A stretch of DNA of 36,033 nt, from the IMG/VR virus record IMGVR_UViG_3300020814_000003; one strand, 5' to 3'. Both the position numbers and the translations under genes were made by a program. The notes beneath the pieces were generated by a model that made no database searches, was not told the DNA's origin, and worked only from the letters and a program-made list of their open reading frames with translations. Source of the DNA: a virus. Shown here piece by piece: positions 1-36,033 of this stretch; positions within the stretch are counted from its first letter, which is position 1, and every line of letters begins with the position of its first letter.

Positions 1-141
1 CCCGCCCCTGGAGGCGGATGCCCAGGCAAGGAAGGCGGTGCTGCTCGCCCCCACCGGCGGTGTTGAGCGCCGGGGGAGCGGGCCGATCATGCGCACCCGG
101 TTCACAGCCTGGTGCTACGGGGAGAGCCTGGTGGAGGCGGG
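1..141. repeat. Terminal direct repeat, left copy. It is identical to 35893-36033, which marks a circular or circularly permuted genome assembled as a linear contig.
   Basis: Read by eye: cccgcccctggaggcggatgcc...ctggtggaggcggg occurs at both ends, with 141/141 matches. Confidence 0.95.
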
Positions 142-319
142 ACGGATGGATCGTGCGGTGCAGGAGTGCCTGGGGAACCTGAGCCGGCGCACGGTGGACC
201 TGGCCCTGATCCATTCGGTTTTCCCCTCGCGCTCGGCGACAGGACGGGATGCAAACACGGGCTGGCCGCTGCAGTACAGCACCATGACCGTGATTTTCGA
301 TGAGCGAGAAGCAGGGTAG
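2..319 (+). CDS. 3' part of a neck/tail-completion protein at the HK97 gp11/DUF3168-like position. It is the same gene as 35801..36033, wrapped over the contig junction.
   Basis: The frame is continuous with ATG 35801 (MIDPLAALRQVLLADRAIQDLCESRVYVGELPPLEADAQARKAVLLAPTGG...). The gene follows the gp10-like gene and precedes the major tail gene. Stop at 317-319. Confidence 0.6.
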   Translation, partial: PPLEADAQARKAVLLAPTGGVERRGSGPIMRTRFTAWCYGESLVEAGRMDRAVQECLGNLSRRTVDLALIHSVFPSRSATGRDANTGWPLQYSTMTVIFDEREAG

Positions 320-328
320 GAGGTACAG

Positions 329-928
329 ATGACGCCCTATGAAATCATCATCAGCCCCTTCGAGGTGTTCACCGCCCCGGAGGGCACGGCGTTCCCGGAT
401 GTGGATACCGCGCCGCCGGCCCCCTGGGCGAAACTGGGGACCAACGGAGTCAGAAACTACTCCGAGGACGGTGTGACGGTCACCCACGAGCAGACCGTGG
501 AGGAGCACCGCACGGCGGGCTCCACCGGGCCCGTGAAGGTGTCGCGCCCCGAGGAGGGCCTGCTGGTCGACCTGGTCCTGGAGGACCTGTCGCTGGAGCA
601 GTACGCGAAGATCCTCAACGGGGTGACGGTCACGGATACGCCGGCGGCAGCCGGGACGCCCGGCATCCGGACGATCACCCTGCGCCAGGGCCCCTCGGTC
701 GCCTGCTTCGCGATGCTGATCCGCGGGCCTTCGCCCTACGCGGATGGCCTGGTCGCGCAGTACCAGGTGCCGCGGGCCTATCAGGGCGGGAATCCCGCGC
801 CGGTGTTCAGCAAGGGGGAGGCCGCCGGACTGGCCTGCCAGTTCAAGGCCCTCGAGGACCCGAACGCGGCCACGGACGCCGAGCGCTTTGGCAAGTTGGT
901 GGCCCAGGATGCCGAGGCCCTGCCCTAA
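329..928 (+). CDS. Major tail (tube) protein.
   Basis: 199 aa, with GGAGG 7 nt upstream of the ATG. It lies directly upstream of the chaperone/tape-measure genes, and high GC3 supports coding. The call is positional plus general sequence character (MTPYEIIISPFEVFTAPEGTAFP...). Confidence 0.55.
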   Translation: MTPYEIIISPFEVFTAPEGTAFPDVDTAPPAPWAKLGTNGVRNYSEDGVTVTHEQTVEEHRTAGSTGPVKVSRPEEGLLVDLVLEDLSLEQYAKILNGVTVTDTPAAAGTPGIRTITLRQGPSVACFAMLIRGPSPYADGLVAQYQVPRAYQGGNPAPVFSKGEAAGLACQFKALEDPNAATDAERFGKLVAQDAEALP

Positions 929-931
929 GCC

Positions 932-1375
932 ATGAGCGAAAACAAGAAGACCCTCGCGCTGTCCACCAAGCGCGAGCGACCCATCGTGCGCATTGATGGA
1001 GTGGAGTATCCCCTGCTGGCCGCGGAGGACCTGAAGCTCCGCGATGCGCTGTGGTTGGAAAAGACCTCCCCTCGGATCAGCAAGCTGTCCATGCAGGTCC
1101 AGGAGGAGGATTGCCCGGAGGAGGTGGCCGAGCAGCTCGCCGAGCTGGTGCTGCGCGTGTCGGACATCATCCTGGCGGAGGTGCCGCCGCCCGTGCGCGC
1201 TCGGCTCACCGACATGCAGAAGCTCGCCGTGATCCAGGCCTACATGGAAGGCCTGGCCGAGGAGAAGGAGAAGGCCGCCGCCCCTTTTCCCGCGGCCGCC
1301 AGCGGGGCGGAGACTGGCTCTCCTTCCTCCCCCGGCTCCAGCGATTCTACGGTGGGGGCCGCCCCGTCTGGTTAG
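932..1375 (+). CDS. Tail assembly chaperone (lambda gpG analogue).
   Basis: 147 aa, located between the major tail and tape measure genes. It has an acidic/low-complexity C-terminus and contains the slippery heptamer at 1282-1288. Confidence 0.6.
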   Translation: MSENKKTLALSTKRERPIVRIDGVEYPLLAAEDLKLRDALWLEKTSPRISKLSMQVQEEDCPEEVAEQLAELVLRVSDIILAEVPPPVRARLTDMQKLAVIQAYMEGLAEEKEKAAAPFPAAASGAETGSPSSPGSSDSTVGAAPSG

Positions 1376-1629
1376 ATCTGAGCGTGGCGGAGGTCCTGGA
1401 GTACATGCGGCAGCTCCCAGGACTGGCGGCAGAAGAGGCCCTGCGCACGGCGGATGCCGTGGCCCTGGGAAGCGGCACGATGAGGAGGGGCCAAGCGGCG
1501 GCGCTGCGCAGCCGCTGGCGGCGGCTGGTGGCGCAGCTGGAGCAGCCGGCCGCCCGGGGAGCGCCGCTGCGGCCGCTGACGGAGATCGGGATACGGGTGG
1601 TGCGGGGTGCCAGACGAGAATCTCGGTAG
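932..1629 (+). CDS. Tail assembly chaperone -1 frameshift product (gpGT analogue). It joins 932..1288 and 1288..1629.
   Basis: The -1 frame reads ...APF/SRGRQRGG...LDLSVAEVLEYMRQLPGLAAEEALRTADAVALG... It ends at 1629, overlapping the tape measure start. This arrangement is conserved in long-tailed phages. Confidence 0.45.
1282..1288 (+). promoter_or_regulatory. Candidate -1 programmed ribosomal frameshift heptamer, C CCT TTT in the zero frame.
   Basis: It fits the XXXYYYZ pattern in the correct phase of the 932 ORF. After a -1 slip both tRNAs re-pair perfectly (CCC, UUU), and the -1 frame stays open with high GC3 to 1629. Confidence 0.5.
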
Positions 1630-3493
1630 GGCAGTCTTAGAGCTCTCCACCGACAACTCCGGCCTCGACGAAGGGCTGGACCGGGCCGAGCAGCGCACGG
1701 GTCAGCGCATGAAGGCCCTGGGCGCTTCCATGACGAAGGCCGGGAAGGTCTTCTCTTTGGCGCTCACCACCCCGCTCATCGCCGGCTTCGGCGTGATAAC
1801 CAAGGCCGCCGCAGAGCAGGAAGAGGCGATGGCCGATCTGGCCAACGCCATCCGGGCCACGGGGCGCGAAGGCCAGATCAGCCTCGGCAACCTGGCCAAC
1901 CTGGCCACCGAGCTGCAGCGGGTCACCAAGTTCGGGGATGAAACCAGCCTCGCGGCGCTGACCCTGGTACAGCAGCTCGCCAATCTCGACGAGGAAGGGC
2001 TGAAGCAGATCCTGCCGCGCATACAGAACTTCGCGCAGGCCATGACCGGCGGGAACCTGGAGACGGCGGCCGCGCTCGTCGGAAAGACGCTGGGAAGCAC
2101 AACCAACGCCCTCAGCCGCTACGGCGTCGAAATAGACGGCACCGCCTCGAAGAGCGAGAAGCTGACGGCACTGATCGCCGCCCTGGATCAGAAGTTCGCC
2201 GGCGCCGCGCAGACGGCGGCCGCGGCCGGCATGGGACCGGTGACGCAGCTCAAGAATCTGCTCGGGGACTTCGGCGAGAATCTGGGCGCTGTGATCCTAC
2301 CTCTGGTGCAGAAGCTAGCCACCTGGCTGGGCGGGATCGTGGACTGGCTCAACAAGCTGAGCCCCAGCACGCGGGAGACGATCGTTACGATCGCTGCGCT
2401 GGCCGCCGCCCTGGGACCGCTGCTGTTGATTGGCGGGCAGCTGATCTCCGGCATCGGCACGCTGATGGCCGTATTCAAGGGCGTGGGCGGGGCGATGAGT
2501 CTGCTCTCCGCGGGCCCCATGGGGCTTATCATCGCCGGCGTGGCCGCCCTGGCCGTGGGCGTGGTGCTGCTGATCCAGAACTGGGACAAGGTCAGCGCCT
2601 TTTTCGTGAATCTCTGGAACGTGGTCAAGGAGGCATTCCAGAGCGCCATCGCGTTCATCAAGGACATCTTCGGCAAGGTCGTCGCCTGGATGTGGGAGAA
2701 CGCGGAATACCTGGCACTGGCCCTTGGTCCGGTAGCCTCCGCCGCGGTGCTCATCATCAAGAACTGGGATCAGATCCGGGAGTTTTTCCAGAAGCTCTGG
2801 GCTGATGTGGTGGGCTTCTTCACCAACGCCCGCGACAAGATCGCCGCAGCGATCCAGAGCATCCACGACAACACGATCGGGAAGTTCAAGGACCTGTTCG
2901 ACAAGATCGTCGGGCACTCCCTCGTGCCCGACCTAGTCAATGCCACGATCGATGAGTTCCGCCGCATGGATACCGGCGTGCAGAACATCGCCCAGGGCAT
3001 CAAGGACGGGCTGATCAGCGGCTTCGGCAGCGCCATGGCAGGCGTGGGAGAAGCGATCGTCAGCGGAGGGGATGCGTGGGCCGCATTCAAGGACGCCGCC
3101 AAGAACACGATCGCGGACGTGCTCATGATGATCGGCAAGGAGCTGCTGGTCTGGGCGATCAAGGCATCGATCCCGATCCTGGGGATCTTCAACCCGGCCG
3201 GGGCTGCGCTGGCCTACGCGGGATCGGCGGCCGCCTTCATCGCCTCCGGCGCCATCCGGGCCCTGGCCGGCGGGGGTTGGCTCACGGAGCCGGTGATCGG
3301 CGTGGGCCTGGAGACAGGGACGGCATACACCATGGCCGAGAATGAGCCGGAATACGTCGGGCGTGAGGGCCCACGGAGCAGCGAGCCGGCACTGATCCAA
3401 GTCCTTCTGGACAGCCGCGTGCTCGCCGAAACGACCGTGGACCTGCTGCGGTCGCGCAAGATCCTGGTCCCGATCCGGAGCGTGGTGTCATGA
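1607..3493 (+). CDS. Tape measure protein.
   Basis: 628 aa. The N-terminal region resembles the tape-measure domain (LGASMTKAGKVFSLALTTPLIAGFGVITKAAAEQEEAMADLANAIRATG...). It also has central hydrophobic helices and repeated NWDK/NWDQ motifs. Position is after the chaperone pair. The GTG start is uncertain. Confidence 0.8.
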   Translation: MPDENLGRAVLELSTDNSGLDEGLDRAEQRTGQRMKALGASMTKAGKVFSLALTTPLIAGFGVITKAAAEQEEAMADLANAIRATGREGQISLGNLANLATELQRVTKFGDETSLAALTLVQQLANLDEEGLKQILPRIQNFAQAMTGGNLETAAALVGKTLGSTTNALSRYGVEIDGTASKSEKLTALIAALDQKFAGAAQTAAAAGMGPVTQLKNLLGDFGENLGAVILPLVQKLATWLGGIVDWLNKLSPSTRETIVTIAALAAALGPLLLIGGQLISGIGTLMAVFKGVGGAMSLLSAGPMGLIIAGVAALAVGVVLLIQNWDKVSAFFVNLWNVVKEAFQSAIAFIKDIFGKVVAWMWENAEYLALALGPVASAAVLIIKNWDQIREFFQKLWADVVGFFTNARDKIAAAIQSIHDNTIGKFKDLFDKIVGHSLVPDLVNATIDEFRRMDTGVQNIAQGIKDGLISGFGSAMAGVGEAIVSGGDAWAAFKDAAKNTIADVLMMIGKELLVWAIKASIPILGIFNPAGAALAYAGSAAAFIASGAIRALAGGGWLTEPVIGVGLETGTAYTMAENEPEYVGREGPRSSEPALIQVLLDSRVLAETTVDLLRSRKILVPIRSVVS

Positions 3494-4239
3494 GCTTCCG
3501 CCTGCTGTACCGCAACCTGGGCGATGAGATGACCGTCACCGCCTCCACGGAGCGCAACGGCTTCCCAGCGACCAACGTGCAGCATCCGCACCTGGTGCGC
3601 GTCTGGAGGTCTTCGACGCCGGCAGGGGAAACGCTGCTCTTCGACGCCGGGGAAGGGCAGAAGATCTCCGCGGACATGATCGCCGTGCTGGCCCACAACC
3701 TGACCAGCGCGGCCACCCTCACGGTGAAGGCCAACGACGCGGCCGCCTGGGCCGCCCCGCCGCTTCAGGCCGCCGCGACGATCGTGCCGGGCATCATTCT
3801 GGTGGAGGCCTCCGGCATGTACCGGCTGTGGCTGCTGGAGTTCGAGGATGCGGACAACCCGGACGGCTACATCCAGATCGGTCGGGCGGGGCTATATGCG
3901 GCCTTCCGCACCGACGAGCCGCTGGACCGCGGGATCAAGGACGGGCTGGCCGACACCTCCCTGGTGGCGGATGGACCATCCGGGCAGCGGTTCGGCAACA
4001 AGGGACGCAGGGATCAAATCTATGAGCTGAAGTTCGGGCTACTCAGCGACCAGCTCAGGCGGGAGCTGAAGGCAATATACCGGGAGATCGGCAAACTGAC
4101 CGCGGTGATTGTCGTGCCTGATGACGACCGGCTGCGCCTGCCTCCGATATACGCATGCCTGGAGACGGACTTGGCCTTCACGGGTGCCGGCGGCTGGATG
4201 TGGCGGGATGAGATCATGAGGTTCAAGGAGACGCACTGA
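3490..4239 (+). CDS. Minor tail protein (distal-tail-protein position).
   Basis: 249 aa, with an ATGA overlap with the tape measure stop. It is the first gene after the TMP. Confidence 0.5.
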   Translation: MSFRLLYRNLGDEMTVTASTERNGFPATNVQHPHLVRVWRSSTPAGETLLFDAGEGQKISADMIAVLAHNLTSAATLTVKANDAAAWAAPPLQAAATIVPGIILVEASGMYRLWLLEFEDADNPDGYIQIGRAGLYAAFRTDEPLDRGIKDGLADTSLVADGPSGQRFGNKGRRDQIYELKFGLLSDQLRRELKAIYREIGKLTAVIVVPDDDRLRLPPIYACLETDLAFTGAGGWMWRDEIMRFKETH

Positions 4240-4997
4240 TGGCCGGGAGTCAGATAGAGATCGAGGCGCTCGCGTTCCAAACGCAGCGGCTGGGCTACCA
4301 GGCGATCAGCCTGACGCATTTCGGCGACAACGTGGAGCCGGAGATCGCGGCGGGCAGCGTGGTGGAGGTGGGCGGGGCGCTGTTCGAGTTCGGCGCGGAC
4401 GAGGCGATCGGCGGGCTGGGGGCGATCGCGGCGGGCTCGGACGTCTGGATCAAGCTGACGGTGGCCGGCACGGCGATCACGGCAACCGGAGTGACGGCGC
4501 CGGCGCCCACCTGGGACACCGCGAAGCAGGGCTGGTACTCCGGGGCGGAGCGCTACATCGGGGGCCTCTACAAGGACGCGGGCGGGGACTATGTCCGCAA
4601 ATATCTGTTCGAGTTCATGGGCATCAGCTCGATCAAGCTGTTCGGCGACGGCACCGTGGGCATCTGGGACGGCCTGGGCTTCCTCGCGAAGAAGGTCCTC
4701 GAGATCGGCGACTGGGACATGGATGCCTACGATTCCTCGTCCGTGGCGCTGGCACTGGGCGTCGCAGTAAATAAGGTTCGAATGGCTTCTGCCCTAATCA
4801 TTAACGATGCAGGCACTCGCACCTATCCAATCGACGGCTTTTATAGCGTTCCGGCAGAGCAACCATACGGCGGCATCTACTACCTGAATCCGACCGTCAT
4901 TTCCCTATGGCGAAAAGTCGGAGGCTTTTTTGACAACGCAGATTTTGACGCCACGCCCTATAACCGCGGCTGGGTGATGATCGAGTACGAGGTATAG
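4239..4997 (+). CDS. Minor tail protein with a compositionally distinct C-terminal domain.
   Basis: 252 aa, with an ATGA overlap with the previous gene. The last ~80 codons (about 4750-4997) are visibly less GC-rich than the rest. Confidence 0.5.
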   Translation: MAGSQIEIEALAFQTQRLGYQAISLTHFGDNVEPEIAAGSVVEVGGALFEFGADEAIGGLGAIAAGSDVWIKLTVAGTAITATGVTAPAPTWDTAKQGWYSGAERYIGGLYKDAGGDYVRKYLFEFMGISSIKLFGDGTVGIWDGLGFLAKKVLEIGDWDMDAYDSSSVALALGVAVNKVRMASALIINDAGTRTYPIDGFYSVPAEQPYGGIYYLNPTVISLWRKVGGFFDNADFDATPYNRGWVMIEYEV

Positions 4998-5004
4998 CGG
5001 GATG

Positions 5005-5382
5005 CTACGGCTTCCTGTTGGAGACGGTCAACGTCAGGCGATTGCTCCCCTGCGCGTCTCGGCTGGCGATGCCGCCGGCGAATCCATGGATGCACAAATG
5101 CTGCGCCTCCAACGAGAGCATGCCGAACCGGACCCTGGCGAACACCCGGAAGTCTCCTTCCATCGGATTGAACCAGGGCGGCCGGGCGGGTTGGAAATAG
5201 ATCGCCGATGCGCCGCCCACCTCCAGGGTGCTCGCAATCAGCACACTGGCCTGCATCTCGCTGTAGCCGTACCACTGGAGATCCGGAGCCAGCATGTCCG
5301 TTTGCTCGACGCCCAGGGTGAAGGCGTAGAGGAAAAGTATCCAGTTCATGGGGTCAAGTATAGCACAAAATGAGCGACGCAC
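5005..5382 (-). CDS. Reverse-oriented moron encoding a small secreted/envelope, beta-strand-rich protein.
   Basis: GC3 is high in this minus frame (checked codon by codon). The N-terminus is MRRSFCAILDPMNWILFLYAFTLGV (RR followed by a hydrophobic stretch). Alternating hydrophobic patterns follow (ASVLIASTLEVGGASAIYF, FRVFARVRFGMLSLEAQ). The start may be GTG 5382 or ATG 5349. No clear SD. Confidence 0.55.
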   Translation of the reverse strand: MRRSFCAILDPMNWILFLYAFTLGVEQTDMLAPDLQWYGYSEMQASVLIASTLEVGGASAIYFQPARPPWFNPMEGDFRVFARVRFGMLSLEAQHLCIHGFAGGIASRDAQGSNRLTLTVSNRKP

Positions 5383-7184
5383 CGGCTTCTAAAAAGATCA
5401 TCCTCCTGGAGCTGGACATCGGCAATCAGCATCGCATCTGGTTCTGCCGCTGGGCCTTCGTCTACTACTTCCTGCTGGATGCGATCTTCCCTCTGATCGA
5501 CCCCTCCTTCCTCAACGGCGTCACGGCGCTGGACATCGAGGAGGTCGGCTCCCTCTCCATGGACGCCATGGCGCTGCGCCAGGCCTCCGGCGTGGCCACG
5601 GTCCAGGGCGAAGGGGGCACCTTCTACTGGGACGCCGCGGCGCGCGGCGTCTATTTCCACCTGGATGACCACAACAGGCCGGCGATCCACCGCCTCGTCA
5701 TCGGCGTCGTGCTGGCCTTCGCCAACGAGGCCGGGCAGTACGGCAACACCATGTGCGAGGGCCGGCTGCTGTCTGCGCCGAATCTGGAGCAGCGCCGCGA
5801 CCCGCTCTTCTATGGCCGGCTGGAGTTTGGCGGGGGCACCGTGCAGCTCCGCAACGAGGACGGCGAACTGGACCTGGTTGCAGAGGAGCTGGATCTATTT
5901 GGCAACGCCGCGCGCCTGTTCCTGGGCTTCGACAACGAACCGCGGAGCAAGTTTCGCCGGCTGGGCACCTTCTCCATCGGGAAGGTCGACATCGGCGCCG
6001 ACACCGTCTCCGTGGAGCTCGCGGACATCCGGCGCTACCTGGCCAAGAGGATCCCCGACCGGCAGTTCAGCGTGGCCGACCACCCGGACATGGACCCGGG
6101 GGACGAAGGCAAGGCGATCCCGATCGGCTACGGCGTGCTGCGCAACATTCCCTGCTTCTGCCTCAACTCCAAGGAGCCGGCCCCGGCGCACTACAGCTTC
6201 GCCACGCTGGACACCACCTATCACGGCATCAAGGCGATTGATGCAGTCCGCATAAAGGGCGTGGCCAAGGTGCCGGCCGCTACAGACCTGAACGCCGGCA
6301 CGTTCACCCTGGCGGCAGCTGACTACTCCCCGGGAGACGAGGTCACGGCGGACATCCAGGCCTATAAGGACGATAGCGGCAACCTGATCGCCAACGCGCT
6401 GGACATCATCACGGACATCATGGCCTGCTGGCTAAGCGTGCCCTATTCCTCGACGGCCTACGAGCAGAGCGCCTGGGAGGCGGCGCGGGTGCAGGCGCCG
6501 GATTGCTGCTACTTCGCCGATGACCCGACGGAGATCAGCGAGATCGCCGAAGCCATGGCCGTCAGCGCCCCAGGTCTCTTCCTCCCGGATCCGGAGGGGC
6601 GGCACTCCTTCCGGATCCCGAACGACGGAGCCTACCCGGTGGAGATCTTCCACGAGAGCACGCCGCTGACGACCTCGAAGCTGGGCTACAGGCCGGCCGA
6701 GGTCATCGGGGTGATCCGGGTAGGCTACTCTCCGGACTGGGCGGCCGGGAAGAAGCGGAAGTATCTGCGGGACGACAGCATGGCCGCGGCCGTGCTGGAG
6801 CGGCACAAGACCGTCCCGGAAAAGACATTTGACACCTTCCTCACCACCGAGGCCGCCGCCCAGGCGTTCGTGCAGCGGGTGCTGCCGACGCTTTCCGTGC
6901 AACCGCGCCTGTTCGACACCACGCGAATGGTCGGCACCGAGCAGCGCCGGGTCGGCGACAACATCCAGGGGATCCTGCAGCGCCCCGATGGCCGGCCCTA
7001 CTTCGGGGAGGTCAAGGCGCAGGTGATCGGCGTCAGCTACGACCTGGGCACCGCCCAGGAGACGCTGACCTGCAGGCTGATCCAGCGGATCGGCGAATCG
7101 CTCTACGTGCAGGGCCGCTACTACGGCGATGGTTATTATGGGGCCGGGTACTACGCGGTCACGCAAGACCAGGAGGTTGTTTGA
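5370..7184 (+). CDS. Tail tip / host-specificity-type large tail protein.
   Basis: 604 aa. It is the largest tail protein after the TMP and lies upstream of the fibre gene. The call is positional. The ending is YY/GY-rich. Confidence 0.55.
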   Translation: MSDAPASKKIILLELDIGNQHRIWFCRWAFVYYFLLDAIFPLIDPSFLNGVTALDIEEVGSLSMDAMALRQASGVATVQGEGGTFYWDAAARGVYFHLDDHNRPAIHRLVIGVVLAFANEAGQYGNTMCEGRLLSAPNLEQRRDPLFYGRLEFGGGTVQLRNEDGELDLVAEELDLFGNAARLFLGFDNEPRSKFRRLGTFSIGKVDIGADTVSVELADIRRYLAKRIPDRQFSVADHPDMDPGDEGKAIPIGYGVLRNIPCFCLNSKEPAPAHYSFATLDTTYHGIKAIDAVRIKGVAKVPAATDLNAGTFTLAAADYSPGDEVTADIQAYKDDSGNLIANALDIITDIMACWLSVPYSSTAYEQSAWEAARVQAPDCCYFADDPTEISEIAEAMAVSAPGLFLPDPEGRHSFRIPNDGAYPVEIFHESTPLTTSKLGYRPAEVIGVIRVGYSPDWAAGKKRKYLRDDSMAAAVLERHKTVPEKTFDTFLTTEAAAQAFVQRVLPTLSVQPRLFDTTRMVGTEQRRVGDNIQGILQRPDGRPYFGEVKAQVIGVSYDLGTAQETLTCRLIQRIGESLYVQGRYYGDGYYGAGYYAVTQDQEVV

Positions 7185-8284
7185 TGGGTTATATGACGAT
7201 CACGCCGGCCGGCGTTGCCTTCACAGATCTGCCGCTCGCTGATGTCGGCGCCGCCGCCTTCCAGCTCGAGCATGACTGGTTCATCCGGCAGGACCTGGTG
7301 ATCCGCACGGCCGCCGGCGGCCGTGGGACGCTGCTGGTGGAAGGCACGGACTACGTGCTGTCCCAGGAGGACACCTACCTTTCGGGGCTCGCCACCGCCG
7401 CAGCAGGGGCCGGGCGCAACGTGTACGGCTTCATTGCCGTTATCAATGTCGCCTACCAGGCCGGGGCGTTGTACTTCAGCGGGAAATACGTGGCGGACTC
7501 CAACGCCCCGGAGGACGTGGAGTACCGTCGCGTCGTGGCGGTGAGCGGAGCGGACAAGACCATCCGCGACGATGATGGGATCGGCGTGCTGGAGGTGGAC
7601 CCCGACGGCGCCGACCGCACGGTGACGCTGCCCACGGTGGCCGACAACCTGCACCGCGAGCTCACCATCGTCAATTCGGCCGCGGTGGGCACGGCCTTCA
7701 AGGTCATCGTGGAGGGCGAGGGCGCGGAGCTCATCAACCAGGTCACCGCCTGGTGGCTGTTCCCCGGGCAGAGCATCACGCTCAAGAGCAACGGCACGAT
7801 CTGGCGGAAAATCGCGGGGCATGTGCCCATGGTGCACGTGCGAGACGAGAAGGCCGCCAACACGGCTGGCGGTACCTTCACCTCGGGAGCTTTCCAGACA
7901 CGCACCCTGAATACTATCGTCAATCGTGGTGGTGTCGGAGAGATCGCTGGCGCCAGCCTTGCAGCGAATAAGCTAACACTCCCGCCCGGTTCCTACGAAG
8001 TGTACGCCAGGGCGCCGGCGAACTACTGTAGTGCGCACAAGGCGGCCGTCTATGACACAACTGGGGCCGCTTACCTCGTGCACGGATCCAACGCGTGGAA
8101 TGGAGAGGGCGGCTATGCGCAAACCGATTCCATCGTGGTCGGGGCTTTCGTTCTCGCGATCGCTTCCGATATCACGCTGGTTCACAGGTGCACGACGACC
8201 CGCAATACAGACGGCTTCGGGCGCGCGGCCAACTTCGGCGTGAACGAGGTATACGCCGAGCTGGTCGTGCGAAAGGTGGCGTGA
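7184..8284 (+). CDS. Tail fibre / receptor-binding protein.
   Basis: 366 aa, with AGGAGG 7 nt upstream of ATG 7184. The C-terminal ~140 aa (GGTFTSGAFQTRTLNTIV...LTLPPGSYEVYARAPA...VYAELVVRKV) looks like the jelly-roll tip domain common in phage fibres. It is the last gene of the tail module. Confidence 0.6.
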   Translation: MGYMTITPAGVAFTDLPLADVGAAAFQLEHDWFIRQDLVIRTAAGGRGTLLVEGTDYVLSQEDTYLSGLATAAAGAGRNVYGFIAVINVAYQAGALYFSGKYVADSNAPEDVEYRRVVAVSGADKTIRDDDGIGVLEVDPDGADRTVTLPTVADNLHRELTIVNSAAVGTAFKVIVEGEGAELINQVTAWWLFPGQSITLKSNGTIWRKIAGHVPMVHVRDEKAANTAGGTFTSGAFQTRTLNTIVNRGGVGEIAGASLAANKLTLPPGSYEVYARAPANYCSAHKAAVYDTTGAAYLVHGSNAWNGEGGYAQTDSIVVGAFVLAIASDITLVHRCTTTRNTDGFGRAANFGVNEVYAELVVRKVA

Positions 8285-8286
8285 GC

Positions 8287-8598
8287 ATGGCCATCCTCGC
8301 TGCCGTCACCTCCACGGTCGCCTTGATAGTCTCCATCCTGGGCATCATCACATTCGGCATCGAGCGCAGGAAGGAGGCTGTGAAGGAGGGCATGCACTTG
8401 CAGGAAGTGAAGCAGTTCAAGGAGGACCTGGCCAGGGCGCATGAGAAGATCCGTGCCCTCCAGGAGAAAATGCAGGATCGCGAGGTGACGCTCGCCGAAT
8501 TGAGCCGGGACGTGAAACATATTGTTGAGGCCGTGCAGAGGATCGAAGCGAAACTGGACGAGCATATCGGGGCGCATATCCCGGAGCGGCCGACATGA
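8287..8598 (+). CDS. Membrane protein of the lysis cassette with an N-terminal TM helix and a coiled coil (holin-like or anchor).
   Basis: MAILAAVTSTVALIVSILGIITFGI is followed by a charged heptad region. AAGGTGG lies 8 nt upstream of the ATG, and the 3' end overlaps the endolysin start (ATGA). Confidence 0.6.
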   Translation: MAILAAVTSTVALIVSILGIITFGIERRKEAVKEGMHLQEVKQFKEDLARAHEKIRALQEKMQDREVTLAELSRDVKHIVEAVQRIEAKLDEHIGAHIPERPT

Positions 8599-9245
8599 CC
8601 GAGATCAACGTCTCCGCGCACACCCCCTACCACACGCAGGTCAACAACCGCTATTACCCGCACTCCAGCTGCAATACCACCTCCGCGGTGATGTGGATGC
8701 TGGACTGCGGGATCCCCGTGCCCGACACCGCCCCGCTGCAGCCGGAGGACTACCTCACCGGCCTGACGGAGCTCCCGGAGGCCTACGAGCTCATGCGCCA
8801 GGTGGCCCCCTGGGCCTACCACAATGGCCGGCCCGTGCTGCGGCCGGCGATGGTGCACGAGTGCCTGGACTGGGCGGTGAACCGCTGGGCCGGCCGGAAG
8901 GTGATCGACTTCCGCACGGACCTGCTCTTCGAGGACCTGGTCGCGGAGCTCGCGCGCGGCCGCGCGGTGATCGTCTCCGGTAGCTTCACTCCGCAGGGGC
9001 ACATGGTCTGCCTGGTCGGCGTGCGCACGCGCCAGGACCGCGCGGAGCTCGCGGATCCGGGGCGCGTGCACATCGAGCAGATCGACGGCTGGATCGTGGA
9101 CGATCCCTACGGAGACTTTCACACGGCCTACCGCGAGCGAGCTGGGAATGACCGCTTCTTCTGGTTCGACGAGCTCGACCGCCTGCTGAAGCTCCCTTGC
9201 CGGAACAAGAAATGGGGGCACATCTACGCCGGAGGCGAAACCTGA
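8595..9245 (+). CDS. Endolysin candidate, a papain-like cysteine peptidase (C39-like fold).
   Basis: 216 aa. The putative nucleophile context is YPHSSCNTTSAVMWMLDCG, with later GHMVCLVGV and IVDDPYG, i.e. a Cys-His-Asp order. The gene is embedded in the lysis cassette. Confidence 0.55.
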   Translation: MTEINVSAHTPYHTQVNNRYYPHSSCNTTSAVMWMLDCGIPVPDTAPLQPEDYLTGLTELPEAYELMRQVAPWAYHNGRPVLRPAMVHECLDWAVNRWAGRKVIDFRTDLLFEDLVAELARGRAVIVSGSFTPQGHMVCLVGVRTRQDRAELADPGRVHIEQIDGWIVDDPYGDFHTAYRERAGNDRFFWFDELDRLLKLPCRNKKWGHIYAGGET

Positions 9246-9517
9246 TGTGCGCCTGGGGCGATACGGAGCTGGTGCAGATCGGCGATCGGCAGGTCCCGGT
9301 GGACCGCTGCCTGGTGCCTCTGGTGCGCGCCCTGAACGACGGCGGGATCCCCACGGCCATGAGCTGCTGCGGGCACGGGGAGGGCACCGGCTTCGTGCTG
9401 CTGGCTGATGGCCGCACGCTGGCGATTTGGGGCCCTGGCGCCTTCAAGGAGCAGGGCTTCCAGGCAATGGCCGAGGTCTTCGACCGCCGGCGCCAGGCGC
9501 TGGGGAGAAAGCCGTGA
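9245..9517 (+). CDS. Small Cys-rich conserved hypothetical protein.
   Basis: 90 aa, MCAWGDTELVQIG...CLVPLVRALNDGGIPTAMSCCGHGEG. It has an ATGA overlap upstream and a GTGA overlap downstream. Confidence 0.55.
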   Translation: MCAWGDTELVQIGDRQVPVDRCLVPLVRALNDGGIPTAMSCCGHGEGTGFVLLADGRTLAIWGPGAFKEQGFQAMAEVFDRRRQALGRKP

Positions 9518-9732
9518 AGAAGTTCCTCCTGAAGCTCGGCGACATGTTCCTCGACCAGGCCGGTGGGGTGGACGAAAAGCGGGTCATCGGGATCCCGACG
9601 TTGGTTGCCGCGGTGGTCTATGTGCTCGCCACCAGGGACGTAACTACCTTCGCCGCGGTGGCCGGCCTGGGCACGTTGCTCCTGGGCATCGGCGTGGCCG
9701 GCGACCAGGGCAAGCTCGGGGGCGGGGCGTGA
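9514..9732 (+). CDS. Two-TM holin-like membrane protein.
   Basis: 72 aa with two hydrophobic helices (IGIPTLVAAVVYVLA and FAAVAGLGTLLLGIGVAG). GTG start overlapping the previous stop. Confidence 0.6.
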   Translation: MKKFLLKLGDMFLDQAGGVDEKRVIGIPTLVAAVVYVLATRDVTTFAAVAGLGTLLLGIGVAGDQGKLGGGA

Positions 9733-10262
9733 CTGCGATCCTGCTGTACCGCGGCAACCCGAAGAGCTTCAGCGATCGGGCGATCATGCACGTGACCGAC
9801 TCGCCCTACACGCACAGCGCGATCTGCCTGGGCGGCTTCACCTTCGAGTCCAGCATCTGGCTGCAGCCAGGCGCACGCCGCTGGATGATCTGGCGCTACC
9901 GCAGCGGCGTGCAGATCACCGTAGGCGAGCGCAGCGCGGACTTGCGCCTGGCACCGCGCGTCGAGCGCACGCCGGAGCAGGTGCGCGCCGGCCTGGAGAA
10001 GGCCGTGGCCCTGGTGAACTCCCGGTCGTGGTACGCCTTCCTCCTGACGCTGTTCGACGCGCTGCTCTACCCCACCCGCGGCCTGTGGCGCTGGATCTAC
10101 CGGCGCACCGGCTGGGCGCCGTTCGTCAGCCGGCGGACGAATTGCAGCTACCTGTCCGATCTCCTGATGAAGGCCATGGGCCTGGACCTCTGGCCGGACA
10201 TGCCCGAGTCGCTGACCGTTCCCGGCGACTACGTGCACTGCGACGCGCTACAGGAGGCATGA
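9729..10262 (+). CDS. Second cysteine peptidase/amidase candidate (permuted NlpC/P60-YiiX-like, His before Cys).
   Basis: 177 aa, with SPYTHSAICLGG ... RRTNCSYLSDLLMKAMG. GTGA overlap upstream and ATGA-type overlap downstream. Confidence 0.45.
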   Translation: MTAILLYRGNPKSFSDRAIMHVTDSPYTHSAICLGGFTFESSIWLQPGARRWMIWRYRSGVQITVGERSADLRLAPRVERTPEQVRAGLEKAVALVNSRSWYAFLLTLFDALLYPTRGLWRWIYRRTGWAPFVSRRTNCSYLSDLLMKAMGLDLWPDMPESLTVPGDYVHCDALQEA

Positions 10263-10846
10263 TGTGCAGCTCAAGGTTCGCTGGTGGGTGCTCCCGATCC
10301 TCGTTGTGGCGGGTGCTGCTCTTGGCGGTTTTGCTGTGTGGCGCCATGACCTGGCCGCTGGCAGCCGAGCAGCCCAGCGCATCGCCGCCGAGAAGCGAGA
10401 GCTGTACGCCCGAATCGACCGAAGCCTTGCAGCTGTTGCAGCAGGCCGATCCGCTCTTATCGAGGCTGATAGCGCTCTTGCTCGACAAGGAGAACGAAAT
10501 CGAGAACTTGCGCAGCAGCTTGCGGAGCTTCGAGCAGCAGATGCAGAGCGACAGCGCCGAGCGGCAGAGGCAGTACGAGGAATTGCAGAGCAAGTTGAGC
10601 GCCTCGGAGATGGAACGGGCGAAGCTGTTGACCTTGCTCGCCGTGCTCAGGGACTCGTACAAGGAGCAATCCGAGTACTTGGAGGGGATCAAGGCGCAGG
10701 CGGGGGCGGTGATCGCTGACTACGAGCTGGTGCTGGCAGCCGAGCGCGCCAAGGTGCTGGGCTGGAAGATCGGGGGGATCACGGTCGGCATAGGCCTGGC
10801 CGCGCTCGGCACCTACGAGCTGGGCCGGGCGATCGGCTGGTGGTAG
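10259..10846 (+). CDS. Envelope coiled-coil protein with an N-terminal signal/anchor and a C-terminal TM helix (spanin-like position).
   Basis: 195 aa, with CAGGAGG upstream. The N-terminus is LWRVLLLAVLLCGAMTWPLAA/EQP, followed by a long Leu/Glu/Gln heptad region, and the end is KIGGITVGIGLAALGTYELGRAIGWW. GC3 is about 85-90 percent in this frame. Confidence 0.65.
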   Translation: MMCSSRFAGGCSRSSLWRVLLLAVLLCGAMTWPLAAEQPSASPPRSESCTPESTEALQLLQQADPLLSRLIALLLDKENEIENLRSSLRSFEQQMQSDSAERQRQYEELQSKLSASEMERAKLLTLLAVLRDSYKEQSEYLEGIKAQAGAVIADYELVLAAERAKVLGWKIGGITVGIGLAALGTYELGRAIGWW

Positions 10847-10855
10847 GAGGGGGAG

Positions 10856-11278
10856 ATGGCACGTTTCGCTCATGGATTTCGCACCACGGCCACGCAGAAC
10901 GCGGTGCTGGAGCTGAGGGCCGGGGCTTCCGATCGCGCGCGCCTCGTGGAGCTGGGGCTGACGCTCACCGCCCAGACTCTGACGCCAGTGGGCCTTGGCT
11001 ACCCGCAGGCTCTCGGCGTGACGCCCACCGCGCCCGTGACCCTGCTCTCGGAATCCGACGGCGCGACCTGCGGGATCACCAGCGCCCTGGCCTGGGCCAC
11101 CCCGCCAACGGTGCCCGCCTACTTCTACCGCCGCGCCACCCTCGGACTCGAAACCGACGAGCTGGTCTGGCGCTGGCCCAACGGCGGCGGCTTGCTGCTT
11201 TTGCCGTCCACGGCGCTCGTGCTCTGGCTGTTCGCCGCGGGCGCGGCGCTGGACGGCTGGGCGGTGTTCGAGCAGTAA
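10856..11278 (+). CDS. Hypothetical protein.
   Basis: 140 aa, with GGAGGGGGAG just upstream of the ATG and high GC3. No motif recognised. Confidence 0.6.
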   Translation: MARFAHGFRTTATQNAVLELRAGASDRARLVELGLTLTAQTLTPVGLGYPQALGVTPTAPVTLLSESDGATCGITSALAWATPPTVPAYFYRRATLGLETDELVWRWPNGGGLLLLPSTALVLWLFAAGAALDGWAVFEQ

Positions 11279-11279
11279 C

Positions 11280-11678
11280 TCACTCGTTCGGCTTCCTCGG
11301 CCTCCCGCGGGGCCTGCTACCATCGCGTACCGGCTTGCGCCCGTTAGCGCGGCTGGCCTCTGCGCGCTTGGGCGTGCGGATAGAAGCCAGAGCCCGGGCG
11401 GCTGCCGAGGCCGGATCGAGTTTCCAGCCGACAGCGGACCCGCGCACCATGCGGACCGTATCGTCATCCTGATCCCGGCGGAAGCGCTGGACCAGCTCCA
11501 CAGCAGAGCGGGCGCGGAATTGTCCAGTTCCCCGCCACTGCTTCCAGTCGCCGCGCCCGTCGCGGACGAAAAGGCCCTCTCCCTCGATGTTGACGGCGAT
11601 CTCCATCTCCTCCCGGCGCCCTGTCTCGGGGTTTTCCCGGGTGACCGTTACGCTATTGTAGATGCTCTGGAATCTCAT
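11280..11678 (-). CDS. Hypothetical DNA-binding protein with a C-terminal AT-hook.
   Basis: 132 aa, with GAGGGG 6 nt upstream of the ATG. The C-terminus is ...RAEASRANGRKPVRDGSRPRGRPRKPNE, which contains the GRP AT-hook core flanked by R/K. It is the second gene of the leftward operon. Confidence 0.6.
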   Translation of the reverse strand: MRFQSIYNSVTVTRENPETGRREEMEIAVNIEGEGLFVRDGRGDWKQWRGTGQFRARSAVELVQRFRRDQDDDTVRMVRGSAVGWKLDPASAAARALASIRTPKRAEASRANGRKPVRDGSRPRGRPRKPNE

Positions 11679-11688
11679 GGTTCACCCC

Positions 11689-11880
11689 TCAGTCATCGCA
11701 CCCAGTCATCTTCGAAGCGGCGAGTTTGCGGCTGTCCCACTCATACATGATTTCGCCAGCATCCGCATTCGGGAACTCGGCCCGCAGGTTCTTCAATAGC
11801 CCCTGAGCCACGAGCCGATCCAAATCTACCTGAGTCACCGCGCCCTTGGTCATCTCGGCGATTCGCTCTCTAATTGTCAT
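11689..11880 (-). CDS. Small hypothetical protein, first gene of the leftward operon.
   Basis: 63 aa from the ATG preceded by GGAGG plus a 7-nt spacer (MTIRERIAEMTKG...). It lies downstream of the consensus-like promoter at 11905-11933. The longer track ORF (to 11937) lacks an RBS. Confidence 0.55.
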   Translation of the reverse strand: MTIRERIAEMTKGAVTQVDLDRLVAQGLLKNLRAEFPNADAGEIMYEWDSRKLAASKMTGCDD

Positions 11881-11904
11881 CTGATTGCCTCCTGCCATAC
11901 TTAT

Positions 11905-11933
11905 ATAATAACCCAGCGATGGGATAATGTCAA
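11905..11933 (-). promoter_or_regulatory. Sigma70-type promoter for the leftward operon: -35 TTGACA, 17-nt spacer, -10 TATTAT.
   Basis: The minus strand reads TTGACAttatcccatcgctgggtTATTAT, located ~25 nt upstream of the 11880 start in a local low-GC patch. Confidence 0.6.
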
Positions 11934-12061
11934 CCAAAATCGCAAAGAATCTATGCCGCCGTTTGTGTAGTGGTTTCCTGTTCCGATTTTAAGCCCGCAC
12001 ACTCCCCCATCGGGGGATATTGCAGGCTACGGCGTGCACCCCGTATCCTTTGCATAACGCT

Positions 12062-13345
12062 ATGCGCGAGCAGCTGTACGCCTGTGAACCGACCTTCCTC
12101 GTCGCCTACCTGGAGCGGCTGGAAAACGCCTCCGAGGAGGAGGTGCGGCTCGCGGCGCAGATGTTCGGCGAATCGCCCGAGGACGACGACGACCATCTGG
12201 AGGAGGAGACCGACGAGGAGGGCAACGTCCGCGTGCGGATCGAGGGCCCGCTGTCCATGTCCGGACCCTCGCCGCTCGCGCGGCTGTTCGGGGGCCAGGG
12301 CACCAGCTACCAGCAGATCGTGGCCTGGGCCAAGGACTGCCGCCGCCGCCGGCCCCGCAGCGTGGCCCTGGAGTTCAACTCACCGGGCGGCGAGGTGCCC
12401 GGCGCCGATCTCGCCTACCAGGCGATCCGCGCGCTGGCCGCCGAGGTCCCGACGCGGGCCGAGGTCAGCGGCATGTGCGCCTCCGCCGCCTACTGGCTGG
12501 CCGTCGCCTGCCCCGACATCCGCGCTCTGTCGCCGGCTGCCGAGGTCGGGTCCATCGGCGTGAAGATCGTGGCCATCGACGACAGCGGACTCCGCGACGC
12601 CCTGGGCATCAAGCGCGTGACCATCGTCAGCCGCAACGCCCCGCGCAAGGACGACAACCCCAGCACGAAGGCCGGCCGCGACGTGCTCCAGGAGCGCGCC
12701 GACGCCATGGAGGCGGTGTTCATCCAGCGCATCGCCGAGGGCCGGAAGACCAGCACCGAGGACGTGGAGGCCAACTACGGCCGCGGCGCCCTGCTCATCG
12801 CCAGCGAGGCCCGCCGCGTCGGCATGATCGACGCGATCCAGGACAGTATCCCCGCCAGCCGCCAAGCCGCGAGTCTCGCGGCGCAGGCTGCCGGCTTGCT
12901 CGTAGCCCAGAACCAGACGCCGGCTCCCCCGGCCAAGAAGGAGAAGCCCATGACGCTGAAAGAACTGCTGGCCAGCGATCCGCTCGCCCGCTCCGAGTAC
13001 GAGAAGGCCCTGGCCGAGGCCCGTGCCGAGGGCGTGAAGGCCGTGGAGGCGCGGATCACCGCCGCCAAGCCCTACCTGGCCCTGCAGGTCGTGCAACGCG
13101 CCCTGGAGCGCCAGGCCGGCAACACCGACAGCCTGAAGACCTACGCCGGCCCCTTCTTCCTCCGGCAGAGCTGCCCGCGGACCCAGCACCTGGAGGGCGA
13201 AGGGAAGACCGTCGGCGATCGCCACCTGCGCGAGCAGCGGCGGATCCTCGAGCGCCTTTGTCACATAAGTCGTTGCCAGTGCAGTAATTGTGACATTGCG
13301 CCGCCTCGACATTGCTTCGAGCCTGGCGTGCGTTGTTTCGTCTAA
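12062..13345 (+). CDS. S49/ClpP-fold serine peptidase fused to a scaffold-like coiled-coil tail (lambda gpC/Nu3-type). It lies outside the head module.
   Basis: Motifs are EFNSPGGEVPGADLAYQAIRAL and SGMCASAAYWLAVACP. The C-terminal part is MTLKELLASDPLARSEYEKALAEARAEGVKAVEARI. The start is uncertain (ATG 12062 or TTG 12020). The last ~30 codons are low-GC3 and antisense to the RHH ORF. Confidence 0.7.
   Translation: MREQLYACEPTFLVAYLERLENASEEEVRLAAQMFGESPEDDDDHLEEETDEEGNVRVRIEGPLSMSGPSPLARLFGGQGTSYQQIVAWAKDCRRRRPRSVALEFNSPGGEVPGADLAYQAIRALAAEVPTRAEVSGMCASAAYWLAVACPDIRALSPAAEVGSIGVKIVAIDDSGLRDALGIKRVTIVSRNAPRKDDNPSTKAGRDVLQERADAMEAVFIQRIAEGRKTSTEDVEANYGRGALLIASEARRVGMIDAIQDSIPASRQAASLAAQAAGLLVAQNQTPAPPAKKEKPMTLKELLASDPLARSEYEKALAEARAEGVKAVEARITAAKPYLALQVVQRALERQAGNTDSLKTYAGPFFLRQSCPRTQHLEGEGKTVGDRHLREQRRILERLCHISRCQCSNCDIAPPRHCFEPGVRCFV
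12949..13345 (+). CDS. Possible nested in-frame scaffold-like product (Nu3-style internal start).
   Basis: An internal AAGGAG plus 6-nt spacer plus ATG lies in the same frame (…KKEKP-MTLKELLASDPL…). This is an analogy to the lambda C/Nu3 nesting only. Confidence 0.3.
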
Positions 13346-13387
13346 TCGGACTTTCACCTCTTTCGGCTTCTTTCTTTTCGCGACCAT
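13255..13387 (-). CDS. Ribbon-helix-helix (Arc/Mnt/CopG-type) DNA-binding protein. Only the RHH-domain part is credible; the ORF has no stop until 12380.
   Basis: MVAKRKKPKEVKVRLDETTHARLEAMSRRRNVTITALATTYVTKALE, with an RBS AAGGAAGG and a promoter at 13411-13439. Downstream the frame runs on as an antisense shadow of the S49 gene. Confidence 0.5.
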
Positions 13388-13403
13388 GACCTTCCTTTTC
13401 CTC

Positions 13404-13411
13404 GTACACCA
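13404..13411. promoter_or_regulatory. Operator-like half-site GTACACCA, the inverted copy of TGGTGTAC.
   Basis: It forms a perfect 8-nt inverted repeat with 13488-13495 and abuts the -10 of the leftward promoter. Confidence 0.4.
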
Positions 13412-13439
13412 TTATCGCCCCAAATAGGGAAAATTGCAA
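13411..13439 (-). promoter_or_regulatory. Leftward sigma70-type promoter: -35 TTGCAA, 17-nt spacer, -10 GATAAT.
   Basis: The minus strand reads TTGCAAttttccctatttggggcGATAAT, followed immediately by TGGTGTAC and then the RBS of the minus RHH gene. Confidence 0.55.
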
Positions 13440-13447
13440 TAAAAATA

Positions 13448-13476
13448 TTGACAAGGCGCGCCGAGTGGTGTAGTAT
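13448..13476 (+). promoter_or_regulatory. Rightward sigma70-type promoter: -35 TTGACA, 17-nt spacer, -10 TAGTAT.
   Basis: The sequence is TTGACAaggcgcgccgagtggtgTAGTAT. It sits back-to-back with the leftward promoter, ~30 nt upstream of the plus RHH gene. Confidence 0.55.
13466..13472. promoter_or_regulatory. Operator-like repeat TGGTGTA overlapping the rightward -10.
   Basis: This is the third copy of the TGGTGTA motif in the 120-nt divergent control region. Confidence 0.35.
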
Positions 13477-13487
13477 TGGGGGTATAT

Positions 13488-13495
13488 TGGTGTAC
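13488..13495. promoter_or_regulatory. Operator-like half-site TGGTGTAC downstream of the rightward -10.
   Basis: It is the inverted-repeat partner of 13404-13411 and lies between the promoter and the RBS of the plus RHH gene. Confidence 0.4.
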
Positions 13496-13507
13496 TGAGA
13501 GGGGAAC

Positions 13508-13657
13508 GTGAAGGACGTCAAGATCAGGCTAAACGAAAGGCAGTACGAATTGCTGCGCAAGAAAGCTGCCGACGAGCTCCGCTCTATCAACAAGCAGGTC
13601 ACCGTTTTCGTTCTGTCTGGGTTGCAGGGAGACGAAAGGCGGCGACTGAAAAAGTGA
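13508..13657 (+). CDS. Ribbon-helix-helix (Arc/CopG-type) small regulator.
   Basis: 49 aa from the GTG: VKDVKIRLNERQYELLRKKAADELRSINKQVTVFVLSGLQGDERRRLKK. GAGAGGGG lies upstream. It is below the 60-aa cut-off of the ORF track, and its stop overlaps the next start (GTGA). Confidence 0.6.
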   Translation: MKDVKIRLNERQYELLRKKAADELRSINKQVTVFVLSGLQGDERRRLKK

Positions 13658-13872
13658 TCACTGCCATTTTGACGCCAGAACAGTCCGCCCTGATTGCTGC
13701 CGCGCGCGAGCGCTACGGCGAGGACATCACGCCCTGCAGGAACAGGGCGCGCCTTGAGGATTGCTTCATGGACCACGGTAGGTACGGCTACTTCCTCTAC
13801 TTCAACACGCCTGATGGTAGCACGCATGTAGTCTCGGCCAAAACAAAGGACGAACTGAATGCCCTACGCTGA
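13654..13872 (+). CDS. Hypothetical protein downstream of the RHH gene, at the antirepressor position by analogy to P22 immI.
   Basis: 72 aa, MITAILTPEQSALIAAARERYGEDITPCRNRARLEDCF..., translationally coupled to the RHH gene. Confidence 0.5.
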   Translation: MITAILTPEQSALIAAARERYGEDITPCRNRARLEDCFMDHGRYGYFLYFNTPDGSTHVVSAKTKDELNALR

Positions 13873-14035
13873 TCCCCAAAAAGCACGCGAAAGCGTAGGC
13901 GGGCCGGTGATCGTGGAATCGTGGCGTCCAGTTATCTTTCGGGGCCTTCCAACGATCGAGCGGGCACTTCGGGTTGCGAGGAGGCTTCATGCAAATATCG
14001 CTTTCCTGAAATCGAAGCCATCACGAAGAAAGTAG
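13859..14035 (+). CDS. Possible small ORF (58 aa).
   Basis: MPYADPQKARESVGGPVIVESWRPVIFRGLPTIERALRVARRLHANIAFLKSKPSRRK. It overlaps the previous stop by 14 nt. Local GC is too neutral for GC3 to discriminate. Confidence 0.3.
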   Translation: MPYADPQKARESVGGPVIVESWRPVIFRGLPTIERALRVARRLHANIAFLKSKPSRRK

Positions 14036-14197
14036 AATCTATCGGGATCGAAGCTCGATCTGTTGGAATGGCTGCTGCAGCGCGAACGAAGAGCTGGAGC
14101 CGCAGCGGGCCAGGAAGGAGGCCAAGAAGGCATCGTGAGGGTTGGGAGTGGACAGGCGAGCTATAAGGCGGCTGGCCTGCCCGCTCTCCGTTCGGGC

Positions 14198-14247
14198 CCC
14201 GGGGGAGGCCTTGCTGGCACCCGTCCAGCTCCCCCGGGCTTTTCTTC
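14198..14247 (+). terminator. Intrinsic terminator/attenuator hairpin immediately upstream of the recombination operon RBS.
   Basis: A 10-bp stem pairs CCCGGGGGAG (14198-14207) with CTCCCCCGGG (14229-14238). There is an inner 4-bp extension, and CTTTTCTTC follows. The AAGGAGAG RBS starts at 14252. Confidence 0.5.
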
Positions 14248-14263
14248 ATCCAAGGAGAGCGGG

Positions 14264-15427
14264 ATGAACGGAAACGAAAACCTACCTGCGGTCGTCCAGA
14301 CCGCGATCAAGGAGCTGCGGGTCAACCTGGACCAGGTCAACTTGATGCTTCCCACGCAGACCTTTGGCGAGGTCCTGGGCATGTATGACCGCGTCACCAT
14401 CGAGGTGGTGACGATCAACACCGCCAAGGATTCCGGAGAAGTCTATGAGATCTCCGGGAAAAAGAGCTTAGGCAAGATACCCCTGGAGAAGATCGGCGCC
14501 GCGGTGGGCATCATCTGGGACCCGGTGAACACCACGATCCTGGAATCCGGACCAACCAAGAGCCGGGCCAAGGCCACCGGAGCGCTGCGCAAGCCGAACG
14601 GCGAGTTCATCGTTCTGAGCGAGGAGAAGACCGTCGACCTGGAGGCCATCGAGGAAGAGCAGCGCATGGCGAAGGAGGACGAAGCCAAGCGCGGGAAAAT
14701 CATCGAGGTCAACGGCAAGATCCAGTGGGAGACCACGCAGACCGGGAAATCCTACCCGAAGCGCGAGTCCTGGTCGAGCGATCAGGAGAAGGCGGACTGG
14801 ATCGATCGCGAGGTCCGCAAGGCCATGATCTCCTATCGGAAGTTCAAGGACGAGCGGGCCATGACCGGCGCGAAGGAACGCTGCATCCGGGCCCTGCTGG
14901 CCTTGAAGACCAGCTACACCGACGCCGAGCTGGCCAAGCCCTTCGCCTTCCCGCGGGTCCTCCCCGACGTCAACAAGATGCTCGCCGACCCGTCGGCCCG
15001 CCAAGCTGCCATCCAGCGCATGACCGGAGCCGTCAGCTCCATCTTCGGCCCCGGGGCGGAGCGGGATGTCACCCCGCGGCCGGCCATCAGTGCGGAGGTC
15101 CTGGAGATCCCCGCGGACCAGGTCCGGGAGCAGCCGCCGGGGGCCGCGGAGCCCGTGGACGACGACCCCTTCGAGGAGAACGCCGCCGCCGGGAAGCAGC
15201 CGGCCGCGGCGCAGCCGGAAGCCGACCCGAAGGAAGAAGCCCGCCACACGCTGCAGGAGTGGCTGCTGTCGGAGATCCTCAAGCCCTCCGCAAAGCAGCT
15301 GATCCGGGAGCTGCTCGGCAACGAGGGCGCTACCCTGGAGGCCCTGCAGGATATGATCCGGCGCTGCAACGAGTACCAGCAGCGGAAGAAGACGCCGGCG
15401 GCCGCGGCCGCGGGAGGTGCGAAGTGA
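14264..15427 (+). CDS. Putative single-strand annealing / recombination mediator protein with an acidic Pro/Ala-rich C-terminal tail.
   Basis: 387 aa, with AAGGAGAG upstream. It lies directly upstream of, and is coupled (GTGA) to, the Mre11-Rad50 fusion. The segment ...KFKDERAMTGAKERCIRALLALK... is reminiscent of SSAP families. This is weak recognition only. Confidence 0.35.
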   Translation: MNGNENLPAVVQTAIKELRVNLDQVNLMLPTQTFGEVLGMYDRVTIEVVTINTAKDSGEVYEISGKKSLGKIPLEKIGAAVGIIWDPVNTTILESGPTKSRAKATGALRKPNGEFIVLSEEKTVDLEAIEEEQRMAKEDEAKRGKIIEVNGKIQWETTQTGKSYPKRESWSSDQEKADWIDREVRKAMISYRKFKDERAMTGAKERCIRALLALKTSYTDAELAKPFAFPRVLPDVNKMLADPSARQAAIQRMTGAVSSIFGPGAERDVTPRPAISAEVLEIPADQVREQPPGAAEPVDDDPFEENAAAGKQPAAAQPEADPKEEARHTLQEWLLSEILKPSAKQLIRELLGNEGATLEALQDMIRRCNEYQQRKKTPAAAAAGGAK

Positions 15428-18400
15428 ACGCGCTGCGCATCCTGCACACCGCCGACGTGCACTTCGAGCGCGAGCACCAGGAGCAGGCGCTGGCCTCCCT
15501 GGAGGCGCTCTACGCCCACGGCCGCGATGACGGCGTGGACCTGTGGGCGATCGCCGGGGACCTGTTCGGCCGCGCCGTGGCCAACACGGCCGCTGCCGGC
15601 TTCCCCCGGCTGGTAGCGATCCTCCAGCGCATGCTGGATCTGGCGCCAATCGTCGCGGTCCGGGGCACCCCCACCCACGACATCGACGGGTGCTATGAGG
15701 CCCTGCAGGAGATCAAGGCCAGGTTCCGCTTCACCCTACTCGGCCCGAGGGAATCCAGTTTTCTTGGTCCGGACGGAGATGTTGGCGGAGATGCCGGCGC
15801 CCGTCTGCTGATCCTTGGCTGCCCTGAACCGTCGAAGGAGTGGTTTCTCCGGGATAAAGAGGGCCTGGGCCGCGACGAGGCAACCCAGGCCGTCAAGGAT
15901 GGAATGCGGCAGCTGCTGCTGGGCTTGGGGGCCATCCGCAAGCAGTACGCCGCGCTTCCTTGCCTCATGGTCTACCACGGGGCGGTGGAGGGCGCAAGCC
16001 TGTGCAACGGCCAGACTCTGCGCCCTGGGGAGCTGGCCATCGGGCGCGAGGACCTGACGCTGGTGGGCGCGGACTACTACGCGCTGGGGCACATCCACCT
16101 GGCGCAGCAGGTCGGGGGACTGCAGGCCTACTATCCCGGCAGCGCCTACCCGGTGAACTGGGGCGAGGTCGACCAGAAGGGCTTCAACCAGGTCGAAATC
16201 TGGCCGAGCGGTTCCCCTCTCATGATCATGCGCATCCCCTTCCCACACCCGCCGCGGCGGAAGCTGGTCAAGGAGCTCACCGAGGACATCCTGGATGAGG
16301 AAGTCCGCGGCTTCCAGGTCTGGGTGGTCCACCGCGTGCCCAAGGACGTGCCCTTCAACAACGACACGGTATTGCCCCTGCTGATGGAGGCGGGCGCGTT
16401 GGAGGGCTCCCGGGCGACGGTCGAGATCATCCCCACGGAGACGGTGCGCGCCGGCGCGATCGCGGAGGCCCGCGGGCTGCCCGACAAGCTGGCGGTGTAC
16501 GCCCTGAACAGCGGGGAGGCTCTGACCGAGCCGCAGCTGATGAAGGCTGCCTTCCTGGAGTCCGAGGTCCGGGCCCTGGGCCGGGCCTCGGAGGGCCTGC
16601 ACGTGCGCATCGACCGGCTGCGGCTGCGCGGGGCGATCGGCGTGTGGAAGGGCCTGGGGCTGGACGAGATCGACCTGGACCTGACCGCCTACGACGCCGG
16701 CCTGATCGCCCTGGTGGGCGCCAACGGCCGCGGGAAGACGACCCTGATCGAGAACATGCACCCCTACCCGGAGATGCTCACTCGCGCCGGCACGCTGCAG
16801 GAGCACTTTCGGCTGAAGGATTCCATCCGGGAGCTGTACTTCACCGACGAGCGCACCGGGGCGCAGTACCGGGCCCTGATCCAGATCGATGGGGCCAACG
16901 CCAGCGGCCGGGCCGAGTACCACCTGTTCCGCGAGGGGCAGCCGCTCACCAATGGCCGCAAGGCGGACTACGAGCAGGCCATCGAGCGGTTGTTCGGCAG
17001 CCTGTCCCTGTTCGTGCGTAGCGCGTTCGTCAGCCAGAAGCCGCCAAAGGGCCACCCGGACCTGACCGACGCCACAAAGGGAGAGAAGAAGGCGCTGTTC
17101 CGCGAGCTGGCCGGCCTGGACTACTTGCAAGCCTACAGCGAGGCCGCCCGGGAGAAGGCCAAGGTCCTGGAGGCGGAGACGGAACGGGACGCCGGGCGCA
17201 TCGAAGCGATGCAGGGCCAGCTCGCCGGCCGGGAGAGCTTGGCGGCAGACCTGGCGCTACGCCGGCAGGAGCTGCAGGCCAAGAGCACGGAGCTGCTGGG
17301 CCTGGAATCCCGGGGCAAGAGCGCCACGGCCAGCGTCGAGGAGCTGCGCGGCAAGGTGGAGCGCAACCGGGAGATCGAGCAGCGCATCCGGGAAAGCGAG
17401 AACCGGCAGGAGAAGCTGCGCGCGGAGGTCGACCACGTCGAGGCCGCGCGCACGACCTACCAGGCCGCCCTGGCCGGCCGGCCGGCGGCCGAGGCCGCCC
17501 TGGCCGAGATCGAGGCCCTGAAGGCCGAGGAGGGAGATCTCCGTGGAAAGCAAACCGAGGTCCTCCAGCAGCGAGAGCAGCTGCAGCGAGACTACCTGGA
17601 CAAGAACCGAGCTGCTGAGGATGCAGTGCGCAAGATCGAGGCAGCCCAGGCGGCGCTGGACCGCGAGGTGGCGCTCCTGGATCAGCAAAAGAAGGCGGCA
17701 ATCGCTCGGGTAGACGAGCTGGAGGTGGAGCTCTCCACCACGATCACCTGCCCGAAGTGCGAGCACAAGTTCCATCCGGACGCGGACACGGTGAGGGCCA
17801 AGATCGCGGCGCAGCAGGAGATCGCCTTCGAGGCGGACAAGCAGATCGAGGCGAAGCAGCTCGCGATCGAGGCCTGTAAGGCGGCGGTAGCGGAAATCAT
17901 CATCCCGGTGGAGCCGGAGCTGCCCACCTTCGACGACAGCCGGCTGCGGGAGATCGCCGCGAAGCTGAAGGACTGCGGCGAGCACATCCAGCGCAGCCTA
18001 GTCCGCGCGGCTGATGAGGCCGCGGTGCACATCCAGGAGGGCGAGCGGCGCAAGGCGCAAATCACGCAGGAGCTGGCCGAGCTGGGGACGCAGCACGACG
18101 AACTCGCCGGAAAGCTGCTGGGCCCGGAGCTGGAGGAGGCCTTCGCGGCGGGGCAGAAGGAGCTGGCCGACCTGGAGGCGGAGTACCGTACCTGCCGGGA
18201 CCTGGTAAAGACGCTGGAGGCCGTCGTGAGATCTCTGAAGATCCAGCTCGCGGAGCTCGACCAGGTCGCCCAGGAGCTGGAGACGCTGCAGCAGCAGGTA
18301 GAGGGCAAGCAGCAGGACGCCGCGGACTGGCGCTACCTGGAGCGGGCCACGGGCCCCGACGGGATCCAGGCGCTGGAGCTGGACGCCATGGGCCCGGGTA

Positions 18401-18873
18401 TCGCTGAGGTCGCCAACCGCCTGCTGTCCGCGGCTTACGGCAGCCGCTTCTCCGTGGAGTTTCGGACCACCCGGATCGGCGGGGCCGGCTCGAAGAAGAG
18501 GCAAATCGAGGATTTCCAGATCTGGATCCTGGACAGCGAGCACGGCAGCGAGCAGCTCCTGGAGACGCTCTCCGGCGGGGAGGCAGTCTGGATCAAGCGC
18601 GCCATCTATGACGCCTTCGGCATCATCCGCGACCGCAGCACGGGGCAGCGCTTCCTGACCTGCTTCCAGGATGAGGCAGACGGGGCCCTGGACCCGGAGG
18701 CCCGGTTGGCCTACTTCCGCATGCTGGAGGCAGCGCACCTGGAGGCCGGCCGCCGGCACACCATCGTCATCACCCACAGCCCGGAGGCGCAGGAGCAGAT
18801 CCCGCAGCGCATCCGCATGGAATACCTGGCGGCCGCGGCCGTGTCCGACGTCGAAGTCGAGGCAGCGAGATAG
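15424..18873 (+). CDS. Single-polypeptide Mre11/SbcD-type nuclease fused to a Rad50/SbcC-type ABC ATPase.
   Basis: 1149 aa from GTG 15424. Phosphoesterase motifs are LHTADVH, AGDLF, RGTPTHD, MVYHG and LGHIH. The ATPase part has Walker A GANGRGKTT (16717-16743), FVSQ, a long coiled coil with the CPKC hook (17749-17760), LSGGE, FQDEADGALD and ITHS. The track ORF is open from 14725, but that stretch overlaps the upstream gene. Confidence 0.85.
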   Translation: MNALRILHTADVHFEREHQEQALASLEALYAHGRDDGVDLWAIAGDLFGRAVANTAAAGFPRLVAILQRMLDLAPIVAVRGTPTHDIDGCYEALQEIKARFRFTLLGPRESSFLGPDGDVGGDAGARLLILGCPEPSKEWFLRDKEGLGRDEATQAVKDGMRQLLLGLGAIRKQYAALPCLMVYHGAVEGASLCNGQTLRPGELAIGREDLTLVGADYYALGHIHLAQQVGGLQAYYPGSAYPVNWGEVDQKGFNQVEIWPSGSPLMIMRIPFPHPPRRKLVKELTEDILDEEVRGFQVWVVHRVPKDVPFNNDTVLPLLMEAGALEGSRATVEIIPTETVRAGAIAEARGLPDKLAVYALNSGEALTEPQLMKAAFLESEVRALGRASEGLHVRIDRLRLRGAIGVWKGLGLDEIDLDLTAYDAGLIALVGANGRGKTTLIENMHPYPEMLTRAGTLQEHFRLKDSIRELYFTDERTGAQYRALIQIDGANASGRAEYHLFREGQPLTNGRKADYEQAIERLFGSLSLFVRSAFVSQKPPKGHPDLTDATKGEKKALFRELAGLDYLQAYSEAAREKAKVLEAETERDAGRIEAMQGQLAGRESLAADLALRRQELQAKSTELLGLESRGKSATASVEELRGKVERNREIEQRIRESENRQEKLRAEVDHVEAARTTYQAALAGRPAAEAALAEIEALKAEEGDLRGKQTEVLQQREQLQRDYLDKNRAAEDAVRKIEAAQAALDREVALLDQQKKAAIARVDELEVELSTTITCPKCEHKFHPDADTVRAKIAAQQEIAFEADKQIEAKQLAIEACKAAVAEIIIPVEPELPTFDDSRLREIAAKLKDCGEHIQRSLVRAADEAAVHIQEGERRKAQITQELAELGTQHDELAGKLLGPELEEAFAAGQKELADLEAEYRTCRDLVKTLEAVVRSLKIQLAELDQVAQELETLQQQVEGKQQDAADWRYLERATGPDGIQALELDAMGPGIAEVANRLLSAAYGSRFSVEFRTTRIGGAGSKKRQIEDFQIWILDSEHGSEQLLETLSGGEAVWIKRAIYDAFGIIRDRSTGQRFLTCFQDEADGALDPEARLAYFRMLEAAHLEAGRRHTIVITHSPEAQEQIPQRIRMEYLAAAAVSDVEVEAAR

Positions 18874-19102
18874 GAGGGGGCGATCTTGACCCATGAGATC
18901 GTGTTCGGCGTGCTGAGCCAGGAGTCGCTCATCGCGTCGATCTGCGGCGCATCCGTTACCGGAGGGAGCCGTGCTTCCGAGCGCGGGGATCGCGTCGCGA
19001 GAGCTACTACGTCGATGCCGGCGGAGGGGCGCGGGGTTCTGGCCCCCGGTCAGCTCTTCGTGGCGCGACGAGCATTCCCTCCTGCCGGTCCCGTGGTGTC
19101 GA

Positions 19103-19124
19103 CGCCGCGGGGCCGGCGCTTTTT
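19103..19124 (+). terminator. Weak GC hairpin followed by T5, upstream of the tRNA-like element.
   Basis: CGCCG (19103-19107) pairs with CGGCG (19114-19118), followed by c-TTTTT (19120-19124). The stem is short. Confidence 0.3.
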
Positions 19125-19125
19125 C

Positions 19126-19220
19126 GGGGCCGTGGCGAAACTGGCAGACGCGGGGCAGGCCCCCTGCCGGCGGTTGAAGACGCCTGCCGTCGGCGTGCAG
19201 GTTCGAGTCCTGCCGGCCCC
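19126..19220 (+). tRNA. tRNA-like element with a class II/Leu-type body but a non-canonical, expanded anticodon region.
   Basis: The acceptor pairs GGGGCCG (19126-32) with CGGCCCC (19214-20). The D arm TGGCGAAACTGGCAGACGC is typical of tRNA-Leu. The T arm is perfect: GCAGG-TTCGAGT-CCTGC (19197-19213). The central stem GGCAGGC (19154-60)/GCCTGCC (19182-88) encloses 21 nt instead of 7. No CCA is encoded. Confidence 0.5.
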
Positions 19221-19235
19221 TTCCTGGAGGTGCAC

Positions 19236-19457
19236 ATGAAGCAAGCAGCGAACACCCTTCCCGTTTTCCAGACGCGCTGCCGAGGCAGCTGCGCCTACAT
19301 CCAGGACCTGGACGTTCACAGCCTGAACGGCGAGCAGGTCGGCGTGCGCATTACGCAGGAGCGCTGCCCGCAGTGCGACGGGCGGATGATGGAGTTGTTC
19401 CTGCATTACGCGGGCCGCCAGCACTCGGGCCAGGTGCACAGGAGAATGATCTCTTGA
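19236..19457 (+). CDS. Small zinc-ribbon-like protein.
   Basis: 73 aa, with GGAGG upstream. Cys pairs are CRGSC ... CPQC. High GC3. Confidence 0.55.
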   Translation: MKQAANTLPVFQTRCRGSCAYIQDLDVHSLNGEQVGVRITQERCPQCDGRMMELFLHYAGRQHSGQVHRRMIS

Positions 19458-19502
19458 GCGCCGTGCGCGAGCCTGGCCTGCCCGCATAACGGGAGGATGG
19501 TC

Positions 19503-19895
19503 ATGGAGTACTGCACCAGCAGCAACGGGGAATCGTTCTCGGGCACTTTCCCGACGCGCGAGGAGGCCATGCGGGAGGAGATCTTCGGGAATGGGCGGGA
19601 GCCCGGCGAGGTCTTCTATATCGGCCAGGCCCTGGAGTGCAAGGCCTCCGACTTCTTCGATATCGACCGGCTTCTGGAAGAGATGGGCGAGCAGGCCTAC
19701 GACCAAGTGGGCGAGGCCTGCGAGTCCTGGCCGGATCTCGGGAAAGAGGAGATCGAGGAGCTGGACAAGCAGATCTGCTCGTTCCTGGACGAGAAGGTCT
19801 CGGTCAGCTTCTTCCGGGTGGACGAGATAGAGAAGATCACGGTCACCCCGGAGCTGATCGCCAAGTACGATGGAGAGGAAGGAGGGAAGAGCTGA
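19503..19895 (+). CDS. Acidic hypothetical protein.
   Basis: 130 aa from the ATG 6 nt after GGAGG (the track start 19497 is too close to the RBS). The sequence is MEYCTSSNGESFSGTFPTREEAMREEIFG..., and the stop overlaps the next start. Confidence 0.6.
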   Translation: MEYCTSSNGESFSGTFPTREEAMREEIFGNGREPGEVFYIGQALECKASDFFDIDRLLEEMGEQAYDQVGEACESWPDLGKEEIEELDKQICSFLDEKVSVSFFRVDEIEKITVTPELIAKYDGEEGGKS

Positions 19896-20524
19896 TGGCG
19901 GTAGTTGCAGCGCGAATCGACGATGTCACGGTAGAGAAAAAGGACCCCACGGTCTACCAGGTCCTACGGATGCACACCGCTGGTGGCTTCTTCACAGCCG
20001 TGAGCTGGGTCTACCGGGCATCCTGGAAGGGGAACGCCAACGAGCGGAAGTACTTCCACCGGGTGCTTCGCGTGGAGCCGGAGGCGATCATGTCCACCGA
20101 CGGCCGGCGGATCCACGCCTACCACTGCCGGCAGGACCTCATCCCTCCAGGGGACTGGACCGTGGAGCAGCTCACCAGCACAATCGCCGTGCTCGCGCGA
20201 AAAGAAGACGACGAGCGCGGGATCGACTGGAAGAGAGTCCTGCACATCGACGAGGCTCCCTTGCGCTGTTTCAGCCTGAACCTCTGGCTGCCTCGGAAGA
20301 CCAATCTTAGCGCGCCCTATACTTACCTGGTCCGGGCCCTACCCGAACAGCTCACCCTCGACCTGGACTACCTGGAGGACCTGCGCGGCTTCGAGTGGGA
20401 GGTGCAGATCTACGAGAAGCTGGCGGCGGTCCGCTTCGTCAACGGCGCCAAGGAGGCCCTGGTCATGGCGAAGATGGCGGACTGGAAGCCAGATTTCGAA
20501 GAGCCTTCCGGGAGGGAATCATGA
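19895..20524 (+). CDS. Short sliding-clamp (DnaN beta)-like protein, tentative.
   Basis: 209 aa. MSTDGRRIHAY resembles the clamp ATDGHRLA motif. The C-terminus LDLDYLEDLRGFEWEVQIY...ALVMAKMAD resembles the clamp FNxxYLxDxL...MPMR ending. ATGA coupling on both sides. Confidence 0.35.
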   Translation: MAVVAARIDDVTVEKKDPTVYQVLRMHTAGGFFTAVSWVYRASWKGNANERKYFHRVLRVEPEAIMSTDGRRIHAYHCRQDLIPPGDWTVEQLTSTIAVLARKEDDERGIDWKRVLHIDEAPLRCFSLNLWLPRKTNLSAPYTYLVRALPEQLTLDLDYLEDLRGFEWEVQIYEKLAAVRFVNGAKEALVMAKMADWKPDFEEPSGRES

Positions 20525-21045
20525 AAAAGCTGCTCGAGCCGATGTTCCGCGTTGGGGATCTGGTGCGCTGGACCTCGCAGTCCCAAGGATTCACTACCAC
20601 CAAAGAGGGCAAGATCGTGGCCGTGGTGGCCCAGCATGCCAGGGGCCTCACGAAGCGCCAGGTGGCCGTCATGACCGCCTACGCGGTCAGGGGCGGGGCC
20701 TTCGCCAACTACCTGGGCCGGCTGCGCTCGCTGGGCTACATCGAGGGCCGGGACACGCTGCGCATCACGGCCGAAGGGCTGGCCGCCCTGGGCACTTTCG
20801 AGCCCCTGCCGGTGGGACGAGAGCTCCTCGAGCACTGGCTGCGGCAGCTGGGCCGCGCGGAGCGGCTGATCTTGCAGCACCTGGCGGAGATCTACCCGGG
20901 GGCAGCCTCCAGGGAGGATCTCGGCGCGGCTACGGGCTACGAGCCATCCGGTGGCGGGTTCGCCAACGCGGTCGGCAAGCTGCGCACCCTGGAGCTGATC
21001 CAGGGACGCGGAGAGCTGCGGGCCAGCGAGGAGCTGTTCGTATGA
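20521..21045 (+). CDS. Tandem winged-helix DNA-binding protein.
   Basis: 174 aa, with the repeated motif GGAFANYLGRLRSLGYIEG / GGGFANAVGKLRTLELIQG. Confidence 0.5.
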   Translation: MKKLLEPMFRVGDLVRWTSQSQGFTTTKEGKIVAVVAQHARGLTKRQVAVMTAYAVRGGAFANYLGRLRSLGYIEGRDTLRITAEGLAALGTFEPLPVGRELLEHWLRQLGRAERLILQHLAEIYPGAASREDLGAATGYEPSGGGFANAVGKLRTLELIQGRGELRASEELFV

Positions 21046-21389
21046 GCGGTCCCGCCTGGAGCCCGAAGGAGATCTCCTGCTTCCTGGCCTGGACGGAGAA
21101 GCTGCCGGCCAGATCTATCGCCCTCCGCCTTGGACGCAGCCAACCCGCGGTCATGGGCATGCGGCGCAAGCTCAAGCGCCTGCGAGAGCTGGACGCTGCG
21201 GAGGCAGAGCTCGCGGTGCTGCTCAAGATAAACGAGGACCTGGTGCTCCGCCGCAGCCTCGCGGAGATCCGCCGGCGAGCGCAGCTCCTCGCCGTGCCCG
21301 TGAAGCACTACCTGCGCCGCGGCCGCCTGACGGGCAAGCCCCACCTGGTGGACGACCACCTGCGTCGCCCCGTGGAGAAAGGACCCTGA
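21042..21389 (+). CDS. HTH-type DNA-binding protein.
   Basis: 115 aa: WSPKEISCFLAWTEKLPARSIALRLGRSQPAVMGMRRKLKRL. ATGA overlaps at both ends. Confidence 0.45.
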   Translation: MSGPAWSPKEISCFLAWTEKLPARSIALRLGRSQPAVMGMRRKLKRLRELDAAEAELAVLLKINEDLVLRRSLAEIRRRAQLLAVPVKHYLRRGRLTGKPHLVDDHLRRPVEKGP

Positions 21390-21472
21390 TGATGCTGGCA
21401 GACGATCTCTTTGACGGGTCGTGGGATTGCTGGATCTACGAAGCCCAGTGCTGGCCAGTGGGGGACTTCTGA
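21389..21472 (+). CDS. 27-codon micro-ORF bridging two genes by overlapping stop/start codons.
   Basis: MMLADDLFDGSWDCWIYEAQCWPVGDF. Its ATG overlaps the upstream TGA (21387-89), and its TGA (21470-72) overlaps the ParB-like ATG. Confidence 0.3.
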   Translation: MMLADDLFDGSWDCWIYEAQCWPVGDF

Positions 21473-22221
21473 TGAACGTCCGCGATATCCCCCTGGTGAA
21501 GATCTTCATCACCAAGAACGTGCGCTTTGAAACCGATGAGGAGCTGGGCGAGCTGATCGGCAGCGTGGAGCGCTTCACCCAGCTGCAGCCCATCGGCGTG
21601 TTCCCGCGCGGGGAACGCGGCTACGAGCTGGTCTGGGGTCACCGCCGCTTCCGCGCGGCCCAGATGGCCGGAGAGTACAGCATCGCCGCGCGGATCCTGG
21701 ACGACATCCCGGAACGCGACATCCCGCTGATCAAGCTGCAGGAGAACATGGTCCGCAAGCAGCTGTCCGCGGAGGAGATCGTGAAGGCCGCTGATGAGCT
21801 CAAGCACCAGCGCCCCGGGCTCACCGATCGGCTGGTCGACCAGATGCTGGGCAAGCGCCCGGGCTACCTGAGCTATCAGCGCAGCCTGCTGCAGACATAC
21901 GAGTGGCTGGCCACGCAGGGCCTCAAGAAGAAGCACCTGGAGGCGCTCAATGCGGAGGAGCTGTTTGCGCTGAAGGCCAAGCTGGAGAAGCGCCAGGCCC
22001 AGCCGCGCCGCAGCACCTACCACCGTGGCGGCCGCACGCCCAGCAACGGCTTTGAGATCATCGTCACGCGGGGCCCGAACATCATCGTGGTCTGCAGCTG
22101 CAAGACCACGAAGGCCCGCGTGGTGCGCTACCTGAAGCGTCTACTGGCCCCGGCGGAGGGGAAGAAAGGAGGTGCGCGGGAAGGAAACGGCAAGGGTCCT
22201 CGCAGCAAGGGCCCGCCATAA
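21472..22221 (+). CDS. ParB N-terminal-domain (ParB/Srx) protein.
   Basis: 249 aa: QPIGVFPRGERGYELVWGHRRFRAAQMAG, which contains the GxRR box, with a basic C-terminus. The track start 21421 lacks support. Confidence 0.65.
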   Translation: MNVRDIPLVKIFITKNVRFETDEELGELIGSVERFTQLQPIGVFPRGERGYELVWGHRRFRAAQMAGEYSIAARILDDIPERDIPLIKLQENMVRKQLSAEEIVKAADELKHQRPGLTDRLVDQMLGKRPGYLSYQRSLLQTYEWLATQGLKKKHLEALNAEELFALKAKLEKRQAQPRRSTYHRGGRTPSNGFEIIVTRGPNIIVVCSCKTTKARVVRYLKRLLAPAEGKKGGAREGNGKGPRSKGPP

Positions 22222-22237
22222 AGAGGCGGCGGGCTCG

Positions 22238-22275
22238 GGCCGGCGCCCATCCAGATCGCGGCGCCGGCCTTCTTC
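22238..22275 (+). terminator. Intrinsic terminator-like hairpin after the ParB-like gene.
   Basis: A perfect 10-bp stem pairs GGCCGGCGCC (22238-47) with GGCGCCGGCC (22260-69), followed by TTCTTCGATT. Confidence 0.5.
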
Positions 22276-22298
22276 GATTCCACCCGGGGAGGGGAGCT

Positions 22299-22679
22299 TT
22301 GACGGAGAACTGGAAGCCCATCGACGGATACTCCTACGAGGTCAGCGACCAGGGACGCGTGCGCCGGATCCTGCCGGACGGCGGCCGGCGCCTGGTAGCC
22401 CAGGAGCTGGTCAAGAAGCGCAACGGAGAATACCTGCGCGTGGATCTGTGGCGCTGGAATCGCCGCCGGCATTTCTCCGTCCACCGCCTGGTCGCCGCGG
22501 CCTTCCTTCCACCACCGGAGCCCGGGCAGCGCGAGGTCAACCACTGGGACACCAACACGCTCCATAACGCCGCCAGCAACCTGGAGTGGTCCAGCCGGCG
22601 CGAAAATGAAGCGCACAAGCGCTACATGCGCGCCTTTCGGGGGCTGCCTGCCGTTGCTGCCGCCGGAGGTTCGGACTGA
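22299..22679 (+). CDS. HNH homing-type endonuclease (NUMOD4-like N-terminus plus HNH_3-like core).
   Basis: TTG start after GGGGAGGGGAG. Motifs are WKPIDGYSYEVSDQGRVRR and VNHWDTNTLHNAASNLEWSSRRENEAH. Confidence 0.7.
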   Translation: MTENWKPIDGYSYEVSDQGRVRRILPDGGRRLVAQELVKKRNGEYLRVDLWRWNRRRHFSVHRLVAAAFLPPPEPGQREVNHWDTNTLHNAASNLEWSSRRENEAHKRYMRAFRGLPAVAAAGGSD

Positions 22680-22906
22680 TGGCGCAGCTCACCCTCTTCG
22701 ATCTCGGCGGCCGCATCGACTGGCGCGCCGGCAACTACCGCATGGAGGCCTCCGAGGGCCACCGCTTCTGCATCCGCTGCCGGTGGTGCAGCCAGTGGAA
22801 CCGCAAGCCCGGCTTCGGCTTCTGCGAGCTGAAGCATCGAGTGCTCCCGGAGGAGCCCTGGGTCCGCCTGAACGGTATCTGCGACTACTTCGAGGTGCCC
22901 GATTGA
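22679..22906 (+). CDS. Cys-rich small hypothetical protein.
   Basis: 75 aa with an ATGA overlap. Contains CIRCRWC...C...C. Confidence 0.5.
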   Translation: MAQLTLFDLGGRIDWRAGNYRMEASEGHRFCIRCRWCSQWNRKPGFGFCELKHRVLPEEPWVRLNGICDYFEVPD

Positions 22907-23928
22907 AGAACAATCTGCCGCGCTTCAGCCACGACAACGACGCCTGGGCGCACCCGAAACTCGGGGCGCTCCGGGCGCGCTACGGATGGGAAGGATACGG
23001 CCGCTTCTGGGCGCTGAACGAAATGATCGCCGCGGCAGAAGAGTGCCGCCTCGATCTCTCGCGTCCTTTGATTCGGAGCAGTACCGCTTCCCGGCTCGGC
23101 TTGTCACTGGACGAGTTCGAGGCCTTCCTGGCATTTCTCTCCGATCCCGACCAGTGCGGTTTGGTGAACATGCTCGACGGAGTTCTCAGCACCGACCGCA
23201 CCCAGGAGGATTACGCCAGGGTCAAGGCGAACCGGGAGAAAGCGCGCGAGGGAGCCTCCCAGCAACCCCGCCGTGGCGGCCGGTTCACTACCACCGCCGG
23301 CGCCGGCGAGTCTACCGGTAAAACCACCGGCCCGGCCGGTGCGGTTGGCGGTAGTTTTACCGGAGAGCAGAGCAGACTAGAGCAGACTAGACTAGAGCAG
23401 AGCAGAGCAGAGCAAGCACCGGCTGCGCCGGCGCCCGTTGCCGCCGCCTGCTCGCCCTTTTCCCCTGCCCAGATCCAAGAGCGGCTGGCCTTCGCCGCCC
23501 TGGACGTGACGCTGGACGATGCCGGAGCTGGCCAGGTAGCGCAGGCCCTGCAGACCGCCGGCTGCGAGGACCTGGCCTACCTGGACTGGGCGCTGGAGCG
23601 GATCCGCGTGCGGGCCAACGGCAAGCCGATCGCCAACCCGGCCGGCTACCTGCTGTCGGTGGTGGGGCTGTCGGACTGGCTGGCTGCTTGGCGCCAGGAG
23701 GGCGCGCTGCGCACCGCCACGGGACGGCGGCCGCCAGCTCCCGCGCCACCCGAGGGGCCTCCGGAGCCGGACAACCCGGCGGAGGTCGCGCGGCTTCTTG
23801 CCGCGATGCCCTGGAAACCTGGCGGCCACCGCGTGGCCACAGGGCCGCCGGCGCGCGATGTCACGCCGGAGGACCCGCCGGCGCAGGCCGGCGCGGAACC
23901 GCCGGAAACCGAAACGCGAGGAGGATGA
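22903..23928 (+). CDS. Replication initiator/organiser candidate (DUF4373-type N-terminal domain).
   Basis: TTG start overlapping the previous stop (TTGA). The N-terminus is LPRFSHDNDAWAHPKLGALRARYGWEGYGRFWALNEMIAAAEE. A low-complexity linker carries the repeat array, and the C-terminus is Pro-rich. Confidence 0.5.
   Translation: MKNNLPRFSHDNDAWAHPKLGALRARYGWEGYGRFWALNEMIAAAEECRLDLSRPLIRSSTASRLGLSLDEFEAFLAFLSDPDQCGLVNMLDGVLSTDRTQEDYARVKANREKAREGASQQPRRGGRFTTTAGAGESTGKTTGPAGAVGGSFTGEQSRLEQTRLEQSRAEQAPAAPAPVAAACSPFSPAQIQERLAFAALDVTLDDAGAGQVAQALQTAGCEDLAYLDWALERIRVRANGKPIANPAGYLLSVVGLSDWLAAWRQEGALRTATGRRPPAPAPPEGPPEPDNPAEVARLLAAMPWKPGGHRVATGPPARDVTPEDPPAQAGAEPPETETRGG
23315..23363. repeat. 10-bp perfect inverted repeat, CCGGTAAAAC ... 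GTTTTACCGG.
   Basis: The arms are 23315-23324 and 23354-23363, separated by 29 nt, immediately upstream of the pentamer array. Confidence 0.7.
23366..23415. repeat. Phased array of ten pentamers (AGCAG/ACTAG).
   Basis: AGCAG AGCAG ACTAG AGCAG ACTAG ACTAG AGCAG AGCAG AGCAG AGCAA. It is translated in frame as EQSRLEQTRLEQSRAEQ. This is a locally low-GC stretch. Confidence 0.85.
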
Positions 23929-23930
23929 CC

Positions 23931-24485
23931 ATGAGCAGACCGATGGAGCAGGGCCGCCTGCTGATGATCGTGGTGCTGGTGGTGATCGGGCTGATCGCCG
24001 CCGCGGCGCTGGTGTACCCGCTGCAGCCGCCGATGGCCCAGTACGCGATCAGCTCCGGCGTGGGCTACCGGGTGAAGCCGCTTGGCGGCGGCGAGGAGAA
24101 GCTGCACCGTGGCGTGGACCTGGTCGGGCCCGCGGGCTGTGCCATCCTGGCCGCCGGCAGCGGAGTGGTGGTCGAACACTGGCCGGCCCCAGGCACCCCC
24201 GTACCGGGGCGGCCAGGCAGGTACTTCGCCGGCCACCCCGTCATGGGCGGCTACATCGTGCTGGACCACGGCGAGGGGATCTTCACGCTGTACGGCCACA
24301 TGGACCGGACCTACGTGCATACCGGGCAGCGGGTGCTGGCAGGCCAGGTCATCGGCCGGCAGGGCGCCACGGGGGACGCGACGGGTCCGCATCTGCACTT
24401 CGAGCTGGTCGTCTCGCCGCTGCTCTTCTTCGAGCGGCCGTTGGGGCCGGTGCTGGCGCGGGATCCCCGGGAGCTGCTGCGATGA
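23931..24485 (+). CDS. Membrane-anchored M23 (LytM-type) metallopeptidase.
   Basis: The N-terminal TM segment is LLMIVVLVVIGLIAAAALVY. Motifs are HRGVDL, LYGHM and GATGDATGPHLHFEL. GAGGAGG lies 6 nt upstream of ATG 23931. Confidence 0.8.
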   Translation: MSRPMEQGRLLMIVVLVVIGLIAAAALVYPLQPPMAQYAISSGVGYRVKPLGGGEEKLHRGVDLVGPAGCAILAAGSGVVVEHWPAPGTPVPGRPGRYFAGHPVMGGYIVLDHGEGIFTLYGHMDRTYVHTGQRVLAGQVIGRQGATGDATGPHLHFELVVSPLLFFERPLGPVLARDPRELLR

Positions 24486-25057
24486 ACATGCTTCGTGCAT
24501 TAGGCCGCGCCTTCGGCGTGGACCCGGACCGCTTCGAGCGGATCGTGCAGGACTACGAGCGCCCATCTGCGCCCGCCAAGGCCGAGCGCCGCGCCCGCCC
24601 CGACCTGCTGCGGGAGCTGGTGGAGGCGCTGCGTGATATCTACGGCTGGGCAAAGGGGCAACATGGTGAGTGCGTCTCCAGTTGTTATTGTGGGGCCTGT
24701 GCTCATCTACGCGAGGGAAAGACCCGGGCAGCAGACCTGATCGCCCGCGCCGAGTCAGAGGCCGGGGAGCCGGGGGCAATCCAACTTGATCCCGATAGCC
24801 CGCCGCTTGGATTGGCACTATATCCCACGCGGGAGCCGGGGGCGGGTCTGGACGCTGAGAGCCTCGCCGCCTGGAAAGCCGACCGCGAGGAGCTGGAGAT
24901 GCTGCGCCGCAAGCTGCGGGCTTCGGGGGCGGGGGAGTACCGCCGAGGCGTGGAGGACTGCATGGCCGCCGCAATCGACGAAGCTATCAACGCCTGCGGC
25001 TTCGAGGGGCGGCTACGGGCGCGAGTCGAGCGCCTGCTGGCCGAAGGGAAGGAGTGA
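24482..25057 (+). CDS. Hypothetical protein.
   Basis: 191 aa with an ATGA overlap and high GC3. Contains a Cys cluster, CVSSCYCGAC. Confidence 0.55.
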   Translation: MNMLRALGRAFGVDPDRFERIVQDYERPSAPAKAERRARPDLLRELVEALRDIYGWAKGQHGECVSSCYCGACAHLREGKTRAADLIARAESEAGEPGAIQLDPDSPPLGLALYPTREPGAGLDAESLAAWKADREELEMLRRKLRASGAGEYRRGVEDCMAAAIDEAINACGFEGRLRARVERLLAEGKE

Positions 25058-25060
25058 GCC

Positions 25061-25327
25061 GTGACCGTGGATGAGGTTATTGCCGCTGTGACCGCTGAGT
25101 TGTTGCGCGCCCGCAACAAACACGCTCCGATGCATGGCGCCCATGAGGGCTATGCCGTAATTTTGGAGGAACTTGACGAGTTGTGGTCCGAGGTGAAGGC
25201 GCAGATACCGGATATTGGACGGATGCGAAAAGAGGCAATCCAGATCGCAGCCATGGGCGCCCGCTTCGCGCTGGATGTGTGCGCTACCGAGACCCTCGCG
25301 CCGGGGCCGGGGAAGGAGGGGGCGTGA
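25061..25327 (+). CDS. MazG-like all-alpha NTP pyrophosphohydrolase, tentative.
   Basis: 88 aa from the GTG after GGGAAGGAG. HEGYAVILEELDELWSEV is an EExxE-type metal-binding helix. Confidence 0.4.
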   Translation: MTVDEVIAAVTAELLRARNKHAPMHGAHEGYAVILEELDELWSEVKAQIPDIGRMRKEAIQIAAMGARFALDVCATETLAPGPGKEGA

Positions 25328-25458
25328 GCCTTGTTGAGATAATACGCTATTTGCTCTGCCTGCTGCTTGTGTTCATCGGAATCATGATAGGGCGAGAATG
25401 GGAACGGCAGGCTCCCAAGAAGCCCCACCCACCCCGCCGCCAAGGGGAGAAGGCGTGA
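25324..25458 (+). CDS. Small single-TM protein.
   Basis: 44 aa, VSLVEIIRYLLCLLLVFIGIMIGREW..., with GTGA overlaps at both ends. Confidence 0.45.
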   Translation: MSLVEIIRYLLCLLLVFIGIMIGREWERQAPKKPHPPRRQGEKA

Positions 25459-25679
25459 GCGCGCCCTACGCGGGCCCGCTCTACGACGTGCCGGCGGGCG
25501 ACCCGGGGCGGCCGTGCAAGGCCTGCGGGAAGACGATCCACTTCGTCCGCACGAAGACCGGCGCCTGGATGCCGGTGGAGTGGGACGGCGTGCCGCACTG
25601 GGTGGGCTGTCCCGCGCGAGCGCAGTTCAAGAAGCCGCCAGTCAGGCGGATCGACGTCGAGGAGGAGGAGGGAGCATGA
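25455..25679 (+). CDS. Small hypothetical protein with a CxxC motif.
   Basis: 74 aa, contains PCKACGKTIHFV, with a GTGA overlap. Confidence 0.5.
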   Translation: MSAPYAGPLYDVPAGDPGRPCKACGKTIHFVRTKTGAWMPVEWDGVPHWVGCPARAQFKKPPVRRIDVEEEEGA

Positions 25680-25858
25680 AGAAACTGGTAGCGGTTGAGT
25701 TTGTGGTCGACGAGAAGAGCGTGAACCTGAAGCCGGGTGAGCGCTACTCGCACTTCCAGGATCCGGAGACGGGCAAATACTACAGGCCTCAACCTGGCTT
25801 GACCGTCGAGAGCGATGGGGACCTCAGTGACAGATTCATTGAGGTGCCGGTGGAGTGA
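25676..25858 (+). CDS. Small hypothetical protein.
   Basis: 60 aa, MKKLVAVEFVVDEKSVNLKPGERY..., with an ATGA overlap. Confidence 0.5.
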   Translation: MKKLVAVEFVVDEKSVNLKPGERYSHFQDPETGKYYRPQPGLTVESDGDLSDRFIEVPVE

Positions 25859-26250
25859 GCCGCCCCACTACGGTCTGGGATCTCCGGAGCGCTTACTTCG
25901 CCGTCTCAGAGGCGGACCTGCAGCGCCAGGTCCTGGACTTCCTGCGGCTGCGCCGGATCCCGGCCACCCGCAACCAGGCCGGCCACGTGCGCGTGGGCGG
26001 CTCCTGGCTCAACCTCGGCACGCCGGGCTGGCCGGACATCATCGCCTGCTACCGCGGCCGCTTCCTGGGCATCGAGGTCAAGCGCCGCGGGGAGCAGCCG
26101 GGCCCGTTGCAGCTGCGCGCGCACGAGGAGCTCGTTGCCGCCGGCGCGGCGATCCTGGTGGTGCACAGCCTGGCCGAGCTGGAGGCGGGGCTGAAGAAAT
26201 TGCAGACGTGTGCAACGCAGCCTATTGACAGCTCGCCATCCGTGCATTAG
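25855..26250 (+). CDS. VRR-NUC (PD-(D/E)xK) nuclease.
   Basis: 131 aa. GWPDIIACYRGRFLGIEVKRRGEQP matches the D...E-x-K core. It is the last gene of the early/replication block. Confidence 0.65.
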   Translation: MSRPTTVWDLRSAYFAVSEADLQRQVLDFLRLRRIPATRNQAGHVRVGGSWLNLGTPGWPDIIACYRGRFLGIEVKRRGEQPGPLQLRAHEELVAAGAAILVVHSLAELEAGLKKLQTCATQPIDSSPSVH

Positions 26251-26267
26251 ATTCGGCGTAACAGAGA

Positions 26268-26345
26268 GCGGGCAGCCGCCCATGTGACTCCTCAGCCGTT
26301 AAGGCCGGCCGGGGAGCTGCATCGGCGGCTGCCCGCGTTTTTTTT
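26268..26345 (+). terminator. Large hairpin terminator at the early/late module boundary.
   Basis: A perfect 13-bp stem pairs GCGGGCAGCCGCC (26268-80) with GGCGGCTGCCCGC (26324-36). It encloses 43 partly self-pairing nt and is followed by G plus T8 (26338-45). Confidence 0.7.
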
Positions 26346-26378
26346 GGCCGCGCCTTGAAGGCGCAGGGAGGGGAACGA

Positions 26379-26741
26379 ATGAAATCCTGGACGTGGCAGA
26401 AGGTCATCGGGAAGTTCCTGCTGCTGGCCGTGGCCGTGGCGGGAGCCGTGGTCGACCTGTTCGGCATGGTCATCGACCCGGGCGGGGCGGTCCTGGTCCC
26501 GCTCTGGGCGATCCTCATGCCCGGGGTCACCTGGGTCGCGCAGTTCGTCATCGGGCTGCTCCCCGGAGAGGCCTGGCAGGGCATCGTCGGCAAGGGCCTG
26601 CTTCTGGTGGTGTCCCTGGTGCAGCTGGTGGTCGATCAGTTCAGCCCGGGCAATCAGTTCTGGGTGGTGATCGCGCCGCTGGTCACGGCGATCGCGCAGT
26701 ACTTCCTCAGCCTGATCCCGCCCCAGCCCGCGACCTCCTAA
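26379..26741 (+). CDS. Four-TM membrane protein with an internal duplication.
   Basis: 120 aa, with GGGAGGGG upstream. The two halves are similar (WQKVIGKFLLLAVAVAGAVVDLFG... and WQGIVGKGLLLVVSLVQLVVDQFS...). High GC3. Confidence 0.6.
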   Translation: MKSWTWQKVIGKFLLLAVAVAGAVVDLFGMVIDPGGAVLVPLWAILMPGVTWVAQFVIGLLPGEAWQGIVGKGLLLVVSLVQLVVDQFSPGNQFWVVIAPLVTAIAQYFLSLIPPQPATS

Positions 26742-26771
26742 TCGTTTCGCGGCGGGGAGGGGACGGAGCGT

Positions 26772-27272
26772 GTGCAGACCGCGACCGAGCGGCGCTACAT
26801 CGAGATCTATGCTGAGATCATCCGCACCGGCCAGAGCGCAGAGGAAACGGCGCGCCGGCTGGGCGTTGCTGCGGTCACTGCTCATCGTGCTGTGCACTGG
26901 GCTCGCGATCGCGGCCTGCACCTCCTGGACTCCAAGGACAAGCTGCGCAACCACCTCGCCGAGCTCGGGGCCCTGCTGCACCGCCTGGAGCGGGCCTTCG
27001 GAGCCATGGACCGCCGCTACCGCCGGCTGCTGCGCGAGAAAAAGGAGTCCGGCGGGCGCAGCTCTATTCGCATCATGGCCCTGCTCTCCGAGCGCATCCT
27101 GGCCATCCGCACTCGGGTCATGGAACTGGAGGGCCTGTACAAGCACGTGCTCAACATCCAGCACGGCGGGGAAATCAAGGTCCGTGGAGAACCAGACCTC
27201 AGCCGGCTCAGCGACGCCGAGCTGGATCAGCTCGAGCATCTCACCCGGCGCACCATCGCCAGCAACAACTGA
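26772..27272 (+). CDS. terS: Terminase small subunit.
   Basis: 166 aa. It has an N-terminal HTH-like region (GQSAEETARRLGVAAVTAHRAVHWARDRG) and a central coiled coil. It lies immediately upstream of the large terminase. Confidence 0.55.
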   Translation: MQTATERRYIEIYAEIIRTGQSAEETARRLGVAAVTAHRAVHWARDRGLHLLDSKDKLRNHLAELGALLHRLERAFGAMDRRYRRLLREKKESGGRSSIRIMALLSERILAIRTRVMELEGLYKHVLNIQHGGEIKVRGEPDLSRLSDAELDQLEHLTRRTIASNN

Positions 27273-27342
27273 GCCGCTCGCCGGCCGGATCCCGCCGGAG
27301 GCGATCGAGCGCGAGCAGGCCCGCCGGCACCACCTGCGCTTC

Positions 27343-28713
27343 ATGCAGTACTGCTGGCAGCGGCCCTCCCCGATGGCCGTGGGCCGGCACACCAGCGCGA
27401 TCTGCGAGCGGCTCGACCGGGCCATCGCGGACTTTAGGGCCGGCCAGTCCACCTACCTGGTCGTCACCGTCCCCTTCCGGCATGGCAAGAGCGAGATCGT
27501 CAGCCGATTCCTCCCGCCGCACTTCCTGGGCCTGTTTCCCGACGAAGAGGTGCTGCTGGTCACCTACGGCCAGGACCTGGCGGACGGCTTCTCCCGCTTC
27601 GGCCGCACGCTGCTGCGCAGCCCGCGGTATGAGGAGCTGTTCCCGGAGGTGCAGATCTCTGATGAGTCGGCCGCGGTCCACCACTGGGAGCTGCGCGACC
27701 GGCTGGGCAGCTTCAGCGGCGCCGGCCTGGGCGGCACGCTCACCGGCCGCGGCTACGCGCTGGGAATCGTCGACGACTACCACAAGGACCGCAAGGACGC
27801 CGAGAGCCCGGCGGTGCGGGAGTCCAACTGGAACAGCTTCACCGAGAGCTTCCTCACCCGGGCGGCGCCGGTGTCCATCACCCTCGTGGTCGCCAGCCCC
27901 TGGCACACCGACGACATCATCGGCCGGATCAAGAAGGCCATGGCCGAGGATCCGGACTTCCCGCGGTTCGAGTTCATCCGCTTCCCCGCCCAGGACGAGG
28001 CCTACGGCGGGGAAGGCTACCTGTTCCCGGAGCGCTTCTCCGCGGCCTGGTATCGGGCCCGCTCTGCCTTCCTGGGCGCCTACGCCGCGGCCGGCCTGAT
28101 GCAGTGCGAGCCGGTCACCCGCACAGGCAACATCCTGAAGACTGATCGGATCCAGGTGCACGACGAGCTGCCCGCCGAGCTGGTGCTGCGCTGGGTGCGC
28201 GCCTGGGATTTAGCGTCCACCGAGAAGCAGATCTCCAAGCCGGACCCGGACTATACCGTGGGCCTCAAGATGGCGCTGGAGTGGCGCGTGCATCCGGAGC
28301 TGCAGGCGAAGCTGCCGCACCTGTGGTTCGCGGATGACGTGCGCGGGCGCTGGGCCGCCCCGGAGCGCGATCGGCGCATCAAGCTGCACGCCATGCTGGA
28401 CGGCCCCCAGGTGCGGATCGGCGAGGAGTCGGTAGCCGGCTACAAGGACACCGTGGAGCGGACGAAGGAGGTTCTGCGGGGCCTGCGCATCGTGGAGGCC
28501 GTCACCCCACCCGGCGACCTGCTGGTCCGCGTGGCCCCGCTGGAACCGATCTTCGAGGCCGGCCACGTGCACCTGCTGCGCGGAGGCTGGAACCAGGACT
28601 TCATCAGCGAGCTCGCCGAGTACCCGCGCGGGGCCCATGACGACCAGGTCGCGGCCATGGTCACCGGCTACGAGATGCTGACCCGCAAGCGGCAGATCAA
28701 GGTGGCCACGTGA
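27343..28713 (+). CDS. terL: Terminase large subunit.
   Basis: Walker A-like VVTVPFRHGKSEIVS, Walker B-like ALGIVDDYHKD, and a C-terminal nuclease region (VRAWDLAST...AHDDQV). 27343 is the first canonical start after terS, but the in-frame ORF is open far upstream, so the start is uncertain. Confidence 0.8.
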   Translation: MQYCWQRPSPMAVGRHTSAICERLDRAIADFRAGQSTYLVVTVPFRHGKSEIVSRFLPPHFLGLFPDEEVLLVTYGQDLADGFSRFGRTLLRSPRYEELFPEVQISDESAAVHHWELRDRLGSFSGAGLGGTLTGRGYALGIVDDYHKDRKDAESPAVRESNWNSFTESFLTRAAPVSITLVVASPWHTDDIIGRIKKAMAEDPDFPRFEFIRFPAQDEAYGGEGYLFPERFSAAWYRARSAFLGAYAAAGLMQCEPVTRTGNILKTDRIQVHDELPAELVLRWVRAWDLASTEKQISKPDPDYTVGLKMALEWRVHPELQAKLPHLWFADDVRGRWAAPERDRRIKLHAMLDGPQVRIGEESVAGYKDTVERTKEVLRGLRIVEAVTPPGDLLVRVAPLEPIFEAGHVHLLRGGWNQDFISELAEYPRGAHDDQVAAMVTGYEMLTRKRQIKVAT

Positions 28714-30815
28714 CGCGCCTGCCTCTGCTGCGTCGGATCGGCCTGGCGGCCCGCAAGGCCCTGCAGATCATCTTCGGGCAGCCCAGCCTGTGGGGCCGGC
28801 AGCAGCCCGGCAGCCGCTACGACTACGAGCTGAAGGTCGGCGACGGCCTGGGCTCCGCGGTCATCATGGCGCCAGTGAACTGGATCTCCCGGCGCATGAG
28901 CGAGAGCCCGATCCTGATCGCCAAGGGCAAGGATCCTCCAGACGCCGACCACGACCTGGTCCGCCTGCTGCGCAAGCCCAACCCTTTCTACAGCGGCCGC
29001 ACGATGCGCTGGGCCCTGGGCGTCTCGCTGAACCTGGACGGCAACGGCTATCTGGTGAAGGTGCGCAACCGCCAGCTGAAGCCCGTGCAGTTGTGGTACA
29101 TCCCGCACTTCCTGATGGAGCCGCACTGGCCCTACCAGGGGGACGTGTACATCGACTACTACCGCTACCGCCCCGGGGGCCGCGACATCCACCTGCTGCC
29201 GGAGGACGTGGTCCACATCCGGCTTGGCCTGGATCCGCGCAACGTGCGCAAGGGCTACGGGCCCCTGACGGCCCTGCTGCGGGAGATCTTCACCGACGAC
29301 GAGGCGGCCAACTACACCGCCAGCGTGCTGCGAAACGCCGGCGTCCCCGGGGCGATCATCGGGCCGGAGAGCGCCGAGGAGGAGATCTCCGAGGAGGACG
29401 CGAAGATCCTCAAAGAGGAGTGGGGTCAGAAGGTTTCCGGAGACAGCCGCGGCGCCCCCCTGGTGATCAAGCAGGGCCACATCAAGGTGACCCCCTTCGG
29501 CTTCAGCCCGAAGGACCTGGACATCTCCGCGCTGCGCGACGTGCCCGAGGAGCGGGTCACCGCGATGCTGGGGATCCCCGCCTCCGTTGTGGGCTTCGGC
29601 ACCGGCCTGCAGCAGACCAAGGTGGGCGCCACGATGCTCGAGCAGCGGCGCATGGCCTACGAGGACTGCATCATCCCGCTGCAGGACCTGGTTGCCGAAG
29701 AGCTGGAAGCGCAGCTCCTGCCAGACTTCGAGGAGCGCCCGGAGGACTACCGGCTCCTGCATGATCTGTCTGCGGTGCGGGTCCTGCAGGAGGACGAGGG
29801 CGCCAAGGTGGACCGCGCGGTGCGCGCCTTCCAGGGCGGGCTGATCCTGCGCAGTGAGGGCCGCCGGCGCATCGGCGAGGAGTTCGGGCCGGAGGACGAG
29901 GTCTACGCGCAGAGCATGGGCACGATCCTGGTCCCGAAGGGCCAGGTCTTCGATCCTGGCAGCATGACGCTGGCGGCTCGCCTGCCCGGGCTGAAGGGCC
30001 TGAAGGCGGCCAGCCGCGAGCAGCGCTTCCATGCGCAGTTGCAGCGGGCCTGGCTGGTGCTCTCTGAGGTGCAGGCCTCCGCCCTGCGCCGGCTCTTCGA
30101 GGCCGCGGGGGAGGAGGCCGCCGCGGCCTGGCGCGCGGTGGCCGGTGATCGCGGCATCGAGACGCTGGGCCTGCGCGCGGCCCTCAAGGACATCGACGAG
30201 CTGGAGATCTACGCGGGCCTGGTCGCCGAGCGCGTGACCCTGGCCCGCAAGATCGACTACGGCCGGCACTTCCTCATGGTGGCCCGCCGCACCCTGAACG
30301 ACATCAACCTGATCTTCGGGCTGGGCCTGGAGCTCTCCGCGCCGGCCGAGGCCCGGATCGTGGCCTCCGGCGGGATCCGCAAGGGGCTGGTGGACTTCGA
30401 CAGGCAGACGCACGACGCGGTCTTTAGCGCGCTGCGCCAGGCACGCGAAGCCGGCGAGGGCGCCTACGAGGCTGCCCGCCGGATCCGGGAGCTGGTGCCT
30501 GCCGGGCCGTGGTCCAGCTCGGAAGTGCGCTCGGTAGTCATCGGGCGCACCGAGACGAAGTACGCGCAGAACCGCTCCAGCCTGGAGGCCTACGCGGAGT
30601 CCGAGGACATTACCGGGATCCTGGTGATCGATGCCCAGCTGGGGCCCACCGACGAGGAGTGCGAACAGCTCAACGGCCAGGTGGTCAGCATCGAGGAGGC
30701 GCGCCGGCTGGCGGAGAGCGAGCATCCCAACGGGACGCGCTCGTTTGCCCCCGTCATCGGCGACAAGGCCGCCGGCGGGAACGGGCACAGGCTGCCCACG
30801 ACGGCCAGGAGGTAG
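28710..30815 (+). CDS. Portal protein (HK97-type) fused to a MuF/SPP1 gp7-like head-morphogenesis domain.
   Basis: 701 aa with a GTGA overlap with terL. The N-terminal ~400 aa are portal-like. The C-terminus VVIGRTETKYAQNRSSLEAYAES...DEECEQLNGQVVSIEEA...EHPNGTRSFAPV matches the MuF-type motif layout. Confidence 0.8.
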   Translation: MTRLPLLRRIGLAARKALQIIFGQPSLWGRQQPGSRYDYELKVGDGLGSAVIMAPVNWISRRMSESPILIAKGKDPPDADHDLVRLLRKPNPFYSGRTMRWALGVSLNLDGNGYLVKVRNRQLKPVQLWYIPHFLMEPHWPYQGDVYIDYYRYRPGGRDIHLLPEDVVHIRLGLDPRNVRKGYGPLTALLREIFTDDEAANYTASVLRNAGVPGAIIGPESAEEEISEEDAKILKEEWGQKVSGDSRGAPLVIKQGHIKVTPFGFSPKDLDISALRDVPEERVTAMLGIPASVVGFGTGLQQTKVGATMLEQRRMAYEDCIIPLQDLVAEELEAQLLPDFEERPEDYRLLHDLSAVRVLQEDEGAKVDRAVRAFQGGLILRSEGRRRIGEEFGPEDEVYAQSMGTILVPKGQVFDPGSMTLAARLPGLKGLKAASREQRFHAQLQRAWLVLSEVQASALRRLFEAAGEEAAAAWRAVAGDRGIETLGLRAALKDIDELEIYAGLVAERVTLARKIDYGRHFLMVARRTLNDINLIFGLGLELSAPAEARIVASGGIRKGLVDFDRQTHDAVFSALRQAREAGEGAYEAARRIRELVPAGPWSSSEVRSVVIGRTETKYAQNRSSLEAYAESEDITGILVIDAQLGPTDEECEQLNGQVVSIEEARRLAESEHPNGTRSFAPVIGDKAAGGNGHRLPTTARR

Positions 30816-30818
30816 CGC

Positions 30819-31700
30819 ATGGAACCGCAGGTGAAGATCTACCGGCTCAAGGATCTGGCGATCAACGAGGCGGGCACCTTCCGGGCCGTATTCGCCACCC
30901 TGAACGTAGAGGACTCACAGGGCGACGTGACCCTGCCCGGGGCGTTCGGCGAGCAGAAGGTCTTGATCAGCCAGTACAACCACGGCTCCTGGGACCGTGG
31001 CGTGGCGGCTCTCCCGATCGGCGTGGGCCGGATCTTCGAACAGGGCAACGACGCCCTCATCGAGGGCGAGTTCGACATGGACGATCCGGCCGCGGTGGCC
31101 ACCTACAAGAAGATGCGCTACATCCACGCCAAGGGCCGCGTGCAGGAGTTCAGCTACGCGCTTCCGGAAGTGGAGTCGTTCACCCGGGATGAGAACGGGC
31201 ACCGGGTCCGGGTCCTGAAGAAGATCAGGGTGCCGGAAGTGTCCCCCGTGCTCATGGGCGCCGGCGTCAACACGCGCCTGCTGGACATCAAGAGCGGCAA
31301 GACCGTGACACCTGGCGAGAGCGAGACCGAGCAGGAGTTCGTCAGCCGGTGCATCGCCTTCTACGTGGACGAGGGGCGGGACGCGGACCAGGCGGCGGCT
31401 ATCTGTCACCGCATCTGGCGGGAGGCAAAAGCAGGGAAACCGCAGCAGCTCAAGATGCTCGACCATGTGGGGATCGTGATCTCCAAGGTGGCCGAGCTCC
31501 TGGAGCGGTTGAAGGACTTAGGGGCTCTGCGGCAAGCAGAGGGTGGAACCATTTCTGAAGGCACGTTGAGCAAAGCACAGGAGCTGTCGGAAGTCCTGAC
31601 GAAGGCAGCTGCCGAGCTGGCGGGCCTCCGCGCGGAGCATGACTCGGCATTCGCCGAGTACGTGCGCTTCCAGCGCATCATCGCGGAAAGGAGAGCATAA
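30819..31700 (+). CDS. HK97-family prohead protease (S78/U35) with a C-terminal helical extension.
   Basis: 293 aa, with CAGGAGG upstream. The N-terminus FRAVFATLNVEDSQGDVTLPGAFG is typical of the family. It lies between the portal and capsid genes. Confidence 0.7.
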   Translation: MEPQVKIYRLKDLAINEAGTFRAVFATLNVEDSQGDVTLPGAFGEQKVLISQYNHGSWDRGVAALPIGVGRIFEQGNDALIEGEFDMDDPAAVATYKKMRYIHAKGRVQEFSYALPEVESFTRDENGHRVRVLKKIRVPEVSPVLMGAGVNTRLLDIKSGKTVTPGESETEQEFVSRCIAFYVDEGRDADQAAAICHRIWREAKAGKPQQLKMLDHVGIVISKVAELLERLKDLGALRQAEGGTISEGTLSKAQELSEVLTKAAAELAGLRAEHDSAFAEYVRFQRIIAERRA

Positions 31701-31701
31701 A

Positions 31702-32949
31702 ATGCCCTCAGCGAAACTGATCGAGAAGCGGAAAGAGTTCGAGGTCAAGCAGCGCAAGATCATGAAGGCCTTCGAGGAGGCCGGCGACGGGCACGACTTC
31801 ATGAAGTCGACCGAGCTCACCGGCAAAGACCAGAAGGAGCGGGTCGAGGAGATCAAGCGCCTGAACAAGGAGCTGCAGGACCTGGGCCAGGAGCTGGCCG
31901 GCATGGTCGCCCTGGAGAACATGGAGGCCGAGGCCAAGGAGCGGCAGCGGCTCCTGGAGAAGTCCGCCCCCGCCGGGCTGCCCCTTCCCGAAGGGCGCCA
32001 GGGGCAGATCCTGTCCGTCGGCAAGCAGTTCACCGAGTCGCCGATCTTCAAGGCGGCCGGCAGCCGGGCTCATGTGCCCCAGGTCCTCGTCGGCGCGGAC
32101 ATGGACCTCAAGACCCTCATGACCACCGCCGCGGGCTTCGCCCCGGAGTCCATCCGCACCGGCGAGGTGGTGCCCTACGTCCGGCGGCCGACCCGGCTGC
32201 TGGATCTGGTGCCCATGGGCCCCACCACCCAGGCCGCGGTGGTCTACATGGAGCAGACCACCCGCACCAACAACGCCGCGGAGGCGACGGAAGGCACGGG
32301 CGCCTTCGGCGAGGCGGCAATCGCCTACACCGAGCGCTCGCAGACCGTGCAGCTTATCGCCACGATCCTGCCGGTCACCATGCAGCAACTGGAGGACGTG
32401 CCCCAGATCGAGAGCCTGATCAACAACGAGCTCATGTCCATGGTGCGCGAGCGCCTGGACTACCAGATCGCCAACGGCAACGGCACGCCGCCGAACCTGG
32501 CCGGCCTGCTGTACACCGGCCTGCAGACCTTCGCGCGCGGGGGCACCGAGCACTTCGACGCCCTGGCGACGATGGTGAAGAACATCCAGGTCACCGGACG
32601 GGCCACCGCCGGCGCGCTGGTCGTGAATCCCTCCGACTGGTGGAGCTCCAAGCTGCGCCTGAAGCGGACCACGGAGGGCCTGTACATCCTGGGCAACCCC
32701 AGCGAGCCGGGGCCCGATCGGCTCTGGGGCATGATGGTGGTACCGACCGACGCCATCGCGCAGAATACCGTCCTGGGCGGGGACTTTGCCACCTGGTGCC
32801 GGCTGTACGAGAAGCGGGGGATCTTGCTGGAGATCAGCGACTCCCACGACACGTACTTCGCCTACGGCAAGCTGGCCATCCGGGCCACCGGGCGCTGGGC
32901 GATGGTGCGCACGAGGGCGGCCGCATTCCACAGCATCACGGAGTTCTGA
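31702..32949 (+). CDS. Major capsid protein, HK97 fold, with an N-terminal coiled-coil delta domain.
   Basis: 415 aa, with AAAGGAGAG upstream. The delta-like N-terminus is KRKEFEVKQRKIMKAFEEAG...EAEAKERQRLLEK. The core has TTRTNNAAEATEGTGAFGEAAIAYTERSQTVQLIATILPVTMQQLEDVPQIESLIN and NGNGTPPNLAGLL. Confidence 0.85.
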   Translation: MPSAKLIEKRKEFEVKQRKIMKAFEEAGDGHDFMKSTELTGKDQKERVEEIKRLNKELQDLGQELAGMVALENMEAEAKERQRLLEKSAPAGLPLPEGRQGQILSVGKQFTESPIFKAAGSRAHVPQVLVGADMDLKTLMTTAAGFAPESIRTGEVVPYVRRPTRLLDLVPMGPTTQAAVVYMEQTTRTNNAAEATEGTGAFGEAAIAYTERSQTVQLIATILPVTMQQLEDVPQIESLINNELMSMVRERLDYQIANGNGTPPNLAGLLYTGLQTFARGGTEHFDALATMVKNIQVTGRATAGALVVNPSDWWSSKLRLKRTTEGLYILGNPSEPGPDRLWGMMVVPTDAIAQNTVLGGDFATWCRLYEKRGILLEISDSHDTYFAYGKLAIRATGRWAMVRTRAAAFHSITEF

Positions 32950-32976
32950 GCCGAGGTAGCTTCTGAAGGTTTCAGC

Positions 32977-33000
32977 CCCGGGGGCCCTGGAGCCCCCGGG
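32977..33000 (+). terminator. Stable hairpin downstream of the capsid gene, with no T-tract.
   Basis: A 9-bp stem pairs CCCGGGGGC with GCCCCCGGG around a 6-nt loop. It may be a partial terminator or an mRNA-stabilising element. Confidence 0.4.
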
Positions 33001-33030
33001 AGTCTACAGCTCACGGAAGGAGAAAAAACC

Positions 33031-33630
33031 ATGAGCGTTCCCGCATACGTTTTCGGCTTCCTGCCTTTCGACTACCACACCGAGGCCGCGAACACGGCCA
33101 TCACGGAGAACATCCCCGGGAGAGACGGGACGCGGCTGGCGCTGCTGGACATGCGCTATCTGGCGGCGGCCACGGCGCACACGGCGAGCTTCATGTACGC
33201 CAAGGGCACCGGCAGCCGCAACACGGCCAGCATCGCCGCCGCGGCAGCGCAGAAGGACATCACCTGCACCGACGCCCCGAAGGATCCGGCGGGCAACGCG
33301 GCCGCGGCCTCGGACATCATCGCCTACCAGTGCTCCGACGGCACCTGGGAGTTCAACACGGTCGCGTCGCTGGCTGGCAGCGTGATCACCTGCACCAACA
33401 ACCTGGCCAAGGACATCCTGGCCGGCGGGAAGGTGATGGTGCTCGGCGTGGTCGGGGACAACCAGAGCCAGAAGCTCACTCTCGCGGCCGGCGTGGAGAG
33501 CAAGTTCGGCGAAGGCCGGCTGTGCAGCATCGTCCACGAATACATGGACGAGCCGATGGTCCTGTCGATCAACAACGCCACCAACGCGGGCTTTCTCAAC
33601 GGCCTGCTGATGGCCTACATCGACAAGTGA
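33031..33630 (+). CDS. Hypothetical head-associated protein (decoration-protein position).
   Basis: 199 aa, with GGAAGGAG upstream. It lies directly after the capsid gene and is followed by a strong hairpin. Confidence 0.5.
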   Translation: MSVPAYVFGFLPFDYHTEAANTAITENIPGRDGTRLALLDMRYLAAATAHTASFMYAKGTGSRNTASIAAAAAQKDITCTDAPKDPAGNAAAASDIIAYQCSDGTWEFNTVASLAGSVITCTNNLAKDILAGGKVMVLGVVGDNQSQKLTLAAGVESKFGEGRLCSIVHEYMDEPMVLSINNATNAGFLNGLLMAYIDK

Positions 33631-33636
33631 AGATCG

Positions 33637-33658
33637 GGGGAGGGCTTCGGCCCTCCCC
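33637..33658 (+). terminator. Hairpin with a TTCG tetraloop.
   Basis: GGGGAGGGC-TTCG-GCCCTCCCC forms a 9-bp stem and is followed by ATTTCCCC. Confidence 0.45.
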
Positions 33659-33678
33659 ATTTCCCCGAGGAGGGTGGC

Positions 33679-34152
33679 ATGAGGGCCACGCAGAGACTGT
33701 ACCTGACCTGGGATCGCGCGAAGGTGGTCCCGGAGAGCAACCCGGACGGCCGCTTCCTGTTCTGCAAGCCGGGCGACGAGGTGCCCGACGAACAGGCCCG
33801 GAAGTATGGCCTGCTGCAGCAGAAGGCCCCTGCGCCCCCGCCGGCGGCCCCGCCTACCTCGCCCCAGGCCGATCCGAAGAAGGCCGCCGCGGAGCCCCGC
33901 AGGGCGCAGATGCCCGGGGAGGACCTGGACACCCACACCAACGATGAGTTGCTCGAGATCGCCGAGAAGCTCCAGGTGGCGGTCCCGGAGGGCGGAAGGG
34001 AGGCGCTGATCGTGGCGATCCTGAAGAAGGCCGGCTACCAGAAGGAGGCCGAGGGGCGGGAGAAGAAGGCCGCCGCGGAGCCGGAGAACAAGATGGCCGG
34101 GAAGCCGCAGGACAAGGGCGCGCACTTCCCGCCGCAGTCCCGGCGCCGGTAG
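33679..34152 (+). CDS. Hypothetical protein with a Rho-N/HeH-like helix-extension-helix motif.
   Basis: 157 aa with a Pro/Ala-rich linker. The motif is NDELLEIAEKLQVAVPEGGREALIVAILKKAG. Confidence 0.5.
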   Translation: MRATQRLYLTWDRAKVVPESNPDGRFLFCKPGDEVPDEQARKYGLLQQKAPAPPPAAPPTSPQADPKKAAAEPRRAQMPGEDLDTHTNDELLEIAEKLQVAVPEGGREALIVAILKKAGYQKEAEGREKKAAAEPENKMAGKPQDKGAHFPPQSRRR

Positions 34153-34198
34153 CCGGGCGCAGGTTTTTGCACACGTCTGCAAAGTGAAGGAGTAGACC

Positions 34199-34540
34199 AT
34201 GGCCGAAGTGAGAATCGAGCCCCAGAAGACCCTGAAGGCGGGCATCACCCCGTCCTACACCGGCTCCCTGAGCGCCGCCAACACCTACATGGTGCGCAAC
34301 AACGGGCGCATCATGCTGCACTTCAAAAAGACCGCGGCCGTCGACTGTGTGGTCACCATCCAGACCCCTGTGGAGGTCAGCGGCCTGGCCGTGGCGGAGA
34401 ACACGGTCACCGTGCCGGCCACCACGGGGGATAAGATGATCGGGCCCTTCCCGCCGTCGGTGTTCAACGACAGCAACCAGGACCTGCGCTTCACGCTGTC
34501 GGATGTGGACGGCCTGACCGTGGCGGCCATCGAGGTGTAG
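34199..34540 (+). CDS. Hypothetical structural protein.
   Basis: 113 aa, with GAAGGAG upstream and beta-rich character. It lies between the capsid and connector genes. Confidence 0.5.
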   Translation: MAEVRIEPQKTLKAGITPSYTGSLSAANTYMVRNNGRIMLHFKKTAAVDCVVTIQTPVEVSGLAVAENTVTVPATTGDKMIGPFPPSVFNDSNQDLRFTLSDVDGLTVAAIEV

Positions 34541-34553
34541 GGGGCCGGACCGG

Positions 34554-35048
34554 ATGACCCTCGCCGAACTGCGGGCGCACGTCGAGACCGACCTCGCCAA
34601 CGAGCCCCTACAGCGGATCCTGTCCGCCGCAGAGGCCGACGTGTTGCGCGCCGCGGGCCCGGAGTCCGGGGCCGTCGACGAGTTCGAGGCCGAGCTGCCC
34701 GGGCGCTACGTGTGCCTGCGGCAGCCGGCGGACTCCATCACCTCCGTGACGGAGTACCGCGGGACCGCGAGCACGGTGCTGACCATGGCGGATTACGAGC
34801 TACGTGCGGACGCCCGCCGGCTGTACCGCGTGGGGGTCTACTGGGCTCCGCGGGTGGTCGTGGCCTACGAGCCGATCGTCGACGTGGAGGGCCGCGAGCT
34901 GGCCGCGGTGGACCTGGTCCGCCTGGCCCTGCAGGACACCGGGACCGCCGGGGAGCGGGTGGGGGATTACTCCAGCCAGGCTGCCGACTACCGCCGGGAG
35001 CGCGCCCGGATCCTGGCGCGCGTGCGCACCGGGAGCCGGATCGGATGA
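34554..35048 (+). CDS. Head-tail connector protein (gp6-like).
   Basis: 164 aa. MTLAELRAHVETDLANEPLQRILSAAEADV is typical of the N-terminus of head-tail connector proteins. The gene order supports the call. Confidence 0.55.
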   Translation: MTLAELRAHVETDLANEPLQRILSAAEADVLRAAGPESGAVDEFEAELPGRYVCLRQPADSITSVTEYRGTASTVLTMADYELRADARRLYRVGVYWAPRVVVAYEPIVDVEGRELAAVDLVRLALQDTGTAGERVGDYSSQAADYRRERARILARVRTGSRIG

Positions 35049-35389
35049 GTGCCCGCTCGACGATGACCATGCGGGCCCTGGTGAAGCGCAACCTGCACCA
35101 GGGCGTGGACGAGTATGGCCAGCAGGCACAGGGCTGGCAGCTCATCGCCGGCGCGCAGCCCTGCCGCGTCTGGGCAAGCCGCGGCGCCCAGGTCATCCGC
35201 GCCACGGGCGAAGTCAGCATCGATAGCCCGGGGGCTATCTTCCCGCGGGATGCCGACGTCCGGATCGGAGATCGCCTCGAGGAGGTGCGCGATCGGCGAG
35301 AGCAGTTGCTGTTCTCTCGCCTGGAAGTCACGGCCGTGGATCGCAGAGCCGACCACTGGGCGGCCACGCTGAGGAGCGTCGATGCTTGA
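35045..35389 (+). CDS. Head closure / head-tail adaptor protein.
   Basis: 114 aa with an ATGA overlap. GVDEYGQQAQGWQLIAGAQPCRVWASRGAQV...IGDRL has the pattern of the head-closure family. Confidence 0.55.
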   Translation: MSARSTMTMRALVKRNLHQGVDEYGQQAQGWQLIAGAQPCRVWASRGAQVIRATGEVSIDSPGAIFPRDADVRIGDRLEEVRDRREQLLFSRLEVTAVDRRADHWAATLRSVDA

Positions 35390-35804
35390 TTGGCGGGGCG
35401 AGCAGGTGAAAGACCGCATGGTCGTCGCCGCCGGGCGCGGAATCAACCGCGCGCTGGCCGAATGCGTCACCGAATCCAAGGCGGTGGTGCGGCGGCGCAC
35501 CACGGTCCTGCAGGGCTCTATCCAGATGCGCCCCGCGGTGCAGCTGGAGAAGCACGTGGTAGGCTACTGGGGCTCTTTCGCGGTCAATTACGCGATCTAC
35601 GTGGAGAAGGGCACGCGGCCGCACTTCCCGCCGGTGGATGCGATCGCGCAGAGCATGCGCCTGGACCCGCGGCACGCCTACGCCGTAGCCCGTTCGATCG
35701 CCAGTAAGGGCACCAAGGCTTACCCCTACCTGGTCCCGACGGCGCAGAAGATCTACCCGAAGCTGGCCGGCTACATCCGGGAAGCCCGGGAGGCTTCCGC
35801 ATGA
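35382..35804 (+). CDS. HK97 gp10-family tail-completion/neck protein.
   Basis: 140 aa, with GAGGAG upstream. VLQGSIQMRP...YAIYVEKGTRPHFP...AYPYLVPTAQK matches the layout of the gp10 family. Confidence 0.6.
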   Translation: MLDWRGEQVKDRMVVAAGRGINRALAECVTESKAVVRRRTTVLQGSIQMRPAVQLEKHVVGYWGSFAVNYAIYVEKGTRPHFPPVDAIAQSMRLDPRHAYAVARSIASKGTKAYPYLVPTAQKIYPKLAGYIREAREASA

Positions 35805-36033
35805 TCGACCCGCTGGCCGCGCTGCGCCAGGTCCTGCTGGCGGATCGGGCGATCCAGGACCTATGCGAGAGCCGGGTCTACGTCGGCGAGCTCCCGCCCC
35901 TGGAGGCGGATGCCCAGGCAAGGAAGGCGGTGCTGCTCGCCCCCACCGGCGGTGTTGAGCGCCGGGGGAGCGGGCCGATCATGCGCACCCGGTTCACAGC
36001 CTGGTGCTACGGGGAGAGCCTGGTGGAGGCGGG
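35801..36033 (+). CDS. 5' part of the neck/tail-completion gene that wraps the contig junction and continues at 142..319.
   Basis: The ATG overlaps the previous TGA (ATGA). The frame runs into the terminal repeat and continues in frame in the left copy. Confidence 0.6.
   Translation, partial: MIDPLAALRQVLLADRAIQDLCESRVYVGELPPLEADAQARKAVLLAPTGGVERRGSGPIMRTRFTAWCYGESLVEA
35893..36033. repeat. Terminal direct repeat, right copy of 1-141.
   Basis: Exact 141-nt identity with the window start. The reading frame of the CDS starting at 35801 continues seamlessly into 142..319. Confidence 0.95.

Follow-up and report, generated by a model that had tools for sequence, protein, structure and literature searches.

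A probable single-chain Mre11-Rad50 homologue and its conserved upstream partner gene in a complete tailed-phage genome

The window analysed here, the whole 36,033-nucleotide stretch of IMG/VR record IMGVR_UViG_3300020814_000003, represents a complete tailed-phage genome of ~35.9 kb. Its two ends share a 141-bp overlap, which indicates that the genome is circularly closed, and it carries genes for terminase, portal, capsid, tape measure and tail fibre, while ORF scans recognised no replication genes in it. The gene of interest (15424-18873, + strand) is one stop-free reading frame of 1149 codons, translated into 1149 amino acids, in which an Mre11/SbcD-type nuclease is followed by a Rad50/SbcC-type ATPase. 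It is the last of a same-strand gene run headed by a small ORF of 72 aa (13654-13872, +), which is present in the ORF list and in the gene call on a JGI contig and has no Pfam match. A putative promoter (TTGACA-17-TAGTAT, 10/12; 13448-13476, +) lies 5′ of the run and is one of two such sites found in a consensus scan, against 0.6 expected. The same kind of scan detected a putative terminator ~210 nt 3′ of the fusion gene and directly before a tRNA-Gly gene, namely a hairpin with a 16-bp stem, 12 G-C pairs and a T-run (19083-19118, +). Between the small ORF and the fusion gene is a 387-aa partner gene (14264-15427, +), whose TGA shares bases with the GTG start at 15424 (GTGA), and the sequence GGAGGTG stands immediately 5′ of that start. 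The translational coupling proposed in an earlier note on this DNA, made from the sequence alone, is thus borne out. A hairpin-ended genome of the telomere-phage type was considered as a rationale for the enzyme and dropped; the terminal overlap is direct, there is no inverted terminal repeat, and the ORFs that were scanned included no recognisable protelomerase.

The same note had claimed two full enzyme cores in a single ORF, and this claim stood: profile searches and structure prediction, the checks it had proposed, support both an Mre11-type and a Rad50-type domain, in the order Mre11 to Rad50. The AF2 model of the whole protein has a pLDDT of 82.6. The N-terminal feature, aa 1-335 (15424-16428, +), is an Mre11/SbcD-type phosphoesterase with its capping domain, the two together occupying aa 1 to ~310, and is identified by Pfam Metallophos, TIGR00619, hhalign, Foldseek and residue conservation. 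The TIGR00619 sbcd model matches aa 4-250 over model positions 1-248 of 252, and hhalign aligns the domain with residues 1-314 of E. coli SbcD at a probability of 98.6%. A profile search of the PDB returned T. maritima Mre11 (E 3e-20) and SbcD (E 1e-15), and in Foldseek the AF2 model, capping domain included, matched T. maritima Mre11 and E. coli SbcD with target TM-scores of 0.64-0.73.

Conservation was read from an alignment of 51 homologues of 39-69% identity. The nuclease motifs are D11/H13 (I), D46 (II), G81-T-P-T-H85-D86 (III), H185 (IV) and H223/H225 (V); D11, H13, D46, H185 and H225, together with the motif III residues His85 and Asp86, are invariant, and H223 is present in 50/51. All of the motifs quoted in the earlier note are therefore present and conserved, but the one that it read as an ordinary motif III, RGTPTHD, is noncanonical. 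In the canonical form, GNH[DE], the Asn is a metal ligand and the His is the catalytic residue. The phage family has instead a two-residue insertion (G-T-P-T-H-D) and a replaced Asn, the position being T in 45 of the 51 homologues and S in the other 6, while two further loci have A or G there; this reading agrees with alignments to the Mre11 of T. maritima and the SbcD of E. coli. Since the canonical Asn ligand is missing, the metal site and the nuclease chemistry may differ from those of Mre11/SbcD. T82, likewise invariant, may make up for the missing Asn.

The two domains are joined by aa 336-392 (16429-16599, +), a segment defined by AF2 secondary structure and invariant columns, with three predicted helices (341-348, 352-363 and 369-385), a short linker and the invariant residues E339, T340 and R342. 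Sequence alignments to E. coli SbcD stop short of the helices at aa 341-385. The segment sits where the Rad50-binding helix-loop-helix of Mre11 would be, and from its position in the model it may be the Rad50-binding domain.

From aa ~393 to the C-terminus at 1149 the protein is a complete Rad50/SbcC, with Walker A, Q-loop, coiled coil, zinc hook, signature, Walker B, D-loop and H-loop. The ATPase N-lobe, aa 393-565 (16600-17118, +; hhalign, phrog_77 and conservation), contains the Walker A motif G432-x-N-G-x-G-K438-T-T and the Q-loop residue Q538, and its hhalign alignment covers residues 18-205 of E. coli SbcC. It is followed by an ascending coiled-coil arm of ~205 residues, aa 566-770 (17119-17733, +; AF2 helices 566-600, 603-684 and 686-770), the zinc hook C776-P-K-C779 within aa 771-786 (17734-17781, +), and a descending arm, aa 787-975 (17782-18348, +; AF2 helices 787-824, 839-895 and 903-975). 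The two arms are predicted to be antiparallel and ~200 residues long, and the descending one has a conserved proline-rich break at about aa 825-838 in which P828 is nearly invariant. In the hook, C776 and C779 are invariant and P777 is found in 50/51 homologues, and the PDB profile search matched this segment to the Rad50 hook fragments 1l8d and 6zff. The ATPase C-lobe, aa 976-1149 with the stop codon (18349-18873, +; C-terminal part of Pfam SMC_N, conservation and phrog_77), has the signature S1050-G-G-E, Walker B D1083/E1084, D-loop D1086 and H-loop H1118. K438, S1050, G1052, D1083, E1084, D1086 and H1118 are invariant and Q538 is conserved in 50/51 homologues. The SbcC-like PHROG family phrog_77 matches with an E-value of 5e-40, the match reaching aa 1133, E. 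coli SbcC was recovered in the PDB profile search at E 2e-17, and Rad50 in Foldseek at E 5e-18.

The partner gene belongs to phrog_13782 (E 8e-32), a family without annotated function and the only one in PHROGs that it matches. It was assigned from PHROG membership, synteny and AF2/Foldseek, and may encode a Rad52-fold annealing protein. That it pairs with the fusion gene, as the earlier note supposed, is confirmed by synteny: in 27 of the 52 viral loci it is the gene directly 5′ of the fusion, and a homologue (hhalign 99.75%, E 3e-27) is located 5′ of the related fusion gene on plasmid pCKL555A of Clostridium kluyveri. The description of this gene as SSAP-like fared less clearly. Its AF2 model (pLDDT 85) has strands at 91-95, 99-109 and 115-125 followed by a helix at 126-143, and the best fold matches in the PDB are RAD52 chains, although these matches are weak (E 0.05-0.2, human RAD52 at 0.05). 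Neither individual sequences nor full alignments (of 55 and 93 members) gave a Pfam or NCBIfam match, PDB sequence profile searches were likewise negative, and hhalign against lambda Bet aligned only one helix, at a probability of 1.3%. We therefore consider the product a candidate annealing protein, and do so tentatively. The partner family is very large, with 1878 cluster representatives, and one member is fused to RecU.

Our preferred reading, to which we assign a probability of roughly 0.75, is that the gene encodes a genuine and functional single-chain Mre11-Rad50 (SbcD-SbcC) homologue for DNA-end processing, carried by a complete tailed phage. The domain identities, the conserved motifs, single ORF and gene pair, and the phage setting are observed; the oligomeric state, activities, substrate and biological role are proposed here, with E. 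coli SbcCD and T4 gp46/gp47 taken as analogues. By that analogy, two chains would form a homodimer through the Mre11-type nuclease dimer, ATP-dependent engagement of the Rad50 heads and the zinc hook at the tips of the arms. ATP binding would clamp the protein on a DNA end or hairpin, and the clamped DNA would then be cut by the metal-dependent phosphoesterase domain. A short tether, ~7 residues after the predicted helical region, would replace the non-covalent assembly, fixing a 1:1 stoichiometry and making the whole machine transferable as a single gene. Most likely, DNA ends would be opened or resected in this way for phage recombination, recombination-dependent replication or concatemer formation, and the fusion protein probably acts together with the conserved protein encoded by the coupled gene upstream. 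A more specific proposal, in which the locus is a self-contained two-gene recombination module made of a divergent Rad52-fold annealing protein and a single-chain Mre11-Rad50 in which the otherwise universally conserved motif III Asn is replaced by Thr/Ser, is tentative, and we hold it at somewhat below even odds.

A trivial explanation for the single chain would be that an assembly or sequencing error, a lost stop or a frameshift, merged adjacent sbcD and sbcC genes. The E. coli sbcD and sbcC genes overlap by four bases, so one error could fuse such a pair, and split forms do exist, in 3 of the 46 full-length IMG/VR loci and in plasmid relatives. The other 43 loci, however, have one ORF, and the identical 1149-aa protein is found on three contigs of 20-50 kb, including as the gene call of JGI on an independent contig. 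More than 100 full-length homologues of 39-69% identity from independent samples retain the single chain, even at the lower end of that range, and of the homologues listed, at least 120 in number, nearly all are 1110-1197 aa long with 98-100% coverage. Residues on either side of the junction are conserved in frame, and GC3 in the frame of the ORF remains at 0.90-0.98, unbroken through the domain junction. As far as sequence comparison allows, an artefactual origin is excluded, and we regard it as effectively refuted. One homologue (P0061) has an intein inside the Walker A loop; inteins typically occupy functionally essential motifs.

If the chain is real, its function could still differ from the one we prefer. 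The loss of the motif III Asn might have altered or reduced phosphoesterase catalysis while the Rad50 part remained active, leaving mainly an ATP-dependent clamp, tether or sensor of DNA ends, or a nuclease with another metal requirement or specificity. The replacement of GNHD by G-T-x-[T/S/A/G]-H-D is family-wide, and the related C. kluyveri protein retains GTGNHD, which indicates that the Asn was lost within the phage fusion lineage. The other metal ligands and the catalytic His (D11, H13, D46, H85, H185, H223 and H225) are nonetheless invariant or nearly so over a wide divergence, as expected of a working active site, and T82 may make good the loss, so that we judge this reading unlikely. 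Slightly less likely again is an enzyme directed against the host, degrading its DNA or clearing phage DNA of host defence proteins that bind or block ends. In favour of this, DNA ends blocked by protein are cleaved by Mre11-Rad50 enzymes (PMC6265447), T4 gp46/47 has been implicated in several DNA transactions (PMC3175470), and no replication genes were recognised in the phage through which the enzyme could be tied to a replication module. Recombination is the better fit to the close and conserved linkage with a candidate annealing protein and to the recombination-type genes of relatives. One member of the partner family, moreover, is fused to RecU. Still more remote is an SMC-like defence or conflict system of the Lamassu, Wadjet or RloC kind. 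Foldseek does list Lamassu LmuB, JetC, MukB and Smc5/6, because the SMC/Rad50 head and coiled coil are common to all of these, but Rad50 is the best match (E 5e-18 vs 5e-11 for Lamassu), a CPxC zinc hook is present, the nuclease is of the Mre11/SbcD type with a capping domain, and the sequence profile specifically matches SbcC, SbcD and Mre11. We therefore regard this last possibility as very improbable.

The preferred reading, a functional single-chain Mre11-Rad50, bears on a system that has been studied intensively as a two-chain machine, for which crystallographers had to link the chains artificially. A compact (1149 aa) and widely conserved natural single chain with arms of ~200 residues could be a convenient model enzyme, and the fact that it is conserved alongside the partner protein points to a simple recombination module in phages, of interest for recombineering. 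On the tentative two-gene proposal, and if both proteins are active, the locus would provide a minimal and portable system for end resection plus annealing, a Mre11-Rad50 with a natural tether that would lend itself to structural and single-molecule studies, and a two-metal phosphoesterase site of an unusual kind.

The novelty that the earlier note implied for the fusion itself is not borne out. Natural Mre11/Rad50 fusions have been described in Mimivirus (R555), a Bacillus phage and C. kluyveri plasmids, and are polyphyletic (Yoshida, Claverie, Ogata 2011, Virol J 8:427, PMC3175470). Against the pCKL555A protein of C. kluyveri DSM 555 (WP_011930361.1, 1258 aa), our family profile gives a full-length alignment (hhalign probability 100%, E 1e-40; profile positions 4-1157 against 1-1249, 1081 aligned columns). 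Both are single chains with an Mre11-like N-terminal and a Rad50-like C-terminal part separated by a helical region and short linker, both belong to a non-canonical lineage on mobile elements, and both have the partner gene or its homologue in the upstream region. They differ in that identity is only ~20% and that the plasmid protein keeps the motif III Asn (GTGNHD) where the phage family has GTP[T/S]HD. We dropped as unproven the idea that the phage family arose by a fusion independent of all those described; it was first raised because the closest BLAST relatives, on plasmids, are split, and it was abandoned once homology to the C. kluyveri fusion and to the partner gene beside it had been established. 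In the BFVD the best structural matches are viral proteins of 1000-1400 residues aligned over >1200 columns (E 1e-37 to 1e-31), with both nuclease and ATPase parts, from Yasminevirus, Tupanvirus, Tetraselmis virus, Tenacibaculum phages PTm1/pT24 and Listeria phage LMTA-57; in the last of these one annotated "recombination exonuclease" spans the nuclease domain and the Rad50 N-lobe. These proteins have structural-alignment identities of 12-15% and no detectable BLAST-level similarity, most are longer (1300-1400 aa), and such giant-virus and phage fusions may stem from independent fusion events. The likeness to the Mimivirus R555 type is structural and was seen with other mimivirid-type giant-virus proteins (1200-1400 aa), which are at most candidate orthologues of R555. 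Among cultured phages, tblastn gave only short and distant SbcC-like matches, the best in Leptospira phage LE1 (30% over 25% of the query), and our literature search found no biochemical or genetic evidence on any natural Mre11/Rad50 fusion. Such fusions have been on record since 2011 and occur commonly among viruses, so the phage protein adds to a known class without introducing a new principle. The additions are a large phage lineage, in uncultivated genomes of ~35-46 kb that are absent from Yoshida et al. (PMC3175470), the partner gene, which those authors did not report, and the active-site variant.

Outside the phage family, the closest relatives at the BLAST level are the split metallophosphatase and SMC-family ATPase genes of Cupriavidus, Burkholderia and Paraburkholderia megaplasmids (e.g. 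NZ_CP038639.1: WP_135707596.1 and WP_135707599.1). For the ATPase, identity is 27% across aa 398-1137 (E 2e-51); the phosphoesterase, which can be aligned with aa 2-380, likewise has an Asn-less motif III (GTYSHE). Unlike the fusion, these are two genes, separated by a 171-aa ORF, their hook is not CPxC, and in Cupriavidus the upstream gene is unrelated to the phage partner gene. RloC (cited in PMC7824862) is also a natural single chain in which a zinc-hooked, Rad50-like ABC ATPase is combined with a nuclease, but the nuclease is described as an unrelated C-terminal anticodon nuclease that targets tRNA, in a bacterial protein of the defence type. T4 gp47/gp46 and T5 D12/D13 are, like the enzyme proposed here, phage-encoded end-processing complexes, acting in recombination-dependent replication (PMC3175470). 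They are described as pairs of separate proteins, the coiled coils of gp46 being much shorter, and as products of large lytic phages equipped with a RecA-type recombinase and a replisome of their own. E. coli SbcCD (SbcD 400 aa, SbcC 1048 aa; PDB 6s6v, 6s85 and 7yzo) has both folds in common with the phage fusion, as well as nuclease motifs I, II, IV and V, the ATPase motifs and the zinc-hooked antiparallel coiled coil, and the gene order sbcD to sbcC is the domain order of the fusion. In contrast to the phage protein, SbcCD consists of two chains with a canonical GNHD, has arms that we estimate from the 1048-aa length of SbcC at ~300 residues or more against ~200 in the fusion, and serves a chromosomal housekeeping role in which it cleaves hairpins and palindromes.

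The fusion gene occupies positions 15424-18873 of the plus strand as a single ORF of 1149 codons plus stop, the uninterrupted frame that the earlier note had read there, and JGI's independent gene prediction for a second contig yields an identical protein of 1149 aa. The claimed coupling to the gene before it is also seen, the GTG start sharing bases with the preceding TGA (GTGA), with GGAGGTG immediately 5′ of the start. A concern about any such ORF is that an indel or missed stop at the domain junction (about 16550-16650) could have produced the fused form artificially. This is very unlikely: the frame is unchanged at the junction, since every 60-codon window between aa 301 and 480 has an in-frame GC3 of 0.90-0.98, and three contigs of 20-50 kb bear an identical fusion protein. 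As far as sequence comparison can tell, these findings and the single chain kept by the homologues described below rule out an artefact.

The proposal that this one chain holds two complete enzyme cores was upheld by profiles, model matches and residue conservation. The protein matches Pfam Metallophos and, over aa 4-250, positions 1-248 of the 252 in TIGR00619 (sbcd), while phrog_77 (PHROG SbcC-like) covers aa 412-1133 (E 5e-40). A profile built from 51 homologues and searched against solved structures found T. maritima Mre11 (E 3e-20), E. coli SbcC (2e-17) and E. coli SbcD (1e-15); hhalign equates aa 5-309 with SbcD residues 1-314 (probability 98.6%) and aa 416-591 with SbcC residues 18-205 of E. 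coli. Structures matched by the AlphaFold2 model (mean pLDDT 82.6) include C. thermophilum Rad50 (E 5e-18) and, at target TM-scores of 0.64-0.73, those of Mre11/SbcD; the model has two helical arms, aa 566-770 and 787-975, joined at C776-P-K-C779. Among the 51 homologues (39-69% identity), the nuclease residues D11, H13, D46, H85, D86, H185 and H225 are invariant, as are the ATPase residues K438, S1050, G1052, D1083, E1084, D1086 and H1118 and both zinc-hook cysteines; H223 and Q538 are each kept in 50 of 51. Profiles, conservation and modelling thus indicate that the Mre11/SbcD and Rad50/SbcC cores are both real and support the architecture. An invariant E-T-x-R (aa 339-342, window 16438-16449; consensus IPTETVRAGEI) follows the capping domain and precedes the predicted helices; no alignable counterpart of it was found in SbcD or Mre11.

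All five phosphoesterase motifs listed in the earlier note are present, but motif III (RGTPTHD) departs from the canonical GNH[DE]. When the protein is aligned with T. maritima Mre11 and with E. coli SbcD, T84 stands where Asn is expected and two residues are inserted (G-T-P-T-H-D). This position is T or S in 51/51 aligned homologues, and T, S, A or G in 46 viral-contig loci and the contig of a Clostridia MAG, taking the loci with an alignment that extends to the motif; T82 is kept almost always. The motif is GTGNHD in the C. kluyveri fusion and GTYSHE in split plasmid relatives, which indicates that the longer loop is older and that the Asn was lost within the present lineage. An enzyme with altered chemistry owing to the motif III change is a less likely reading.

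The fused form is widespread among viruses. A homology search with the fusion protein returned 468 proteins at E < 1e-5, and nearly all of the best 120 have 98-100% query coverage and lengths of 1110-1197 aa. Relatives are encoded at 52 IMG/VR loci, and the database search for single-chain homologues that had been proposed found one ORF spanning the match in 43/46 full-length loci. In the other three (L106, L131 and L132) the match is divided among two or three ORFs, which could reflect real fission, an inserted element or sequencing error; the ORFs of L106 (392, 174 and 909 aa) recall the plasmid arrangement. Among one-per-species cellular genomes the fused form occurs on one contig only, the probably viral one of the Clostridia MAG; the remaining full-length matches are ordinary sbcD and sbcC pairs. 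Two homologues, P0061 (1506 aa) and P0090 (1470 aa), each contain an intein (PF14890), that of P0061 lying exactly within the Walker A loop, between GVNG and SGKTT (intein ends C...HN).

The partner gene (14264-15427, plus strand; 387 aa) lies directly 5′ of the fusion gene in 27/52 viral loci, and in C. kluyveri a homologue of it closely precedes the fusion gene (hhalign 99.75%, E 3e-27). Its product belongs to the unannotated phrog_13782, and its family is very large (1878 50%-identity cluster representatives at E <= 1e-3). The gene had been called SSAP-like. The fold comparison agrees to the extent that the best PDB matches of its model (pLDDT 85; a three-strand sheet, then a long helix) are RAD52 chains, although weak (E 0.05-0.2), whereas Pfam, NCBIfam and PDB gave no sequence match and hhalign to lambda Bet aligned one helix and nothing more. 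An annealing function for the partner is therefore reasonable as a hypothesis but is not established.

The window holds the complete genome of a tailed phage, with genes for a tape measure protein, tail fibre, terminase large subunit, portal, prohead protease, major capsid protein and M23-type lysin. Bases 1-141 are identical to 35893-36033, and this exact 141-bp terminal overlap means that the assembly is circularly closed and the genome complete at 35,892 bp; no inverted terminal repeat was found at the ends. Its genes include no recognisable polymerase, primase or helicase. The fusion gene is the last of a same-strand run that has a promoter-like site at 13448-13476, and is followed by a strong terminator-like hairpin (19083-19118) and, directly after it, an unusually long (96 nt) tRNA-Gly gene (anticodon CCC, ARAGORN, 19126-19221, plus strand). 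Just upstream of the recombination genes, and far from the head module, is an S49/ClpP-like peptidase gene (12020-13345, plus strand; phrog_53 'head maturation protease', Pfam Peptidase_S49) whose last ~90 residues look non-protein-like; a second prohead protease (30819-31700, plus strand; phrog_80) lies between portal and capsid. An ORF at 12380-13387 on the minus strand runs antisense through the peptidase gene without a stop, its N-terminus (MVAKRKKPKEVKVRLDETTHARLEAMSRRRNVTITALATTYVTKAL) resembles a ribbon-helix-helix regulator, and a promoter-like site (minus strand, 13439-13411) lies just upstream of it. Downstream of the module are genes for a ParB N-terminal-domain protein (21421-22221, plus strand), also encoded close to the fusion gene at several related viral loci, and a NUMOD4 + HNH_3 homing-endonuclease-like protein (22299-22679, plus strand).

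The mechanism of E. coli SbcCD and T4 gp46/47 is established, and that proposed for the fusion protein is modelled on it. Two fusion chains would pair as a homodimer in which the nuclease domains dimerise, ATP engages the heads and the coiled coils are hooked together, and this dimer would clamp and then cut DNA ends or hairpins. The covalent link would enforce 1:1 stoichiometry and make the whole machine transferable as one gene. In this small phage the fusion protein and its partner would most likely prepare ends that enter recombination-dependent replication or concatemer formation; that the fusion protein acts against the host or its defences, or belongs to a defence-type SMC system, is less likely.

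The implied novelty of a single-chain fusion did not hold, by the criterion that the earlier note itself had set. Yoshida, Claverie and Ogata (2011; PMC3175470) reported natural Mre11/Rad50 fusions, by their account for the first time, in Mimivirus R555, Bacillus phage 0305phi8-36, C. kluyveri plasmids, a Deferribacter megaplasmid and several eukaryotes, with abundant and probably phage-derived metagenomic homologues; they argued that the T. maritima complex would sterically permit such a fusion, and that fusions arose repeatedly in viruses. What is new here is modest: a large phage-restricted lineage of this known class, its conserved uncharacterised partner gene and its Asn-less motif III. 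No biochemical study of any natural fusion was found in the literature searched. The best structural matches in BFVD are single-chain proteins of 1000-1400 residues from giant viruses and phages (>1200 aligned columns), and a single annotated 'recombination exonuclease' of Listeria phage LMTA-57 covers the nuclease domain and the Rad50 N-lobe. The Burkholderiaceae megaplasmid relatives are split, yet share the Asn-less motif III; unlike the fusion protein, their hook is not CPxC. One, on the Cupriavidus oxalaticus plasmid NZ_CP038639.1 (4986-9453), comprises a 487-aa metallophosphatase, a 171-aa ORF and a 774-aa SMC-family ATPase, and the split relative is found on 80+ other Burkholderiaceae plasmids, the carriers being conjugative megaplasmids. 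The C. kluyveri plasmid pCKL555A (NC_009466.1), which bears the published SbcDC fusion and the partner homologue (13525-14442), also carries genes for a tape measure protein, major tail protein, head-tail connector, holin and GH25 lysin and therefore looks like a phage-plasmid; its fusion protein aligns with the present family over the whole length.
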